Below are positions 1 through 64,000 of a stretch of DNA of 64,000 nt, in pieces. The translations under genes and the position numbers were made by a program. Position 1 is the stretch's first letter. Each line of letters starts with the position of its first letter. Source of the stretch: Squalus acanthias (lineage: Eukaryota); contig CM059432.1 in the NCBI GenBank assembly GCA_030390025.1, positions 30,196,001-30,260,000 of the forward strand, written 5' to 3'. The notes beneath the pieces were generated by a model. That model saw only the letters and a program-made list of their open reading frames with translations, searched no databases and was not told the DNA's origin.

Positions 1-777
1 CGTCAAGAATTTTGTGTCAAGCCGATTCATGCTGCAGCATACATGCTGGACCCAAAGCATGTTGGGAGACCAATACGTTCTGGAGAACAGATCAACAGCG
101 CTTAGTGTGATTTCTACCCTCTCACGCCACCTCAATCTGGACGTGGGCAAAGTTCTGGGAAGTCTGGCAAAGTTCTCTACCAAGCAAGGTCTTTGGAATG
201 GGGACGGGATATGGGAATCATGCAAGCATATCAGTGCACATACCTGGTGGAAGGGATTTTGTGCATCTGAGGCCCTGTCACCCATTGCATCGGTGATACT
301 CCAAATCCCACCTTCATCAGCGGCCTCTGAACAAAACTGGTCACTTTTTGGGAATACGCATACAAAGGTGCGCAACAAGCTGACTAACAAGAGAGTGGAG
401 AAACTGGTGGCTATCCAGGCGAACCTACAACTTATTGAGCCAGATACAGAAGTGTCCACCACACAGCTAGACAGTGACACAGAGGAGGAAATGGACACGT
501 CAGAGCCAGAGAATCAGGAGGAGCAATGAGGAGTAGAAGACTCATGAGTAGAAGATTCAAAGGGACAAAATAAGGACAAATTACAGGCTAAATAAGCTGT
601 TTTTATTTGTATGGAACAGTATGTCTATTTTGATGACAAAGATAATACAGTATAAGGGTCAGAGACAAAAACCATCAGTGTGCAAAAAAAACTCAAAATT
701 CCCATAGATTCCCATAAATTCCCGAAAATTCCCATGGAAAGTTTCCTCTTAAAAATTCCCGGAATTTTGCAACCCTA
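1..777 (+). mobile_element. hAT DNA transposon, 3' end (transposase C-terminal dimerisation domain, frame open to stop at 529)
   Basis: ORF 14-529 has WW..F...L..IA..IL.IPPSSAASE.NWS.FG..HTKVRNKL...VEKLV; subterminal AATTCCC repeats at 697-760; terminus ...TTTTGCAACCCTA at 777. Confidence 0.85.
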
Positions 778-1329
778 CTTGAGGCCCTTATAGAATTATA
801 ACACCATTCCTTTATCTATGGGACCAGAATTCAAATTCAGAATGCTTCGCTCTTCTACAAGTTATGAGTATAGCTACGAGTGTAGATGAAAATTTACTTT
901 CAACCCAATTTATACTGGATCAATATGGATGCAAGCAGCAAATAATTGAAAAATGAACACAAAATTATAGTCGTCACTGCCCGAGTTGGATTGCTGCAAC
1001 AGTTGAAGGGTAAAGTTATTAAGAACTGCATTGTGTAGTGGTTAAGGTGCATAGTTTACATCTCTGTGGTCACTAACTCCATTTCCAACAACTGATACCC
1101 AAATTTTACCTGCAATATGGATGAAGAACTTCACTGAATATTCAGCTTGAGAGGCTTGTATCAAGTCAGAAACATCCTTAGCATAACAGGATGGTGAAAG
1201 TGAGCAGAAGGAAATCCAGAACCCACTGAAGCAAAGCTTTAACATGGGGAGAGAGGTAGTAAGAAAATATTTGGTAGAGTTATATTTATTTCGAAGGCTC
1301 TGTCACTTCATTAGAAGAAAATTACCAAC

Positions 1330-1405
1330 CTTCAGAGGCATCGTCAATTCAACTTCTTTTGTCTCCTTCAGGCCCAGAGGAATCATGGGAACACTAATAG
1401 ACTCA
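1330..1405 (-). CDS. RHPN1: Rhophilin-1 coding exon 4, start of BRO1 domain (N-ESISVPMIPLGLKETKEVELTMPLK)
   Basis: ttgcag| acceptor, |GTTGGT donor, 76 nt, in frame with exon 3; PMIPLGLKETKE is the rhophilin BRO1 N-terminal motif. Later exons lie left of the window. Confidence 0.95.
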
Positions 1406-2209
1406 CTGCAACACAAACAGAGGTTCTCAAATGTTTAGATAATCTCTACTTTCAATTATCACCAGCACTACAGTAACGCTTTCTTTAATTACTGACCCTT
1501 TGAATGCCTGATGGCAGATTATGGCTAAATCTATTTAAAGGAGAGTGATATCTATAATAATGATGTGTCTAACTGGCAGTGTCTGTTTACCACATGTTTG
1601 GTTTCTCAAGTGAGAAGAGCACCTATTGTGACCCACCAGTAATTCTGAAATACATATACTCAGATCACCAGGAAGTCAAGAACATTGCTAGTTATTTTCT
1701 CTTAATTCCTAGCTTGATTTGTCCCTTTTCTTTTATTGTTGAGCAGCAGTAATTACAAGTGACCACCCGAGGAATAACTTCAGAGCAGTAGAATATGGGA
1801 GAATATGCTCAAATCAATTAAGTTAGAAAGCACAATATCAAAATCTTACCTGATGTCATTACTGAGTATTTCCTATTCACACAACCTGAGAAGAGTGAAT
1901 AAAATCATGGAAAGCACTATTTAATGACTAAGGGGGCAGCAACAGGACGAGGGTGGAAGAGAAGCTTTTAATAAACTCTCTCTCACTCATCACCGTCAAA
2001 CCATTCCACAAAATGTTGCTGTCCCACAATTCATACTTTGAGTCACTTTTAATCACTAAAAAAAAGGCAGCAAATTTTAACTGACATTCTGGGAACGATC
2101 GAATAGATATCTGGGAAATGAAGCTGAGGATGTCAGTCACGGTAAGGTTGATATTTCGGTGTAACATTAATACAACTATTGCCAAGGTGGTTTGGGACTG
2201 AAGGTGGAT

Positions 2210-2420
2210 CGCAGCCATGAGCAATGCCAGTATACATTACCCTGAACTTCCCTACCCCTTGCTCATGCAACTTCTCTGCCCTATGACCCTGGCCAAAGTC
2301 ACGAATGACATCCTCCAGTGACCGTGATTATTGCATTATTCCTCCTTGACCTCATCCCAGAATTTGATATGGTCGACCATGCCATCCTCCTCCATGCCCT
2401 CTCTGTAAATGTCCAGTTCT
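2210..2420 (+). mobile_element. Degraded L2 LINE RT fragment
   Basis: Encodes LAKVTNDIL and LLDL..(E)FDMVDHAILL, typical of L2 reverse transcriptase. Confidence 0.6.
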
Positions 2421-2429
2421 GTCATATAC

Positions 2430-2970
2430 AAACTGTTGTTAAGGCCATAATGTTTTTCCAGTTCTGGGTGCCTTACATTAGGAATTATGCCAAGAACATG
2501 GAAAGGATGCAGAACAAATTCACCAAGATGATGGCAAGGATGAGAAATGTTACTTTTGAGTACAGTAGAGAAACTGGGGTTCTTTTACATAGAACAATTG
2601 AGTTTAAAAGGAAATCTAATACATCTGTTCAAAATTCTGAAGGGGCTCACTAAAGTAAACTGGGAAAAACTATTTCCACTGTTCAGTTGATAAAGTTTAA
2701 GATCATGACCAAAAGGGCGAGGTTAGGAGAGGTTTTAAAAAAAAAAATAAGAGGGTTGTTAGGACATGGAATGTCCCACCAGAAACAGTGGTGGAGGAAG
2801 AAACCATAATAGATTTTGAAAGAGAAATGGATAAATATTTGAAAAAGAAAAAGTTAAAGGAGTACAGGGAAGAGCAGAAGAATGGAATGAAGCGGATAGC
2901 TCTTGCATGAGCTGGCACTGTCACGATGGGCCAAAGGGCTTCCATGCTGTACTGCAAAATTCTATGTTCA
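2430..2970 (+). mobile_element. Degraded CR1 3' fragment
   Basis: QFWVPY..MERMQ.KFTKM motif and CR1 3' UTR ending ...TTCTATG. Confidence 0.75.
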
Positions 2971-3861
2971 AGGGGGAAAAGAAAGAAAAATCAGAATTTT
3001 CTCCAACTAAACTGCTGCCACACGCTCTCAGAAACTATCTACAAATGAAGGCAGGGAACAATTACCGATTTGGTGCCAATTATTTCTTCTCCCAAATAGC
3101 ACAACATGAATGCAAGTATGTCTGCAATTGTTTTCTTGCCCTGGGAATAAGATACAATATTTTTCCTGCCCCTACTGTGGTCCCACAGTTAGTCACTGTT
3201 CATTCAGCTCTGGGATCAAATACAGCCCAGATTGCGTAAACATTTTTCTCAGTCTGTTAATTGGAACAGCTGGAGAGTTAGGTCACAAAATGATGCCTTG
3301 TTGTCCTGTCTTGCTAGAGCAGGGTCTTTGAGAGCCAAGTGATTCTATGTATTTCAATGAGTTCAGAAATAGGAGAAGGTCGGTTTAGTTCTGCTCAGGT
3401 TCATACTATAAAATAAAAACTACATTTTATTCCGCAGATATTTAACACTAACATTAGCCTGTAGGTCTCAATCTCAGGTTGGCCAAAATTGCTATCAGTC
3501 ACACAGAAAACAAAAGGTTTGTAAATTTGACTGGGGAGGGGGAGCAAGAGGGGTAGAAGGAACAGTAACTCAATGCATCTTTAAAAAAAACAAGAAAAAA
3601 AAAGCACAAGAAACCAAACAGCAAAATAAACAGAAGGTTTACCAGACTATCAGGGCAGTACTTAGTTAACTCTTTGGTTGCTGGCAGGTACATGAAAACT
3701 GCTATTTCCTCGCATTCACTGGTTTAGTTTGTTTTCAGCTCAGTGCCCCATGATGCTGAAAACCCCCTGTCAATATTACAACTATAAAGCTACTCTATTG
3801 TGACTATCTTCATTTCAGTAATATTAACCCTGAAATAATAAACACAATTTTAAATATAAAT

Positions 3862-4765
3862 TGGCCTAGATTTTCCTGGGGACTTGTGCATTGTAATGAG
3901 GTATTTACAGCGTAGGAGCCCTTGAACGGTGCAAAAGAAAGGAAGTTATGGAGTAAGTGAGGGCCATAGCTTATGCCATGACATATTTCCCGAGACTTTT
4001 GCACCGCTCCGCCATATCAGCTTTTAACAAATGATTAGCTATTGGCTTCGATTCGCTGCGATGTATTCAATTTTTTTTTTTTTATTCGTTCCTGGGATGT
4101 GGGCGTCGCTGGCAAGGCCAGCATTTATTGCCTATCCCTAATTGCCCTTGAGAAGGTGGTGGTGAGCTGCCTTCTTGAACCACTGCAGTCTTGTGGTGAA
4201 GGTACTCCCACAGCGCTGTCAGGGAGGGAGTTCCAGGATTTTGACCCAGCGACAATGAAGGAACGGCGATATATTACCAAGTCAGGACGGTGTGTAACTT
4301 GGAGGGGAACTTTCAGGTGATACACAAAATTATTGATGGCACGATTGGCGTGCTCGATGGCTAAATTTACAGTGTACATCACTGATCTCGACGTTGCAGG
4401 AAAATCTGAACGATTAAATACTTTATCTGCGTTCAGCTCACCCTTTTCTATTTTAACCTCAATGTCAACTTTTCTCCTTATTCTAATTTTCATTTTTCCT
4501 GCTTTTTAAAATTTAAACTGTTTAACTGACCTTCACTTTCTGTCTCCTAGCTCCAACCATCCATTTTGGATGGAGAAGCAACTTCCTGCCAAAAAAATAA
4601 TTTAAAGGGTTTTCATGACAGATTGTGTTGATTGTCATGGTTGCAGCACAGATGTGACCATTTCCGACTTTGATATGAAAACAGTCCAAATCAGGAATTT
4701 TAGCTGCCAAGCAAACTTGCCCGCAGCTCTGTGACGGCATTGTCATACAAACCAGAAAAGTCTCT
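3862..4765. mobile_element. Old Harbinger-type MITE with an inserted LINE 3' fragment (4070-4320, minus)
   Basis: GGCCTAGATTTT left end like other MITEs here; the internal poly-T-led fragment matches the 3' end of the 27944-31155 LINE. Right end uncertain. Confidence 0.5.
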
Positions 4766-4842
4766 GATTCTGTCCTTGATTTATGCTGATTTCAATTAAG
4801 TAGCAATTTGGGCTCTACATTTGGCCTCAGTGCCCATGGGAT

Positions 4843-5096
4843 CATAGAATCATAGAAATTTACAGCACAGAAAGAGGCCATTTGGCCCATCATGTTTCTG
4901 CCAGCTGAAAAAGAGCTATCCAGCCTAATCCCACTTTCCAGCTCTTGGCCTGCAGGTTACAGCACTTCAAGTGCATATCCAAGTACTTTTTAACTGCGAT
5001 GAGGGTTTCTGCAACTACCACCCGTTTCAGGCAGTGAGTTCCAGACCTCCACCATCCTCTGGGTGAAAAAAATTCTCCTCAACTTCCCTCTAATCC
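4843..5096 (-). mobile_element. CR1 3' fragment
   Basis: CATAGAATCATAGAA tail and CR1 3' UTR. Confidence 0.8.
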
Positions 5097-5163
5097 ATAG
5101 GGATAGGGAAGGGGAACATTAACCAGGATTTCCACTGCTAATTGCTATCCAGTGACATCTGCT

Positions 5164-8100
5164 GAAACATAGAAGATAGGAGCAGGAGTAGCCATTCGGC
5201 CCCTCGAGCCTGCTCCGCCATTCAATGCGATCATGGCTGATCATCCAAATTCAGTACCCTGTCCCTGCTTTCTCCCCATATCCCTTGATCCCTTTAGCCT
5301 TAAGAAATATATCTAACTCCTTCTTGAATATATTTAATGAATTGGCCTCAACTGCCTTCTGTGGTAGAGAATGCCACAGGTTCACCACTCTCTGCGTGAA
5401 GAAATTCCTCCTCATCTCAGTCCTAACTGGCTTACCCCTTATCCTTAGACTGTGACCCCTGGTTCTGGACTCCCCGCCATCAGGAACATCCTTCCTGCAT
5501 CTAGTCTGTCTAGTCCTGTTAGAATTTTATAAGTTTGAATGAGATCCCCTCTCATTCTTCTAAACTCAAGTGAATATAAGCCTAATCGACCCAATCTCTC
5601 TTCATACGTCATTCCTGCCATCCCAGGTATCAGTCTGGTGAATCTTTGCTGCACTCCCTCCATGGCAAGAACATCCTTCCTCAGATATGGCGACCAAAAC
5701 TGCACACAATACTCAAGGTGTGGTCTCACCAAGGCCCTGAACAACTGCAGCAAGACATCCTTGCTCCTGTACTCGAATCCTCTCGTTATGAAGGCCAACA
5801 TACCATTTGCCTTCTTAACTGCCTGCTGCACCTGCATGCTTACCTTCAGCGACTGGTGCACAAGAACACCCAGGTCTCGTTGCACTTCCCCTTTTCCCAA
5901 TCTATTGCCGTTCAGATAATAATCTGCCTTCCTGTTTTTGCCACCAAAGTGGATAACCTCGCATTTATCCACATTATACTGCATCTGCCATGCATCTGCC
6001 CAATCACCCAACCTGTCCAAATCATACTGGTGTTTCTCTGCATCCTCCTCACAGCACACACCACACACGCCCACCCAGCTTTGTGTCATCTGCAAACTTG
6101 GAGATATTACATCTAGTTCCCTCGTCTAGATCATTAATATATATTGTGAATAACTGGGGTCCTAGCACCGATCCCTGCGGTACCCCACTAGTCACTGCCT
6201 GCCACTTGGAAAAAGACCCGTTTATTCCAACTCTTTGCTTCCTGTCTGCCAACCAGTTCTCTATCCAAGTCAGTACCTTACCCCCAATCCCATCTGCTTT
6301 AACTTTGCACGCTAATCTCTTATGTGGGACCTTGTCGAAAGCCTTCTGAAAGTTCAAATACACCACATCCACTGGTTCTCCCTTATCTAATCTACCAGTT
6401 ACATCCTCAAAAAATTCCAGTAGATTAGTCAAGCATGATTTACCTTTTGTAAATCCATGTTGACTTTGTCCGATCCTGTCACTGTTTTCCAAGTGCTCTG
6501 CTATTACATCTTTTATAATGGACTCTAGCATTTTCCCCACTACCGATGTCAGGCTTACCGGTCTATAATTCCCCGTTTTCTCTCTACCACCTTTTTTAAA
6601 TGGTGGGGTTACATTAGCTACCCTCCAATCCATGGGAACTGTTCCAGAGTCTATAGAATTTTGGAAGATGACCAGCAATGCATCTACTATTTCTAGGGCC
6701 ACTTCCTTAAGTACCCTAGGATGTAGATTATCAGGCTCTGGGGATTTATCGGCCTTCAATCCCGTCAATTTCCCTTACTCCATTTCCCTACAAATATTGA
6801 TTTCATTCAGTTCCTCCCTCTCATTAGACCCTATGTTCCCCGACATCTCTGGGAGGTTATTTGTGTCCTCCTTTGTGAAGACAGAACCAAAGTATGTATT
6901 TAATTGGTTTGCCATTTCTTTGTTCCCCATTATAAATTTATAAATTCCCCTGATTCTGACTGCAAGGGACCTACGCTTGACTTCACCAATCTTTTTCTCT
7001 TCACATATCTATAGAAGCTTTTACAGTCAGTTTTTATGTTCCCTGAAAGCTTACTCTCATACTCTATTTTCCGCCTCTTAACTAATCCCTTCGTCCCCCT
7101 TTGCTGAATCCTAAACTGCTCCCAATCCTCAGGTTTGCTGCTTTTTCTGGCCAATTTATATGTCCTCTCCTTGGATCTTATGCTATCCCTAATTTCCCTT
7201 GTTAGCTACGGTTGAGTCACCTTTTTTTTTATTTTTATGCCAAACAGGGATGAACAAATTCTGTAGTTCATCTATGCGATCTTTAAATGTTTGCCATTGC
7301 CTATCCACCGTCAACCCTTTAAGTAACGTTCCCCAATCCATCCTAGCCAACTCACGCCTCATACCATCGTAGTTTCCTTTATTTAAATTCAGGACCCTAG
7401 TCTCTGAGTCAACTACTGCACTCTCCATCTTAATGAAGAATTCTATCATATTATATCGCTCCTCCCCAAGGGGCCTCGCACAACAAGATTGCTAATTAAT
7501 CCTTTCTCATTACATAATACCCAGTCTCAGGTGGCCTGATCTCTAGTTGGTTCCTCGACATATTGGTCCAGGAAACCATCCCGTATACACTCTAGGAATT
7601 CCTCCTCCACAGTATTGTTACTAATTTGGTTAGCCCAATCTATATGTAGATTAAAGTCACCCATGATAACTGCTGTGCCCTTATTGCACGCATCTCTAAT
7701 TTCCCGTTTAATGCCATCCCCAACCTCAGCATTACTGTTTGAGGGTCTGTATACAACTCCCACTAACGTTTTCTGCCCCTTGGTATTTCTCAGCTCTACC
7801 CATACAGATTCCACATCATCAGAGCTAATATCCTTCCTTACTATTGTGTTAATCTCCTCTTTAACCAGCAATGCTACCCCACCTCCTTTTCCTTTTTGCC
7901 TGTCCTTCCTGAATATTGAATACCCCTGGATGTTGAATTCCCAGCCTTGGTCACCCTGGAGCCTTGTCTCCCTAATCCCAATTATATCATATCCATTTAC
8001 ATCTATTTGCGCAGCTAATTCATCCACCTTATTACAAATGCTCCTTGCATTAAGACACAAAGCCTTCAGGCTTGTTTTTTTAACACTCTTAGACCTTTTA

Positions 8101-8628
8101 GAATTATTGTTTACTGTGGCCATGTTTGATTTACACCCTTGATTTCTCTGACTTCCACTTTTGCTTTTCTCCTTCCTGTCTTTTGCTTCTATCCTTGCTT
8201 CCCTTTTCTCTGTCTCCCAGCACAGGTTCCCAACCCCCTGCCATTTTAGTTTAAACCCTCCCCAACAGCACTAGCAAACACTCCGCCTGGGACATCGGTC
8301 CCGGTCCTGCCCAGGTGCAAACCGTCCAGTTTATACTGGTCCCACCTCCCCCTGAACCGGTTCCAATGTCCCAGGAATTTGAATCCCTCCCCCTTGCACC
8401 ATTCCTCTAGCCACATATTCATCTGAAATATCCTTCTATTTCTACTCTGACTAGCACATGGCACTGGTAGCAATCCTGAGATTACTACCTTTGAGGTCCT
8501 ATTTTTTAATTTACCTCCTGACTCCCTATATTCAGCTTTTAGCACCTCATCCCGTTTTTTACCTATATCGTTGGTACCTATATGCACCACGACAACTGGC
8601 TGTTCACCCTCCCCCTCCAGAATGTCCA
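5164..8628 (-). mobile_element. CR1 LINE, 5'-truncated in ORF1 (SGNH esterase remnant + frameshifted APE-RT ORF2)
   Basis: ORFs show [63 protein letters not shown]; several frameshifts. Confidence 0.95.
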
Positions 8629-8784
8629 GAAAGAGTCTGTGTGCAGCAGTCATAGAAGACAGGATCAAGATTAGCTGTGATATTCTCTACAGTTGAGTAG
8701 CTTGCCAACCCTCACAGACTGGGCTCACTCAAGAATGGTCACCTGGGTGAGGTGGACCCGTAAAACAGAATTAGTCAGTGCAGT

Positions 8785-9981
8785 CAGGAGAACCTTGGTT
8801 AGACCACACTTGGTGCACAGTTCTGGTCTCCATATTATAAAAAATGATAATAGAGACACTGGAGAAAGTGCAAAAAAGATTCACAAGGATAATACCAGAA
8901 CTGATAGGATATACTTACAGGAAAGGCTGAATAGGCTGGGACTCTTTTCTCTAGAGGGGAGATCTGATAGAGGTCATTAAGATTATGAAAGGGTTTTATA
9001 GGGTAGAGAAGACGTTTCCATTTGTGGGGGAGATCAAAACTAGGAGCCATAAATATAAGATTGTCATTAATAAATCCAACAGGGAATTCAGGAGAAGCTT
9101 CTTTACCCAGAGAGTGGTTAGAATATGGAACTTGCTACCAACAAGGAGTAGTTGAGGCGAATAGTATAGATGCATTTAAGGAGAAGCTAGATAAGCACAT
9201 GAGGGAGAAAGGAATAGAAGGATATGCTGATAGGGTTAGCAGAGGGGTGAGTGGAGGCATAACTGCCAGATTAGACCAGTTGGGCCGAATGGCCTGTTTC
9301 TGTGCTGTAGGCGCTAATGATTCCCAGTTTTAAAAAATTGGGTTTTCGAGCTCCAGGAAGGAAGCGGAACGCTAAATCAAGCGCTCCACTTCCTTCCTGG
9401 AGCGCAACAGGCAGCCGGGGCGGTAGATGTGCAGCGCTGCCACGTTGGAAGGCTCCTCCCCTCCCTTAAAGGGAAGGGCCATCGCTGCAGGCTCTGCAAG
9501 GGGAAAACTTACCTGGTCCCCGACGGCAGCCGCGATCCGGCCCGATCAGCCCGATACACTGCAGCAGAGTGCCGGGCTGATCGATTGCTGGCGAAGACAA
9601 AGGAAAAAAAAGAGATAGGTCATTTCAGAATTTTTTTTACTTACCTCGGCCATCTCGCCTTTAAGTATCACCCCCGAAGCGCCCAGATTCCCGATGAACA
9701 CCTCCTGCAGCTGCCGGTGTTTTCGCCCGGCGATGCTGCAGGGGGCGGAACCGAAGTTTGGGTCTGGGGCGCTGCGCAGCTAGATGATGTCACGATCTCC
9801 AGGCGCAGGAGATCGTGGCGCTAGGGGTTACCTGCCGCCACAAACCGCCAGGTGAGTTTCGTGGGCGGCGGTAACATCGCTGTGCCTGGGCGTTACATCA
9901 TTCGCGCCCGTTATTGCCCCCTCTGGAGGCGCTAACGGGAGACGCTAAGGAGGCCAATTTCTAGCCCTATGTAATTCTATG
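8785..9981 (+). mobile_element. CR1 3' fragment with tail interrupted by a Harbinger-type MITE
   Basis: LVRPHL and ERLNRLGLFSLE motifs; tail TATGTAATTCTATG resumes at 9968. Confidence 0.8.
9310..9967. mobile_element. Harbinger-type non-autonomous element (inverted relative of 44456-45080)
   Basis: Ends AATTTCTAGCCC, the reverse complement of the GGGCTAGAAATT start at 44456; CpG-rich body; left end apparently truncated. Confidence 0.65.
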
Positions 9982-10919
9982 CAAGGCTGCTTACTACCCA
10001 GTAGCACTCACAGCAGTAAACATCCACGGCACTGGAAAAGTTAAAATAGAAGTTCTGGCCAGTCCCTTAATGAAACCCAGTGTTTAACATTATTAACCTT
10101 GAATCTACAATATAATACTTCACTGAAAAACTATGTTGCTTGCCTCTCCTCACGTGAGCTATTTGCCAAGATGAGATCATGCCTTGATCAGATTAGTATG
10201 GCCAGCATTCAGTAAATGACATCATCCGAAGAAGTAATCCACTGAGTAACAGTGAACAACATAAATCTGGCAACAAAACTGAGGTCCACTTTCAGGATCT
10301 TAAACTTTCAGCATTCTGATTCAAAGAAAGGACTCATTACTTATCTAAATGCAAACAGTCTGTGCTCAGTAATTTAGCTTGGCAGATTGGAGATCTCTTC
10401 CCCCCCCCCCCCCCCCCCTCAATGTTCTCCTTTCCTATGATAAACTGTTTATATAAAGGTTTTGAAAGTGTCCATCACACACTGGACATCGCACTTTGTA
10501 TAAAACACCATCAAATCGTAACTGAATAATTACAACTGTACAAAAAGAGAAGAAAACCCTGGCATTTCTGTTTTGGTGACTTTGAGAATAACCTAGCTTC
10601 TCCTCAAATGGGGAACTGAGCAGCTCAGTCTGGAGAAACTTCCAACAACAATAACTTGCCTCTATTTGATGTCTGAACCTATTTAGACCACTTCCCCATA
10701 GGAGTATATAAACACTGGACAGGTTAGCAGCTAAACATCCCAACTGTGCTCCAAGTGCCTGATCTGGAAGAAACACCATGTGAAATCAGCTGGTAAATAA
10801 TACTTGCAGTTATATAATGTTTTAACAAGTCAAAATATTGTACATTATTTCATGCAACAAATTTGTTTTGGAGTTCTCTTGATGGTGTTATTACTGGAGT
10901 AGGGTTTCACAGGTCCCTG

Positions 10920-11230
10920 AAGCCCTTTGGCACCTTGTCCAAGTCCAATTTTTCATCTAGGAGCCTAGACACTGAGCATTGACACGTTATATGAGTGCAG
11001 AGAGCATCACAGCTGAAGCCAATTTGGTTCACTGGACATCCACACATATATTTTTCAGCAGCATCACTAGATTGGAGTAAGGAGCAGAAATCCTAGATGA
11101 CTTTTCCCACCTCTAGCACAGGGAGGTTGTGTCCAACTGTAGCCCTGAATAGGTCAGCCAACTCGTCTCATACCAGAAATCAAATGTGGGATCTTCTGGT
11201 CTGTGTAGCTGATACCATAATGAACGGTGC
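10920..11230 (-). mobile_element. Old SINE (family of 15585-15930)
   Basis: Degraded reverse-complement similarity. Confidence 0.5.
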
Positions 11231-11414
11231 CTTTTGATGACTAGGGAGAAAGCTAAGTTTATCGGTAGCGCTTAAACATGTAAAACAAATATCAATTAAA
11301 CTGCAGCAAAACACGTTTCTGTAGAAGTGTAGTTAGAAAGTTGGACAGCCGCTTTGACTTAGATGTAACAACAAATGGTGAAAACCACTGTTAATGCCCA
11401 ATGAAAATTTGAAG

Positions 11415-11720
11415 AGAACTTAATGGATAGGACCACATAATAAGATCTTCATCTGTATGTAATCCTTCATTCTTGCTTTGAACGCTGGCTCATAACCTAA
11501 CCTGAACTGTGCTCTAATGGGTTGCTGGGGACAACTGGAGGATGAAAAGAAATTGGTCACACCCATCTGACTTCCACTGTAAATCCTTATCATAGCTACT
11601 GTGGACTTGCATCCTACCATTTTGGCTATACCCTAGAATTCGATCAGCTTTATTAAATTGCTTTGTCTCATTGTCTAAACATTGAAATGGATGTATCATC
11701 TATTACTTCCAAGACTTTTT
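11415..11720 (-). mobile_element. Degraded CR1 fragment
   Basis: NKADRILGY and related C-terminal ORF2 remnants. Confidence 0.55.
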
Positions 11721-12879
11721 CTAAAACTTGCTTGCTAATTCAGTTCCATGTATTGTAAACTTATGTCTTTAAACTGGTAAAATAGAAAATCACACAGGTA
11801 ACACCCACCTGCTTGAAAAATTCTGGGACATCTGTTTCAATGAAGCAATCCCCCTTCAAAAATAAATACTTAATTGAGAGCAATAAAATGCAGCATGACA
11901 GACAAATAAAGACAGTGAAAGAGACAGCAAGAAGTAAAAGCTTAAGAGTACTGAGGGAGATGGGTGAAGCATTCCTGGACTTCATCTCCAAAACACTGCA
12001 TATATAGGGTTCCAAATAAGTGCAACCAAGAACCACAGCTTGGAGTTTCACAAATAGTTTAATTTACCAAATAAAATAATACAGACCAGTATAAATCATC
12101 TTTAGAGACAAATGGATAAGATTACTCATGTATCATTACCAACACTTTATAGAAAACAATCTCACTTAAGTCTTTAATGCTATGTACTATGCTTTGTGTT
12201 ACTCTTAATTAATCGCCTCCAATTGCTTTAATCATTTTCACCATCACCAACAGACCTGTAGCCAACAGTGCTTTATTCTGGTATTATACAGCTCAAAATG
12301 GACTCGAGACATAGTCCTAGTATTCAAAGACAAAAATCTGTAATTCTCCCGATACTTCCCACCCACCCCCACAATTCGCATGGATATAAAGCAAAATGTT
12401 CACCTACTCAACATTATATGTCACTGAAATCCTAGTAATAACAGAGATACGAGGCATCTTCACTTCACTGTCTCCTCAATACTTCAATTTACAAGATCGA
12501 CTTGGCAGGTGACAATCAAACCAAAAGCCTATTAGGATCTTCCCCATCACCCCCAGTTTGCTCCAAATATATTTTTTAAACTTGTACCATGAAAGGTGGG
12601 CTGATGGCATAGCTTATTAATGTGCCAATTAGTTGCAGCACAGGAAGGCATGACAATAACTCACTCCTTTAATTTAAATAGGCGTAATCTGAATTCTAGG
12701 GGGCAGAATTCCCGTCGAGCGTCAAATATGCTTCAGAAATAAGATTTTAAGAAAAAGATGGAACATATTAAAAGAGTTTAAATGACCATCGCTTTTCAAG
12801 ATAAAACAGGCCATTAAATGATTTTTTAAAAAATATAGTTTGATTTAGGACATCACAAGATAATTGCAGATGAAGTTCC

Positions 12880-13660
12880 TTCTCCCAAGAAGACCCTAAG
12901 GCACCCCTATTGCAGCATCCAATTGTTTCTCAAATGATTCTAGGGCTTTTGCCTCCATTATTCCATCTGGGAATCCAATCCATGCATTGATCACTGTGAA
13001 GAATTACTTCCTCATCCTAAACTTACCTTTTACTAACGTGAACCTGTGTTCCTTTTGCTACTCTCTCAATTTATTTCAAAGTAGTTTTCCAGCTATTTCT
13101 TTTCCACACCTCTCAGATGTCTCCTTCCTAGGTTAAAAAGCTCAAGTTTCTCCAATCTGTTCTCAAAACTTAAACTTTTGGCACTTGGTATCAGCTTTGT
13201 TCTTCGCTGCACTGCCTCCAGTGCTTGAATATCTCTCTCGTGTCTTGATGAACAGAACCAGACACAGTATCCGAAGGATGTTCTGACCAGAGCACTAGAC
13301 AGTTTGATTTAGACTGACTCTGACTGGTATTCTACTGTTTCAGCTCTACAGTTTAATATCCTATTGACCTCGTTCATTGCTGCTCTGCATTGGTTGGATA
13401 CATTGAGTGTGGGTTCTAGAAGACTCCTACATCTTTTGCAACTTCATCCTAAGCTATTCCAATACCATTCAGAGTGTTACAGCACCCATTTTTCCGTTTG
13501 ATGTGCATTACTTTACACTTGTCTGTATTAAATTTCATCTGCCATTGTTTGGCCCACTTATATGTTTTATCCAGCTCATTTTGTAATTTCTGAGCTCCTC
13601 CAATTCCACTGGTCCTCCGAGTTTGGTATATTCTGAAATTTGACCAATTTGTGCTGAGTT
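12880..13660 (-). mobile_element. Degraded CR1 3' fragment
   Basis: KWAKQWQMKFNTDKCKVMH motif plus decayed 3' UTR. Confidence 0.75.
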
Positions 13661-13669
13661 TCAAATTTT

Positions 13670-14015
13670 TTAAATATTCATTCTTAGATGTGGGTGTCAA
13701 TGGCAAAGCCAGCATGTATTGTCCATCCCTAGTTGCCCTTGAGAATGTGGTGTGGCTTTGATACAACTGATTGGCTGGCTGGGCCATTTCGGGGGACAGA
13801 TAAGAGTCAACCATGTTGGTGTGGGACTGGAGTCACATAAAGGCTAGACTGGGTAAGGATGGCAAGTTTCCTTCCCTAAAGTGAACCAGTTAGCTTTTTA
13901 TTTCCAGATTTTTAAAATTAAACTTAATTCAATTTCTCAAACCACCATGGTGGGATTTGAACTCTCAGTCTCTGGATTATTAGTCCAGGCCTCTGGATTA
14001 CTAGTCCAGTAGCAT
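13670..14015 (-). mobile_element. Bipartite SINE-like element: tRNA-like head and 5' region plus 3' tail of the 27944-31155 LINE
   Basis: Reverse complement aligns by eye to ~27965-28273 and then jumps to ~31065-31150. Confidence 0.75.
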
Positions 14016-14039
14016 TTCCTGGGCTGACCATTTCCATAA

Positions 14040-14780
14040 CAATCCAAGTCATTTCCTCCAATTAAACACTGGGAAGGCTGAAGCCATCCTCTTTGGCCTC
14101 TGCCACAAACTCTGTGCTCTCACCACCAACTCCATGCCCCTTCCTGTCCACCATCTCAGGCTGAACCAGACTGTTCACAAACTGGCATTCTACTTGACCG
14201 AGCTGAGTTTCTGATCCCATCTCCTCTCTATCACAAGGACAGCCTTCTTCCACCTCCACATCATCACCCAACTCTGTTCATACTTCAGCCCATTTTCTGC
14301 TGAAACCCTCAGCTATGCCGTTGTCACCTCCGGACTTGACTATTCCAATGCTTTCCTGGACAACCTCCTATTCTCCACCCTTCATATACTTCAGCTCATC
14401 CAAAACTCAGCTGCCCACATCCTATTGCAGATGTCCTTGCTGAACTACATTGGCTTCCAGGTCTGCAACATCTCAAATTTAATATTCTCATCACTGTGTT
14501 CAAATCCCTCTGTGACCGCACCCCTCCTTAATTCTGTAACCTCCTTCAGCGCTAACCGCCGCCCCCCCCTCAACTCTCTGTTCTTCTTACTCAGGCCTTT
14601 TGTGTACCCCCTCCCTTCACCCACCATCGGTGGCTGTGCCTTCAGCTATCTGGGCCCAATACTCCACAATTCCCTCCCTAACACTCCTCCTCCTTTAACA
14701 CCCTCCTCAACCGCCACCTCTTTCAGCAAGCTTTTGGTCATCTCTCCTAATATCATCTCCTTTGGCTTGCATGTTACACC
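14040..14780 (+). mobile_element. L2 LINE 3' fragment
   Basis: VTSGLDYSNAFL..LQLIQNSAA and TIGGCAFSYLGP motifs. Confidence 0.8.
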
Positions 14781-15584
14781 TCTCGAAGTTGCTGATGCTG
14801 TAAATTAGAAACAGAAGTCCCAACAACTATCAAAGTGCTTCCCTCCACCCTGACATACCCCTCGAACAAATACTAGAAGTTTTCTACCCTTGAGTCAATC
14901 AAGGCAGGAGTGTCCAAAAATATTCCATTCTTAGTTGTGTACAATAGAGCCTTGAGGGCCACATATAAACAATTTGGTGGATAAATCCTAAATCCCACAA
15001 AGGAGGATGTCTTTTCAAACTGTCAGGCCTGTAAAAGTCAAACAGGACAAACCAGCAGCATAATAAATATAACTATGCAAAAGTGATTCCCAAGAAATAT
15101 AAAGGTGCAAACAGTCATTGGGGATTTATGTGGCACTGGGTTAGATCACCAGGGCTTGCAGACTGTACATGACCTGCAGGCCATAGTTTAGATGTTCAGA
15201 CTTAAAATAATATCTTTTTACCCCACCTATTTGTAATTTAAAGTAGGTAGGCTGGAGAAGCTTACTTTAGAGTCCAAGCTTAGTATCAATTTACACTCCA
15301 AATTTAGCTTCAATGTGAGGCCGAAAGCTTGGGAGTGCAAATTGAATGGTAATGCCTGAGCTGACTGTCTCAATCTGCTTCAGGTTAGCCCTGACTCTGG
15401 ATTTGGGTTGCACTTACAATATAACTGCATCATTGCAAAAGGAAATTGCTTTGTTTGGGTGCCACAGTTGCAGTGTAAGTGCACCCTAATATCAATTCAC
15501 TAATGTCCAGTTAACCAGCATGGGGAAAGAGTTAATTTTGGGAGGGATTATACACTATTTCTAGCCTGTCTTTAAAAAGTTTAA

Positions 15585-15930
15585 AATTCCAGGAAGGTCC
15601 CAGGTTCAATCCCTGGTCTGTGCTAAGTTAGCTGTTCTCAGCCAGGGCAGCAGTCGGGGATCTACAATTAGCATCAGTGCCCCTGAGCTTAGGGTGGGGG
15701 GTGGCGGAAGAAGGAAATAGAGAAACGGCCAGTTTTCTTTCTTCTGATTGCTATTCATTGACACCAGCTTGAAAGTGTATGTTGGGTGAGGTCAAGATAG
15801 AGCTTAGCTGTGATGTTTTCTGCAATCACTTATCACTCACTGTCTAGTCTCACATATGTATAATGGTCTGAGTGAGACATGAAAGGCAGCTGACAACCAT
15901 GAATGCATCACCGCCTTCAGGAGAGGAAGG
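15585..15930 (+). mobile_element. Old tRNA-derived SINE
   Basis: B-box-like GGTTCAATCCC; body recurs at ~21720-21990(-), ~38430-38770(-) and 55375-55510+57288-57510(+). Confidence 0.6.
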
Positions 15931-16387
15931 GAATAATGAGTTGGGAAAATAAAGTTTCAGATTGAAAAATAAAGCACCAGAAGTGGATTACAATGTTACC
16001 TGTATCAGAACAAAAACTGTTATAGCATAATGGTGCAGCATATATGCATCAATATTGTTGCAGCATTGCACTGGATCACTACAGAGTGAATTTGCAGCCA
16101 ACTTTCAAACTAGAATCCATGCTGGGACCATTCGCCTTTTAAAAATTAATAAATTGTGAATTACGGCAGTGCACGGTGTTGGGAGTCCTGATGCACCTTG
16201 CCACAGACTGGTAGGGTGAGGATTTAAAACTGAAATCATCACAAAATGAATTATCAATCTCAGACGTCTCATTATGGGAAGAGGGCAGAAGAGAGAGCAG
16301 GTGCTGCTGCCTTACAAACAGGGAGAGGGCAGTCAGAGGAACAGTCACCCCAAGACAGTCTTACTTACCTGCTTCTGACAGGCTTTA

Positions 16388-16574
16388 CAAAAGCAAATTA
16401 TTGCAGATACTGGAAATCTGAAATAAAAACAGAAAATGCTGGAAATACTCAGCCGGTCAGACAGCATCTGTGGAGAGAGAAACAGAGTTAACGTTTCAAA
16501 AGTTAACTCTGTTTCTCTCTCCACAGATGCTGTCTGACCGCTGAGTATTTCCAGCATTTTCTGTTTTTATTTCG
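16388..16574 (-). mobile_element. Fold-back Penelope-derived element, family A (hammerhead centre deleted)
   Basis: ~75-bp arm inverted repeat; 11-bp TSD GACAGGCTTTA (16377-16387 / 16575-16585). Confidence 0.8.
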
Positions 16575-16759
16575 GACAGGCTTTAGTTGTGTTGATTGAG
16601 GGAGACTAGGGATCAGGTCACACCATACTCTCCTCCCTAAATCATGCAAGGCATAAGCAGACCCACACAGATGGAAAGAGATAAATAAAAAATATTTTAG
16701 CCCCCAAAATAGGAAGAGATAACTTTTTAAAGAAAAAACAATGAAACAACATTTCTAAT

Positions 16760-17921
16760 GAGAGAAGAGAGTGGTATCTTTCTGTGATGTCACTTTGCAG
16801 TATACAACACAGATTTGGGAATAGATAGAAATTCTGGATTTCAACTTTGGAAGATTAAGAAGAAATTTTGCAGAAGAGGAGCTAAAATAATTATTGGAAA
16901 GTCTATGTCTGAGCGAATTGTACTTTGTGAAAAAAACGGGATTAATAGTCTGGTAAATAGAGCATAAACTGATAGCCAAGTTCCGCACCCATGAGGACGG
17001 CCTCAACCGGGATCTTGGGTTCATGTCACGCTACATGTAACCCCACTTGACGTAGAGTCATCCAGACTTGAGTCGTCGTTGGCTTGTTCTCTCTACACAG
17101 ATGCGGCCGGACCTGCTGTGATTTCCAGCAAAAAAAGTTTTTTGTTTTCCATACAGACCCCAGCATCTGCCACATTTGACCCCTTGTGACCCCACCTCAT
17201 TGTCTTTGATGTAATGTTTTCCTGACTGACCTGTTTGGACACCATCCACACCTTTGATTGCCGTGATTATCTCTCTGCCGAGGTGCGATAAAGGGCAGTT
17301 AGAAAGATTAACTGTAATCATCTGATAGTGTTCTCTGACTATATATGCTGTGTCTATATACATCTCTTCACTTCACCTGACGTTCCGAAAGCTTGTGATT
17401 TCAAATAAAACTGTTGGACGATAACCTGGTGTTGTGCGACTTCTCACATTTGTCCACCCCAGTCCAACACCGGCATTTCCACATCATGGTAAATAGAGGC
17501 ATGGCAGGGCAGCTCAGTCCCATGATTTGCACATCCTGTGCCATGTGGGAAATCCTGGATGCTTCTTGCGGCCTGGATGACCACGTGTGCAGGAAGTGTC
17601 ACCAACTGCAGCAACTCGAGCTCCGGGTTTCGGAGCTTGAGTGGCAGCTGGAGTCACTACAGTGCATCCGCGAGGCCGAGACATACTTGGAAAGCATGTT
17701 TCTAGAAGTGGTCACACCGCAGCCTCAGAATGTGCAGGCACAGAGGGAATGGGTGACCACCAGACAGAGAAGGAGGACCAGACAGGTAGGGCAGGAATCT
17801 CCAGAGTGCATCTCACTCACTAACCGGTTTTCAGCTCTGGAAACAGGTGGGGGTGATGGTTCCTCAGGGGAAAGCAGCCAGGCAGAGCCAAGGCAACGGC
17901 ACCACATGTGGCTCAGCTGCA

Positions 17922-17954
<33 letters not shown>

Positions 17955-20900
17955 AGGGAGGGGGAGGAAGAAGAGTGGAAGAGCAATAGTGATAGGGGAT
18001 TCATTAATTAGGGGAACAGATAGGCGTTTCTATGGTTGCAGGCGTGACTCCATGATGGTATGTTGCCTCCCTGGTGCCAGGGTCAAGGATGTCACTGAGT
18101 GGCTGCAGGACACGGAGTGGGGAGGGTGAACAGCCAGAGGTCGTTGTCCATATCGGTACCAACGACATAGGCAGAAAGAGGGATCAGGTCCTGCAGGCAG
18201 ACTATAGGGAGCTAGGAGAGAGATTAAAAAGCAGGACCTCAAAAGGTAGTAATCTCTGGATTACTCCCAGTGCCACGTGCTAGTGAGTACAGGAATAGGA
18301 GGATAGAACAGATGAATGCGTGGCTAGAGTGATGGTGCAGGAGGGAGGGCTTTAGAATCCTGAGGCATTGGGACCGTTTTTGGGGAAGGTGGAACCTGTA
18401 CAAGCCGGACTGGTTACACCTCAACAGAGCCGGGATCAATATTCTCGCGGGGAGGTTTGCTAGTGCTGTTGGGGAGGGTTTAAACTAGCTTGGCGGGGGG
18501 GAGTGGGCACCAGCATATAGGAGTAGAAAAGAGGAATAAGGTGCATAGAAGAGTGAGTGTGTTGGATAGTACTAGAGAAGAAAGTAATACTAGAAACGGA
18601 AGTAGTACCATATTAGATAGGAGCAGACCAAGAAAGACTACGAAAAATTCAAAAATGGGTTTAGAATGCACGTACGTAAACGCACAAAGTGTGGTGAATT
18701 AGGTTGGTGAGCTACAAGCACAATTAGCCATGTGGCAATATGATGTTGTGGCAATAACGGAAACGTGGCTTAAAAACGGTGAGGACTGGGCACTTAATAT
18801 TCAAGGGTACAAGGTGTTCAGAAAAGATAGGGAAGGAAAAAAGGGAGGTGGAGTGGCAGTGCTGATTAAGGAAGACATTGTAGTGTTGCAAAGGGAGGAT
18901 GTTCTTGAGGGGACAAGGACAGAATCCATTTGGTTAGAGTTGAGGAGCAAAAAGGGTATGATCATGCTATTGGGGGTATTCTATAAGCCTCCAAATAGTG
19001 AGAGGGAGGTCGGGGAGCAAATCTGCAGGGAAATCGCAGAGTTGTACAAGAGCGGTGATATTGGGGGACTTTAATTACCCAAATATCGATTGGGATAATG
19101 CTAGGGTAAAGGGAAAGGAGGGGGAGGAATTTCTGAAATGTGTTCAGGAAAATTTCCTTGACCAGTATGTTCTTGGCCCAACTAGGAAGGAGGCATTGCT
19201 GGATCTGGTGCTGGGGAATGAGGTGGGCCAGGTCGACCAAGTGTCTGTAGGAGAACACTTGGGTACGAGTGATCATCGTATCATAAGATTTAGATTAGCA
19301 ATGGAGAGGAGCAAGGAACAATCTAGAGTGGAACTTCTAAACTGGAATAGGGCTAACTTCAATGGGATGCGAAGGGATCTAGCCAGGGTAAAATGGAACC
19401 AAAGACTGACAGGAAAAACTGTAACGGAACAATGGGTGATCTTTAAGGGGGAGATATTACAAGTACAGGCTAGGTACATTCCAACAAGAGGGAAGGATAA
19501 GGGGACCAAAGCAAGGGCTCCTTGGATGACGAGGAAGATAGAGAAGATGATGAAACAAAAAAAAGGTTTATGATGCATGTCAGGTGAATTCTTCAAGGGA
19601 GAACCAGACCAAATACAATAAGTTGAGAGGGGAAGTGAAGATGAAAATAAGATTGGCAAAGAGAGAATATGAGAGTAGAATGGCGGTTAACATAAAAAGG
19701 AACCCAAAAATCTTCTACCGGCATGAAAACAGTAAGTGGGTAGTAAGAGGCAGGGTGGGGCCTATTAGGGACAAAGGTGGTGATATATGCTTAGAGGCGC
19801 AGGGCAAAGCTAGACTACTCAATGAGTACTTTGTATCGGTGTTTACGAAGGAGGTGGATGCTGACAAAATAATTGGTAGAAGTGGAAAAGGTAGAAGCAA
19901 TGGATGGGGTGAAAATTGATAGACAGGATGTACTAGAAAGGCTGGATATGCTGAGAGGGGATAAGTCGCCTGGTCCAGATGGCTTGCATCCCAGGTTACT
20001 AAGGGAATTGGGGGAGGAAATAATGGAACGGCTTGCCATAATTTTCCAATCTTCCCTAGGTGCGGGGGAGGTGCCCGTGGATTGGAAAGTGGCAAATGTG
20101 ACACCATTGTTCAAGAAAGGGTGTAAGGACAATCCTAGTCACTACAGGCTGGTCAGTTTAACATCAGTGGTGGGTAAAGTTTTAGAAACAATAATGAAGG
20201 AAAAAATTAACGGGCACTCGGAGAGGTTTAAGCTAATTAAGGAGAGCCAACACGGATTTGTAAAAGGCAGATCGTGTTTGACTAATTTAACTCAATTTTT
20301 TGATGAAGTAACAGAGAGGATTGATGAAGGGAATGCAATGGATGTTGTCTGCATGGATTTTCAGAAGGCGTTTGACAAAGTACCACATAGAAGGCTGGTT
20401 AACAAAATTGAGGCTCATGGCATAGGTGGGTCAGTGGCAGTTTGGATAAGGAATTGACTTAAGGACAGAAACAGCGAGTTGTGGTAAATGGCTGTTTTTC
20501 AGACTGGAGGATGGTAGACAGTGGTGTTACCCAACGGTCAGTGCTGGGGCCTCTGCTGACCTGGATACTGGAATACAGAGTAGAATTTCTAAATTTGCCG
20601 ATGACACCAAACTTGGGGGCGCGGCAAACAGTGAGGATGATACCAATCGACTGCAGCAAGACATAGAAAGGCTAGCAGAATGGGCAGACAAGTGGCAGAT
20701 GGAATTTAATACAGAGAAGTGTGAGATGATGCATTTTGGCAGAAGGAACAGAGAGAGGCAATATATACTTAATGGCACAGTTTTAAAGAGTGCGCAGGGA
20801 CAGAGGGACCTGGGAGTTAATGTGCATAGGTCCCTGAAGGTGGCAGGACATATTGAGAGTGGGGTTAGGAAAGCATATGGGATCTTGGGTTTCTTAAATA

Positions 20901-21510
20901 GAGGTATTGAGTACAAAAGTAGAGAAGTTATGCTGAACCTTTATAAAGTGCTGGTTAGTCCACAACTAGAGTATTGCGTCCAGTTCTGGTCACCACACTT
21001 TAGGAAGGATGTGAAGGCTCGAGAGGGTGCAGAGGAGATTTACCAGAATGGTTCCGGGGATGGGGGATCTTAGCTATAAGGACAGGTTAGAGAAGCTGGA
21101 TTTGTTTTCATTAGAGCAAAGAAGGTTGAGGGGTGATTTGATAGGGGTGTACAAGATTATGACGGGTTTGGATAGGCTAGACGGGGAAAGGCTGTTCCCA
21201 CTAGTTGATGGTACAAGGACTAGGTGACACAGATTAAAGGTTTTGGGCAAGAAATACAGGGGGGATGTGAGGAAAAACTTTTTTACGCAGCGAGTGGTGA
21301 GGACCTGGAACTCGCTGCCGACGGAAGTGGTGGAAATGGAGACAATCGATGTTTTCAAGGGGAGACTGGATAGGCACTTGAGGGAAATAAACTTGCAGGG
21401 CTACAGGGATAGAGTGGGGGAATGGGACTGACTGGATTCCTCTACAGAGAGCCGGCATGGTCTCGATGGGCCGAATGGCCTCCTTCTGTGCCGTTATGAC
21501 TCTATGACTA
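16760..21510 (+). mobile_element. Near full-length CR1 LINE (ORF1 zinc finger/coiled coil + SGNH esterase; ORF2 APE-RT), disabled
   Basis: ORF1 ATG at 17501 (MAGQLSPMICTSCAMWE..CRKC), GDSLIRG, HIGTNDIG; ORF2 [29 protein letters not shown]; tail TTATGACTCTATGACT; many frameshifts and stops; 5' end approximate. Confidence 0.93.
16963..17486 (+). mobile_element. Penelope-like element 3' end (GIY-YIG C-terminus + pLTR, family B) inserted into the CR1 5' UTR
   Basis: EHKLIAKFRTHEDGLNRDLGFMSRYM* ending at 17040; pLTR with partly deleted hammerhead CTGACG..CCGAAAGC; 12-bp TSD TGGTAAATAGAG (16951-16962 / 17487-17498). Confidence 0.8.
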
Positions 21511-23172
21511 ATGGGCCGAAGGGCTTTTGCTCTGTCTCTTTAATTATTTTAAGGTTAGACTGTGGATATATAGCATTTATCAACTTGTGCAGTAGTAGTG
21601 ATTTACTTTAAAACAAATCACCTTCATGTGGTTCATATCCTGGTTGACATTCGCCTGGAACTATCGGATTTCTACCTCACACCCCTTTGTAGTTTGATGA
21701 CAGTTTTTTTTTGGTTGTTTTGTTTTCCTCTCCTGAAAGCTCCTATTGGGTTGTAGTTCCACTGGTACCTTGCCCAAATGGTCATTCTTCATTTTTGCAA
21801 CTTGAGTGTGTTGGCAGGCTATTTGACTATGGGAGCAACATAGTTCGTCCTGACTGGACATTCAGACATGCACTGCAGCAAGGGTCAGTGGCTAGCAATC
21901 AGAAATGGAAAGCTTGGCTGATCTTAAGCCGTGTGGCACTGAGGCCATTTGCAGCGCCCTACTGCCACCCAGGCCAAGATTAGCTAACAACAGAGACTGG
22001 ATTTTGAAATGAGACTTTCTGACGTGTGGCTCAGTTTCTGAGCTGTATTTCAAGACTTTGTTAAACAAAGGAGAGGATGCAGAGAATAAAAAGGTAATAC
22101 AACAGCTTAGGAAGAACTTGGGAATGTGCAAGGTGACACACCAGGGAGCACTTCAACAAAGACAGCTCTTTTTATTCATTAGCATTCAGTTTTTTGTCAG
22201 CTTTTTATGAAATATCACATCCTCGACACAAGAAAACAACAGCTGTTCTTTTGTGACCTCATAGTACTTAACTAAAAAATAACAGAGGAATCTTTTGTGC
22301 TTTAATTACTGGAAGAAAAAGAGGTCATCAAATCTCTAATGAGTTTACATCTGACCAGAAATAAGCAATCAATTGGCTGTCTGAATAAGACTCTTTATAC
22401 ACAAGCACGGCATTATTGTCCTGGATTATGTGGGATGACGAATAAAACAGCAAAGCAAAATAAAAAACATCATTGCAGGAATATAAGCAAGTTACTGGAA
22501 AGGCAGCAGTTAGCTAACCCTTCCAACGATCTTTCAAAGAAAAACAAAGGAATCTGCTGGCCGAGTAAGACAATGTAGCTGGGTAAAAATCGTAAAAGTC
22601 AAGGACGAGAAAAGGCCATGCGACCCTTCGAAGCCTGTCCCTTTAGTACACTAACTCTCCCATTATAGCATTCAGCTACATTCTGAATGTCTCCAATACT
22701 AGTCCCTCTGCTACTCTGCCCAGCAGGCTATTTCTTTCATCAGTCTTTGAGAAAAGTAGTTCTTCCTGATATATCTTCTTTAAATTTATCTCTCTAAATG
22801 AAATTTATACACTTTTGCCCTACTTTCCTAAATTGAAGTTATATTCGGAGTTTAATTCATAGATATGATGGAGTACATTTTCCAATTCCTGCTTTGTTTG
22901 TGGAAGTGCACAGCTGACTTTGCATCCATAGGAGCAGCAAAAGCCCAACAGCACTGGATCTTCCAGAGTTGGTCCTAATTATGAATTTATGGTGAGCCTC
23001 ATCCCTATCCTTCCTCATCCTTCTAGACCTGTCTGCAGCCTTTGACACGTTGACTACATCATTCTCCTCCAATGCCTCTCCTCCGTTGTCCGAGCCGAGT
23101 GGAACTGCTCTTATCCATCCACTCATAGAATCTCCTGTAATGGCTTCTCTTCCCTCTCCGTTATCTCTGGAG

Positions 23173-23291
23173 CAATGTTCACTCTAAAGGTGTGTGACCG
23201 CGCACCAATTGCGAGGTCCCGCGCAGGCCACTCCCCAGCGCTGCAAATTTAAAGGGCCCGCGCAGGGAAAAAGAAATTAGATGGAACATTG
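23173..23291. mobile_element. hAT MITE (119 bp)
   Basis: TIR CAATGTTCACTCTAA / TTAGATGGAACATTG; exact 8-bp TSD CTCTGGAG. Confidence 0.85.
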
Positions 23292-23515
23292 CTCTGGAGT
23301 CACCCAAGGATCTATCCTTGGCCCCTTCCTATTTCTCATCTACATGCTGTCCCTCGGCAGCGTCATCTGAAAACAAAACGTCATGTTCCACATGTATGCC
23401 AACAACACCCGACTCTACCTCACTACTACCTCTGTGTTGTCAGACTGCTTGTCTGACATCCAGTTCTGAATGAGCAGAAATTTCACCAATTTAACATTGG
23501 GAAGACCAAAGCCAT

Positions 23516-24176
23516 AGGCCCCGATATTTACGGACAGGCTGGGAGGGAGCGGGGAAGGGTTGCAGTGGCCAAGAAACCCAGAAATGCGGGTGACGAATTT
23601 AATGGCAGGACCTCGTTTGAATTTTTTCCCTCCATTTCCCAGCCAGCAGCCATCCAGATTGAGGCGCCTGCTGGCTGTCGGTGGGAAGGCCTGTGCTGGA
23701 AGGCCTCAGCTGGGGAGGGAGAGAAGGGACAGAGGGAGGGAGAGATCACAATGGTGGGGGAAGGGGTTGAAGAGATTGCGGGGAGGGAGGCCGATCGCGG
23801 GGAGAGAAGTAGGTTTAATGGAGGGGCCGGAGGAAGCACTCTGCACCTCCTGGCCCACAAGCAGTGCTGGAAAGGCCCTTACCTGCTGGATCCGGCAGTT
23901 CTCCCCTCCATTCAGCTGCCTGGTTTCCTGAGCCCTGGGAAACCTGGCCCACAGCCTTTAAGTCTAAGAGTCTGTTAAATTTTGAGGCATGCATTAGCAT
24001 ATTTAAGTAACTAACTCGCTTCTCGAGAGCAGGTCAGTCGCCTGCCCCAACCCACCTTCATTAAAACCGAAAGTTAGAATGTTTGAGGCGGGTTGGGGTC
24101 GGGTTTTAGATTTTTTAAATTTTAAACTTACCATCTTGGTGGGGGGCAGGGGGGTGGGGGGTGTTAAAATTCCCTC
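23516..24176. mobile_element. Harbinger-type MITE in L2
   Basis: 3-bp TSD CAT restores L2 AAAGCCATTGTC; imperfect TIRs; GC-rich body. Confidence 0.6.
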
Positions 24177-25034
24177 CATTGTCTTCTGCCCCTGCTACAA
24201 ACTCCATTCCCTAGCCACCATTTCCATCCCCCTCCCTGGCCACTGTCTCAGGCAGAACCAGACGGTTCGCATCCTATTTGACCCGGAGATGAGCTCCTGA
24301 CCCCATATCCTCTCCATTTCTGAGACCACGTCCTTCCACCTCCATAATATCACACGTCTCCACGCCCACCTCAACCCATCAGCTGCTGAAACCCTCATTC
24401 ATGCTTTTCTTACCTCCAGACTCAACTATTCCAATGATCTCCAGGCCAGTTTCCCATCTTCCACCCTCCATAAACTTGAGCTCATCCAAAACTCTGCTCT
24501 CCCGTATCCTAACTCGTAACTTTTTTCTGAAGGAAGGTTTATTAAACACATCAGTGTAGCCCCCCAAAGATTAACCTCTGTCTTTCAAAATAGTAGAGAT
24601 CTCAAATTTAGCAGAAGTATAGATCTCCAAGCAGTGCCTAGTTTCAGGTGAATGTCCAACTCCTGGTACATGCCATAATTTCCTCAAACGTGTGCTTGCA
24701 ACAGTATACTTTACAGGGTACCTTTTTAAGGTAACGTGAAGACGGTTCCCTTTATCGGAAACTTAGAACATGGTAGACGCCTTGACTTAATGCTGGCTTG
24801 ATCTTCCAAAAGGTTGGTGGTTAATTATGATGGTTTATACAGGTGAAAAGTAGTAAAACTTCACATTAAGTTCTTTTGTCAGGAATTTATTATCTACTAG
24901 TTTTGATCTCTTATTCCAACTTTCACTATTGTTTTGGCACTTCAGACCACTATTTTGTGAAACAGGAATGATTATTATAGTGTATTTATCCATTTCCTTG
25001 ATTGACCTAAAGCTATGATTGCAATATATTTTGT

Positions 25035-25732
25035 AGATGAGCAGAGAGACCTTGGTGTCCATATACACAAATCCTTAAAGGTGGCACAAGAAGTTGATAT
25101 GGTGGTTAAAAAAGCATATGGGTTACTTGGGTTTCTAAATAGAAGAATAGAATATAAAAGCAGAGATCATGCCAGAAATTTATAAATCATTGGTTCGGCC
25201 TCAATTGTGCACAATTCTGGCCACCACACTTCAGGAAAGATGTAATGGCCTTAGAAAGGGTACAGAGGAGGGTTACCAGGGATGAGGGACTTCAGTTTCT
25301 GAGAGGTTAGAAAAGTTAGGACTATTCTCCTTGGAACAGAGAAGGTGAAGAGGTGACCTAATACAGATTTTCAAGATGATGAGTGGTTTTGATAGAGTAG
25401 ATAGAGCAAAACTATTCCCTCTGGTGAGTGGGTCAATAACCAGAGGTCATAGATTTAAAATCATTGGCAAAAGATCTAGAGGGGAGATGAAGAGAATTTT
25501 TTTCACTCAGAGTTGTCAGGCTCTGGAACATTCGACCTGAAAAGGTGGTGGAAGCTGATTTCATAAATAATTTTCAAAGGGAGTTAGACAGGTACTTGAG
25601 GATGAGGAACTTACAGGGTTACGGTCAAAAAGCAGAGGTGTGGGTCTAAGCATGACTGCTCTTTCAAAGAGCCAGCACAGGCCCAATGGGCCAAATGGCC
25701 TCCTTCTGTAGTGTAAGTTTCTATGATTCTAT
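25035..25732 (+). mobile_element. CR1 3' fragment
   Basis: EQRDLGV..KSLKVA motif; tail TTCTATGATTCTAT. Confidence 0.85.
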
Positions 25733-26399
25733 AACAAGTTCCGCTCACTCATCACTCCTTTACTCACTGACCTACTCTATCTCCCGGTGCCCGAATGCCT
25801 CGATTTAAAAATTCTCATCCTAGTGTTCAAATCCTTCCATGGTCTTGCCCCTCCCCATCTCTGTAACCTCCTCCAGTCCTACAACCCTCAGAGAACTCTG
25901 TGTTCCTCCAATTCTGGCTTTTTGTGCATTCCCCACTTCATTCGCTCCACCATTGGTGGCCGTGCCTTCAGCTGTTTAGGCCCCAAGCTCTGGAATTCCC
26001 TCCCGAAACCTCTCCGCCTCTTGTCCTTTGACACTCCTCAACACCTATCTCCAAGCTTTTGGTCACTTGTTGTAATGTCTCCTCCTTCAGCTCGGTGTCA
26101 ATTTGTTTGTGACTACACTCCTGTGAAGTGCCTTAGGAGATTTTATTACGTAAAAGGTACTATATATTACGTTAAAGGTACTATATAAGTGTAAGTTGTT
26201 GCTGTTATATTTCACATCCTCAGAAGGTCCCAAAGTGCTTCACAGTCAATTAATTACTTTTGAAAACTCTCCCCCAAGCTTAGTGGTGGCAACATCCTCT
26301 TCCTGTTATTCTTTCTCACCCACTCAGTCACTCTCTCTCATAAACATACTTTCCAGCACAGCTTGACACACCGTATGCTGCCCTATAAGATTTAAAGGA

Positions 26400-26870
26400 A
26401 TTATGATTTCTGCCCAAGGAGGCATTAACCTGGGTGATCTTGTGTTGATGGTCACTGACTATCACATTAATAGGCAAGAACCCCTTGTGATCCATGGCAT
26501 TGTGTGTAGGGGCTGGATGACCACATGGATGCCATCATTAGCATCCTGGATTCAGAGAAGTGGACATATGAGTAACATGTTTGATGCATCAATGCACTGT
26601 GGATTGTTTTTTGATGCAAATCTTCCCTGTAGTAACTCAAAAGAAATTGGAGGCATAAAGTTCAGTGCTGCAGTGGCTTTCACTGCTACTGTTATTCCAA
26701 GTTGATGTTATCTGCAGCCGTTGGTATTCAGTTACTGCTTCTTTGGTGAACTGGGAGTTTTAACAGGCAACTGTTCTAGGTCATTCCCAGGTAGGTGTAC
26801 CTGGGTCCTTTTACCCAAGTCTGTGAACACAGCCATGTGAGGATACTCTGTTTCTGATGCAAGCAAACTT
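26400..26870 (-). pseudogene. Fossil PIF/Harbinger transposase fragment
   Basis: Minus-strand pieces in the expected order: YTYLGMT*..CLLKL / FTKEAVTE / VAVKATAALNF / QSTVH*CIKHVT / HKGFLPINV / DHQHKITQVNA. Confidence 0.6.
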
Positions 26871-27519
26871 GCCTTACATCCTCTTCATTCTCAAAAAAAC
26901 CCAACCACAGGTAAAGAGCAATTCCCATCTTTTGCATCGGGAGTGTAGCAATCAAAAAATACAGCCCTAGGGACTCACTTCCTGAGAAATCAGAAGGTCA
27001 TGGTCTTCAACGCCCATTTTATATAGGCAGACAGAGGGAAAAGTGCAATCCTAATGAGATCGGGAAATCTGGCAAACACTTATTTCCATTAAATTGTAAT
27101 TTTATTGAAGCACGTATTGTATTTTAGACCAGATGATTCAAGCAGGGATATGTTTAAATGGATCTCCAAGCAACTTCTCGGTTCCTCCACAGCTGGGCTA
27201 CATGGGTGGGGGTGGGAAAATCTCACAGTATGGAAAATTCACTTTTATGTACCTTGATAAGGTTGTATCCCCACATCCTCACCTTTACCTACATTTTAAA
27301 CCACAGAGCCTGAGCATTCTAATTTTTCCCTCATAATTCATTTAGGATCAATTCTTGTTGCTTTTCTGCGCCATTCAATGCTTAGGTATGATTTTTTGGT
27401 ATAGTGACCAGAATTGAACAAAGCACTCCAGTATATTGTGCTGAGCTGCCCCCACCCCACCCAACCCCTCAACTTTCTCAACCCTTGTTAAAACAAGGCC
27501 CTTCTCCTCAAGTATCAAA

Positions 27520-30500
27520 GAATCATACAGCACAGGAGGCCATTTGGCCCATCATGCTTTGAAAGAGCTATCCAATTAGTCCCATTCCCCTGCTCTTTCC
27601 CCATACCCCTGCAATTTTTTTCTTTTCAAGTATATATCCAATTCCCTTTTGAAAGTTATTATTGAATCTGCTTCGACCACCCTTTCAGGCTGTGCATTCT
27701 AGATCATCATAACTCGCTGCAAAAAATAATTTCTCATCATTACCCCTCTGGTTCTTTAAATCTGTGTCCTCTGGTTACCAACCTTTCTGCCAGTGGAAAC
27801 AGTTTCTCCTTATTTACTCTAATCAAAACCCTTCATAATTTTGAACACCTCTAAGCAGTGATTTATAACGATTTAACATACCTTCCTTGCTTTTGTACTC
27901 TATGCCTCTTTATAAAGCCCAGGATTCTGTATGTTTTTATAACGGTACGGTAGCATAGTGGTAATGTTACTGGGCTAGTAATCCAGAGGCCTGGACTTAT
28001 GATTCATAATTAAATGAGTTCAAATCCCAACACAGCAGCTGGGGAATTTAAATTCAGTTAATTAAATAAATCTGGAATAAAAAAACTAGTATCAGTAATG
28101 GTGACCATGAAACTGTCGGATTGTCGTAAAAACCCATCAGGTTCACTAATGTCCTTTAGGGAAGGAAATCGGCCATCCTTACCTGGTCTATATGTGACTC
28201 CAGACCCACGACAATGTGGTTAACTCTTAACTGCACTCTGAAATGGCCTAGCAGGCCACTCAGTTGTAACAAACTGCTACAAGAAACAATAATAATAAGA
28301 AGAATACCTGGCATCGACCTAGGCACCGGCTACGGACATGACAACGGAATACCCAGCACAGTTGACCCTGCAAAGTCCTCCTCACCAACATCTGGGGACT
28401 TGTGCCAAAATTGGGAGAGCTGTCCCACAGACTAGTCAAGCAACAGCCTGACATAGTCATACTCACAGAATCGTATCTTTCAGCCAATGTCCCAAACTCC
28501 TGCATCACCATCCCTAGGTATGTCCTGTCTCACCGGATACAGTCGGGAAGGAGTGGTCCTCAACATGGACTCCGGACCCCATGAAGTCAAGCATGGACAT
28601 GCTTATTACCACCTACCGCCCTCCCTCAGCTGATGAATCAGTACTCCTCCATGTTGAACACCGCTTGGAAGAAGCACTGAGAGTAGTACTCTGGGTGGGG
28701 GGACTTCAATGTCCATCACCAAGAGTGGCTCGGTAGCACCACTACTGACCGAGCTGGCCAAGTTCTGAAGGACATAGCTGCCAGTCTGGGCTTGCGACAG
28801 GTGGGGAGAGAACCAACACGAGGGAAAAACCTACTTGACCTCACCCTCACCAATCTACCTGTCCATGACAGCATACCTGCAGATGCATCTGTCCATGACA
28901 GCATTGGTAGCAGTGACCACCGCACAGTCAATATGGTCACGAAGTCCCGTCTTCACACGGAGGGCACCCTTCCTCGTGTGGTACTACCACCGTGCTAAAT
29001 GGGATAGATTCAAAACAGATCTAGCAGCTTAAAACTGGCCATTCATGAGGCGCTGTGGGCCATCAGCAGCAGAAGAATTGTATTCCACCACAATCTGTAA
29101 CCTCATGGCTTGGCATATCCCTCACTCTACCATTACCATCAAGCCAGGGGACCAACCCTGGTTCAATAAGGAGTGTAGAAGAGCATGCCAGGAGCAGCAC
29201 CAGGCATACCTAAAAATGAGGTGCCAACCTGGGGAAACTGCAACACAGGACTACATGCTAAAAAGCGGAAGCAGCATGCTATGGACAGCGATCCCACAAT
29301 CAATGGATCAGATCAAAGCTCTGCAGTCCTGCCACATCCAGTCGTGAATGGTGGTGGACCATTAAACAACTAAAGGGAGGAAGAGGCTCCATGAATATCC
29401 CCATCCTCAATGATGGTGGAGCCTAGCACGTGAGTGCAAACGACAAGGCTGAAGCGTTTTCAACCATCTTCAGCCAGAAGTGCCAAGTGGATGATCCATA
29501 TCGTCCTCCTCCTGAGGTCCCCACCTTCACAGAAGCCAGTCTCCAGCCAATTCGATTCATTCCATGTATCAAGAAACGGATGAGCGCACTGGATACAGCA
29601 AAGGCTATGGGCCCTGACAACATCCTGGCTGTCGTGCTGAAGACTTGTGCTCCAGAACTTGCTGCGCCTCTAGCCAACTTGTTCCAGTACAGCTACAACA
29701 CTGGCATCGATCCGACAATGTGGAAAACTGCCCAGGTATGTCCTGTCCACAAAAAGCAGGACAAATCCAATGCGGCCAATTTACGCCCCATCAGTCATCA
29801 ATCATCAGCAAAGTGATGGAAGGTGTCATTGACAGTGCAATCAAGCGGCACTTACTCACCAATAAACTGCTCACTGATGCCCAGTTTAGGATCTGCCAAG
29901 ACCACTCGGCTCCAGACCTCATTACAGCCTTGGTCCAAACATGGACAAGAGCTGAATTCCAGAGGTGAAGTGAGAGTGACTGCCCTTGACATCAAGGCAG
30001 CATTTGACAGAGTGTGGCATCAAGGAGCCCTAGTAAAACTGAAGTCAATGAGAATCAGGGGGGGGGAGAAATTCTCCACTGGCTGGAGTCATACCTAGCA
30101 CAAAGGAAGATGGTTGTGGTGGTTGGAGGTCAATCATCACAGCCCCAGAACATCACTGCAGGAGTCTCTCAGGGCAGTGTCCTAGGCCCAACCATCTTCA
30201 GTTGCTTCATCAATGACCTTCCCTCCAACATCAGGTCAGAAATGGGGATGTTCGCTGATGACTGCACAGTGTTCAGTGCCATTCGCAACTCCTCAGATAA
30301 TGAAGCAGTCCATGCCCGCATGCAACAAGACCTGGACGACATTCAGGCTTGGGCGGATAAGTGGTAGGTAACATTCGTGCTACAAAAGTGCCAGGCAATG
30401 ACTATCTCCAACAAGCCAGAGTCTAACCATCGCCCCTTGACATTCAACGGCATTGCCATTGCCGAATCCTGCTCCATCAACATCCTGGAGGTCACCATTG

Positions 30501-32020
30501 ACCAGAAACTTAACTGGACCAGCCACATAAATACTGTGGCAACAAGAGCAGGTCAGAGGCTAGTTATTCTGAAACGAGTATCTCACCTCCAAACTCCCCA
30601 AAGCCTTTCCGCCATCTACAAGGCACAAATAAGGTGTGTGATGGAATACTCTTCACATGCCTGGATGAGTGCAGTTCCAACAACACTCAAGAAGCTCGAC
30701 ACCATCCAGGACAATGCAGCCCGCTTGATTGGCACCCCATCCACCACCTTAAACATTCACTCCCATCACCACCGGCGTACTGTGGCTGCAGTGTGTACCA
30801 TCTACAAGATGCACTGCAGCAACTCGCCAAGGCTTCTTCGGCAGCACCTCCCAAACCCGCAACCTCTACCACCTAGAAGGACAAGGGCAGCAGGCTCATG
30901 GGAACACCACCACCTCCAAGTTCCCCTCCAAGTCACACACCATCCTGACTTGGAAGTATATCGCCGTTCCTTCATCGTCGCTGGGTCAAAATCCTGGAAC
31001 TCCTTCCTTAAAAGCACTGTGGGAGTACCTTCACCACATGGACTGCAGCGGTTCAAGGCGGCGGCTCACCACCGCCTTCTCAAGGGCAATTAGGGATGGG
31101 CAATAAATGCTGGCCATGCCAGCGACACCCACATCCCATAAACGAATTAAAAAAACTTGTCCTGCCACCTTCAAAGATCTGTGTACGTGGACCTCCAGGT
31201 CTCTCTGTTCCTGCTCCCCCGCCACCCCCCCGCTTTAAAATTGTTCCATTTAGTTTCTCTTGCCTCTCCTCATTCTTCCTTCCAAGATGCATCACTTCAC
31301 ACATCTCTGCATTAAATTTCACCACTCTGTATATGTCCTCCTGAAGTCTGCGACTATCCTCCTCACTGTTTACGATATTTACGAGTTTTGTACCATCTGC
31401 AAACTATGAAATGATGCCCTTTATATCCAAGTCCAGGTCATTAATATATATCAAAAAGAGCAGTGGTCCCAAAACTGACTTTTCCCTCCAGTGTGAAAAA
31501 CAACCGTTCACCACTACTCTCTGCTTTCTGTCTCTTAGCCAATTTCATATCTACGCTGCTACTGCCCCTTTAATCCCATGGGCTTCAGTTTTGCTAACAG
31601 GTTTATTATGTTGCACTTTATGAAACACCATTAGAAAGTCCATTTACACAACATCAACCACACTACCTTAATCAACCCTCTTCGTTACTTCATCAAAGAT
31701 CTCAATCAAGTTTGTCAGGCATGATTTGCCTTTAACAAATCTGCACTGACTTTCATTTATTGACCCATGTTTTTCCAATTAATTTTGTCCCGGATTATGG
31801 GGTCTAAAATTTTCCCCACCACCAACTACACTGGCCTGTAGTTACCGAATTTATCCCGCTCCCCTTTTTTGAACAGGAGTGCAACATTTGCAACCCTCCA
31901 GTCCTCTGACACCAATCCCATATGAAAGTTTGTGGCCAGAGCCTACGCTATTTCCACACTTACTTCCCTTAGCAACCTAGGATGTATCCCATCTGGACCG
32001 GGTGACTTTTCTACCTGTGC
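27520..32020 (-). mobile_element. CR1 fragment (27520-27943 + 31156-32020) interrupted by a tRNA-headed LINE
   Basis: CR1 3' UTR at 27520; RT motifs continue after 31156. Confidence 0.8.
27944..31155 (+). mobile_element. 3.2-kb single-ORF LINE (APE + RT) with tRNA-like 5' head and poly(A) tail, frameshifted
   Basis: A box TAGCATAGTGG (27951-27961), B box GAGTTCAAATCC (28016-28027); PDIVILTESYL, GDFN, SDH, LDIKAAFDRVWH, GVSQGSVLGP, MFADD; stop at 31093; A tail. Confidence 0.88.
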
Positions 32021-32332
32021 TACAAACAATAATCTTGATTATCCACATCGCTTTTTCTTTAACTTCATTTTCGAAAAGAAGAACTCTGCCCATTTTGAAC
32101 AGCTTGCTTCCAGTGTGGCTGTTGCTATTTAAAGGTTTAACAACTCCACTAAATGCTATGCTATCCTTTTCAACACATGAATCTGCAGCAGCCCAGTGTG
32201 AAGTTCAGCCACAGTGACACCCAGTTTTATTGATTGTAGTCCAGATTTGTAGAAAGGACAGGTTGATGTTTCAGGATTCTGATGAAAGGTACACACCCAA
32301 AACTATACATGTCCTTTATCTTTATAGATGTT

Positions 32333-32522
32333 AATGAGAAGTCGCACAACACCAGGTTATAGTCCAACAGTTTTATTTGAAATTACGAGCTTTCGGAGCG
32401 CTGCTCCTTCGTCAGGTAAAGCACTCCGAAAGCTCGTAATTTCAAATAAAACTGTTGGACTATAACCTGGTGTTGTGCGACTTCTCATTTTTGTCCACCC
32501 CAGTCCAACACCGGCATCTCCG
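32333..32522. mobile_element. Fold-back Penelope pLTR element, family B, with hammerhead motif on the minus strand
   Basis: Minus strand CTGACGA-A-GGAGC-AGC-GCTCC-GAAAGC; ~65-bp near-perfect inverted arms; 13-bp TSD CTTTATAGATGTT (32320-32332 / 32523-32535). Confidence 0.85.
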
Positions 32523-32888
32523 CTTTATAGATGTTGACTGACATGCTACATTTCCAACCGTTTCAGTTTTTATTTTAGATTCATAGCATTGGTAGTTTTT
32601 CCTTTTTATTTTTATTTTTGTAGAATTTCAGTTTCATTGATTTTTTTTCTGAAAGCAAATGTTATTTGAATAGCCAGGTATGCAACTGCATTGTTCTACT
32701 TTTTTCTGCTGTATTTTCTCCCCCTACTTTTATAGATTCCCTATTACCATCATAAACCATGCACCTACTTCAAAGACTCCATCATTGCCAATCCACAGCC
32801 ATAAAGAAATGTCAACCACACCTCTCTTTCCTTGCTGCCCTTATAAATTTTTCCTCAACTTGTCACTTCCCTCAAGAGCCTACACCGA

Positions 32889-33215
32889 GGGCTGGATTTC
32901 CCCTGCGGAGGCGGGATGGCGGCGGGAGAGCTGGTTGGCGGGTTCCGGTCCCGCTCCCGTCTGCAGCTGCTCTTAAAAATATTTTCCGTAGAGATTGGCC
33001 TCGTTAAGACTGCCCTGCAGGGTTCCTGGCCAATTAACAGGAAGCGGGTCTGATGATGTCATCAGCTGGTTTCCTTAAAAGGGACCACGGCCACAATGAG
33101 TTTGACAGTTGTGCTATCAGTGTTATGCAGCATTGAGGTGCTGCAAACACTGACAAGAACTGCACAAAGGTGCACGTCTGCACCCAGGCTCACGCATGAC
33201 TCCCTCCATATGCTT
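32889..33215 (+). mobile_element. Truncated Harbinger-type element (family of 59662-61257)
   Basis: Near-identical first ~60 nt; ends in an APRLTHDSLHML remnant resembling the Myb/SANT-like second ORF of Harbingers. Confidence 0.7.
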
Positions 33216-34487
33216 TTAAAACAATTTTATATAAAAACCTCAGTTGCAATCTGCCCTAACTCAAGAGTTTAAGGCTATTTCTACCAGTTCAATTTTTGCC
33301 TCAGCTGAGATCAGCACATTCTGGTCAACATGGCTTAGTGCTGCTACATGCGGAGGAAAATAGTGACGGTCACCATCAAGGTTGAAAAGAATAGGAGAGA
33401 AGACAAGACAGGTTAAGTAGTAGTGGCTAGGGACTAGTCACTAGTAGTAGTGACTAAGACAAAAACTTGGATTTTAAAAGCCTCAAGATTACTGAAGGAA
33501 AGGAAGATAAATGGAGGTAAAGAGTTCTAACCAGCAATTCCACTCCCAGTGAGGAGTGGTTGATGACAGGGAGTGCATCTCAGGAAATTGCAGGCGTACA
33601 GCCAGTTATTTTCTGTCCATTGTTGAATGCTGCTCCTCATTGGAAGCACAGGATCACAAACTTACTCTTTTGAGTTAGAGTAGGAATCGGTTTTGACTTT
33701 ACATTAGAAATAACATGGAGGTTAGTAATTAAAAAACATGCCAATGTGGTGCATTGAAGTGCTAGCTGGTGCATCACAGAATGGCAAGACACAAGTTTGC
33801 ACCCACAATCCTCCATACAGTGAGATATTAATTTCACCCTTGCTGTAACAGTGTCGAAGTCAAGTTGTTTCTTTACAGGAAGAGAAAAGAGATCTGAGGA
33901 GCTCAGGTATGTCACCTGTTGTCCTTCTAAGCGAGCGACAGTATGCACCACATGGCGAACGAACAAAAGTTAAGAGAAGAGCTTATTGAAAGACAGTCCC
34001 AGCCACCTAGAAGATGATGAAACTCACCCTCAAAAATGTTATTAAGATTAGAGACGCAGCACAACTTGCTGCTTATTATGGGATGTGCCATAAATCAGGT
34101 ATCTGCACATCTTTGGCAAAGACAGGCTATATGACAACGCCCTATTATCTAAACCTTAACAATTACTCTCACAATTTCTCACACTACCAGCTATGCTCAA
34201 TTACAAAAGAAGCTATAAATCAAAGTGCTAAACGAATTTAAAATGATAAAGTTGGGTGGAGTTGCTCTTTAATGTTTATCCGAATTATAATTTTCTCATT
34301 GGCCAAAATTAATTCAAGGCACTTGCTTTATACTTCTGTGTATGGTACACACGGTGCAGAAGAACACGTGATTAACACTGTAAATTTACAGAAAATAGGA
34401 AAGTCTTCAGTAATCAGGATTATTAGATGAATTTAGAGAACCATAATTTATATCATTATCAGGTCTACGCCTGTGATTTTGTCCCCT

Positions 34488-35828
34488 TGCTAGAGTCCAT
34501 TATAAAAGATGTAATAGCAGAGCACTTGGAAAACAGTGACAGGATCTGACAAAGTCAACATGGATTTACAAAAGGTAAATCATGCTTGACTAATCTACTG
34601 GAATTTTTTGAGGATGTAACTGGTAGAATAGATAAGGGAGAACCAGTGGATGTGGTGTATTTGGACTTTCAGAAGGCTTTCGATAAGGTCCCGCATAAGA
34701 GATTAGCGTGCAAAGTTAAAGCACACGGGATTGGGGGTAAGGTACTGTCTTGGATAGAAAACTGGTTGGCAGACAGGAAGCAAAGAGTTGGAATAAACGG
34801 GTCTTTTTCCGAGTGGCAGGCAGTGACTAGTGGGGTACCGCAGGGATCGGTGCTAGGACCCCAGTTATTCACAATATATATTAATGATCTAGATGAGGGA
34901 ACCAGATGGAATATCTCAAAGTTTGCAGATGACACAAAGCTGGGTGGGCGTGTGTGCTGTGAGGAGGATGCAGAGAAACTCCAGTATGATTTGGACAGGT
35001 TGGGTGATTGGGCAGATGCATGGCAGATGCAGTATAATGTGGTGGCAAAAACAGGAAGGCAGATTATTATCTGAACGGCAATAGATTGGGAAAAGGGGAA
35101 GAGCAACGAGACCTGGGTGTCCTTGTGCACCAGTCGCTGAAGGTAAGCATGCAGGTGCAGCAGGCGGTTAAGGCGGCAAATGGTATGTTGGCCTTCATAG
35201 CGAGAGGATTCGAGTACAGGAGCAAGGATGTCTTGCTGCAGTTGTACAGGGCCTTGGTGAGACCACACCTTGAGTATTGTGTGCAGTTTTGGCCGCCTTA
35301 TCTGAGGAAGGATGTTCTTGCCATGGAGGGAGTGCAGCGAAGATTCACCAGACTGATACCTGGGATGGCAGGAATGACGTATGAAGAGAGATTGGGTTGA
35401 TTGGGCTTGTATTCGTTAGAGTTTAAAAGAATGAGAGGGGATGTCATTGAAACTTATAAAATTCTAACAGGACTAGACAGACTAGATGCAGGAAGGATGT
35501 TCCCGATGGTGCGGGAGTCCAGAACCAGGGGTCACAGTCTAAGGATAAGGGGTAAGCCATTTAGGACTGAGATGAGGAGGAATTTCTTCACCCAGAGAGT
35601 GGTGAACCTGTGGAATTCTCTACCACAGAAGACAGTGGAGTCCAATTCTTTAAATATATTCAAGAAGGAGTTAGATATATTTCTTAAGGCTAAGGGGATC
35701 AAGGGATATGGGGAGAAAGCAGGGGCAGGGTACTGAATTTGGATGATCAGCCATGATCGCATTGTATGGCGGAGCAGGCTCAAGGGGCCGAATGGCCTAC
35801 TCCTGCTCCTATCTTCTATGTTTCTATG
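34488..35828 (+). mobile_element. 5'-truncated CR1, same subfamily as 5164-8628
   Basis: RT peptide nearly identical to that of the 5.2-6.5 kb copy; tail TTCTATGTTTCTATG. Confidence 0.95.
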
Positions 35829-36743
35829 AAGCATCTTGTCTCTATTCAGCATTTTTCTTCTCTCCAATACTGCAATGGTGCAACAAAAGACCACAGCAGC
35901 TTTTAAAAAGGACTGAATGAATTCCCATTAGTAAACCGGATACAGGGTAGGCTAAATAGACCAATGGTTGTCTCCTACCCAAACATTACTATGTTATATA
36001 ACCTTGTTGAGATTAAGAACTTGAGTGGAGGCAGCCACAAATTTATGACTATATCATAGTCCCAATGGCATACCGACTCAAAACTCTTCAAGGAAATAGC
36101 CTTCATTTAATTCCAATGATTGCTCACAATACAACTGCCTAGGGGACTCCTATAACTGCCACAATAGGATCCCCCAGGCTAGCACTGTATGGTGTAGTAG
36201 AGGCATTATATAAAGCTGTTTTATATTATTCTTGTGTCACAGACTTCCAACATGTAGGTCTCACACAGCTAGCAGCAACCACAAGCTAGACTCTCCAGTT
36301 TTTTTTTAAGGTTAGTCAAGGTGAAAGGAAGAAATAGGGGAAAAGAATGGGCCCAACCCATTCTACTCTTTCTCCAACAGCCATCACAAGTTATAATTTT
36401 ACTGCCTCATTAGTTTTGGTGCTACCCTAATAACTTAATGTAAAAAAAAATATAGAATCCCTAAATTACATCTGTTTTAAAGTGCAATTGTGTTTTAACA
36501 GTATAGTTAAATGTAGATATTAAAAAACAAAATCATAATTTAAAATAAAAACAGAAGTGCTCGAACCATATTGCAGGACGGTCAGCAGCTAAAATGCTGA
36601 GTGCTTCCTGCATTTTCTGTTTTTATAACAATTTAACATAGGCTTGGTAAAGTGAGTGTCACCACTGTAAAATATTTCCTGGGATTAAATTTAAATTGTG
36701 AAATACAGTAATGGTATAAAGCATAAGCATGGAAAATACTTAC

Positions 36744-36872
36744 TTCTCATTCTGATAAACTTCTACTGAGCTGTTCAGTTCCTCTAGTTCTTCCTTCAGG
36801 AGCTGCAAGTTAGAGTTCACAAAACTCAGTTCCAGAGCCACGGTTTCCTTCACCTTGTTGTTAGTTGTAGCT
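36744..36872 (-). CDS. RHPN1: Rhophilin-1 coding exon 3 ([42 protein letters not shown])
   Basis: ttgcag| acceptor, |GTAAGT donor, 129 nt, phase 2-2; '[23 protein letters not shown]' is RHPN1-type (RHPN2 has [17 protein letters not shown]). Confidence 0.96.
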
Positions 36873-37024
36873 CTGCAATATCATCAAAGATTTAAAATGA
36901 ATAAAAATTGAGCACTATGTTACATTGTGGTCATTTTACAAATATTCCTCATTGGTAAACTGTAAAAAAAAAAAATCACACAGGAAACTAAGACAGAACT
37001 GAAGCTTCAATGCACCAAAACTTG

Positions 37025-37250
37025 AAGTTGGTAATATTCTTGCCTCCAAGTCAGAAGGTTGTGGGTCGAAGTCCCACTACAGACTTGAGGATGCAATCTA
37101 GGCTGAAATTCACTATAGTACTGAGGCAGTGTTGAGTTGTCAGGGGTGACCTCTTTTGGGTGACATGTTAAAATGTACGGTCTGCCAGCTGAGGTAGATG
37201 TAAAAGATTATGCGATAAGGAACTAAATAAATGCAAGTTCTTTCTTTCTT
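37025..37250 (+). mobile_element. Degraded Deu-domain SINE (SacSINE1/AmnSINE1-like)
   Basis: tRNA-like head AGTCAGAAGGTTGTGGGT.. followed by decayed Deu domain and ATAAATGCAAGTTC tail. Confidence 0.6.
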
Positions 37251-38819
37251 ATGCCCCAAATCACAAGTTCACAATCTCATCCATGCTGGTAAATAGACAC
37301 AGAGTGGCAGGGATCCTAGAATGTTCTTGTGCATCTATAAGTGATCAGTTACAGAGTAACATTAACAAAGTCATGGGAGTAGGTAATCTGCTTACCCCAT
37401 TGACATGGTTTGATGCCTTGGGACATTTTTCTACATTAAAGGTGCTATATAAAATGTAAGTTGTTGTAGTATTAGAAGTTTGAGAGAAGTGGAAAGAACA
37501 GGAGGGGTGGGGGGAGGGGGTAAACCCTACCGTTTCTAGTTTCTTGAGCCCTGTACCAAATACTGACAAGAGGGTTAACCTGCTCCTTTGCCATTATCAC
37601 TTTTCTGTTGACTGTTAGAAAATGCATGGGAGCAACCAAATGATGAATGTCCCACCGACTGCCCCTCCTTACCACCTGCAACCCCATGGGAAAGCTCTGG
37701 GCCTCTACCCAGCACCTACCTACAAACAGTACAGCTTAGATTGGCAAACCAGCAGTGTGAGGGATTCATGGACATGAATCCATGTAGCACCACCCACTGC
37801 AGCACAATGACGAGAGTTTTAGGTTTCGTCTTTTGCACAGTTTGATTCCACATTTTTCTCTTTTAACTTCATCAGGGACACTCTGTATATGGCTACTCAT
37901 AAAAGTGTTTGTATTGCCCCAAGCAATGTACTATTGTTTCCTGCATCTTGTATCAAAAAACACACTCCCTCTCCACATATGCATTACACCACAGAAGAGA
38001 AATAAATATGCACTTTAATTATGTGAGGATGATGCAGAGTTGGCAACTTCAGTCTGCTTTAATTGAAAATTGAGCCAGCTGACGCAAATTCATTTCTGGA
38101 AGGAGTATTTACAGATAAAACATACACGGAGTAGCGAGTGGGATGAATTTGAAAAACAACACTCAAAGGCACCATACTGCTCCAAACATCAACAGACAGA
38201 AATAGACCGTGCCATGTTTATTGACTCTTCCACTTGATCAGTCAGGCTTTCCGCAGTGACATGGAACATCTGGGTACAATGTACAGCTGCCTTTCTCCTC
38301 CTTACGGAGAACCAAGCCTAACTATCAGGCATGTTTTATTTACTCAAAGATTTTTGTGGGGCCCACTGAACTTGGTAAAAATCTAAGGGAATCAGCAACA
38401 ACAAGACCTTGCATTTATATAGCGACTTTAATGTACTGGCCATTCTTCATGTTCAAGACTGGGAAGTGAATGTAATAGGTTATATAACTGTGGGGGTGAG
38501 AAGCAACACAGTCAAGCCTAATTCTGTTGACACCCGACTTCCACAAACACAAATGTTGCAGCATTGGTCACTGGATTGCAATTAGCAGTGGGACCATGAC
38601 TAATTTTTTGCCTTCTTTAGCCAAGGAGAACAGTAACCAAATGCAGTGTTCCCACTGCTACCCTGGCTGACAACAGCTAACTTAGCACAGATGAGGGATT
38701 TAACCTCAGCCATCCCTGGTTTGCATAGTTTAGTAGCACACTGAGTGGTGCATTTTATCCACTGAACTTTCCAGAGAATTTTAAAAGGAAAAGGAAATCA
38801 AACACACACAACAGTCACA

Positions 38820-41800
38820 AGATACATACAGATGAGAAAGACCAAATGCCCATCCTGTTTATCCATCCAGAAAGACCCTATAGTCCTCCTCTATTTAGGA
38901 ATATAGGAACAGGAGTAGGCCATTCAGCCCCTTGAGCCTGTTATACCATTCAATGAGATCATGACTGATCTGTATCCCAACTACTGTACATTTCTCTAAG
39001 TACTCAGTCACTCTGTCCTTAGTTATAGATTCCAACAACTTCCCCACAACAGGTCTATAATTTCTTGGTTTCTCTCTACACCCTTCTTAAATAATGGAGT
39101 TACATTTGCAATTTTCTAATCTAAAAAGGAACAATTCTTGAATCGAGAGCGCTTTGGAAGATTATGGCTAAAGCATCTGAAATTTCCTTACCTATTTCCT
39201 TTAAAACTTTAAAATTATGAATGGATTGTACAGGGTAGACGTGGAGAGAATGTTTCCACTTGTGGGAGAATCCAAAACTAGGGTGGAAACCATCAGGTCC
39301 TGGGGATTTGTCAGTCTTCAGTGCCATTATTTTTCCCAATACTGTTTTCTTGCTTATGTTAACTTTAGTGAGTTCCAGTCCTTGATTCATTATTAGCTTC
39401 CCTGGAATGTCAGGTATATTATCCTCTTCTTCTATTGTGAAGACTGACACAAAATAATTATTCAACAAGTCTGCCATTTCCTTATTTTAAATTTATATTA
39501 TTACCCACATCTGTTTTTAAAGGGCCCCACATTACCCTTGACTACCCTTTTTCTTCTAATATAATTGTAAAAAAGTGTTAATCTTGAGATCCCCTGAAGA
39601 TTTTTTTTGCATTCCCTTTTTGCAGCTCTTACTATCTTTTTTGTCTTCCTTTGCTGTCTTTCCCAGTTCCTTGGATCTACACTTGGAGGAGACCTGATAG
39701 AGATCTTTAAAATTATGAATGGGTGGAGCTGGGTAGATGGAGAAAATGTTTCCACTTGTGGAAAAATCCAAAACTAGGGGCCATAGATACAAGATAGTTA
39801 CTAATAAATCCAATAGGGAAACAAGGAGAAATTTCTTTACTCAGCGAGTGGTTAGAATGTAGAACTCATTGTAGAAAGTGGTTGAGGCAAATAGCTTAGA
39901 TCAGCGGTTCCCAACCTTTTCCTTCATGCGGACCACCAGCTGTTTAAAAATTGCTTCTGCGGACCACCAGCCGTTTAAAAATTTTTTAACAGCCTATGGC
40001 TGACGGGAGTCAAACTTATATATTTTTTTTCACGGACCACCTGCAGTACCCTCGCGGACCACCAGTTGGGAAACGCTGGCTTAGATGCTTTCAAAAGGAA
40101 ACTAGACAAGTACATGAGAAAAAAGGAAATAGAAAGATATGCTGAAAGGCTGAGTTGAGGTAAATGGAATGGGAGGAGACTCGTGTGGTATATAAACACC
40201 AGCACAGACTATATGGCCGAATCGCCTGTTTTTGTGATGTATATTCTATGTAACTTCTTTACATCACTCCTAAATTTAACTATTACTACTTTGAATCCAT
40301 GGCCTTGTCCTGTTGTCATGGTTTAGTCTGAAGTAGTATTCTGGATCTAACTTTTCTATACTGTTTATTATCTTCTATATACACATCTTTAAGATAATCT
40401 CTCAACTGCCCCCTTTCAAGGCTGAAAAGCCCAAGATTCCGCAATCATTTCGCAGTACTCTGCTGGTAGCGATCAGTCTCTTATCTATTCTCTGTTCAGT
40501 CTCTCGGGACTTGAATACCTCCCTTGTTTCTCAGCGACAAGAAATGAACACAGTCTTTCTTCATATGTGCAGTACACTTGTCCATATTAAATTTCACCTG
40601 CTCTGATTTGCAACTCAGACATTTTGTCCAAGTCATTTTGTAGCTTCCAAGCTGCCTCCTCAGATTCAACTGTCCCTCATCTGCAAATATGACAAGTTTA
40701 TATTGAGTTTCTAAATCTAAATTAGAAATAATAAGAGTCCCAACAGTTATTCCTGGAGCACCCCACTCAGCACTTGTCCCAACCTGACCAGTGGCGGACC
40801 CGTTCAATTATTTTTGAGATCGGTCAACATGGCTTTGGAGGACTGCCTCCACTTCGCTCCCAGGAACCTGTCACCTGCCTTCAGCTTCCAGGTTCAGCCT
40901 GCAAGTATGCAGTTCCTGGCTCCGTCTTTCGGCTAGATATGTCGGCAGTTCCCAGCTCAGTCCCCCTCTTGCATAGTCAGCCAAATCTTGCATTCAATCC
41001 CCAGTCTGCCATAAATCCTAACCAAACTCCTCTAACAAGAGCCCACTGCTTCCTATCCAATCAATTGCTTTTCCATTCCCAGGTTTTATCCTGAAACTCC
41101 ACCACTTCAAACTTAAAAAATAGTCTTTTGTGCATGCTTTATAGAAGTCATGGTACACCAGAATTGTAGGGTTTTCCACGGTTCACTTGGGGCAGTCCTT
41201 CCTGAAAAAGGTTAAGGAGGTTGTCAGATAGAATCTGAATCCATCATGAGCATCATTGCACTTCAAAAATAATTCATTCTGTGGGGCGTTTTGGATGTGA
41301 GAAGATCTTATATAAATCTAAATATTATTATTATAGTTGTACCAAGGACAGGGAATAAAAGATTCAGTTTCTTGTACCACCATAATTTTCCTGGAAGTGT
41401 TTTGATACCTGTAACACTGTAACCTTGAGTTTTTTGAGGAAGTTACTAGGTTGGTGGATTTAAGTAGCCCAGTTGACATTGTGTACCTTGCTTTTCAAAA
41501 AGCCTTTGACAAGGTGTCATACAAACGGCCACTAAATACGGTTCAGTCCCATGGGATTAATGGGCAGATTCAATAAGGAACTGGTTACTGAATAAGGAAT
41601 TAGTTGCATTCTCATAGACAGAAGGTAATTATTAATAGTCGTGGTTCCGAGTAGGGAGGGGCCACGAGTGGAGTCCTGCATGGATTGGTGTTAGGGCCAC
41701 TGCTCTTCACCATTATCATCAGTGATATGGATGAAGGCATTAGCAAAACTGTCCACAAGGTCACGGATGATACAAAGATGTGTGCGGATGCAAGGCCTTT

Positions 41801-42725
41801 AGATGAGAAAAATAGATTGCAGGCAGATCTTGTTATGATGGAAGAATGGGCCCATATTTGGCAGACGTCTTTTTATACAGATAAATGTAGCGTTATTCAC
41901 TCAGGTAAAGCCAATGTCAAGCATGTGTACACCATGTAGGGTTACATGCTTTAAGACTGCTGAGTGGGAGAAAGTCCTCATTGTTAAAATGCATTAATCA
42001 TTGAGGGTCATAACCAGTGCAATGTGGCGTTTGAAAAAAGATAGAGTGTTAGGATATATTGCAAGATGATTAAATACAAAACAAGAAATACTATTGTGTC
42101 TCTGTACAAGGCCTTGGTCAGCCTCAATTAATATACAGTGTCCAGTTTTGGTCCCCTCACATGGTGGGCGATAGAGGCCCTGGAAAAGTTTCAGAGTATG
42201 GTGAATAGATCGATAACCATCTTAAAAGGCCCTCAGTTACCACAATAGATAGAGAAAGCTGGGGCTGTTTACTCTGGAAAAATGCAGAATCTCAGGAGAT
42301 TTGATTGAGGTCTTTAAAATAATGAAAGGATTAGACCAGGTCCATGTGAATAGGCTATTTGAGCTAGATACGTTAGGTAAGAAAGGGGATATAAATATAA
42401 GTTATGTAAGCATAGAACTAGGTTAGATGTTAGGAGGTATTTTTTTCCAACCACAGAGAGTCATCGACCTCAGAAATAAGGTTCCGACATGTGCTGTGAC
42501 TGAATGCATTCAAAAGGGAGCTGGATGAGTTCCTGAGTGTGGCCAACATAACTGTATACAGAAGGTCGGTGGGTAGCAGAGTTGTTTTCTAAATTGGCCA
42601 AAAGACTTTTGGCTGTCCCATGAGACTGTGTGGCTGGGAGCGGCATGTGCAAGTCACACCACGAAAATACAGGCAGGTTTGATGGACCAGTGTGCCTTTT
42701 CCCTCCTTCGTTTTTATGTTTGTAG
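38820..42725. mobile_element. Cluster of CR1 fragments in both orientations (~38820-39690 -, 39690-40250 +, 40260-41250 -, 41420-42725 +)
   Basis: KSPGPDG, VLGPLLF, KVTDDTK motifs and several CR1 3' UTRs. Confidence 0.75.
39902..40078. mobile_element. hAT (Charlie-like) MITE
   Basis: TIR CAGCGGTTCCCAAC / GTTGGGAAACGCTG; exact 8-bp TSD GCTTAGAT; internal CGGACCACC repeats. Confidence 0.9.
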
Positions 42726-42867
42726 CCATCAAAATTACACAGTACAGAACAGGGATTTTATTAATATATAAAAGCACTCACACTTAAGACAATCAGGTCT
42801 GTGGGACAAGTCCTGTAATCTGTTCACTTTAGACAAATGGCAATTTTAGCCTAACGGCAATACTCAC

Positions 42868-42983
42868 CGAAATAGATTTTCAGCACCTGCTCGCATTCGC
42901 ATCTCCTTGTTAATCTGCTGGTTAATCCGGGCTCGGCGGTTTTGCAGCTTGCTCCGCTGAGTCTGTGCAAAGGGATCACAGCC
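42868..42983 (-). CDS. RHPN1: Rhophilin-1 coding exon 2, HR1 domain ([39 protein letters not shown])
   Basis: ttatag| acceptor, |GTGAGT donor, 116 nt; translation matches the rhophilin HR1 Rho-binding repeat from recall. Confidence 0.96.
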
Positions 42984-43024
42984 CTATAATCAAACAAATA
43001 AAGTGTGTATTTATAAGGTGCAAA

Positions 43025-43415
43025 CATTCATAGAATCGTACAGCACAGAAGGAGGCCATTCAGCCCATCGTGCCTGTGTTGGCTTTTTGAAAGAGCTATC
43101 CAATTAGTCCCATTCCCCTGCTCTTTCCCCATAGCCCTGCAAATTCTTCATTTTTAAGTATATATCCACTTCCCTTGTGAAAGTTACTAAAGAATCTGCT
43201 TCCACCACCCTTTCAGGCTTTGTATTCCAAATCATAACAACTCGCTGCGTAAAAAAAAAATTCTCCTCATCTCCCCACCCTGGTTCTTTTGCCAATTATC
43301 TTAAATTTGTGTCGTCTGGCTATCGACCCTTTTGTCAGTGGAAACAGTATCTCCCTATCTACTCTATGAAAACGCTTCATAATTTTGAACAGCTCTATTA
43401 AATCTCCCCTTATCC
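43025..43415 (-). mobile_element. CR1 3' fragment next to the exon 2 acceptor region
   Basis: FTQRVV.IWN motif and CATAGAATC tail. Confidence 0.85.
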
Positions 43416-43488
43416 TGCCTTGATATTAGCACGTGCTCAATAGTAATTCTGTCGCAACACTTTCAAAGATGCTTATGCTAAAGATAAT

Positions 43489-44343
43489 GGCCCAGAATCT
43501 GCGGTCCAGATGACGGCGAACTGGCAGCGTGTACTGGATTTGGATGATCAGCCATGATCATATTGAATGGTGGAGCAGGCTCGACGGGCCGAATGGCCTA
43601 CTCCTGCTCCTAGTTTCTATGTTTCCGCCTTTGAAACTGACCGCAACTTTGGGATTTGGCGCATGCGGAAATCCTGAAGTTGCAGTCAGTCATTGACAGC
43701 TCCAAAACGGGCTGCGCGGTGCCCGCATCCCCAACAGAGTAATTACACCCCCAATCTGTGTAATTACTCAAATCAGGGAAAATGATGAAAACTTCGGCTC
43801 TTCCGCAGTAATTGTGCTGTTAAATTCCCCAGTAAAAGTTAAACCCAAAGGGATCAGGTGTAACTGGGGTTTTAACAGCATATTGACTGCTAAATAAAGG
43901 TTATAGGCCTGAAAAACTCATTTTCATTTTGTGCAGAGTGAAATTTATCCATTTTAATAAAAATTCAAATTTTTAAGAAACTTAAAAAAATTTTAAATTT
44001 GTTTTAAAGTTTGTTCATCTTTATTTCAGGTTTGCCTTTTTCCCATGCGAGAGCCCCAATCTTTGTTTTGCTCGCTAACATTTTTAAAATGTTAGAATCT
44101 TGAGAGCTTACCCACTTCCTTGTTCGCTGTTTTGAGAATTCTGCATTTTGATTGGTTGCTGAGGCAGCTAGTTGATGTCACAGCAGCTCGCACTATGGAA
44201 TTCCCACTATACTCCACTGATTTGAATTGAACGTCAGAAAACCTGAACTTCTCATCACAGAGATCGCAAGATCTCTGGGCGAAGCTTACTTCGGGGCCAG
44301 CAGCAAACACTTTCGCTTTGGCACTGACCACAAATTGCGGGCC
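43489..44343. mobile_element. Harbinger-type MITE with a short CR1 tail inserted (43531-43625)
   Basis: TIR GGCCCAGAATCTGCGGTC / GACCACAAATTGCGGGCC; flanks AAT/ATT. Confidence 0.75.
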
Positions 44344-44455
44344 ATTAATTCCACTTTAAAAAACAGATTCACATAACAATATAACATATCTGATTATATA
44401 AACCGATAAACAGATAAAAACAGTAAACAGATAAAAATATTTTTCAAAAGCCTCT

Positions 44456-45080
44456 GGGCTAGAAATTCGGTGCATTTGCGCCTCCCGTTAGCGCCCCCAG
44501 GGGAGCGCAAACAACTCTTTGCCCAGGTGCAGCGCCGCTAACGACTCCCGTTAAATTCAGCGGGAGTTTAGCGGCGGTGGTAACCGGTAGCGCCCCGCTC
44601 CGCAGGCAATGACGGCATCACTGTGCGCAGCATCCCGTTTTCGCCCCGCCTGCAAAATTGGCCTGCGCCCCCTGAATCTGCGCCGGTCGATGACAGCGAC
44701 CGATTCAGGGAGCGGGAACGGAGTGGTAGGAGGCTCGCAGGGCAGTAAGTAAAGGGGAAGTGGCAGGCTGGGGGGGGGGGGGGGGAGAAATCGTCCAACT
44801 TACTTGTCGCGGCCCGTTGTGTCTTTCAACGCGGGGTCCGTGCCACGATCTGGCAGCCCAGCACTCCGCTCCCGTGGTCCAGGTAGGGTCCCGCAGTGTT
44901 GTGGGCTTGGGCCCTCCCCTTTAATGAGGGGGGAGCCCTTCCATGCGGCAGCGCTACATGGCCCAGTGCATAGCGCTGCAGAACGCACCGCCCCAATATT
45001 TGGGGTTATTGCTCTAAGAAGGAAGTGGAGAGTTTGAATTAGCGCTCCACCTCCCTCTTTGTCGCTAACAAATTTTTCCC
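44456..45080. mobile_element. Harbinger-type MITE
   Basis: GGGCTAGAAATT ... AATTTTTCCCC termini; related to 9310-9967. Confidence 0.7.
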
Positions 45081-45817
45081 CTTCTGTTCCTAGCAGCTGT
45101 TACTCCAGCCTTATTCTAATTTTAATAAAAATAGAACATGCCACTCAACATTTCCTACATACAAGATCCCAATTTCAGCAATAACATCAGGATAATGCAG
45201 AGTACAGGTACATAATATATCCACAGGAAGACGTAAAGGGAGGAGTGAAAATCCTACGGAAATCACCCCAGCACCATCCCCAGCTTCTCAGTGTAAGTAA
45301 CTCTGGCAGAAGTCTCAAAAGAGATAACCTATTAACTCCAGCTCAGCCACTGAAACAATACATGCTGATCTCGTGAAACTCTTAAAAGGTGGTGTTGGGC
45401 AGAGAAAAGCATGGCACATGTGGAATGCAACTCCCAATTCCTGAATCCACCGATTGCTTAATCTCAGCTGAGCTGCACAGGGAGGTTGAAGAAAGGCATC
45501 TCCCAGTGAGATCAGTTAGTCATTATAACTAGGCTGGTCACAGAGACTACAAGGATTCAAAACTGCTCATTGACCTCTACTAAATCTAGCAGCTGTCTAT
45601 CTCTTGTCACTTTTTCACTCTGGTCTCTTTAATTATCTATACTTTATCTTATCTTGGTAGACATTTGGCTTACCAAACATTGGATTGTATTACAGCCGTT
45701 AACTGCATCTGTAACATAGGAGGCCCAAGCACCGCAATTCCATGACCATGGGATTTAGTATGGACTTTCCCTGCCATTGACCCCTTGTTTTCTGTCCCCA
45801 ATTTTCCCTATTGTAAC

Positions 45818-46030
45818 TTTTTTTTTGTTCATTTTTGGGATGTGGGCCTCTCTGGTAAGGACGGCATTCATTGCCCATCCCTAGTTGCCATGCGGTGGTG
45901 GTGATGGGCCTTCTTCTTGAACCACTGCAGTTTGTATGGTGAAGGTGCTCCTACAATGCTGTTACGCAGGGAGTAGTGATTTGATACAACCAAGTTGCTT
46001 GCTAGGCCACTTCAGAGCGAAGTTAAGATT
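45818..46030 (-). mobile_element. Second internally deleted derivative of the tRNA-headed LINE
   Basis: 5'-region sequence ending GTTGTATCAAA fused to ~150 nt of LINE 3' end and poly(A); head itself not retained. Confidence 0.6.
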
Positions 46031-46318
46031 AAGGAACTGCAAATCAATGGGGACCAACATCATTCTAATTAAGAACACTCGGTCTTGGTATACCAAACAT
46101 TGGTTACCTACGATTAACAATTAGGGAATCAAGGGACATGGGGATAGTGCAGGAAAGTGGAGCGGAGGTAGACTAGCCATGATCTTATTGAATGGTTAGC
46201 AGGCTCGAGGGGCCGAATGGCCTACTCCTGCTCCTATTTCTTATGTTCTTATTAGCTGCCACTTAACAACTAGCTGCATCACCGAAGACCCAGCTGAAAC
46301 AACTAGGTACTGCTGTAA

Positions 46319-46520
46319 TAACAACAGAAAACGCTGGAAAAACTCAGCAGGCCAGGCAGCATCCGTGGAGAGAGAAAGAGAGTTAACGTTTCAGGTCGAT
46401 GAAAGGTCATCGACCTGAAACGTTAACTCTCTTTCTCTCTCCACGGATGCTGCCTGGCCTGCTGAGTTTTTCCAGCGTTTTCTGTTGTTATTTCGGATTT
46501 CCAGCATCCGCAGTATTTTG
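46319..46520 (+). mobile_element. Fold-back Penelope-derived element, family A
   Basis: ~85-bp perfect inverted arms around GATGAAAGGTCATC; 16-bp TSD CTAGGTACTGCTGTAA (46303-46318 / 46521-46536). Confidence 0.88.
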
Positions 46521-47600
46521 CTAGGTACTGCTGTAAGCAGCTCATGGATGCTCAGAGGCTAAGCAAATTAAACTGCTTTTGAACAGCTTAAAATTAATAC
46601 TTTTTCTCAACAAAAACAAAGTTTAGCACTGTTTTTGTACAGTATTTTAACTATTTACTAAAACCAAAGAGGTTTACAGAATAGAATAAGTCTATTCAGC
46701 CCACCGTGTCTGCGGTGGCCTTTGCTGAAGCAATCCAAAACTAATTCCATTGTTCCGTGCTCTCCCCATAGCCCTTTGTCTTCTACTGCTTCAAATACTC
46801 ATCCAATTTTCCCTTAAAAGATGCAATGGTGTGTGAATCAACAACAGCATGACAAAACATTCTGTGCGCCAACAAGTCTTTGCATAACAAAAGTTTTCCT
46901 AACCTCACACTGTATTTTTAATTGTAAATTTAATAATTTACAAACAAATGAAAAATTAATAAGTTTTTAAATAGAATCCTATGGATAAATTACATGAATC
47001 CTCAAAAGTAATTGTTATATTCAATAGGCAAAACTAACATACAGATCTATAATAATCAGTGAAACTTTACAATAATTCTACTGACAAGCAGACGGCCCAG
47101 AATTGCTAAATTCTGATACAGTTCTTGTCAGTAGAAATATGCAACTGTGCTGACATCGAGACTCAACACACTGCTTCCTACACTAATTTATTCTTTCCTC
47201 AGTTCTTAAAATTGTGTAACTCTTTTTTTTTCCATTTCTTCACTTCTCCCTGCAATGTGGTTATGTCATATCTTGGAAAATGGAGAATGGAGGTGTCTAT
47301 TATGAGCGTGTTCCTTATGGAGAAATTGCCACATAACCCAGAGAGCCTGCACTCATATGTATTTTTTTTTCAACTTGGAACAAGATCAAGTGGAACATAG
47401 CTGTTGGAATGGATATGGGCAATTGGGACTTATTTTTCCCATCCTACAGTCAGCTACAAAATAATGTCCCTTCAGCATATCACAGTAGTACAGATAATGC
47501 CTTTTGGGGTAGCGGTGGTGCAAGCTAGGCTTGGGATCTACATGGGTGAAACTTTTCCTGTACCCACTGCAGAATTTCCCCTGTATTTCTCGCCATAACT

Positions 47601-47917
47601 AATTTTCCTGTATTTTCTTCTGTATGCATCCATCTTTCTTTAAAAAAGACAGTATGTTATATATTCTGTAAGTTACAGACATCGAATGTTTATTACATTA
47701 TATATATTGTGTATGTTACAATCTCACTTTACTGTTTATTACAGTATTACATTATATATTCTTCCTGTTACTGTAATAAACAGTAAAGGGAGATTGTAAC
47801 ATACACAATATATATATAATGTAATAAACATTCAGTGTCTGTAATATACAGAATATATAATATACTGTCTTTTTTTTAAAGAAAGGTGAATGCATACAGA
47901 AGAAAATACAGGAATTT
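47601..47917. repeat. AT-rich imperfect palindrome (~145-bp arms)
   Basis: TTCCTGTATTTTCTTCTGTATGCAT... / ...ATGCATACAGAAGAAAATACAGGAA; core repeated at 47923-47975. Confidence 0.85.
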
Positions 47918-48429
47918 TACAAGTTTATTACAGTATTACATTATATATTCTTTCTGTTACTGTAATAAACAGTACAGGGAATGTATACAAAACATTTATA
48001 ACATACTGTAAACAGTAATGGGAGAGTGTATATTATAAATATTTTATACATTACACTCCCTCTGCACGTTCATTGAATTACCATGTACATTGGCTGTAAA
48101 GTACTTTGGGATGTGAAAGGCACTGTATAAATGCAAGTTCTTTCATTCTATGGTTCGGATGCTTTGATGTGCATCACAGACGTAGATGCAATTTTTTCAT
48201 TTTGGTAACAGTTTATTCAACCTGATCAAACTAATTTAATGTACAATATTTCTAGATTTGCATAATAGCGCAAGCCATGACATAGCTGCAATATGTAACA
48301 AGTCAATGAAAGAGTGACCATGGACAGTCTAAAACACAACACGAGGGTTCAGATGTAGAGGACAGTATAGCAGTTCAGACGATAGTTGACTGATTATGAT
48401 GTTTATTACAGTAATATACTGTATATTAC

Positions 48430-49390
48430 TGGTCAGGCCACACCTGGAATACTGCGTACAGTTTTGGTTTCCATATTTAAGACAAGATATACTTGCTCTA
48501 GAGGCAGTTCAGAGAAGGTTCACTCGGTTGATTCCGGAGATGAGGGGGTTGACTTATGAGGAAAGGTTGAGTAGGTTGGGCCTCTACTCATTGGAATACA
48601 GAAGAATGAGAGGCGATCTTATCGAAACATAGAAGATTGTGAGAGGGCTTGATCGGGTGGATGCGGGGAGGATGTTTCCACTGATGGGTGAGACGAGAAC
48701 TAGGGGGCATAATCTTAGAATAAGGGGCTGCCGTTTCAAAACTGAGATGAGGAGAAACTTCTTCACTCAGAGGGTAGTAAATCTATGGAATTTGCTACCT
48801 CAGAGAGCTGTGGAAGCTGCGACATTAAATAAATTTAAAACGGAGATAGACAGTTTCCTAGCTGATAAGGGAATTAAGGGTTATGGGGAGCGGGCAGGGA
48901 AGTGGACGTGAGTCTAGGTTCGGATCAGCCATGATCCTATTGAATGGCGGAGCAGGCTCGAAGGGTCGTATGGCCTACTCCTGCTCCTACTTCTTATGTA
49001 AAAATTCTTATGTAATATTCTACATACGAACATACAACATTGACAGGCAGGAAAGGACCAGCTGGTCCATCAAGCCTGCCCCACACCATGATGGCCAGAG
49101 CATCATGACTAAACATTTCCTCACTCCCTCTCCCACCACAGCTATGTAATCTCCTGGGAGAGGCAAAAGAATAGAAATCATAGAAATTTACAGCACAGAA
49201 GGAGGCCATTCAGTCAATCATGTCTGTGATGGCCGAAAAAGAGCTATCCAGCTAAATCACACTTTCCAGCACTTGGTCTGTAGCCCTGTAGGTTACAGCA
49301 CTTCAAATGCATATCCAAGTACTTTTTAAATGCGATGAGGGTTTCTGCCTCTACCACCCTTTCAGGCAGTGAGTTCCAGACCCCCACAGA
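48430..49390. mobile_element. CR1 3' fragments (48430-49010 +; 49020-49170 and 49175-49390 -)
   Basis: [13 protein letters not shown] motif; TTCTTATG and CATAGAA tails. Confidence 0.85.
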
Positions 49391-49409
49391 AACAGAGAAA
49401 AAATCAGTG

Positions 49410-50010
49410 CATGTTTTACTCTCCTTGTATGTTTATTACTGTGTTATAGTATATATTCAGTATGTTACTGTAATAAATAGAGGGAGAGTGCAACATACAG
49501 AATATATATTACAATACTGCAACAAGCAATACTGTGAGAGTGTATTATAGTAGATATTCTGTATGTCAGGCTCCCTGTATGTATGTTACACTATTGTAAC
49601 ATATAATTCTGTGTGTTGCACTCACCCTGTATTGGTTATGATTACATTATATTATATATCCTGAGATCCACTCTTCCTGTGTTGTTTATGACTACAGTAC
49701 ATATTCTGTATGTTCCACTCTCCTTGTATTGGTTATGATTACAGTATATATTCTATCTTACACTCACCCTGTATTATGATTACAGTATATATTCGGTGTT
49801 TCACTCTCCCTGTATTATGATTACAGTATATATTCGATGTTTCACTCTCCCTGTATTATGATTACAGTATATATTCAATATGTTCCACTCTCCTTGTATT
49901 GGTTATGATTACAGTATATATTCTGTGTTACACTCACCCTGTATTATGATTACAGTATATACACTCACCCTGTATTATTACAGTATATATTCTATGTTAC
50001 ACTCTCTTTA
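49410..50010. repeat. Minisatellite, 41-47 bp unit CACTCTCCCTGTATT(GGTT)ATGATTACAGTATATATTC..TGTT
   Basis: Units start at 49761, 49802 and 49843 (41-bp period) and degenerate outward. Confidence 0.85.
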
Positions 50011-50039
50011 TATCTATCACACGAGTCTCTATTCCAACC

Positions 50040-50640
50040 CCTACACGCGCTGCGCGCCGCCCCGCTGACAGGTGCCCGTCTCCCTGGAAACGCGGCCCGC
50101 CGCCCTATCCCCGCACTCAGTCGCCCAGCCTTACCTTGCGAACACTGCCATTCCCCCGCAGCTCACTTTCCACTCCGCTCTCCGTCATACCACTCCGTCC
50201 TGCCCCACTGAAGTAGAAATCCAACGAACCGGCCCGGCGGGAGATATAAACCTCCGACACCGCCCCCGGTAAACACTTCAGCCTCCCCCACACCCGGCTT
50301 TAAGCGCGATTTCTATCCGCCCTCGCAGCGCAGAGTGGCTCCGCACTCGGACTGTGCGCGAGACGGACAGTCCGATCCCCCGGATGTCCCCTGTCCCGCC
50401 CCCTCCCCGTCGCTAACTGTAGTGACAGACAGCCTCCAAAGCCAGTCCAACGTTCAGTTACCCTGAGCAACGCGCCAAATAGGAAGCCGACAACCAATCG
50501 GATGGAAGGATAGGCGGGGATTGCGGCGCTGTCAAGTTCGTTGAGGGAGGCGGGTCTTCACACTGAGACCCCGCCCACTGAGCCGAGGAGTGACATCATC
50601 GAGTAAAAGAATTAAAGGGGCCCTGTCGCCTGGGGAATCT
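50040..50640 (-). promoter_or_regulatory. RHPN1: CpG island / promoter and 5' UTR of RHPN1
   Basis: Non-repeat CpG-rich tract around exon 1; CCAAT at ~50495, GC-box-like GGCGGG/CCGCCC at ~50513, ~50549 and ~50571, TGACATCA at ~50591. Confidence 0.75.
50135..50188 (-). CDS. RHPN1: Rhophilin-1 coding exon 1 (MTESGVESELRGNGSVRK)
   Basis: ATG at 50188-50186 within a CpG island; 18 codons ending AAG|GTAAGG donor; phase 0 joins exon 2 to give the rhophilin 'RKGCDP' motif. Confidence 0.85.
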
Positions 50641-50722
50641 AAAAAGAAAGACTTGCATTTCTATAGCGCCTTTCACGACCACCGGACGTCTCAAAGCGCT
50701 TTACAGCCAATGAAGTACTTTT

Positions 50723-50828
50723 GAAACGTTAACTCTCTTTCTCTCTCCACGGATGTTGCCTGGCCTGCTGAGTTTTTCCAGCGTTTTCTGTTGTTATTTC
50801 TGATTTCCAGCATCCGCAGTATTTTGCT
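50723..50828 (+). mobile_element. Family A Penelope-derived monomer inserted in a minus-strand SINE tail
   Basis: Nearly identical to the right arm of 46319-46520; flanked by duplicated AAGTACTTTTGAA. Confidence 0.8.
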
Positions 50829-51042
50829 AAAGTACTTTTGAAGTGTAGTCACTGTTGTAATGTAGGAATAAGGGGATGGAATGGCTTTATTTTTAAACTA
50901 TACATTGTAAATATATAAGTATGAAATGATGCCGTCAAGCAGCAGGTCGTCTACAAGACAGCGCAGTGGTTATTGTGCTGCACCGGCAGCCCAGAGGTCA
51001 TGAGTTCCATGGTAAGTTGTGCAATTGAATTCAATAAATCTG

Positions 51043-51261
51043 TATAAAAACAGAACATGCTGGAAACACTCAGCAGGTCAGGCAGCACCTGTGGAGAGAG
51101 AAACAGAGTTAACTTTTCAGGTCGTGTTCTGACGAAAGGTCATCGACCTGAAATGTTAACTCTGTTTCTCTCTCCACATATGCTGCCTGACCTGCTGAGT
51201 ATTTCCAGCATGTTCTGTTTTTTTATACCAGATTTCCAGCATCCGCTGTATTTTGCTTCAG
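51043..51261 (+). mobile_element. Fold-back Penelope-derived element, family A, with complete hammerhead core
   Basis: GTT-CTGACGA-A-AGGTC-ATC-GACCT-GAAA-TGTT-AAC at ~51126-51160; inverted arms; TSD TAAATCTG (51035-51042 / 51262-51269). Confidence 0.85.
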
Positions 51262-52346
51262 TAAATCTGGTAATTTGTTTGCTGGTTGACAAATACAGAA
51301 CAGGGGACTCTGCCACCACCTCTACTCAGTATGGCCCCTGATTTTGCCGATGATGAGGAAGATCTGTACAGACCGTGCAGAAATAGAGTACATAGGCTGA
51401 GAGCTCAGCCTGCCTGGACTGACCAATGCTGCCAGTGGTGTCTGGTTACAGGGACTGGATCCGCTCGGGCCCTTGACTGTCTCATGGCCCCATGCAATTA
51501 ACAACATAAGAACATAAGAAATAAGAGCAGGAGTAGGCCATACGGCCCCTTGAGCCTGCTCCGCCATTCAATAAGATCATGGCTGATCATCGACCTCAAC
51601 GCCACTTTCCCGCTCGATCTCCATATCCCTTGATTCCACTAGAGTTCAAAACTCTATCTATCTCAGCCTTGAATATACTCAAAGACTCAGCATTCACAGC
51701 CCTCTGGGGCAGAGAATTCCAAAGATTCACAACCCTCTGAGTGAAGAAATTCCTCCTCATCTCAGTCTTAAATGGCCTACCTCTTATCCTGAGACTATGC
51801 CCCCTAGTTTTAGACACTCCAGCCAGGGGAAACAACCTCTCAGCATCTACCCTGCCAATCCCCTTCAGAATCTTGTATGTTTCAATGAGAACACCTCTCA
51901 TTCTTCTAAACTCCAGAGAGTATAGGCCCATTCTACACAATCTCTCATCATAGGACAGCTCTCTCATCCCAGGAATCAATCTAGTGAACCTTCGTTGCAC
52001 CGCCTCCAAGGCAAGTATATCCTTCCTGAGATAAGGAGACCAAAACTGTGCACAGTACTCCAGGTGTAGTCTCACCAAGGCCCTGTACAATTGTAGCAAG
52101 ACTTCCTTACTCTTATACTCCAACACCCTTGCAATAAAGGCCAACATGCCATTTACCTTCCTTATTGCTTGCTGTACCTGCATGCTAGCTTTCTGTGTTT
52201 CTTGCACGAGGACACCCAAATCTCTCTGAACACCAACATTTAAAAGTTTCTCACCATTTAAAAAATATTCTGTTTTTCTATTCTTCCTACCAAAGTGAAT
52301 AACCTCACATTTCCCTACATTATACTCGATCTGCCACCTTACTGCC

Positions 52347-52541
52347 TGTGGTAACACAATACAGCTTCCTGTGACTCGAACTTTATTGCATCACTTCCTG
52401 TGATTAGTCCAGGATAAATACTGGACTGATCAGTTGGATCCTGGAGAGGCATAGAGTAAGACCTCTTTTGTATGTAGCACCTTTTTTAGTTGATTAAAGC
52501 TTACTTTAAGTTCACCACGCGTAAGGCTCATTCTTACGACA
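52347..52541 (+). mobile_element. Solo LTR (195 bp)
   Basis: TGTGGTAA...TTACGACA termini, 5-bp TSD CTGCC, TATA-like GATAAATA, ATTAAA signal. Confidence 0.85.
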
Positions 52542-52585
52542 CTGCCCACTCACTTAGTCTATCTATATTCCTTTGCAGACTCTGT

Positions 52586-53409
52586 GGGCTGGATTTTCTC
52601 ACTGGGGCACATTGGGGGCGGGACTGCTGGTTATCGGGTTTCAGTTCCGCCCCCAATGACATCCGGCCAACCCATGCTATTTTCCCTTGATTGACCTTGT
52701 TAAGCCCGCCCTGCGGGCTTAGCCGGCCAATTAATGGAAAGCTGGTGACAGAAGATGTCAGCGTATGACATTTCATCTGTCAAAATTTTTTGACAGATGA
52801 ATTGTCAACGTTTGACAGCTTAGAGAAGCTGTCAAACACTGACAATCTCTGTTTTATGGTGAGCCCTTACTGAAAACTCACCAAAACCTATTTCCTGAGC
52901 AGAAATCAGATGGTTGCTGCATCGGAGAATGCAGCAGCCATTCTGTCATCTCTGCCGTCGAGATGAGGCACCTCCGGATCCCCAAGGGTTGAAGCCTGCA
53001 AAAGAAGCAAAGGTAAGTAAGCTTTTTCTAACATTTTACACTCACCTCCCATATTTACCTCTCCACACTTGCACCCACACTTTTCGACCCCTCTGACCCC
53101 CGCAGACCCACTGCTCGCCTCGCTGACCCTGGCGAGGTTCGCAGCCATCGGGAAGCCCGCACTTGTGTGGGTAAAATGGGGATAAGCCTCTTAACTGCCT
53201 GATAACTACCTGTTAACAGGCAGTTACATGGCTGTAATCCCCTTCCCGCCTCGAGGAGACTGGTCCCTGCACGAGTCGGGGACCCGCCTCCTGGGAAGAT
53301 GGCATGGAGGTGGGTTGGGAGCGGGGTTGGTACCCGCTCCCAGTTTCTGCCATTTTCCCGGCAGTCCTGCCTCCATACCCACCTGCCCAGGGCTGGAAAA
53401 ATTCCCCCC
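52586..53409. mobile_element. Harbinger-type MITE
   Basis: GGGCTGGATTTT / AAAATTCCCCCC termini; interrupts CR1 RT. Confidence 0.7.
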
Positions 53410-54024
53410 TTTGGGTTCGCCTCACAGCTTACTGTCCCACCTAGCTTTGTACCATCAGCAAACTTGGATACATTACACTCAGTCCCTTCATCTAGGTCAT
53501 TAATATAGATTGTAAATAGCTGAGGCCCCAACACTGATACTTGTGGCACCCCACTAGTTACAGCCTGCCAACCTGAAAAAGATCCGTTTATCCCTAATCT
53601 CTGTTTTCTGTCTGTTATCCAATCCTCTATCCATGCTATTATATTACCCCCAACCCCATGAGCCCTCATCTTGTGTGGCACCTTATCGAATGCCTTTTGG
53701 AAATCCAAATATACTACATCCACTGGTTCCCCTTTATCTACCCTGCTAGTTACATCCTCAAAAAACTCTAATAAATTTGTCAAACATGATTTCCCTTTCA
53801 TAAAACCATGTTGACTCTGCCTAATCACGTTATGATTTTCTAAGTGATACCACTTCCTTAACAATGGATTCCAGCATTTTCCCGACAGGTCGCATGGGTC
53901 GCACTGTCCTAATGCCGCCTTTGACTGCTGCAGTTCAAGAAGGCAAACTGCCACGTTCTCATCGCTACTAGGTGTGGGAAATAAATATCATCTTGTCAAC
54001 ATTGCTCAATCCTGTGAAAAAATT

Positions 54025-54325
54025 AGACTCTTGCCTCAGGGTCAGAAGGCTGTGGGTTCCCACCCAGAGCTTTAGCACACGAGTCCGAACACTCTAGTGT
54101 AGTATTGAAACTATGCAGCAGTGTTATCTTTTAATGGTGATGTTAAACCAAGGTTCTGCCTGCTTGTTCCAGTGATTAATATGGAAATTAAAGATCCAAT
54201 GCCAATTTTTATGCAAGCCTTTGCCTATACAACAGTGACAACACTTCCAAAATAATTCATTTGCTGCGAAGAGCCTTGAGACGTCATGAGGATATGAAAG
54301 GTGCTATATAAATGCAATTTGTTTC
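54025..54325 (+). mobile_element. Degraded Deu-domain SINE
   Basis: GTCAGAAGGCTGTGGGTTC head, decayed Deu domain, GGTGCTATATAAATGCAA tail. Confidence 0.55.
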
Positions 54326-54374
54326 TTACAGTCTTTCAAGGAAAAGGAGGGGCTATCACTACCAAAAACAAATT

Positions 54375-55118
54375 GGCCCAAAAATTAGTGAGTGAGCCTT
54401 CGTGCGAGGGTAAGGCCTTCCCGCGATCTCTCACTGCGCGCTGGCTTTTTCAGTCCGAGCTCGCACGAACTTGATGTTCTGGACAGCAGCTGTGCAGGGC
54501 TTCCGTATCCCACAGGCGTAGTTAATTCGTGCGAGCTGTGGGATCACGTGACTCAGTTAGAGCCAATGGCAGCACACCATCTTTCATTCATAGCTTTCAC
54601 AGCACGGCTGTGAAAGCTATGAATACTATACCCCCCCAAAAGAACAGGGAAACCTCAATTAAATTTTTTTTAAAAACCATCACATTAATAAAATAAGTAT
54701 AGTTAAATAAATTAACCATTTTAAACAAAAAATTAAATTTTTGAAAAATTTTAAAATCTTTTAAAAAGTTATAAAAATAAACTTACCTGTCTTTAAAGTC
54801 TCTAAAAAAGATATACCTGTTAAAAAAAATTCAAAATAATACTTAATTAAGTACTTACCTTGTTAAAAGAGGGTCTTACACCTCCTTTCTTTATGTCTAA
54901 AATCTTCCATGCTTACCTGCGCGTCCAAAGCACTAAGTGCACTGCGTGCGCGCAGCCTGTAGCGCGCACGCGGTTCACCTAGGAACCGCCCCCTTTTGAA
55001 TTCACCAAGTGCCGGTTTTCAGCGCATGCGCAGTGCATGCAGAAAACCGGCAATTGGAGACAGAATACGCGAGAGTACACAGTGCGTACTCTCGCGTAGC
55101 GGCACTAATTTTTGGGCC
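54375..55118. mobile_element. Harbinger MITE
   Basis: Perfect 16-bp TIR GGCCCAAAAATTAGTG; 3-bp TSD ATT. Confidence 0.88.
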
Positions 55119-55509
55119 ATTAACTGCTATTCATCATATAGCTATTTGAGGGATCTTGCTGTGCCTGAAGGGGCTGTTGTATTTGGCCACATTACAACAA
55201 TCACTGCACTTCAAAGTAATTCACTCCGAGTCACTTCTGAGAGATGTACTAAGGTGCTATGCTTTTATTTTTTATGTGTTCCAGGAAATGAAATAACATG
55301 TTACACTTCTAAAAAAAAATACTACTTGATCTATTGTAATCATCTCTGTTGTCTCAGTAGATGCTGAACAACACAGTCCAGGAAAAATGCAGTTTAAAAT
55401 CCTGGATTGCTCTAAGGTCTGTGATGAGTTAGCTGATCTGAGTTGCTGAATTAGCTGATCTCAAGTGTTACAATCGGCCACAACATCTCTGGGCTAATAA
55501 GGAGAGATA

Positions 55510-57285
55510 GTCAACACTGGGATAGGAGAAGGACTGTAACAAATTACAAGAAGACATTAATAAACTTGCAGAATGGGCATATAAGGCAAATTAATTTCAA
55601 CATAGATAAGTGAGGTATTACATTTTGGTAAGAAAAATAAGGAGGTCACATATTACTTGAAACATAACAATCTAAATGGGGTAGAGGAGCAAAGGGATCT
55701 GGGAATACAAATACACAAATCACTAAAAGTTGCAATGCAGGTCAGTAAGGCCATAACAAAAGCAAACAAGCACTAGGGTTAATTTCTAGAGGGATAGAAT
55801 TGAAAAGTAGAGAAGTTAAGATAAACTTGTATCGAACCATGGTTAGAAGACACTTGGAGTACTGTGTACAGTTCTGGTCGCCATATTATAAAAAGGATAT
55901 TAGAGGCACTGGAAAGGGTGCAAAAAATATTTACAAGGTTGATACCAGAAATGCGAGGGTATACCTATCAGGAAAGGATGAACAACCTGTGTCTCTTTTC
56001 TCTTGAAAAGAGAAGGCTGAGGGCTGACCTAATAGAGGTCTTTAAAATTATGAAATATTTTGATAGAGTAGACACAGAGGCCGCGATTTTGCCAGTGCTC
56101 AGAGGGCGGGTTTGGAGGCGGGTCAAAGGGTAAAATCGTTTTGATTGACGGCGGGTTGCAATCCCGCCATCAACCCGCCTCCAAACAATTTTCCCAAGTG
56201 TCGGGTCCCCGATTTGCGCATGGACCCGACACTTAGCGGCGGGAAGAGGATTAAAGGCAATTACCTGCCGATTAACAGGTAGTTGCTAGTAGTTGACAGT
56301 CTATTTTTGAATTTTGCCGCTTCTGCCTCGGGTTTCCCGATGTCCGGACACCACTCCAGGTAAGTGTGGCGTGTTGTGAGTCTGCTGTAATATTTCTGGA
56401 TTGATGACAGCTGCAGAAGTGGTGTGAATGGTCCAATGTTGCACTGGTGAGTCTCAGAGGTAAGAACATGTTGGGAAATGCATTTTTAATACCTTTACAT
56501 ATTTCTTTAGGTTACAAGTTTTGAAATCCATGTCCAGTGCCACCTCATTGGGAGAACCTCTCTCACCAGTGACAGATCGCTTCTGTCACTTCACCTGCAG
56601 CTGCCATCTATTCCAGCCTATGGAGGGAGTCATTGGAGAACCTGGGTGCAAGAGGTGACCTTTGTGCAGTGATTGTCAGTGTTTGCAGCACCTCAATGCT
56701 GTCAAACACTGAGAAATCAACTGTCAAAAAAAAATTGTGTGTGGTCCCTTTAAGAAAACCGGCAGATGACTCATCATCAAATGAAGTAATCTAACCGGAC
56801 TCCTTTTAATTGACTGGCAAGCCCGCAGGGCGGGCTTAACAAGGTAAATCAACGTAAAACCACGTCTGTGGGCTGGATGCAGCTGGGGGCGGGACTGGAG
56901 GCCGGAAACCACCTGACCCGCACCTAACCCACCTCCATTGATAAAATTGCGGCCAGAGAGTGCGTTTCCACTTGTGGGGAAGAGCAAAACTAGAGGCCAT
57001 CAATATAAGATCGTCACCAAGAAATCAAATAGTGAATTCAGAAGAAACTTCTTTACCCAGAGAGTGGTGAGAATGTGGAACTCGCTACCACAGGGAGTAG
57101 TTGAGGCGAATAGCATAGATGCATTTAAGGGGAAGTTAGACAAGCCTATGAGGGAGAAGGGACTCTCTTAGATGAGGAAGGATGGGAGGAGGCTCGAGTG
57201 GAGCATAAACGGCAGCATGGACTGGTTGGCTCGAATGGTCTGTTTCTGTGCTGTATATTCTATTTAAGTTTATGTACTTCTATAT
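55510..57285 (+). mobile_element. CR1 3' fragment interrupted by a Harbinger MITE
   Basis: [14 protein letters not shown] and RNFFTQRVVRMWNSLP motifs; 3' UTR. Confidence 0.85.
56079..56954. mobile_element. Harbinger MITE
   Basis: TIR GGCCGCGATTTT / AAAATTGCGGCC; TSD AGA. Confidence 0.88.
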
Positions 57286-57675
57286 AAAAGTCAGCCAGGC
57301 TTCCCATTCCTGATTGCTATCCATTTGACTCCTGCTGGAAAGAATATTGTTGGATCAGATTTGGCTGTGATACCCTAGTCAAATAGCCTACTGCCACAAT
57401 CAAGGTTCCTGAACCGCTGCAATGTCGCTTGGATGAGATAACAGAGGGCAACCAGGAACCTGGAACTGCGCCACAGAAAAGGGGGCAGTGTCTTCAGGAG
57501 ATGAAGGGAGAGGAATAAATGGATGGTGAAAACCAGCTAAAAAACTTTTTTTTTTATAGAAAACCTATATTAGATACATCTTGTCACCTCATTTTTTAGG
57601 GTTGAGAATCTGCTTGCATCTAATTGCCTCTCTATGTCAAATCATCGCAAGCAAGAGGACAGGATACTTATGTGT

Positions 57676-57709
57676 TACTGACACCTAGTGGCAGAACATA
57701 GATACTGCA
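57676..57709 (-). promoter_or_regulatory. Extended CTCF-binding site (upstream module + core)
   Basis: Minus strand reads TGCAGTATC-tatgttc-TGCCACTAGGTGTCAGTA in non-repeat DNA. Confidence 0.6.
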
Positions 57710-57779
57710 ACAATTATTTTTATATTGGCAGCTTGTGCAGCTTGGGTACCTTTAATCTCTTTTGCAGGAACTAACTGTT

Positions 57780-58365
57780 TCTTTATTTCAAGAGGGCTGT
57801 AATACAAAGAGGAGGAAGTGATGCTTCAGTTGTATAGAGCCTTGATCAGACTCCAGCTGGAGTACTGCGTTCAGTTTGGCCAGTGCACCTCAGAAAGGAT
57901 ATATTGGCCTTGGTGAGGGTACAGCGCAGATTCACCAGAATGATACGGGGGCTTTAAGGGTTAAATTATGAATACAGGTTGCATAAACTTGGCTTGTATT
58001 CCCCTGAGTTTAGAAGATCATCTGATCAAGGTATTTGATAGGGTAAATACAGAGAAACGATTTCTTCTGGTGAGGGAATCCAGAACTAGGGGCCATAAAT
58101 TAGAGCTAGGCTATTTAGGCATGAAATCAGGAAGCACATTTTTACACAAAGGGTAGTGGAAATCTTGCTCTATTAAAGGGCTGTGGATGCTGGAACAATT
58201 GAAATTTTCAAGACTGAGATCAATAGATTTTTGTTAGGTTAGGGTATCAAGGGATACGGTGCAAAAGGAGGTAAATGGGGGTAAGGTACAAATCAGCCAT
58301 GATCTAATTGAATAATGGAACAGGCTTGAGGGGCTGAATGGCTTACTCTTGTTCCGATGTTTCTT
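57780..58365 (+). mobile_element. CR1 3' fragment
   Basis: LEYCVQF motif and CR1 3' UTR. Confidence 0.8.
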
Positions 58366-58374
58366 CCTAGGAAG

Positions 58375-59045
58375 TAAGAAACAGAGAAGATGTGAAAAAG
58401 AGAAAACATGAAAGAAGAAGTGAAAGATAAAGAGAAAAGGCATGACTCAGAGTGTGATGAGAAGAGATGTGACAAGGTGCGAGGACCCAAAAAGGAATGG
58501 CAAAAAAGAGATGGAGAGATAAAATAGGTGAAAGAGTGAGAGAGCCAGTTGGTGGGAGATGAGGTGAGAGGGGATATGAGAAATGGAGATGAGGTGAGAG
58601 GTAACAAGTACAAGTGAGAAAGCGTAATGATTAGGGGTTTAGTCAAGGGAAAGAGGGAAATATTCATGCGGACATTGAGATGAGATCGTATATTAGTGAA
58701 TGAAAAGGTGAGAGTGTGGGAAGTGAACAGAAAAGAGGGGCAACTGAGAGCACAGAGACAAGTGTAACAATAAATAGAGCTCAAATGGAGTGACAGTGAA
58801 GAGCTAAGAAAAGAACGATATGAGACTGAGAGGAATTGTGAGCAAAAGAAAGAAAAGAGAAATAGAGAAAGTGTAGATAGAAGAGGCGAGAGACAGAGAA
58901 GTGAGAGAGATAGACTAGGATGAAAATTGAAGAGATAAGTGAAAGAGAGACCAGGTGAAAAAGGTGGGGGACAAGGTACATGGGATGCATTGAGAAAGAG
59001 AGACAGGAGGTGAGGGAGGAGAGATGAGAGAGAGAGAGAGATGTG
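58375..59045. repeat. Degenerate GA-rich polypurine low-complexity tract
   Basis: Strong A/G strand bias ending in (GA)n. Confidence 0.8.
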
Positions 59046-59661
59046 GCCAGATGTAGAATGCATTCTCTATGCTGAGCATAGAGAAGTATTTTTTAATGCA
59101 ATTGCTAAATTTGTCCAGGAGATGGAGTACACTCCACTTGTCAGGCCTTCTGATTTCCTGTCGGGTAGCTCCAAGATATTGTAATAGGCCAGATTTTGCT
59201 CTCAAAATAATGGTGAGGCTAATGGTATTCAGCGTTATTTATGTGCAAAGGGTACACCATGGGAGGGGGGTGCCGATGCGCGATTAAGCGTGAATGTCCA
59301 AAAGTTAGTGTTCGAGTTGCGCCACTCTACCATGAGTTTAGCGAAAACAGAATCCAGCAGTCTGCCTCACCATTGACATGCATTGAATGTCGTGAAGTTG
59401 CTGTATTTGCACGGTAGATACAAACTAAACTCGCCATAGAAAATGAAATCTTTTAGCGATGTGGAAAGTGATAATTACTACCAATCGACTTCTTTGCTAT
59501 TGAAAATTAACTATTACAAGTGTGGAGTCTCATTCCTTCAGGTATTAATTGTTGGTGGAGATTTAAAAAATGTCAAATTTAAAATTGAAACTTTTTTTTT
59601 CCTTTTCCTTTCTGTCTCTTTTTTCTCTTTCTCTTAATCCAATCGTTCTTCCCCTCTCTTT

Positions 59662-61257
59662 GGGCTGGATTTTCCCTGCGGAGGCGGGATGGCGGCGGGA
59701 GAGCTGGTTGGCGGGTTCCGGTCTCTAAAAATGATTTTCCGTAGATTGGCCTTGTTAAGCCCGCCCTGCGGGGTTCCTGGCCAATTAACAGGAAGCGGGT
59801 CTGATGATGTCATTTGATGACGCGTCATCAGCCGGTTTCCTTAAAGGGACCACGGCTACATTGATTTTGACAGTTGTGCTGTCAGTGTTCTGCATATGTA
59901 GTGGGGCCAACCTTTCAATGATCTCAGTAGATCACGAAACGTTACTGCAAAGCCACACTCAAACTCACTCTGCTGTGCCACTCATCACATCCCCATCACT
60001 CTGCCTTCCATACCCTACTCCTGCACATCCTTACTCACACCAACTTACTTTGCACCTCCACCCATCCCTCTCTATGTACATTATCAATTCCCCATCTCAA
60101 TAACCACCCCTCACACTCACCCTCATACTACTGCAAGCATACCAACTAACAACACACAAGGGTAGGCACTTGAGATGTTTAGCCAATGTTCATGTGAAGA
60201 TTCTGTTAATGTGTTGTCATACATTGAAATCTATGTTTTCAACACTTCACAGATCTGTGCGCACCTTGAGAAGCGTCTTAGTGCGTTCCAGTGAACGTTG
60301 AGACATAACTTCCCCTGTCCCCCCGCCCCCGCTATTGTGATGAGTGTTAAAGGAATGGCTTGGACATTATAGGGATGCTTTATGGTGCTGGTGTGGGATG
60401 GTGTCAACCTGGCGCATCATGTGGCAGCCAGGGTGTCCAGCGTCAAGTGAAGTAAATCTGGCCATGGTGATGCCATCGCTGGCCTCCCGGGCAGCAATGT
60501 TGTCAGGTGCTGATGCCCTGTGTCCTGTGCAGCATCAGGTGATGGCGGAGAAGGTTGGTGTTGTTATTGGCATTGTTGTTGCCATTGTTGTTGGCGATGT
60601 TGTTGGTGATGTTGGTGGTGATTTGGTGGTGATGTTGGTGGGCCTGGTGATGTTGGTGTTGGGGCTGATCATGGAAGGATTCAGAGGACCAAGGTGTGAC
60701 TTTTTCAAGGGCATTGATGCTGCTGGAATAGATGGCAGCTGCAGTTAAGATGACAGAAGCGATCTGTCAGTGGTGAGAGAGATTGTTCCAATGAGGTGCC
60801 ACTGGATATAGAGTTGGCTCTAAACACTTGCAAGCTAAATAAATCTCTATATGTATTACAAATGCAGTAACCAACAGTTTCTGAGCTCTGAAACTGAACA
60901 GCTGCAACATGGCATCCTTTACACCACTTCTGCAGCTGTCAGGTTATCAGATAAATCAAAGCAGACTCAACTCACGACAGGGTGAGCTGGCGTGTTCCCC
61001 GAGCAGCGGGTAACCCGTGGGGGAGCACGTAAAATTACAAGGTAGCCTCAAAATAGCATTAAATTGGCCATTTAATGATCTAAATTGTATCCCCCGCTGC
61101 TTGGTGTCGTGTCAGTTCTGCGCAGACAGACCTGACACCTGGGAGACTCATGTGGAGGCGGGTTGACAGCGAGTTTCCTACCCACTGTCAATCTTTGCTA
61201 TTTTGACAGCGGAGACGCCTCCAAACCCACATTCTGAGCGCCAGCAAAATTCAACCC
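59662..61257. mobile_element. Nested Harbinger non-autonomous element
   Basis: GGGCTGGATTTT / AAAATTCAACCC termini; TSD TTT. Confidence 0.8.
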
Positions 61258-61426
61258 TTTATTTCTCTTTCTGTACCTCTTTCTGTACCTGATTTGAAAT
61301 TGAATTCACCCACTCTAACGTACACTTCCTTCTCAGTCCTTGTGCTCTTTATTTCACAAACCTTCAATCTGATTGGTTAAGGAGATACACAGTTGGTTGC
61401 CCTGTTCACACAGGTCCCAGATGCGT

Positions 61427-62293
61427 GGCCGCGATTTTGTCAATGGATGCGGGTTGGGAGTGGGTCAGGTGGTTTCCAGCTTCCAGTCCTGCCCCCAACT
61501 GCATCCGGCCCACGGATGTGATTTTATGTTAACTGACCTTGTTAAGCCCGCCCTGCGGGCTTGCTGGCCAATTAAGAGGATGCTGGTCAGATGACGTCAT
61601 TTGATGATGCGTTATCTGCCGGTTTTCTTAAAGGGACTACGCACAATTTTTTTTTGACAGCTCATTTCTTAGTGCTTGACAGTATTGAGGTGCTGCAAAC
61701 ACTGACAATCACTGTGAGCTCTTGCACCCAGGCTCTCCAGTGATCCCCTCCATAGGCTGGAACAGATGGCAGCTGCAGGTGAGGTGACAGGAGCGATCTG
61801 TCACTGGTGAGAGAGGTTCTCCCAATGAGGTGGTACTAGACATCGTTTTCAAAACTTGTTACCTACAGAAAAGTGTAAATGCATTAAAATGATTTTCCCA
61901 ACATTTTCTTACCTCTGAGACTCACCAGTGTACCAGTGGACCCTTCACACCACTTCTGCAGCTGTCATCAATGCTGTAACATTACAGCAGACTCACAACA
62001 CGCCACACTTACCTGGCGTGGTGTCCGGATGTCGGGAAGCCCGAGGCAGAAGCGGCAAAATTAAAAAATAGCCTGTTAGCTACTCTCAACTACCTGTTAA
62101 CAGGCAGGTAAGTGGCTTTAATCCTCTTCCCACTGCTAGGTGTTGGGTCCATGCGCAAATCGGGGACCCGAGACTTGGGAAAATTGTTTGGAGGCGGGCA
62201 TCGGGCGGGATCGGACCCCGCCGTCAATCAAAACAATTTTAACCTTTGACCCGCCTCCAAACCTGCCTTCTCAGTGCCGATACAATCGCGGCC
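61427..62293. mobile_element. Nested Harbinger MITE, inverted copy of the 56079-56954 family
   Basis: GGCCGCGATT / AATCGCGGCC termini; collinear reverse-complement similarity; TSD not preserved. Confidence 0.8.
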
Positions 62294-63065
62294 ACAGTTT
62301 CCCTCACTGCGGCATCATCAGCTCACACTATCAGCAACTTGCTACACAAAAATTTAAAAACCTAAACATGCAAGGGCAAGTCTAACTAATGGCAGATGCC
62401 GTTAGATGCCCTGCTACAGCAAAATCTGGGCCATTATGTCAGACGCAATTGGGGAAATCCTAAGCCTTTTAGGGTAAATTTTGATATATACAGAGAAGTT
62501 CACCAAGAAATATCTGTTCTTATTATCCTTTTTGTACTGAATCAAGGCATATGGAATGCATTAAAGTTGAATTACAGCTAAAAGTTCAGCCTTTCACATG
62601 TGATTTTGTGTTATGCAGCAGGCCTGTTTGTTATTCATTTGAAGAGTCTCCTGTTGGGATACAGAAATTATTTTACTGTAAGCATTATGTTGGGTCCAAA
62701 AATGCTGAAGTAATGTTAAATTGTAACATGTCAGACTGTAATTTAAATTAATCTACTGCTGATATTCTGTAAAGTGCAGCAGTATACCATTATTCGCTTA
62801 TTCACTCCAATTTCTTACAGTACATTTTGTTATAAACTAGTGCATGTTGCGTGCATGTTCCCAAGTGGAATCTTATTTTGGTCAAAGGGCCACAAATTGG
62901 GCAGTTGGAGGGCAACTGTTGGTGAGAGGACATGAGATAGAGGGACACTGAGGCAAAGGGAATAACGGGGTGTCCAGAAGCAAAGGACTGGCCTTAGCAG
63001 TGAGATCTGATTATATTTCAGATTGGAGCTTTGCAGTGACCCAGTGACAAAGACCGAGTACTATG

Positions 63066-63600
63066 TCAGCCTTGGCTCAGTAGTAGCACTCTTGCCTTTG
63101 AGTCAGAAGGTTGTGGGTTCAATGAAGTACTTTTGAAGTGTAGTCACTGTCGTAATGTAGGAAATGCAGCTGCCAATTTGCACACAGCAATGAGACAATG
63201 GCCAGACTTGGAAATATATCGCCGTTCCTTCATCGTCGCTGGGTCAAAATCCTAGAAATCCCTCCCTAACAGCACTATGGGAGTACCTTCACCCCACGGA
63301 CTGCAGCGGTTCAAGAAGGCGGCTCACCACCACCTTCTCGAGGACAATTAGGAATGGGCAATAAATGCTGACCTTGCCGGTGACGCCCACATCCCATGAA
63401 CGAAAATTTAAAAAATCTGTTTTTAGTGATGTTGGTTGAGGGATAAATATTGGCCAGGATATCGGGGCGAACTCCCTCTACCCTTCTTCGAAAATAGTGT
63501 CATGGGATCGTTTACGTCCTTCTGAAAGGGCAGATGGTGCCTCGGTTTAATATCACGTCCGAAAGGCAGCAGCTCCGACAGTGCAGAACTACTGCACTGG
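63066..63600. mobile_element. Deu-domain SINE pieces (head +, body -) with an inserted LINE 3' end (63207-63416)
   Basis: tRNA-like head TGGCTCAGTAGTAG..GGGTTCAA; clear Deu domain on the minus strand at 63425-63590. Confidence 0.75.
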
Positions 63601-63699
63601 TCTTGCTCGGCTGCACCCATGCCAAGAAAAGCTGAGCAGAGGCAGCTCAATTTCCCACTGGGATCCTAAAACAGGTGTTCTGCCCCTCATTAACATATA

Positions 63700-63970
63700 A
63701 TGTATGCAGAGAAGTGGAAACTGATGCATTTTAGAAGGAAGAATGAGGAGAGGCAAAATAAACTAAATTGTACAATTTTAAAAGAGGTGCGAACAGAAAG
63801 ACCTGAGGATTTACATACACAAATCTTTGAAGGTGGCAGGACAAGTTGATGAGGCTGTTAAAAAAGCATATGGGATCCTTGGCTTTATAAATAGCAGCAT
63901 AGAGTACAAAAGCAAGGAAATGATGCTGACCCTTTATAAATCATTGGTTATTCCTCAGCTGGAGTACTGG
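63700..63970 (+). mobile_element. CR1 RT C-terminal fragment
   Basis: KAYGILGFIN..IEYKSKE..L.LYK..QLEY motif. Confidence 0.8.
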
Positions 63971-64000
63971 GGGTAACTTTAACCACAAAAAACAGGGTTG

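Follow-up and report, generated by a model that had tools for sequence, protein, structure and literature searches.

Short fold-back repeats (family A) in the 64-kb stretch of DNA analysed here (the window) are most probably heavily 5′-truncated 3′ ends (pseudo-LTRs) of an endonuclease-positive (EN+) Penelope-like element (PLE) that is very abundant in sharks. A Penelope-type origin, considered already in the initial annotation, is supported by the inverted 5′-truncated copy, the tail on one side only, the target-site duplications (TSDs) of variable length and the minimal hammerhead motif. Below, we present the evidence on the insertions, their ends and hammerhead and on a second, ORF-linked family (family B), and then weigh the possible mechanisms.

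Family A Copies Are Insertions

The window represents LINE-rich vertebrate DNA, and the proteins matching its repeats carry shark names at NCBI. The four main copies of family A were all found at the positions initially proposed (pairwise BLASTN identity 77–98%, E ≤ 1e-19): three fold-backs, starting at 46319 (the anchor), 16388 and 51043, and a monomer starting at 50726 (Table 1). The expected variable TSDs were borne out, as exact direct repeats of 16, 11, 8 and 13 bp enclose the anchor, 16388, 51043 and the monomer, respectively; at 3000 random window positions, the chance of a comparable direct repeat was 0.13%, 0.2%, 1.3% and 0.17%.

In three of the four main copies, an inverted 5′-truncated copy stands beside a direct one. 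Besides the perfect 86-nt arms of the anchor, the other fold-back copies have arms complementary over 82 nt (94%) and 43 + 37 nt (97–98%). The predicted anchor hairpin has a folding energy of −186 kcal/mol (z −28; 0/200 shuffles were equally stable), and that of copy 51043–51261 of −155 kcal/mol (z −24). The monomer 50726–50829 is 98% identical to the anchor arm.

Among the matches listed, a 1316-nt contig from another organism aligns to the anchor locus only from 46521 on, with no tail and with 74 unplaced letters preceding the alignment, and a contig of the same organism contains the tail. This points to an empty site at the anchor locus in the other organism, where we infer the joint itself, which is not among the matches listed. 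The family A repeats are real insertions, and they arose by a retro-type insertion via staggered cuts that left TSDs of 7–16 bp.

Table 1. Features of the window and their coordinates.
Feature	Position	Strand	Remarks
Relics and family B
PLE ORF end: last 27 codons + stop, GIY-YIG end	16957–17040	+	89% identical to C-terminus of P0004
Family-A-like monomer, 142 bp, 7-bp TSD	17040–17195	+	decayed hammerhead, different helix II; just behind PLE ORF stop
Family B 3′ UTR with internally deleted hammerhead, arm and tail	17196–17490	+	94% to 32333–32521; continuity with ORF end inferred
Old family-A-like relic, 9-bp TSD, variant helix II	32246–32625	+	interrupted by family B insertion
Family B fold-back copy 32333–32522 (190 bp), 13-bp TSD	32320–32535	+	arms of 70 nt, 99% complementary; right arm tailed; tail-less arm with complete minimal hammerhead on − strand (core from 32415)
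Strongly decayed fold-back relic	36537–36636	.	boundaries uncertain
Family A
Fold-back copy 16388–16574, 11-bp TSDs 16377–87/16575–85	16377–16585	−	tail-bearing arm on − strand; hammerhead core without 5′ half; rhophilin intron
Anchor left TSD, 16 bp	46303–46318	.	exact match to 46521–46536; final 2 nt continue inverted arm; first 3 nt = element end of monomer
Anchor inverted arm, tail-less	46319–46402	−	−18 to +68 relative to predicted cleavage site; 86 nt 100% complementary to 46407–46492
Anchor fold-back centre, 5-nt microhomology common to both arms	46398–46402	.	sequence reading; 4-nt loop = 46403–46406
Anchor 5′-truncated minimal hammerhead	46398–46428	+	core without first two bases; helix II 46404–46416; predicted cut after 46424; compared with consensus in PMC4209133 Fig. 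S3
Anchor direct arm	46407–46492	+	BLASTN and inverted-repeat comparison
Anchor tail, ~30 nt, direct arm only	46493–46520	+	contains 9-nt complement of arm +19..+27
Anchor right TSD	46521–46536	.	exact repeat; foreign contig alignment begins at 46521 exactly, without tail
Monomer 50726–50829 with tail, 13-bp TSDs 50713–25/50830–42	50713–50842	+	4 TSD nt shared with element start; 106/108 nt identical to anchor direct arm
Fold-back copy 51043–51261, 8-bp TSDs 51035–42/51262–69	51035–51269	+	sole complete-core family A copy (51129–51153); left TSD: 7 nt match arm continuation
Paralogous empty site for monomer 50713 insertion	63120–63163	+	single 13-mer; flank matches 5 nt left, 25/26 nt right
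Host gene
Exon, HR1 part two	36746–36856	−	PF02185 E 1.6e-06, below curated cut-off
Exon, HR1 part one	42870–42983	−	PF02185 E 7.6e-05, below curated cut-off
Rhophilin-like gene, first coding exon	50135–50188	−	ATG at 50188, read by eye; in-frame join to exon starting 42983

Genomic Setting

The host gene is rhophilin-like, with a further such exon near 1377, and is presumably RHPN1, not RHPN2. The copies had been assigned to its introns, which proved right for 46319 and 16388; the copies 50726 and 51043 lie 0.5–1.1 kb upstream of the ATG, a position given relative to the ATG only, as an additional 5′UTR exon is possible. Intronic RNA hairpins are predicted, as a prediction only, for two of the four main copies. 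The promoter region of the gene, at 50040–50600, is GC-rich.

Several other repeats share the window. An unrelated AT-rich fold-back, for which no TSD was found, occupies 47600–48061 (arms of 71 nt, 90%, and 48 nt, 98%); related to it is a tandem array of 41-bp units, some of its pieces inverted, just inside the first intron (49430–50013). An 885-bp inverted pair, 87% identical, occupies 56071–56955 and 61426–62301, about 4.5 kb apart. Public contigs also join the 3′ end of a neighbouring high-copy repeat (46120–46252) to the ends or hammerhead of family A (46316–46522), with up to 17 contigs per run for each; such joints may reflect a preference for the AT-rich tail of the neighbour or mere chance between two abundant repeats.

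Two Fixed 3′ Ends and Variable 5′ Ends

Positions are counted from the predicted cleavage site, which follows 46424 in the anchor. The 3′ ends of the family A arms fall at two fixed places separated by about 30 nt, namely +98/+99 where the arm has a tail and +67 to +73 where it has none. The 5′ ends of the arms vary and lie at −27/−18 (46319), about −32/−14 (51043), −9/−7 (16388) and −9 (monomer 50726). For the arm start in copy 51043, the aligner gave −27, limited by the reference sequence, and about −32 was used. The fold-back centres differ accordingly, with arm 5′ ends ranging from about −32 to −7, which agrees with the earlier proposal that inversion points vary between copies.

Within a copy, the two arms differ at 0/72 (46319), 1/71 (16388) and 4/72 (51043) sites. 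Between copies, the anchor differs from 16388 and 51043 at 8–9 sites, and 51043 differs from 16388 at 4–6; copy 51043 is the exception, its within-copy difference not being below its difference to 16388. The monomer 50726 differs from the anchor arm at only 1/72 sites. Since one subfamily yielded both a monomer and a fold-back, and since the centres differ, we conclude that the hairpin is made at insertion, as the initial annotation had suggested.

The tail-less ends share 2 nt (46319), 7 nt (51043), 2 nt (16388) and 0 nt (family B copy 32333) with the TSD. At the centre, the two arms of the anchor overlap by 5 nt, and the microhomology in copy 51043 is at most 1 nt.

The tails of both family A and family B carry a 9-nt complement of a stretch located 19–26 nt into the tested segment; a complement at least as long occurred in 1 and 7 of 1000 shuffles, respectively, one copy being tested for each family. 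This complement is perhaps a fold read by the PLE protein. A covariation analysis of the tail helix in five copies gave one compensatory pair, not above shuffles (81–456/500 of them reached the observed values), and the monomer folding z was −0.5 to −1.8 for family A and +0.5 to −1.5 for family B, which gives only a hint of a conserved 3′ structure of the family A and B ends.

The Hammerhead Motif

To call the whole family hammerhead-bearing, as had been done, was an overstatement: the core is complete in one of the four main copies (51043) and incomplete in the other three, the anchor included. The pattern CTGANGA..GAAA has six matches in the window, one of them in family A (51129–51153), and two of the six close a 5-bp helix II, namely 51129 (+ strand, family A) and 32415 (− strand, family B). 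Copies 16388 and 50726 are devoid of the entire 5′ half of the core.

The missing part is supplied by contigs of three public runs (264 in X1, 210 in X8 and 31 in X7, perhaps an RNA run), in which family A extends past the hairpin centre in the upstream direction. With the letters ...ACTTTTTCCAGTTCTGAC, added upstream by their loose ends over the anchor, the core is complete and the motif gains a 4-bp helix I. The loose-end consensus fades about 15–20 nt upstream of the core (agreement 0.46–0.53), a fading that is biased because long contigs are those where the repeat soon ends.

Taken together, 51126–51161 and the loose-end consensus fit the min-HHR consensus, as given in the available part of PMC4209133: a U-rich lead, a 4-bp helix I, an extra base before helix II, a palindromic 15.2–16.2 and NUH. 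The departure is at 10.1–11.1, which is A-U in place of the usual G-C. Judged by its motif, this element fits a predicted minimal type I PLE hammerhead near the 3′ end. Rfam gave no hit at gathering score, and its hammerhead models were absent among 32 and 31 weak hits; those below threshold were generic miRNA-model matches only. Helix II varies in sequence among 51129, the 32275 relic and the 17047 copy, with the pairing mostly kept; in helix I, a compensatory change distinguishes the two family B copies.

All seven well-preserved arms extend 5–32 nt beyond the predicted cleavage site, which argues that the templates of the arms were uncleaved.

In the loose-end consensus upstream of 46398, a CAG preceded by a stretch of pyrimidines coincides with the 5′ strand of helix I, a position resembling that of the helix I intron end mapped in Drosophila virilis Penelope (in the part of PMC4209133 available). 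Two further acceptor-like sites are present in the family A arm, one of them at the start of the tail.

Relics and the ORF-Linked Family B

Three presumed relics of family A could be refined. That at 32275/32536 is indeed family-A-like, and turned out to be a single old copy with a 9-bp TSD split by a younger family B insertion. The one at 17090 is actually a monomer of 142 bp, located inside a family B element and bearing a decayed hammerhead of its own. The third (36540–36630) is a fold-back, too decayed to parse (7-bp TSD, chance 3.9%). The nesting of the two families is reciprocal: a family B fold-back sits within an old family-A-like copy, and a family-A-like monomer within a longer family B copy. 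On the upstream side, the tail-bearing arm of the family B copy 32333 falls about 19 nt short of its tail-less counterpart.

Of 22 candidate proteins, 13, P0004 and P0005 included, have a C-terminus that is 84–92% identical to the ORF end at 16957–17040. According to its precomputed annotation, P0004 (643 aa) comprises RT and PF26215; P0005 has a GIY-YIG domain. A tblastn search with the 13 proteins found PLE ORF sequence in the window only at 16957–17049. Past the 142-bp monomer, the sequence resembles the P0011 read-through at nearly equal spacing and then runs into the family B hammerhead, arm and tail. The ORF end is likely to be continuous with the family B copy at 17196–17490, for which the 7-bp duplication alone would be weak evidence. 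In P0008, a protein predicted for another sample, an inverted family B arm is read through into the same PLE ORF end; P0002, P0003 and P0021 also end in a PLE C-terminus. Because the ORF-bearing family B leaves equally short fold-backs, the simplest reading of the short family A hairpins is that they, too, are truncated PLE ends.

An RT/endonuclease ORF joined to family A was not found, and none of eight candidates had an ORF starting in the arm (+ frame peptide). The eight proteins with an antisense arm (see below) showed no similarity to the three PLE proteins tried. A Pfam scan of ORFs in the window revealed no PLE domain, with one hAT and one LINE-like RT hit; it covered 158 of the 492 non-repeat ORFs of at least 40 aa (838 in total), picked by an exon-likeness score, with 22 more excluded as LINE-derived. 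A fragment of a hAT transposase dimerisation domain lies at 2–526 (PF05699, E 6e-09). A search for the P0004 locus gave 0/1 candidate in viral contigs and 0/29 in prokaryote genomes.

Abundance and Spread in Sharks

The summed contig depth over the element reached 1.4–4.1 million vs. 21–44 in the unique flanks (X1), with a similar contrast in X8, X5 and X7. As summed depth is no direct copy count, it gives only an order of magnitude, with family A numbering about 1e4–1e5 copies.

Among 3129 candidates, eight predicted proteins contain the antisense arm, five of them from Heterodontus francisci and the others from Scyliorhinus canicula, Heptranchias perlo and Rhincodon typus; in two of the eight, the match extends upstream of the hammerhead. 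Family A is therefore common to sharks, as the arm is present in proteins of four shark species. In the predicted isoforms P0028–P0035 (GPR182-like, SNX10B, MLF1 and DNTTIP2-like among them), the arm makes up an in-frame piece of about 20–35 residues. Several of the matches break off close to one and the same codon, which hints at either Alu-like exonisation or mis-annotation.

Pattern scans also pointed to four metagenome loci and one viral locus; all five match over 20–23 nt only, in contigs of 49–59% GC, and were rejected as chance. The available text of PMC8455134 lists Penelope for the whale shark. Searches of the literature found no published description of this shark family, which may already be catalogued in Repbase, Dfam or a bioRxiv supplement. 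The supplement of PMC8557442 showed neither of two arm motifs nor any of four shark genus names sought there.

Discussion

Published accounts of PLE insertions, so far as the available parts of these papers go, describe the main traits of family A: an inverted 5′-truncated copy with a 30–40 bp tail at one end (PMC8557442; an inverted truncated copy and one-sided tail also in PMC8969392), and 9–10 bp TSDs with a 31-bp tail and overlapping inverted pLTRs (PMC3846280). In PMC4209133, truncated PLEs are the interpretation given to opposite-strand pairs of hammerheads and to the mostly solitary motifs. In Anolis, the PLE protein both cuts the two strands and extends them, with RT starting at two tail-separated sites and no need for ribozyme cleavage (PMC11167929).

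For family A, we propose the following course of events. The PLE protein would nick both target strands; one nick would prime reverse transcription at the distal start site and give the tail-bearing arm, and the other would prime at the proximal start site and give the tail-less arm. Synthesis of both cDNAs on uncleaved RNA would break off early, within the hammerhead or close to it, and the two would be joined via 0–5 nt of microhomology into a head-to-head hairpin, while priming at one end only would produce a monomer. Such copies would be dead on arrival and the hairpin a by-product. No observed 5′ end is more than about 40 nt away from the hammerhead, a picture that a short dedicated template would give as well.

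Provided that the PLE origin is correct, we lean slightly towards this priming on two strands. The main competitor on the same premise is snap-back, in which a single cDNA pairs with a short complement within its own sequence and serves as its own template, or an antisense template primes itself; self-priming has been argued for in the available part of PMC3846280. Snap-back is compatible with all three family A junctions. It explains equally well the anchor centre, an exact 5-bp stem with a 4-nt loop between identical arms, and it fits the longer upstream part of the tail-bearing arm in 46319 and 51043. The family B copy speaks the other way: its longer upstream part is on the tail-less arm, which would be unobtainable from a tail-primed cDNA, and for this reason, resting on one copy, we prefer priming on two strands. 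Furthermore, the centre of copy 51043 offers hardly any microhomology to fold on, and the tail-less ends cluster at +66 to +73 with a TSD match of 0–7 nt, as expected from a primed start. Snap-back is thus a tenable account, though on balance we would rather not expect it to be the right one.

A different source of the copies would be a dedicated short non-autonomous element, a PLE-dependent SINE or retrozyme-like unit with source genes of only 130–150 nt and a borrowed PLE protein. The clustering of 5′ ends near the hammerhead, the very high summed contig depth, the fading of the loose-end consensus upstream of the core and the failure to find an ORF joined to family A are all in its favour, and non-autonomous PLE derivatives are described in the available part of 10.64898/2026.07.22.740005. 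We nevertheless consider this explanation improbable: no tandem units occur among 17 TRF rows, the ends are not at the cleavage site and the full core is missing in three of four copies, the ORF-carrying family B makes equally short fold-backs, and public contigs carry family A sequence from upstream of the centre, the fading of the consensus being biased. Nor were a tRNA gene or a pair of A and B boxes found in any of the four copies on either strand. The separate SINE/retrozyme-like family put forward in the initial annotation was thus not upheld.

Two specific classes were rejected. The scan for a tRNA/5S-derived SINE, based on the Pol III A/B box consensus, found no box pair, with 0 tRNA genes and a longest A run of 7. 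A non-LTR retrozyme is at odds with the absence of a head-to-tail array from the 17 TRF rows of the 64-kb window, with the complete core in only one of four copies and with the passage of all seven arms through the cleavage site.

A far-reaching variant would make family A a shark-wide, protein-free unit of 130–150 nt, self-amplified to about 1e5 copies, with 5′ ends set by RT arrest at the hammerhead and mostly in the form of two-strand-primed, perfect 80–90 bp hairpins. We think it quite unlikely. If it were true, the genome would preserve PLE integration junctions made in vivo in huge numbers, enough to settle the choice between two templates and snap-back, and would be supplied throughout with intronic dsRNA on which editing or small-RNA pathways could act. 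Finally, the TSD-flanked long inverted arms might suggest a DNA transposon, either a MITE or a fold-back element with long terminal inverted repeats. Such an origin is scarcely credible given TSDs of 7–16 bp, asymmetric ends with a one-sided tail, differing centres and a monomer with its own TSD and empty site; a fixed breakpoint, true TIRs and a fixed TSD length are all absent among the copies, in line with the initial view.

Returning to truncated PLE ends as the preferred origin, the copies, being numerous, short, young and bounded by TSDs, are well suited as a data set on PLE integration, in particular for priming on two strands vs. snap-back and for the roles of the tail and the hammerhead. 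Such copies are easily mistaken for MITEs or microRNA hairpins, and perfect intronic hairpins could, as a prediction, feed editing or small-RNA pathways.

Comparison with Known Systems

L1 twin priming resembles family A in the inversion within one TSD and in the microhomology with the target and at the centre. The difference is that the L1 parts cover different stretches of the RNA, whereas the family A arms copy the same stretch.

Non-LTR retrozymes, as presented in the available parts of PMC7229834 and 10.64898/2026.07.22.740005, are likewise non-coding, PLE-related and equipped with a type I hammerhead and a long TSD. However, they are head-to-tail tandems with a complete hammerhead per unit and with circRNAs, whereas family A is head-to-head, dispersed and mostly incomplete in its core.

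The minimal type I hammerheads of metazoan PLEs (PMC4209133, available part) share with family A the CUGANGA-H core, the 5-bp helix II, the lack of loop 3, the palindromic C15.2–G16.2, the 4-bp helix I and the U-rich lead; the GUU triplet of family A also occurs in several of the motifs listed there. Family A differs by its A-U in place of G-C at 10.1–11.1, yet A-U stands in three rows of Fig. S3 of that paper; none of the rows available there comes from a shark.

PAc, a Poseidon-type PLE of Anolis carolinensis (PMC11167929, available part), has the same two tail-separated 3′ ends, a hammerhead about 70–100 nt upstream, uncleaved RNA and a tail region that folds into a stem. The PAc ORF begins in helix II, and no such start is shown in family A.

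The closest likeness is to the insertion units of EN+ PLEs, which, in the available parts of PMC3846280, PMC8557442 and PMC8969392, show the same head-to-head inverted copy, the tail of about 30 nt on one arm, TSDs of 7–16 bp, junction microhomology and heavy 5′ truncation; the family A units differ in being only 100–220 bp long and having no ORF. Most likely, family A is known in kind, an ordinary case of the already published Penelope-like insertion pattern and not a new kind of mobile element.
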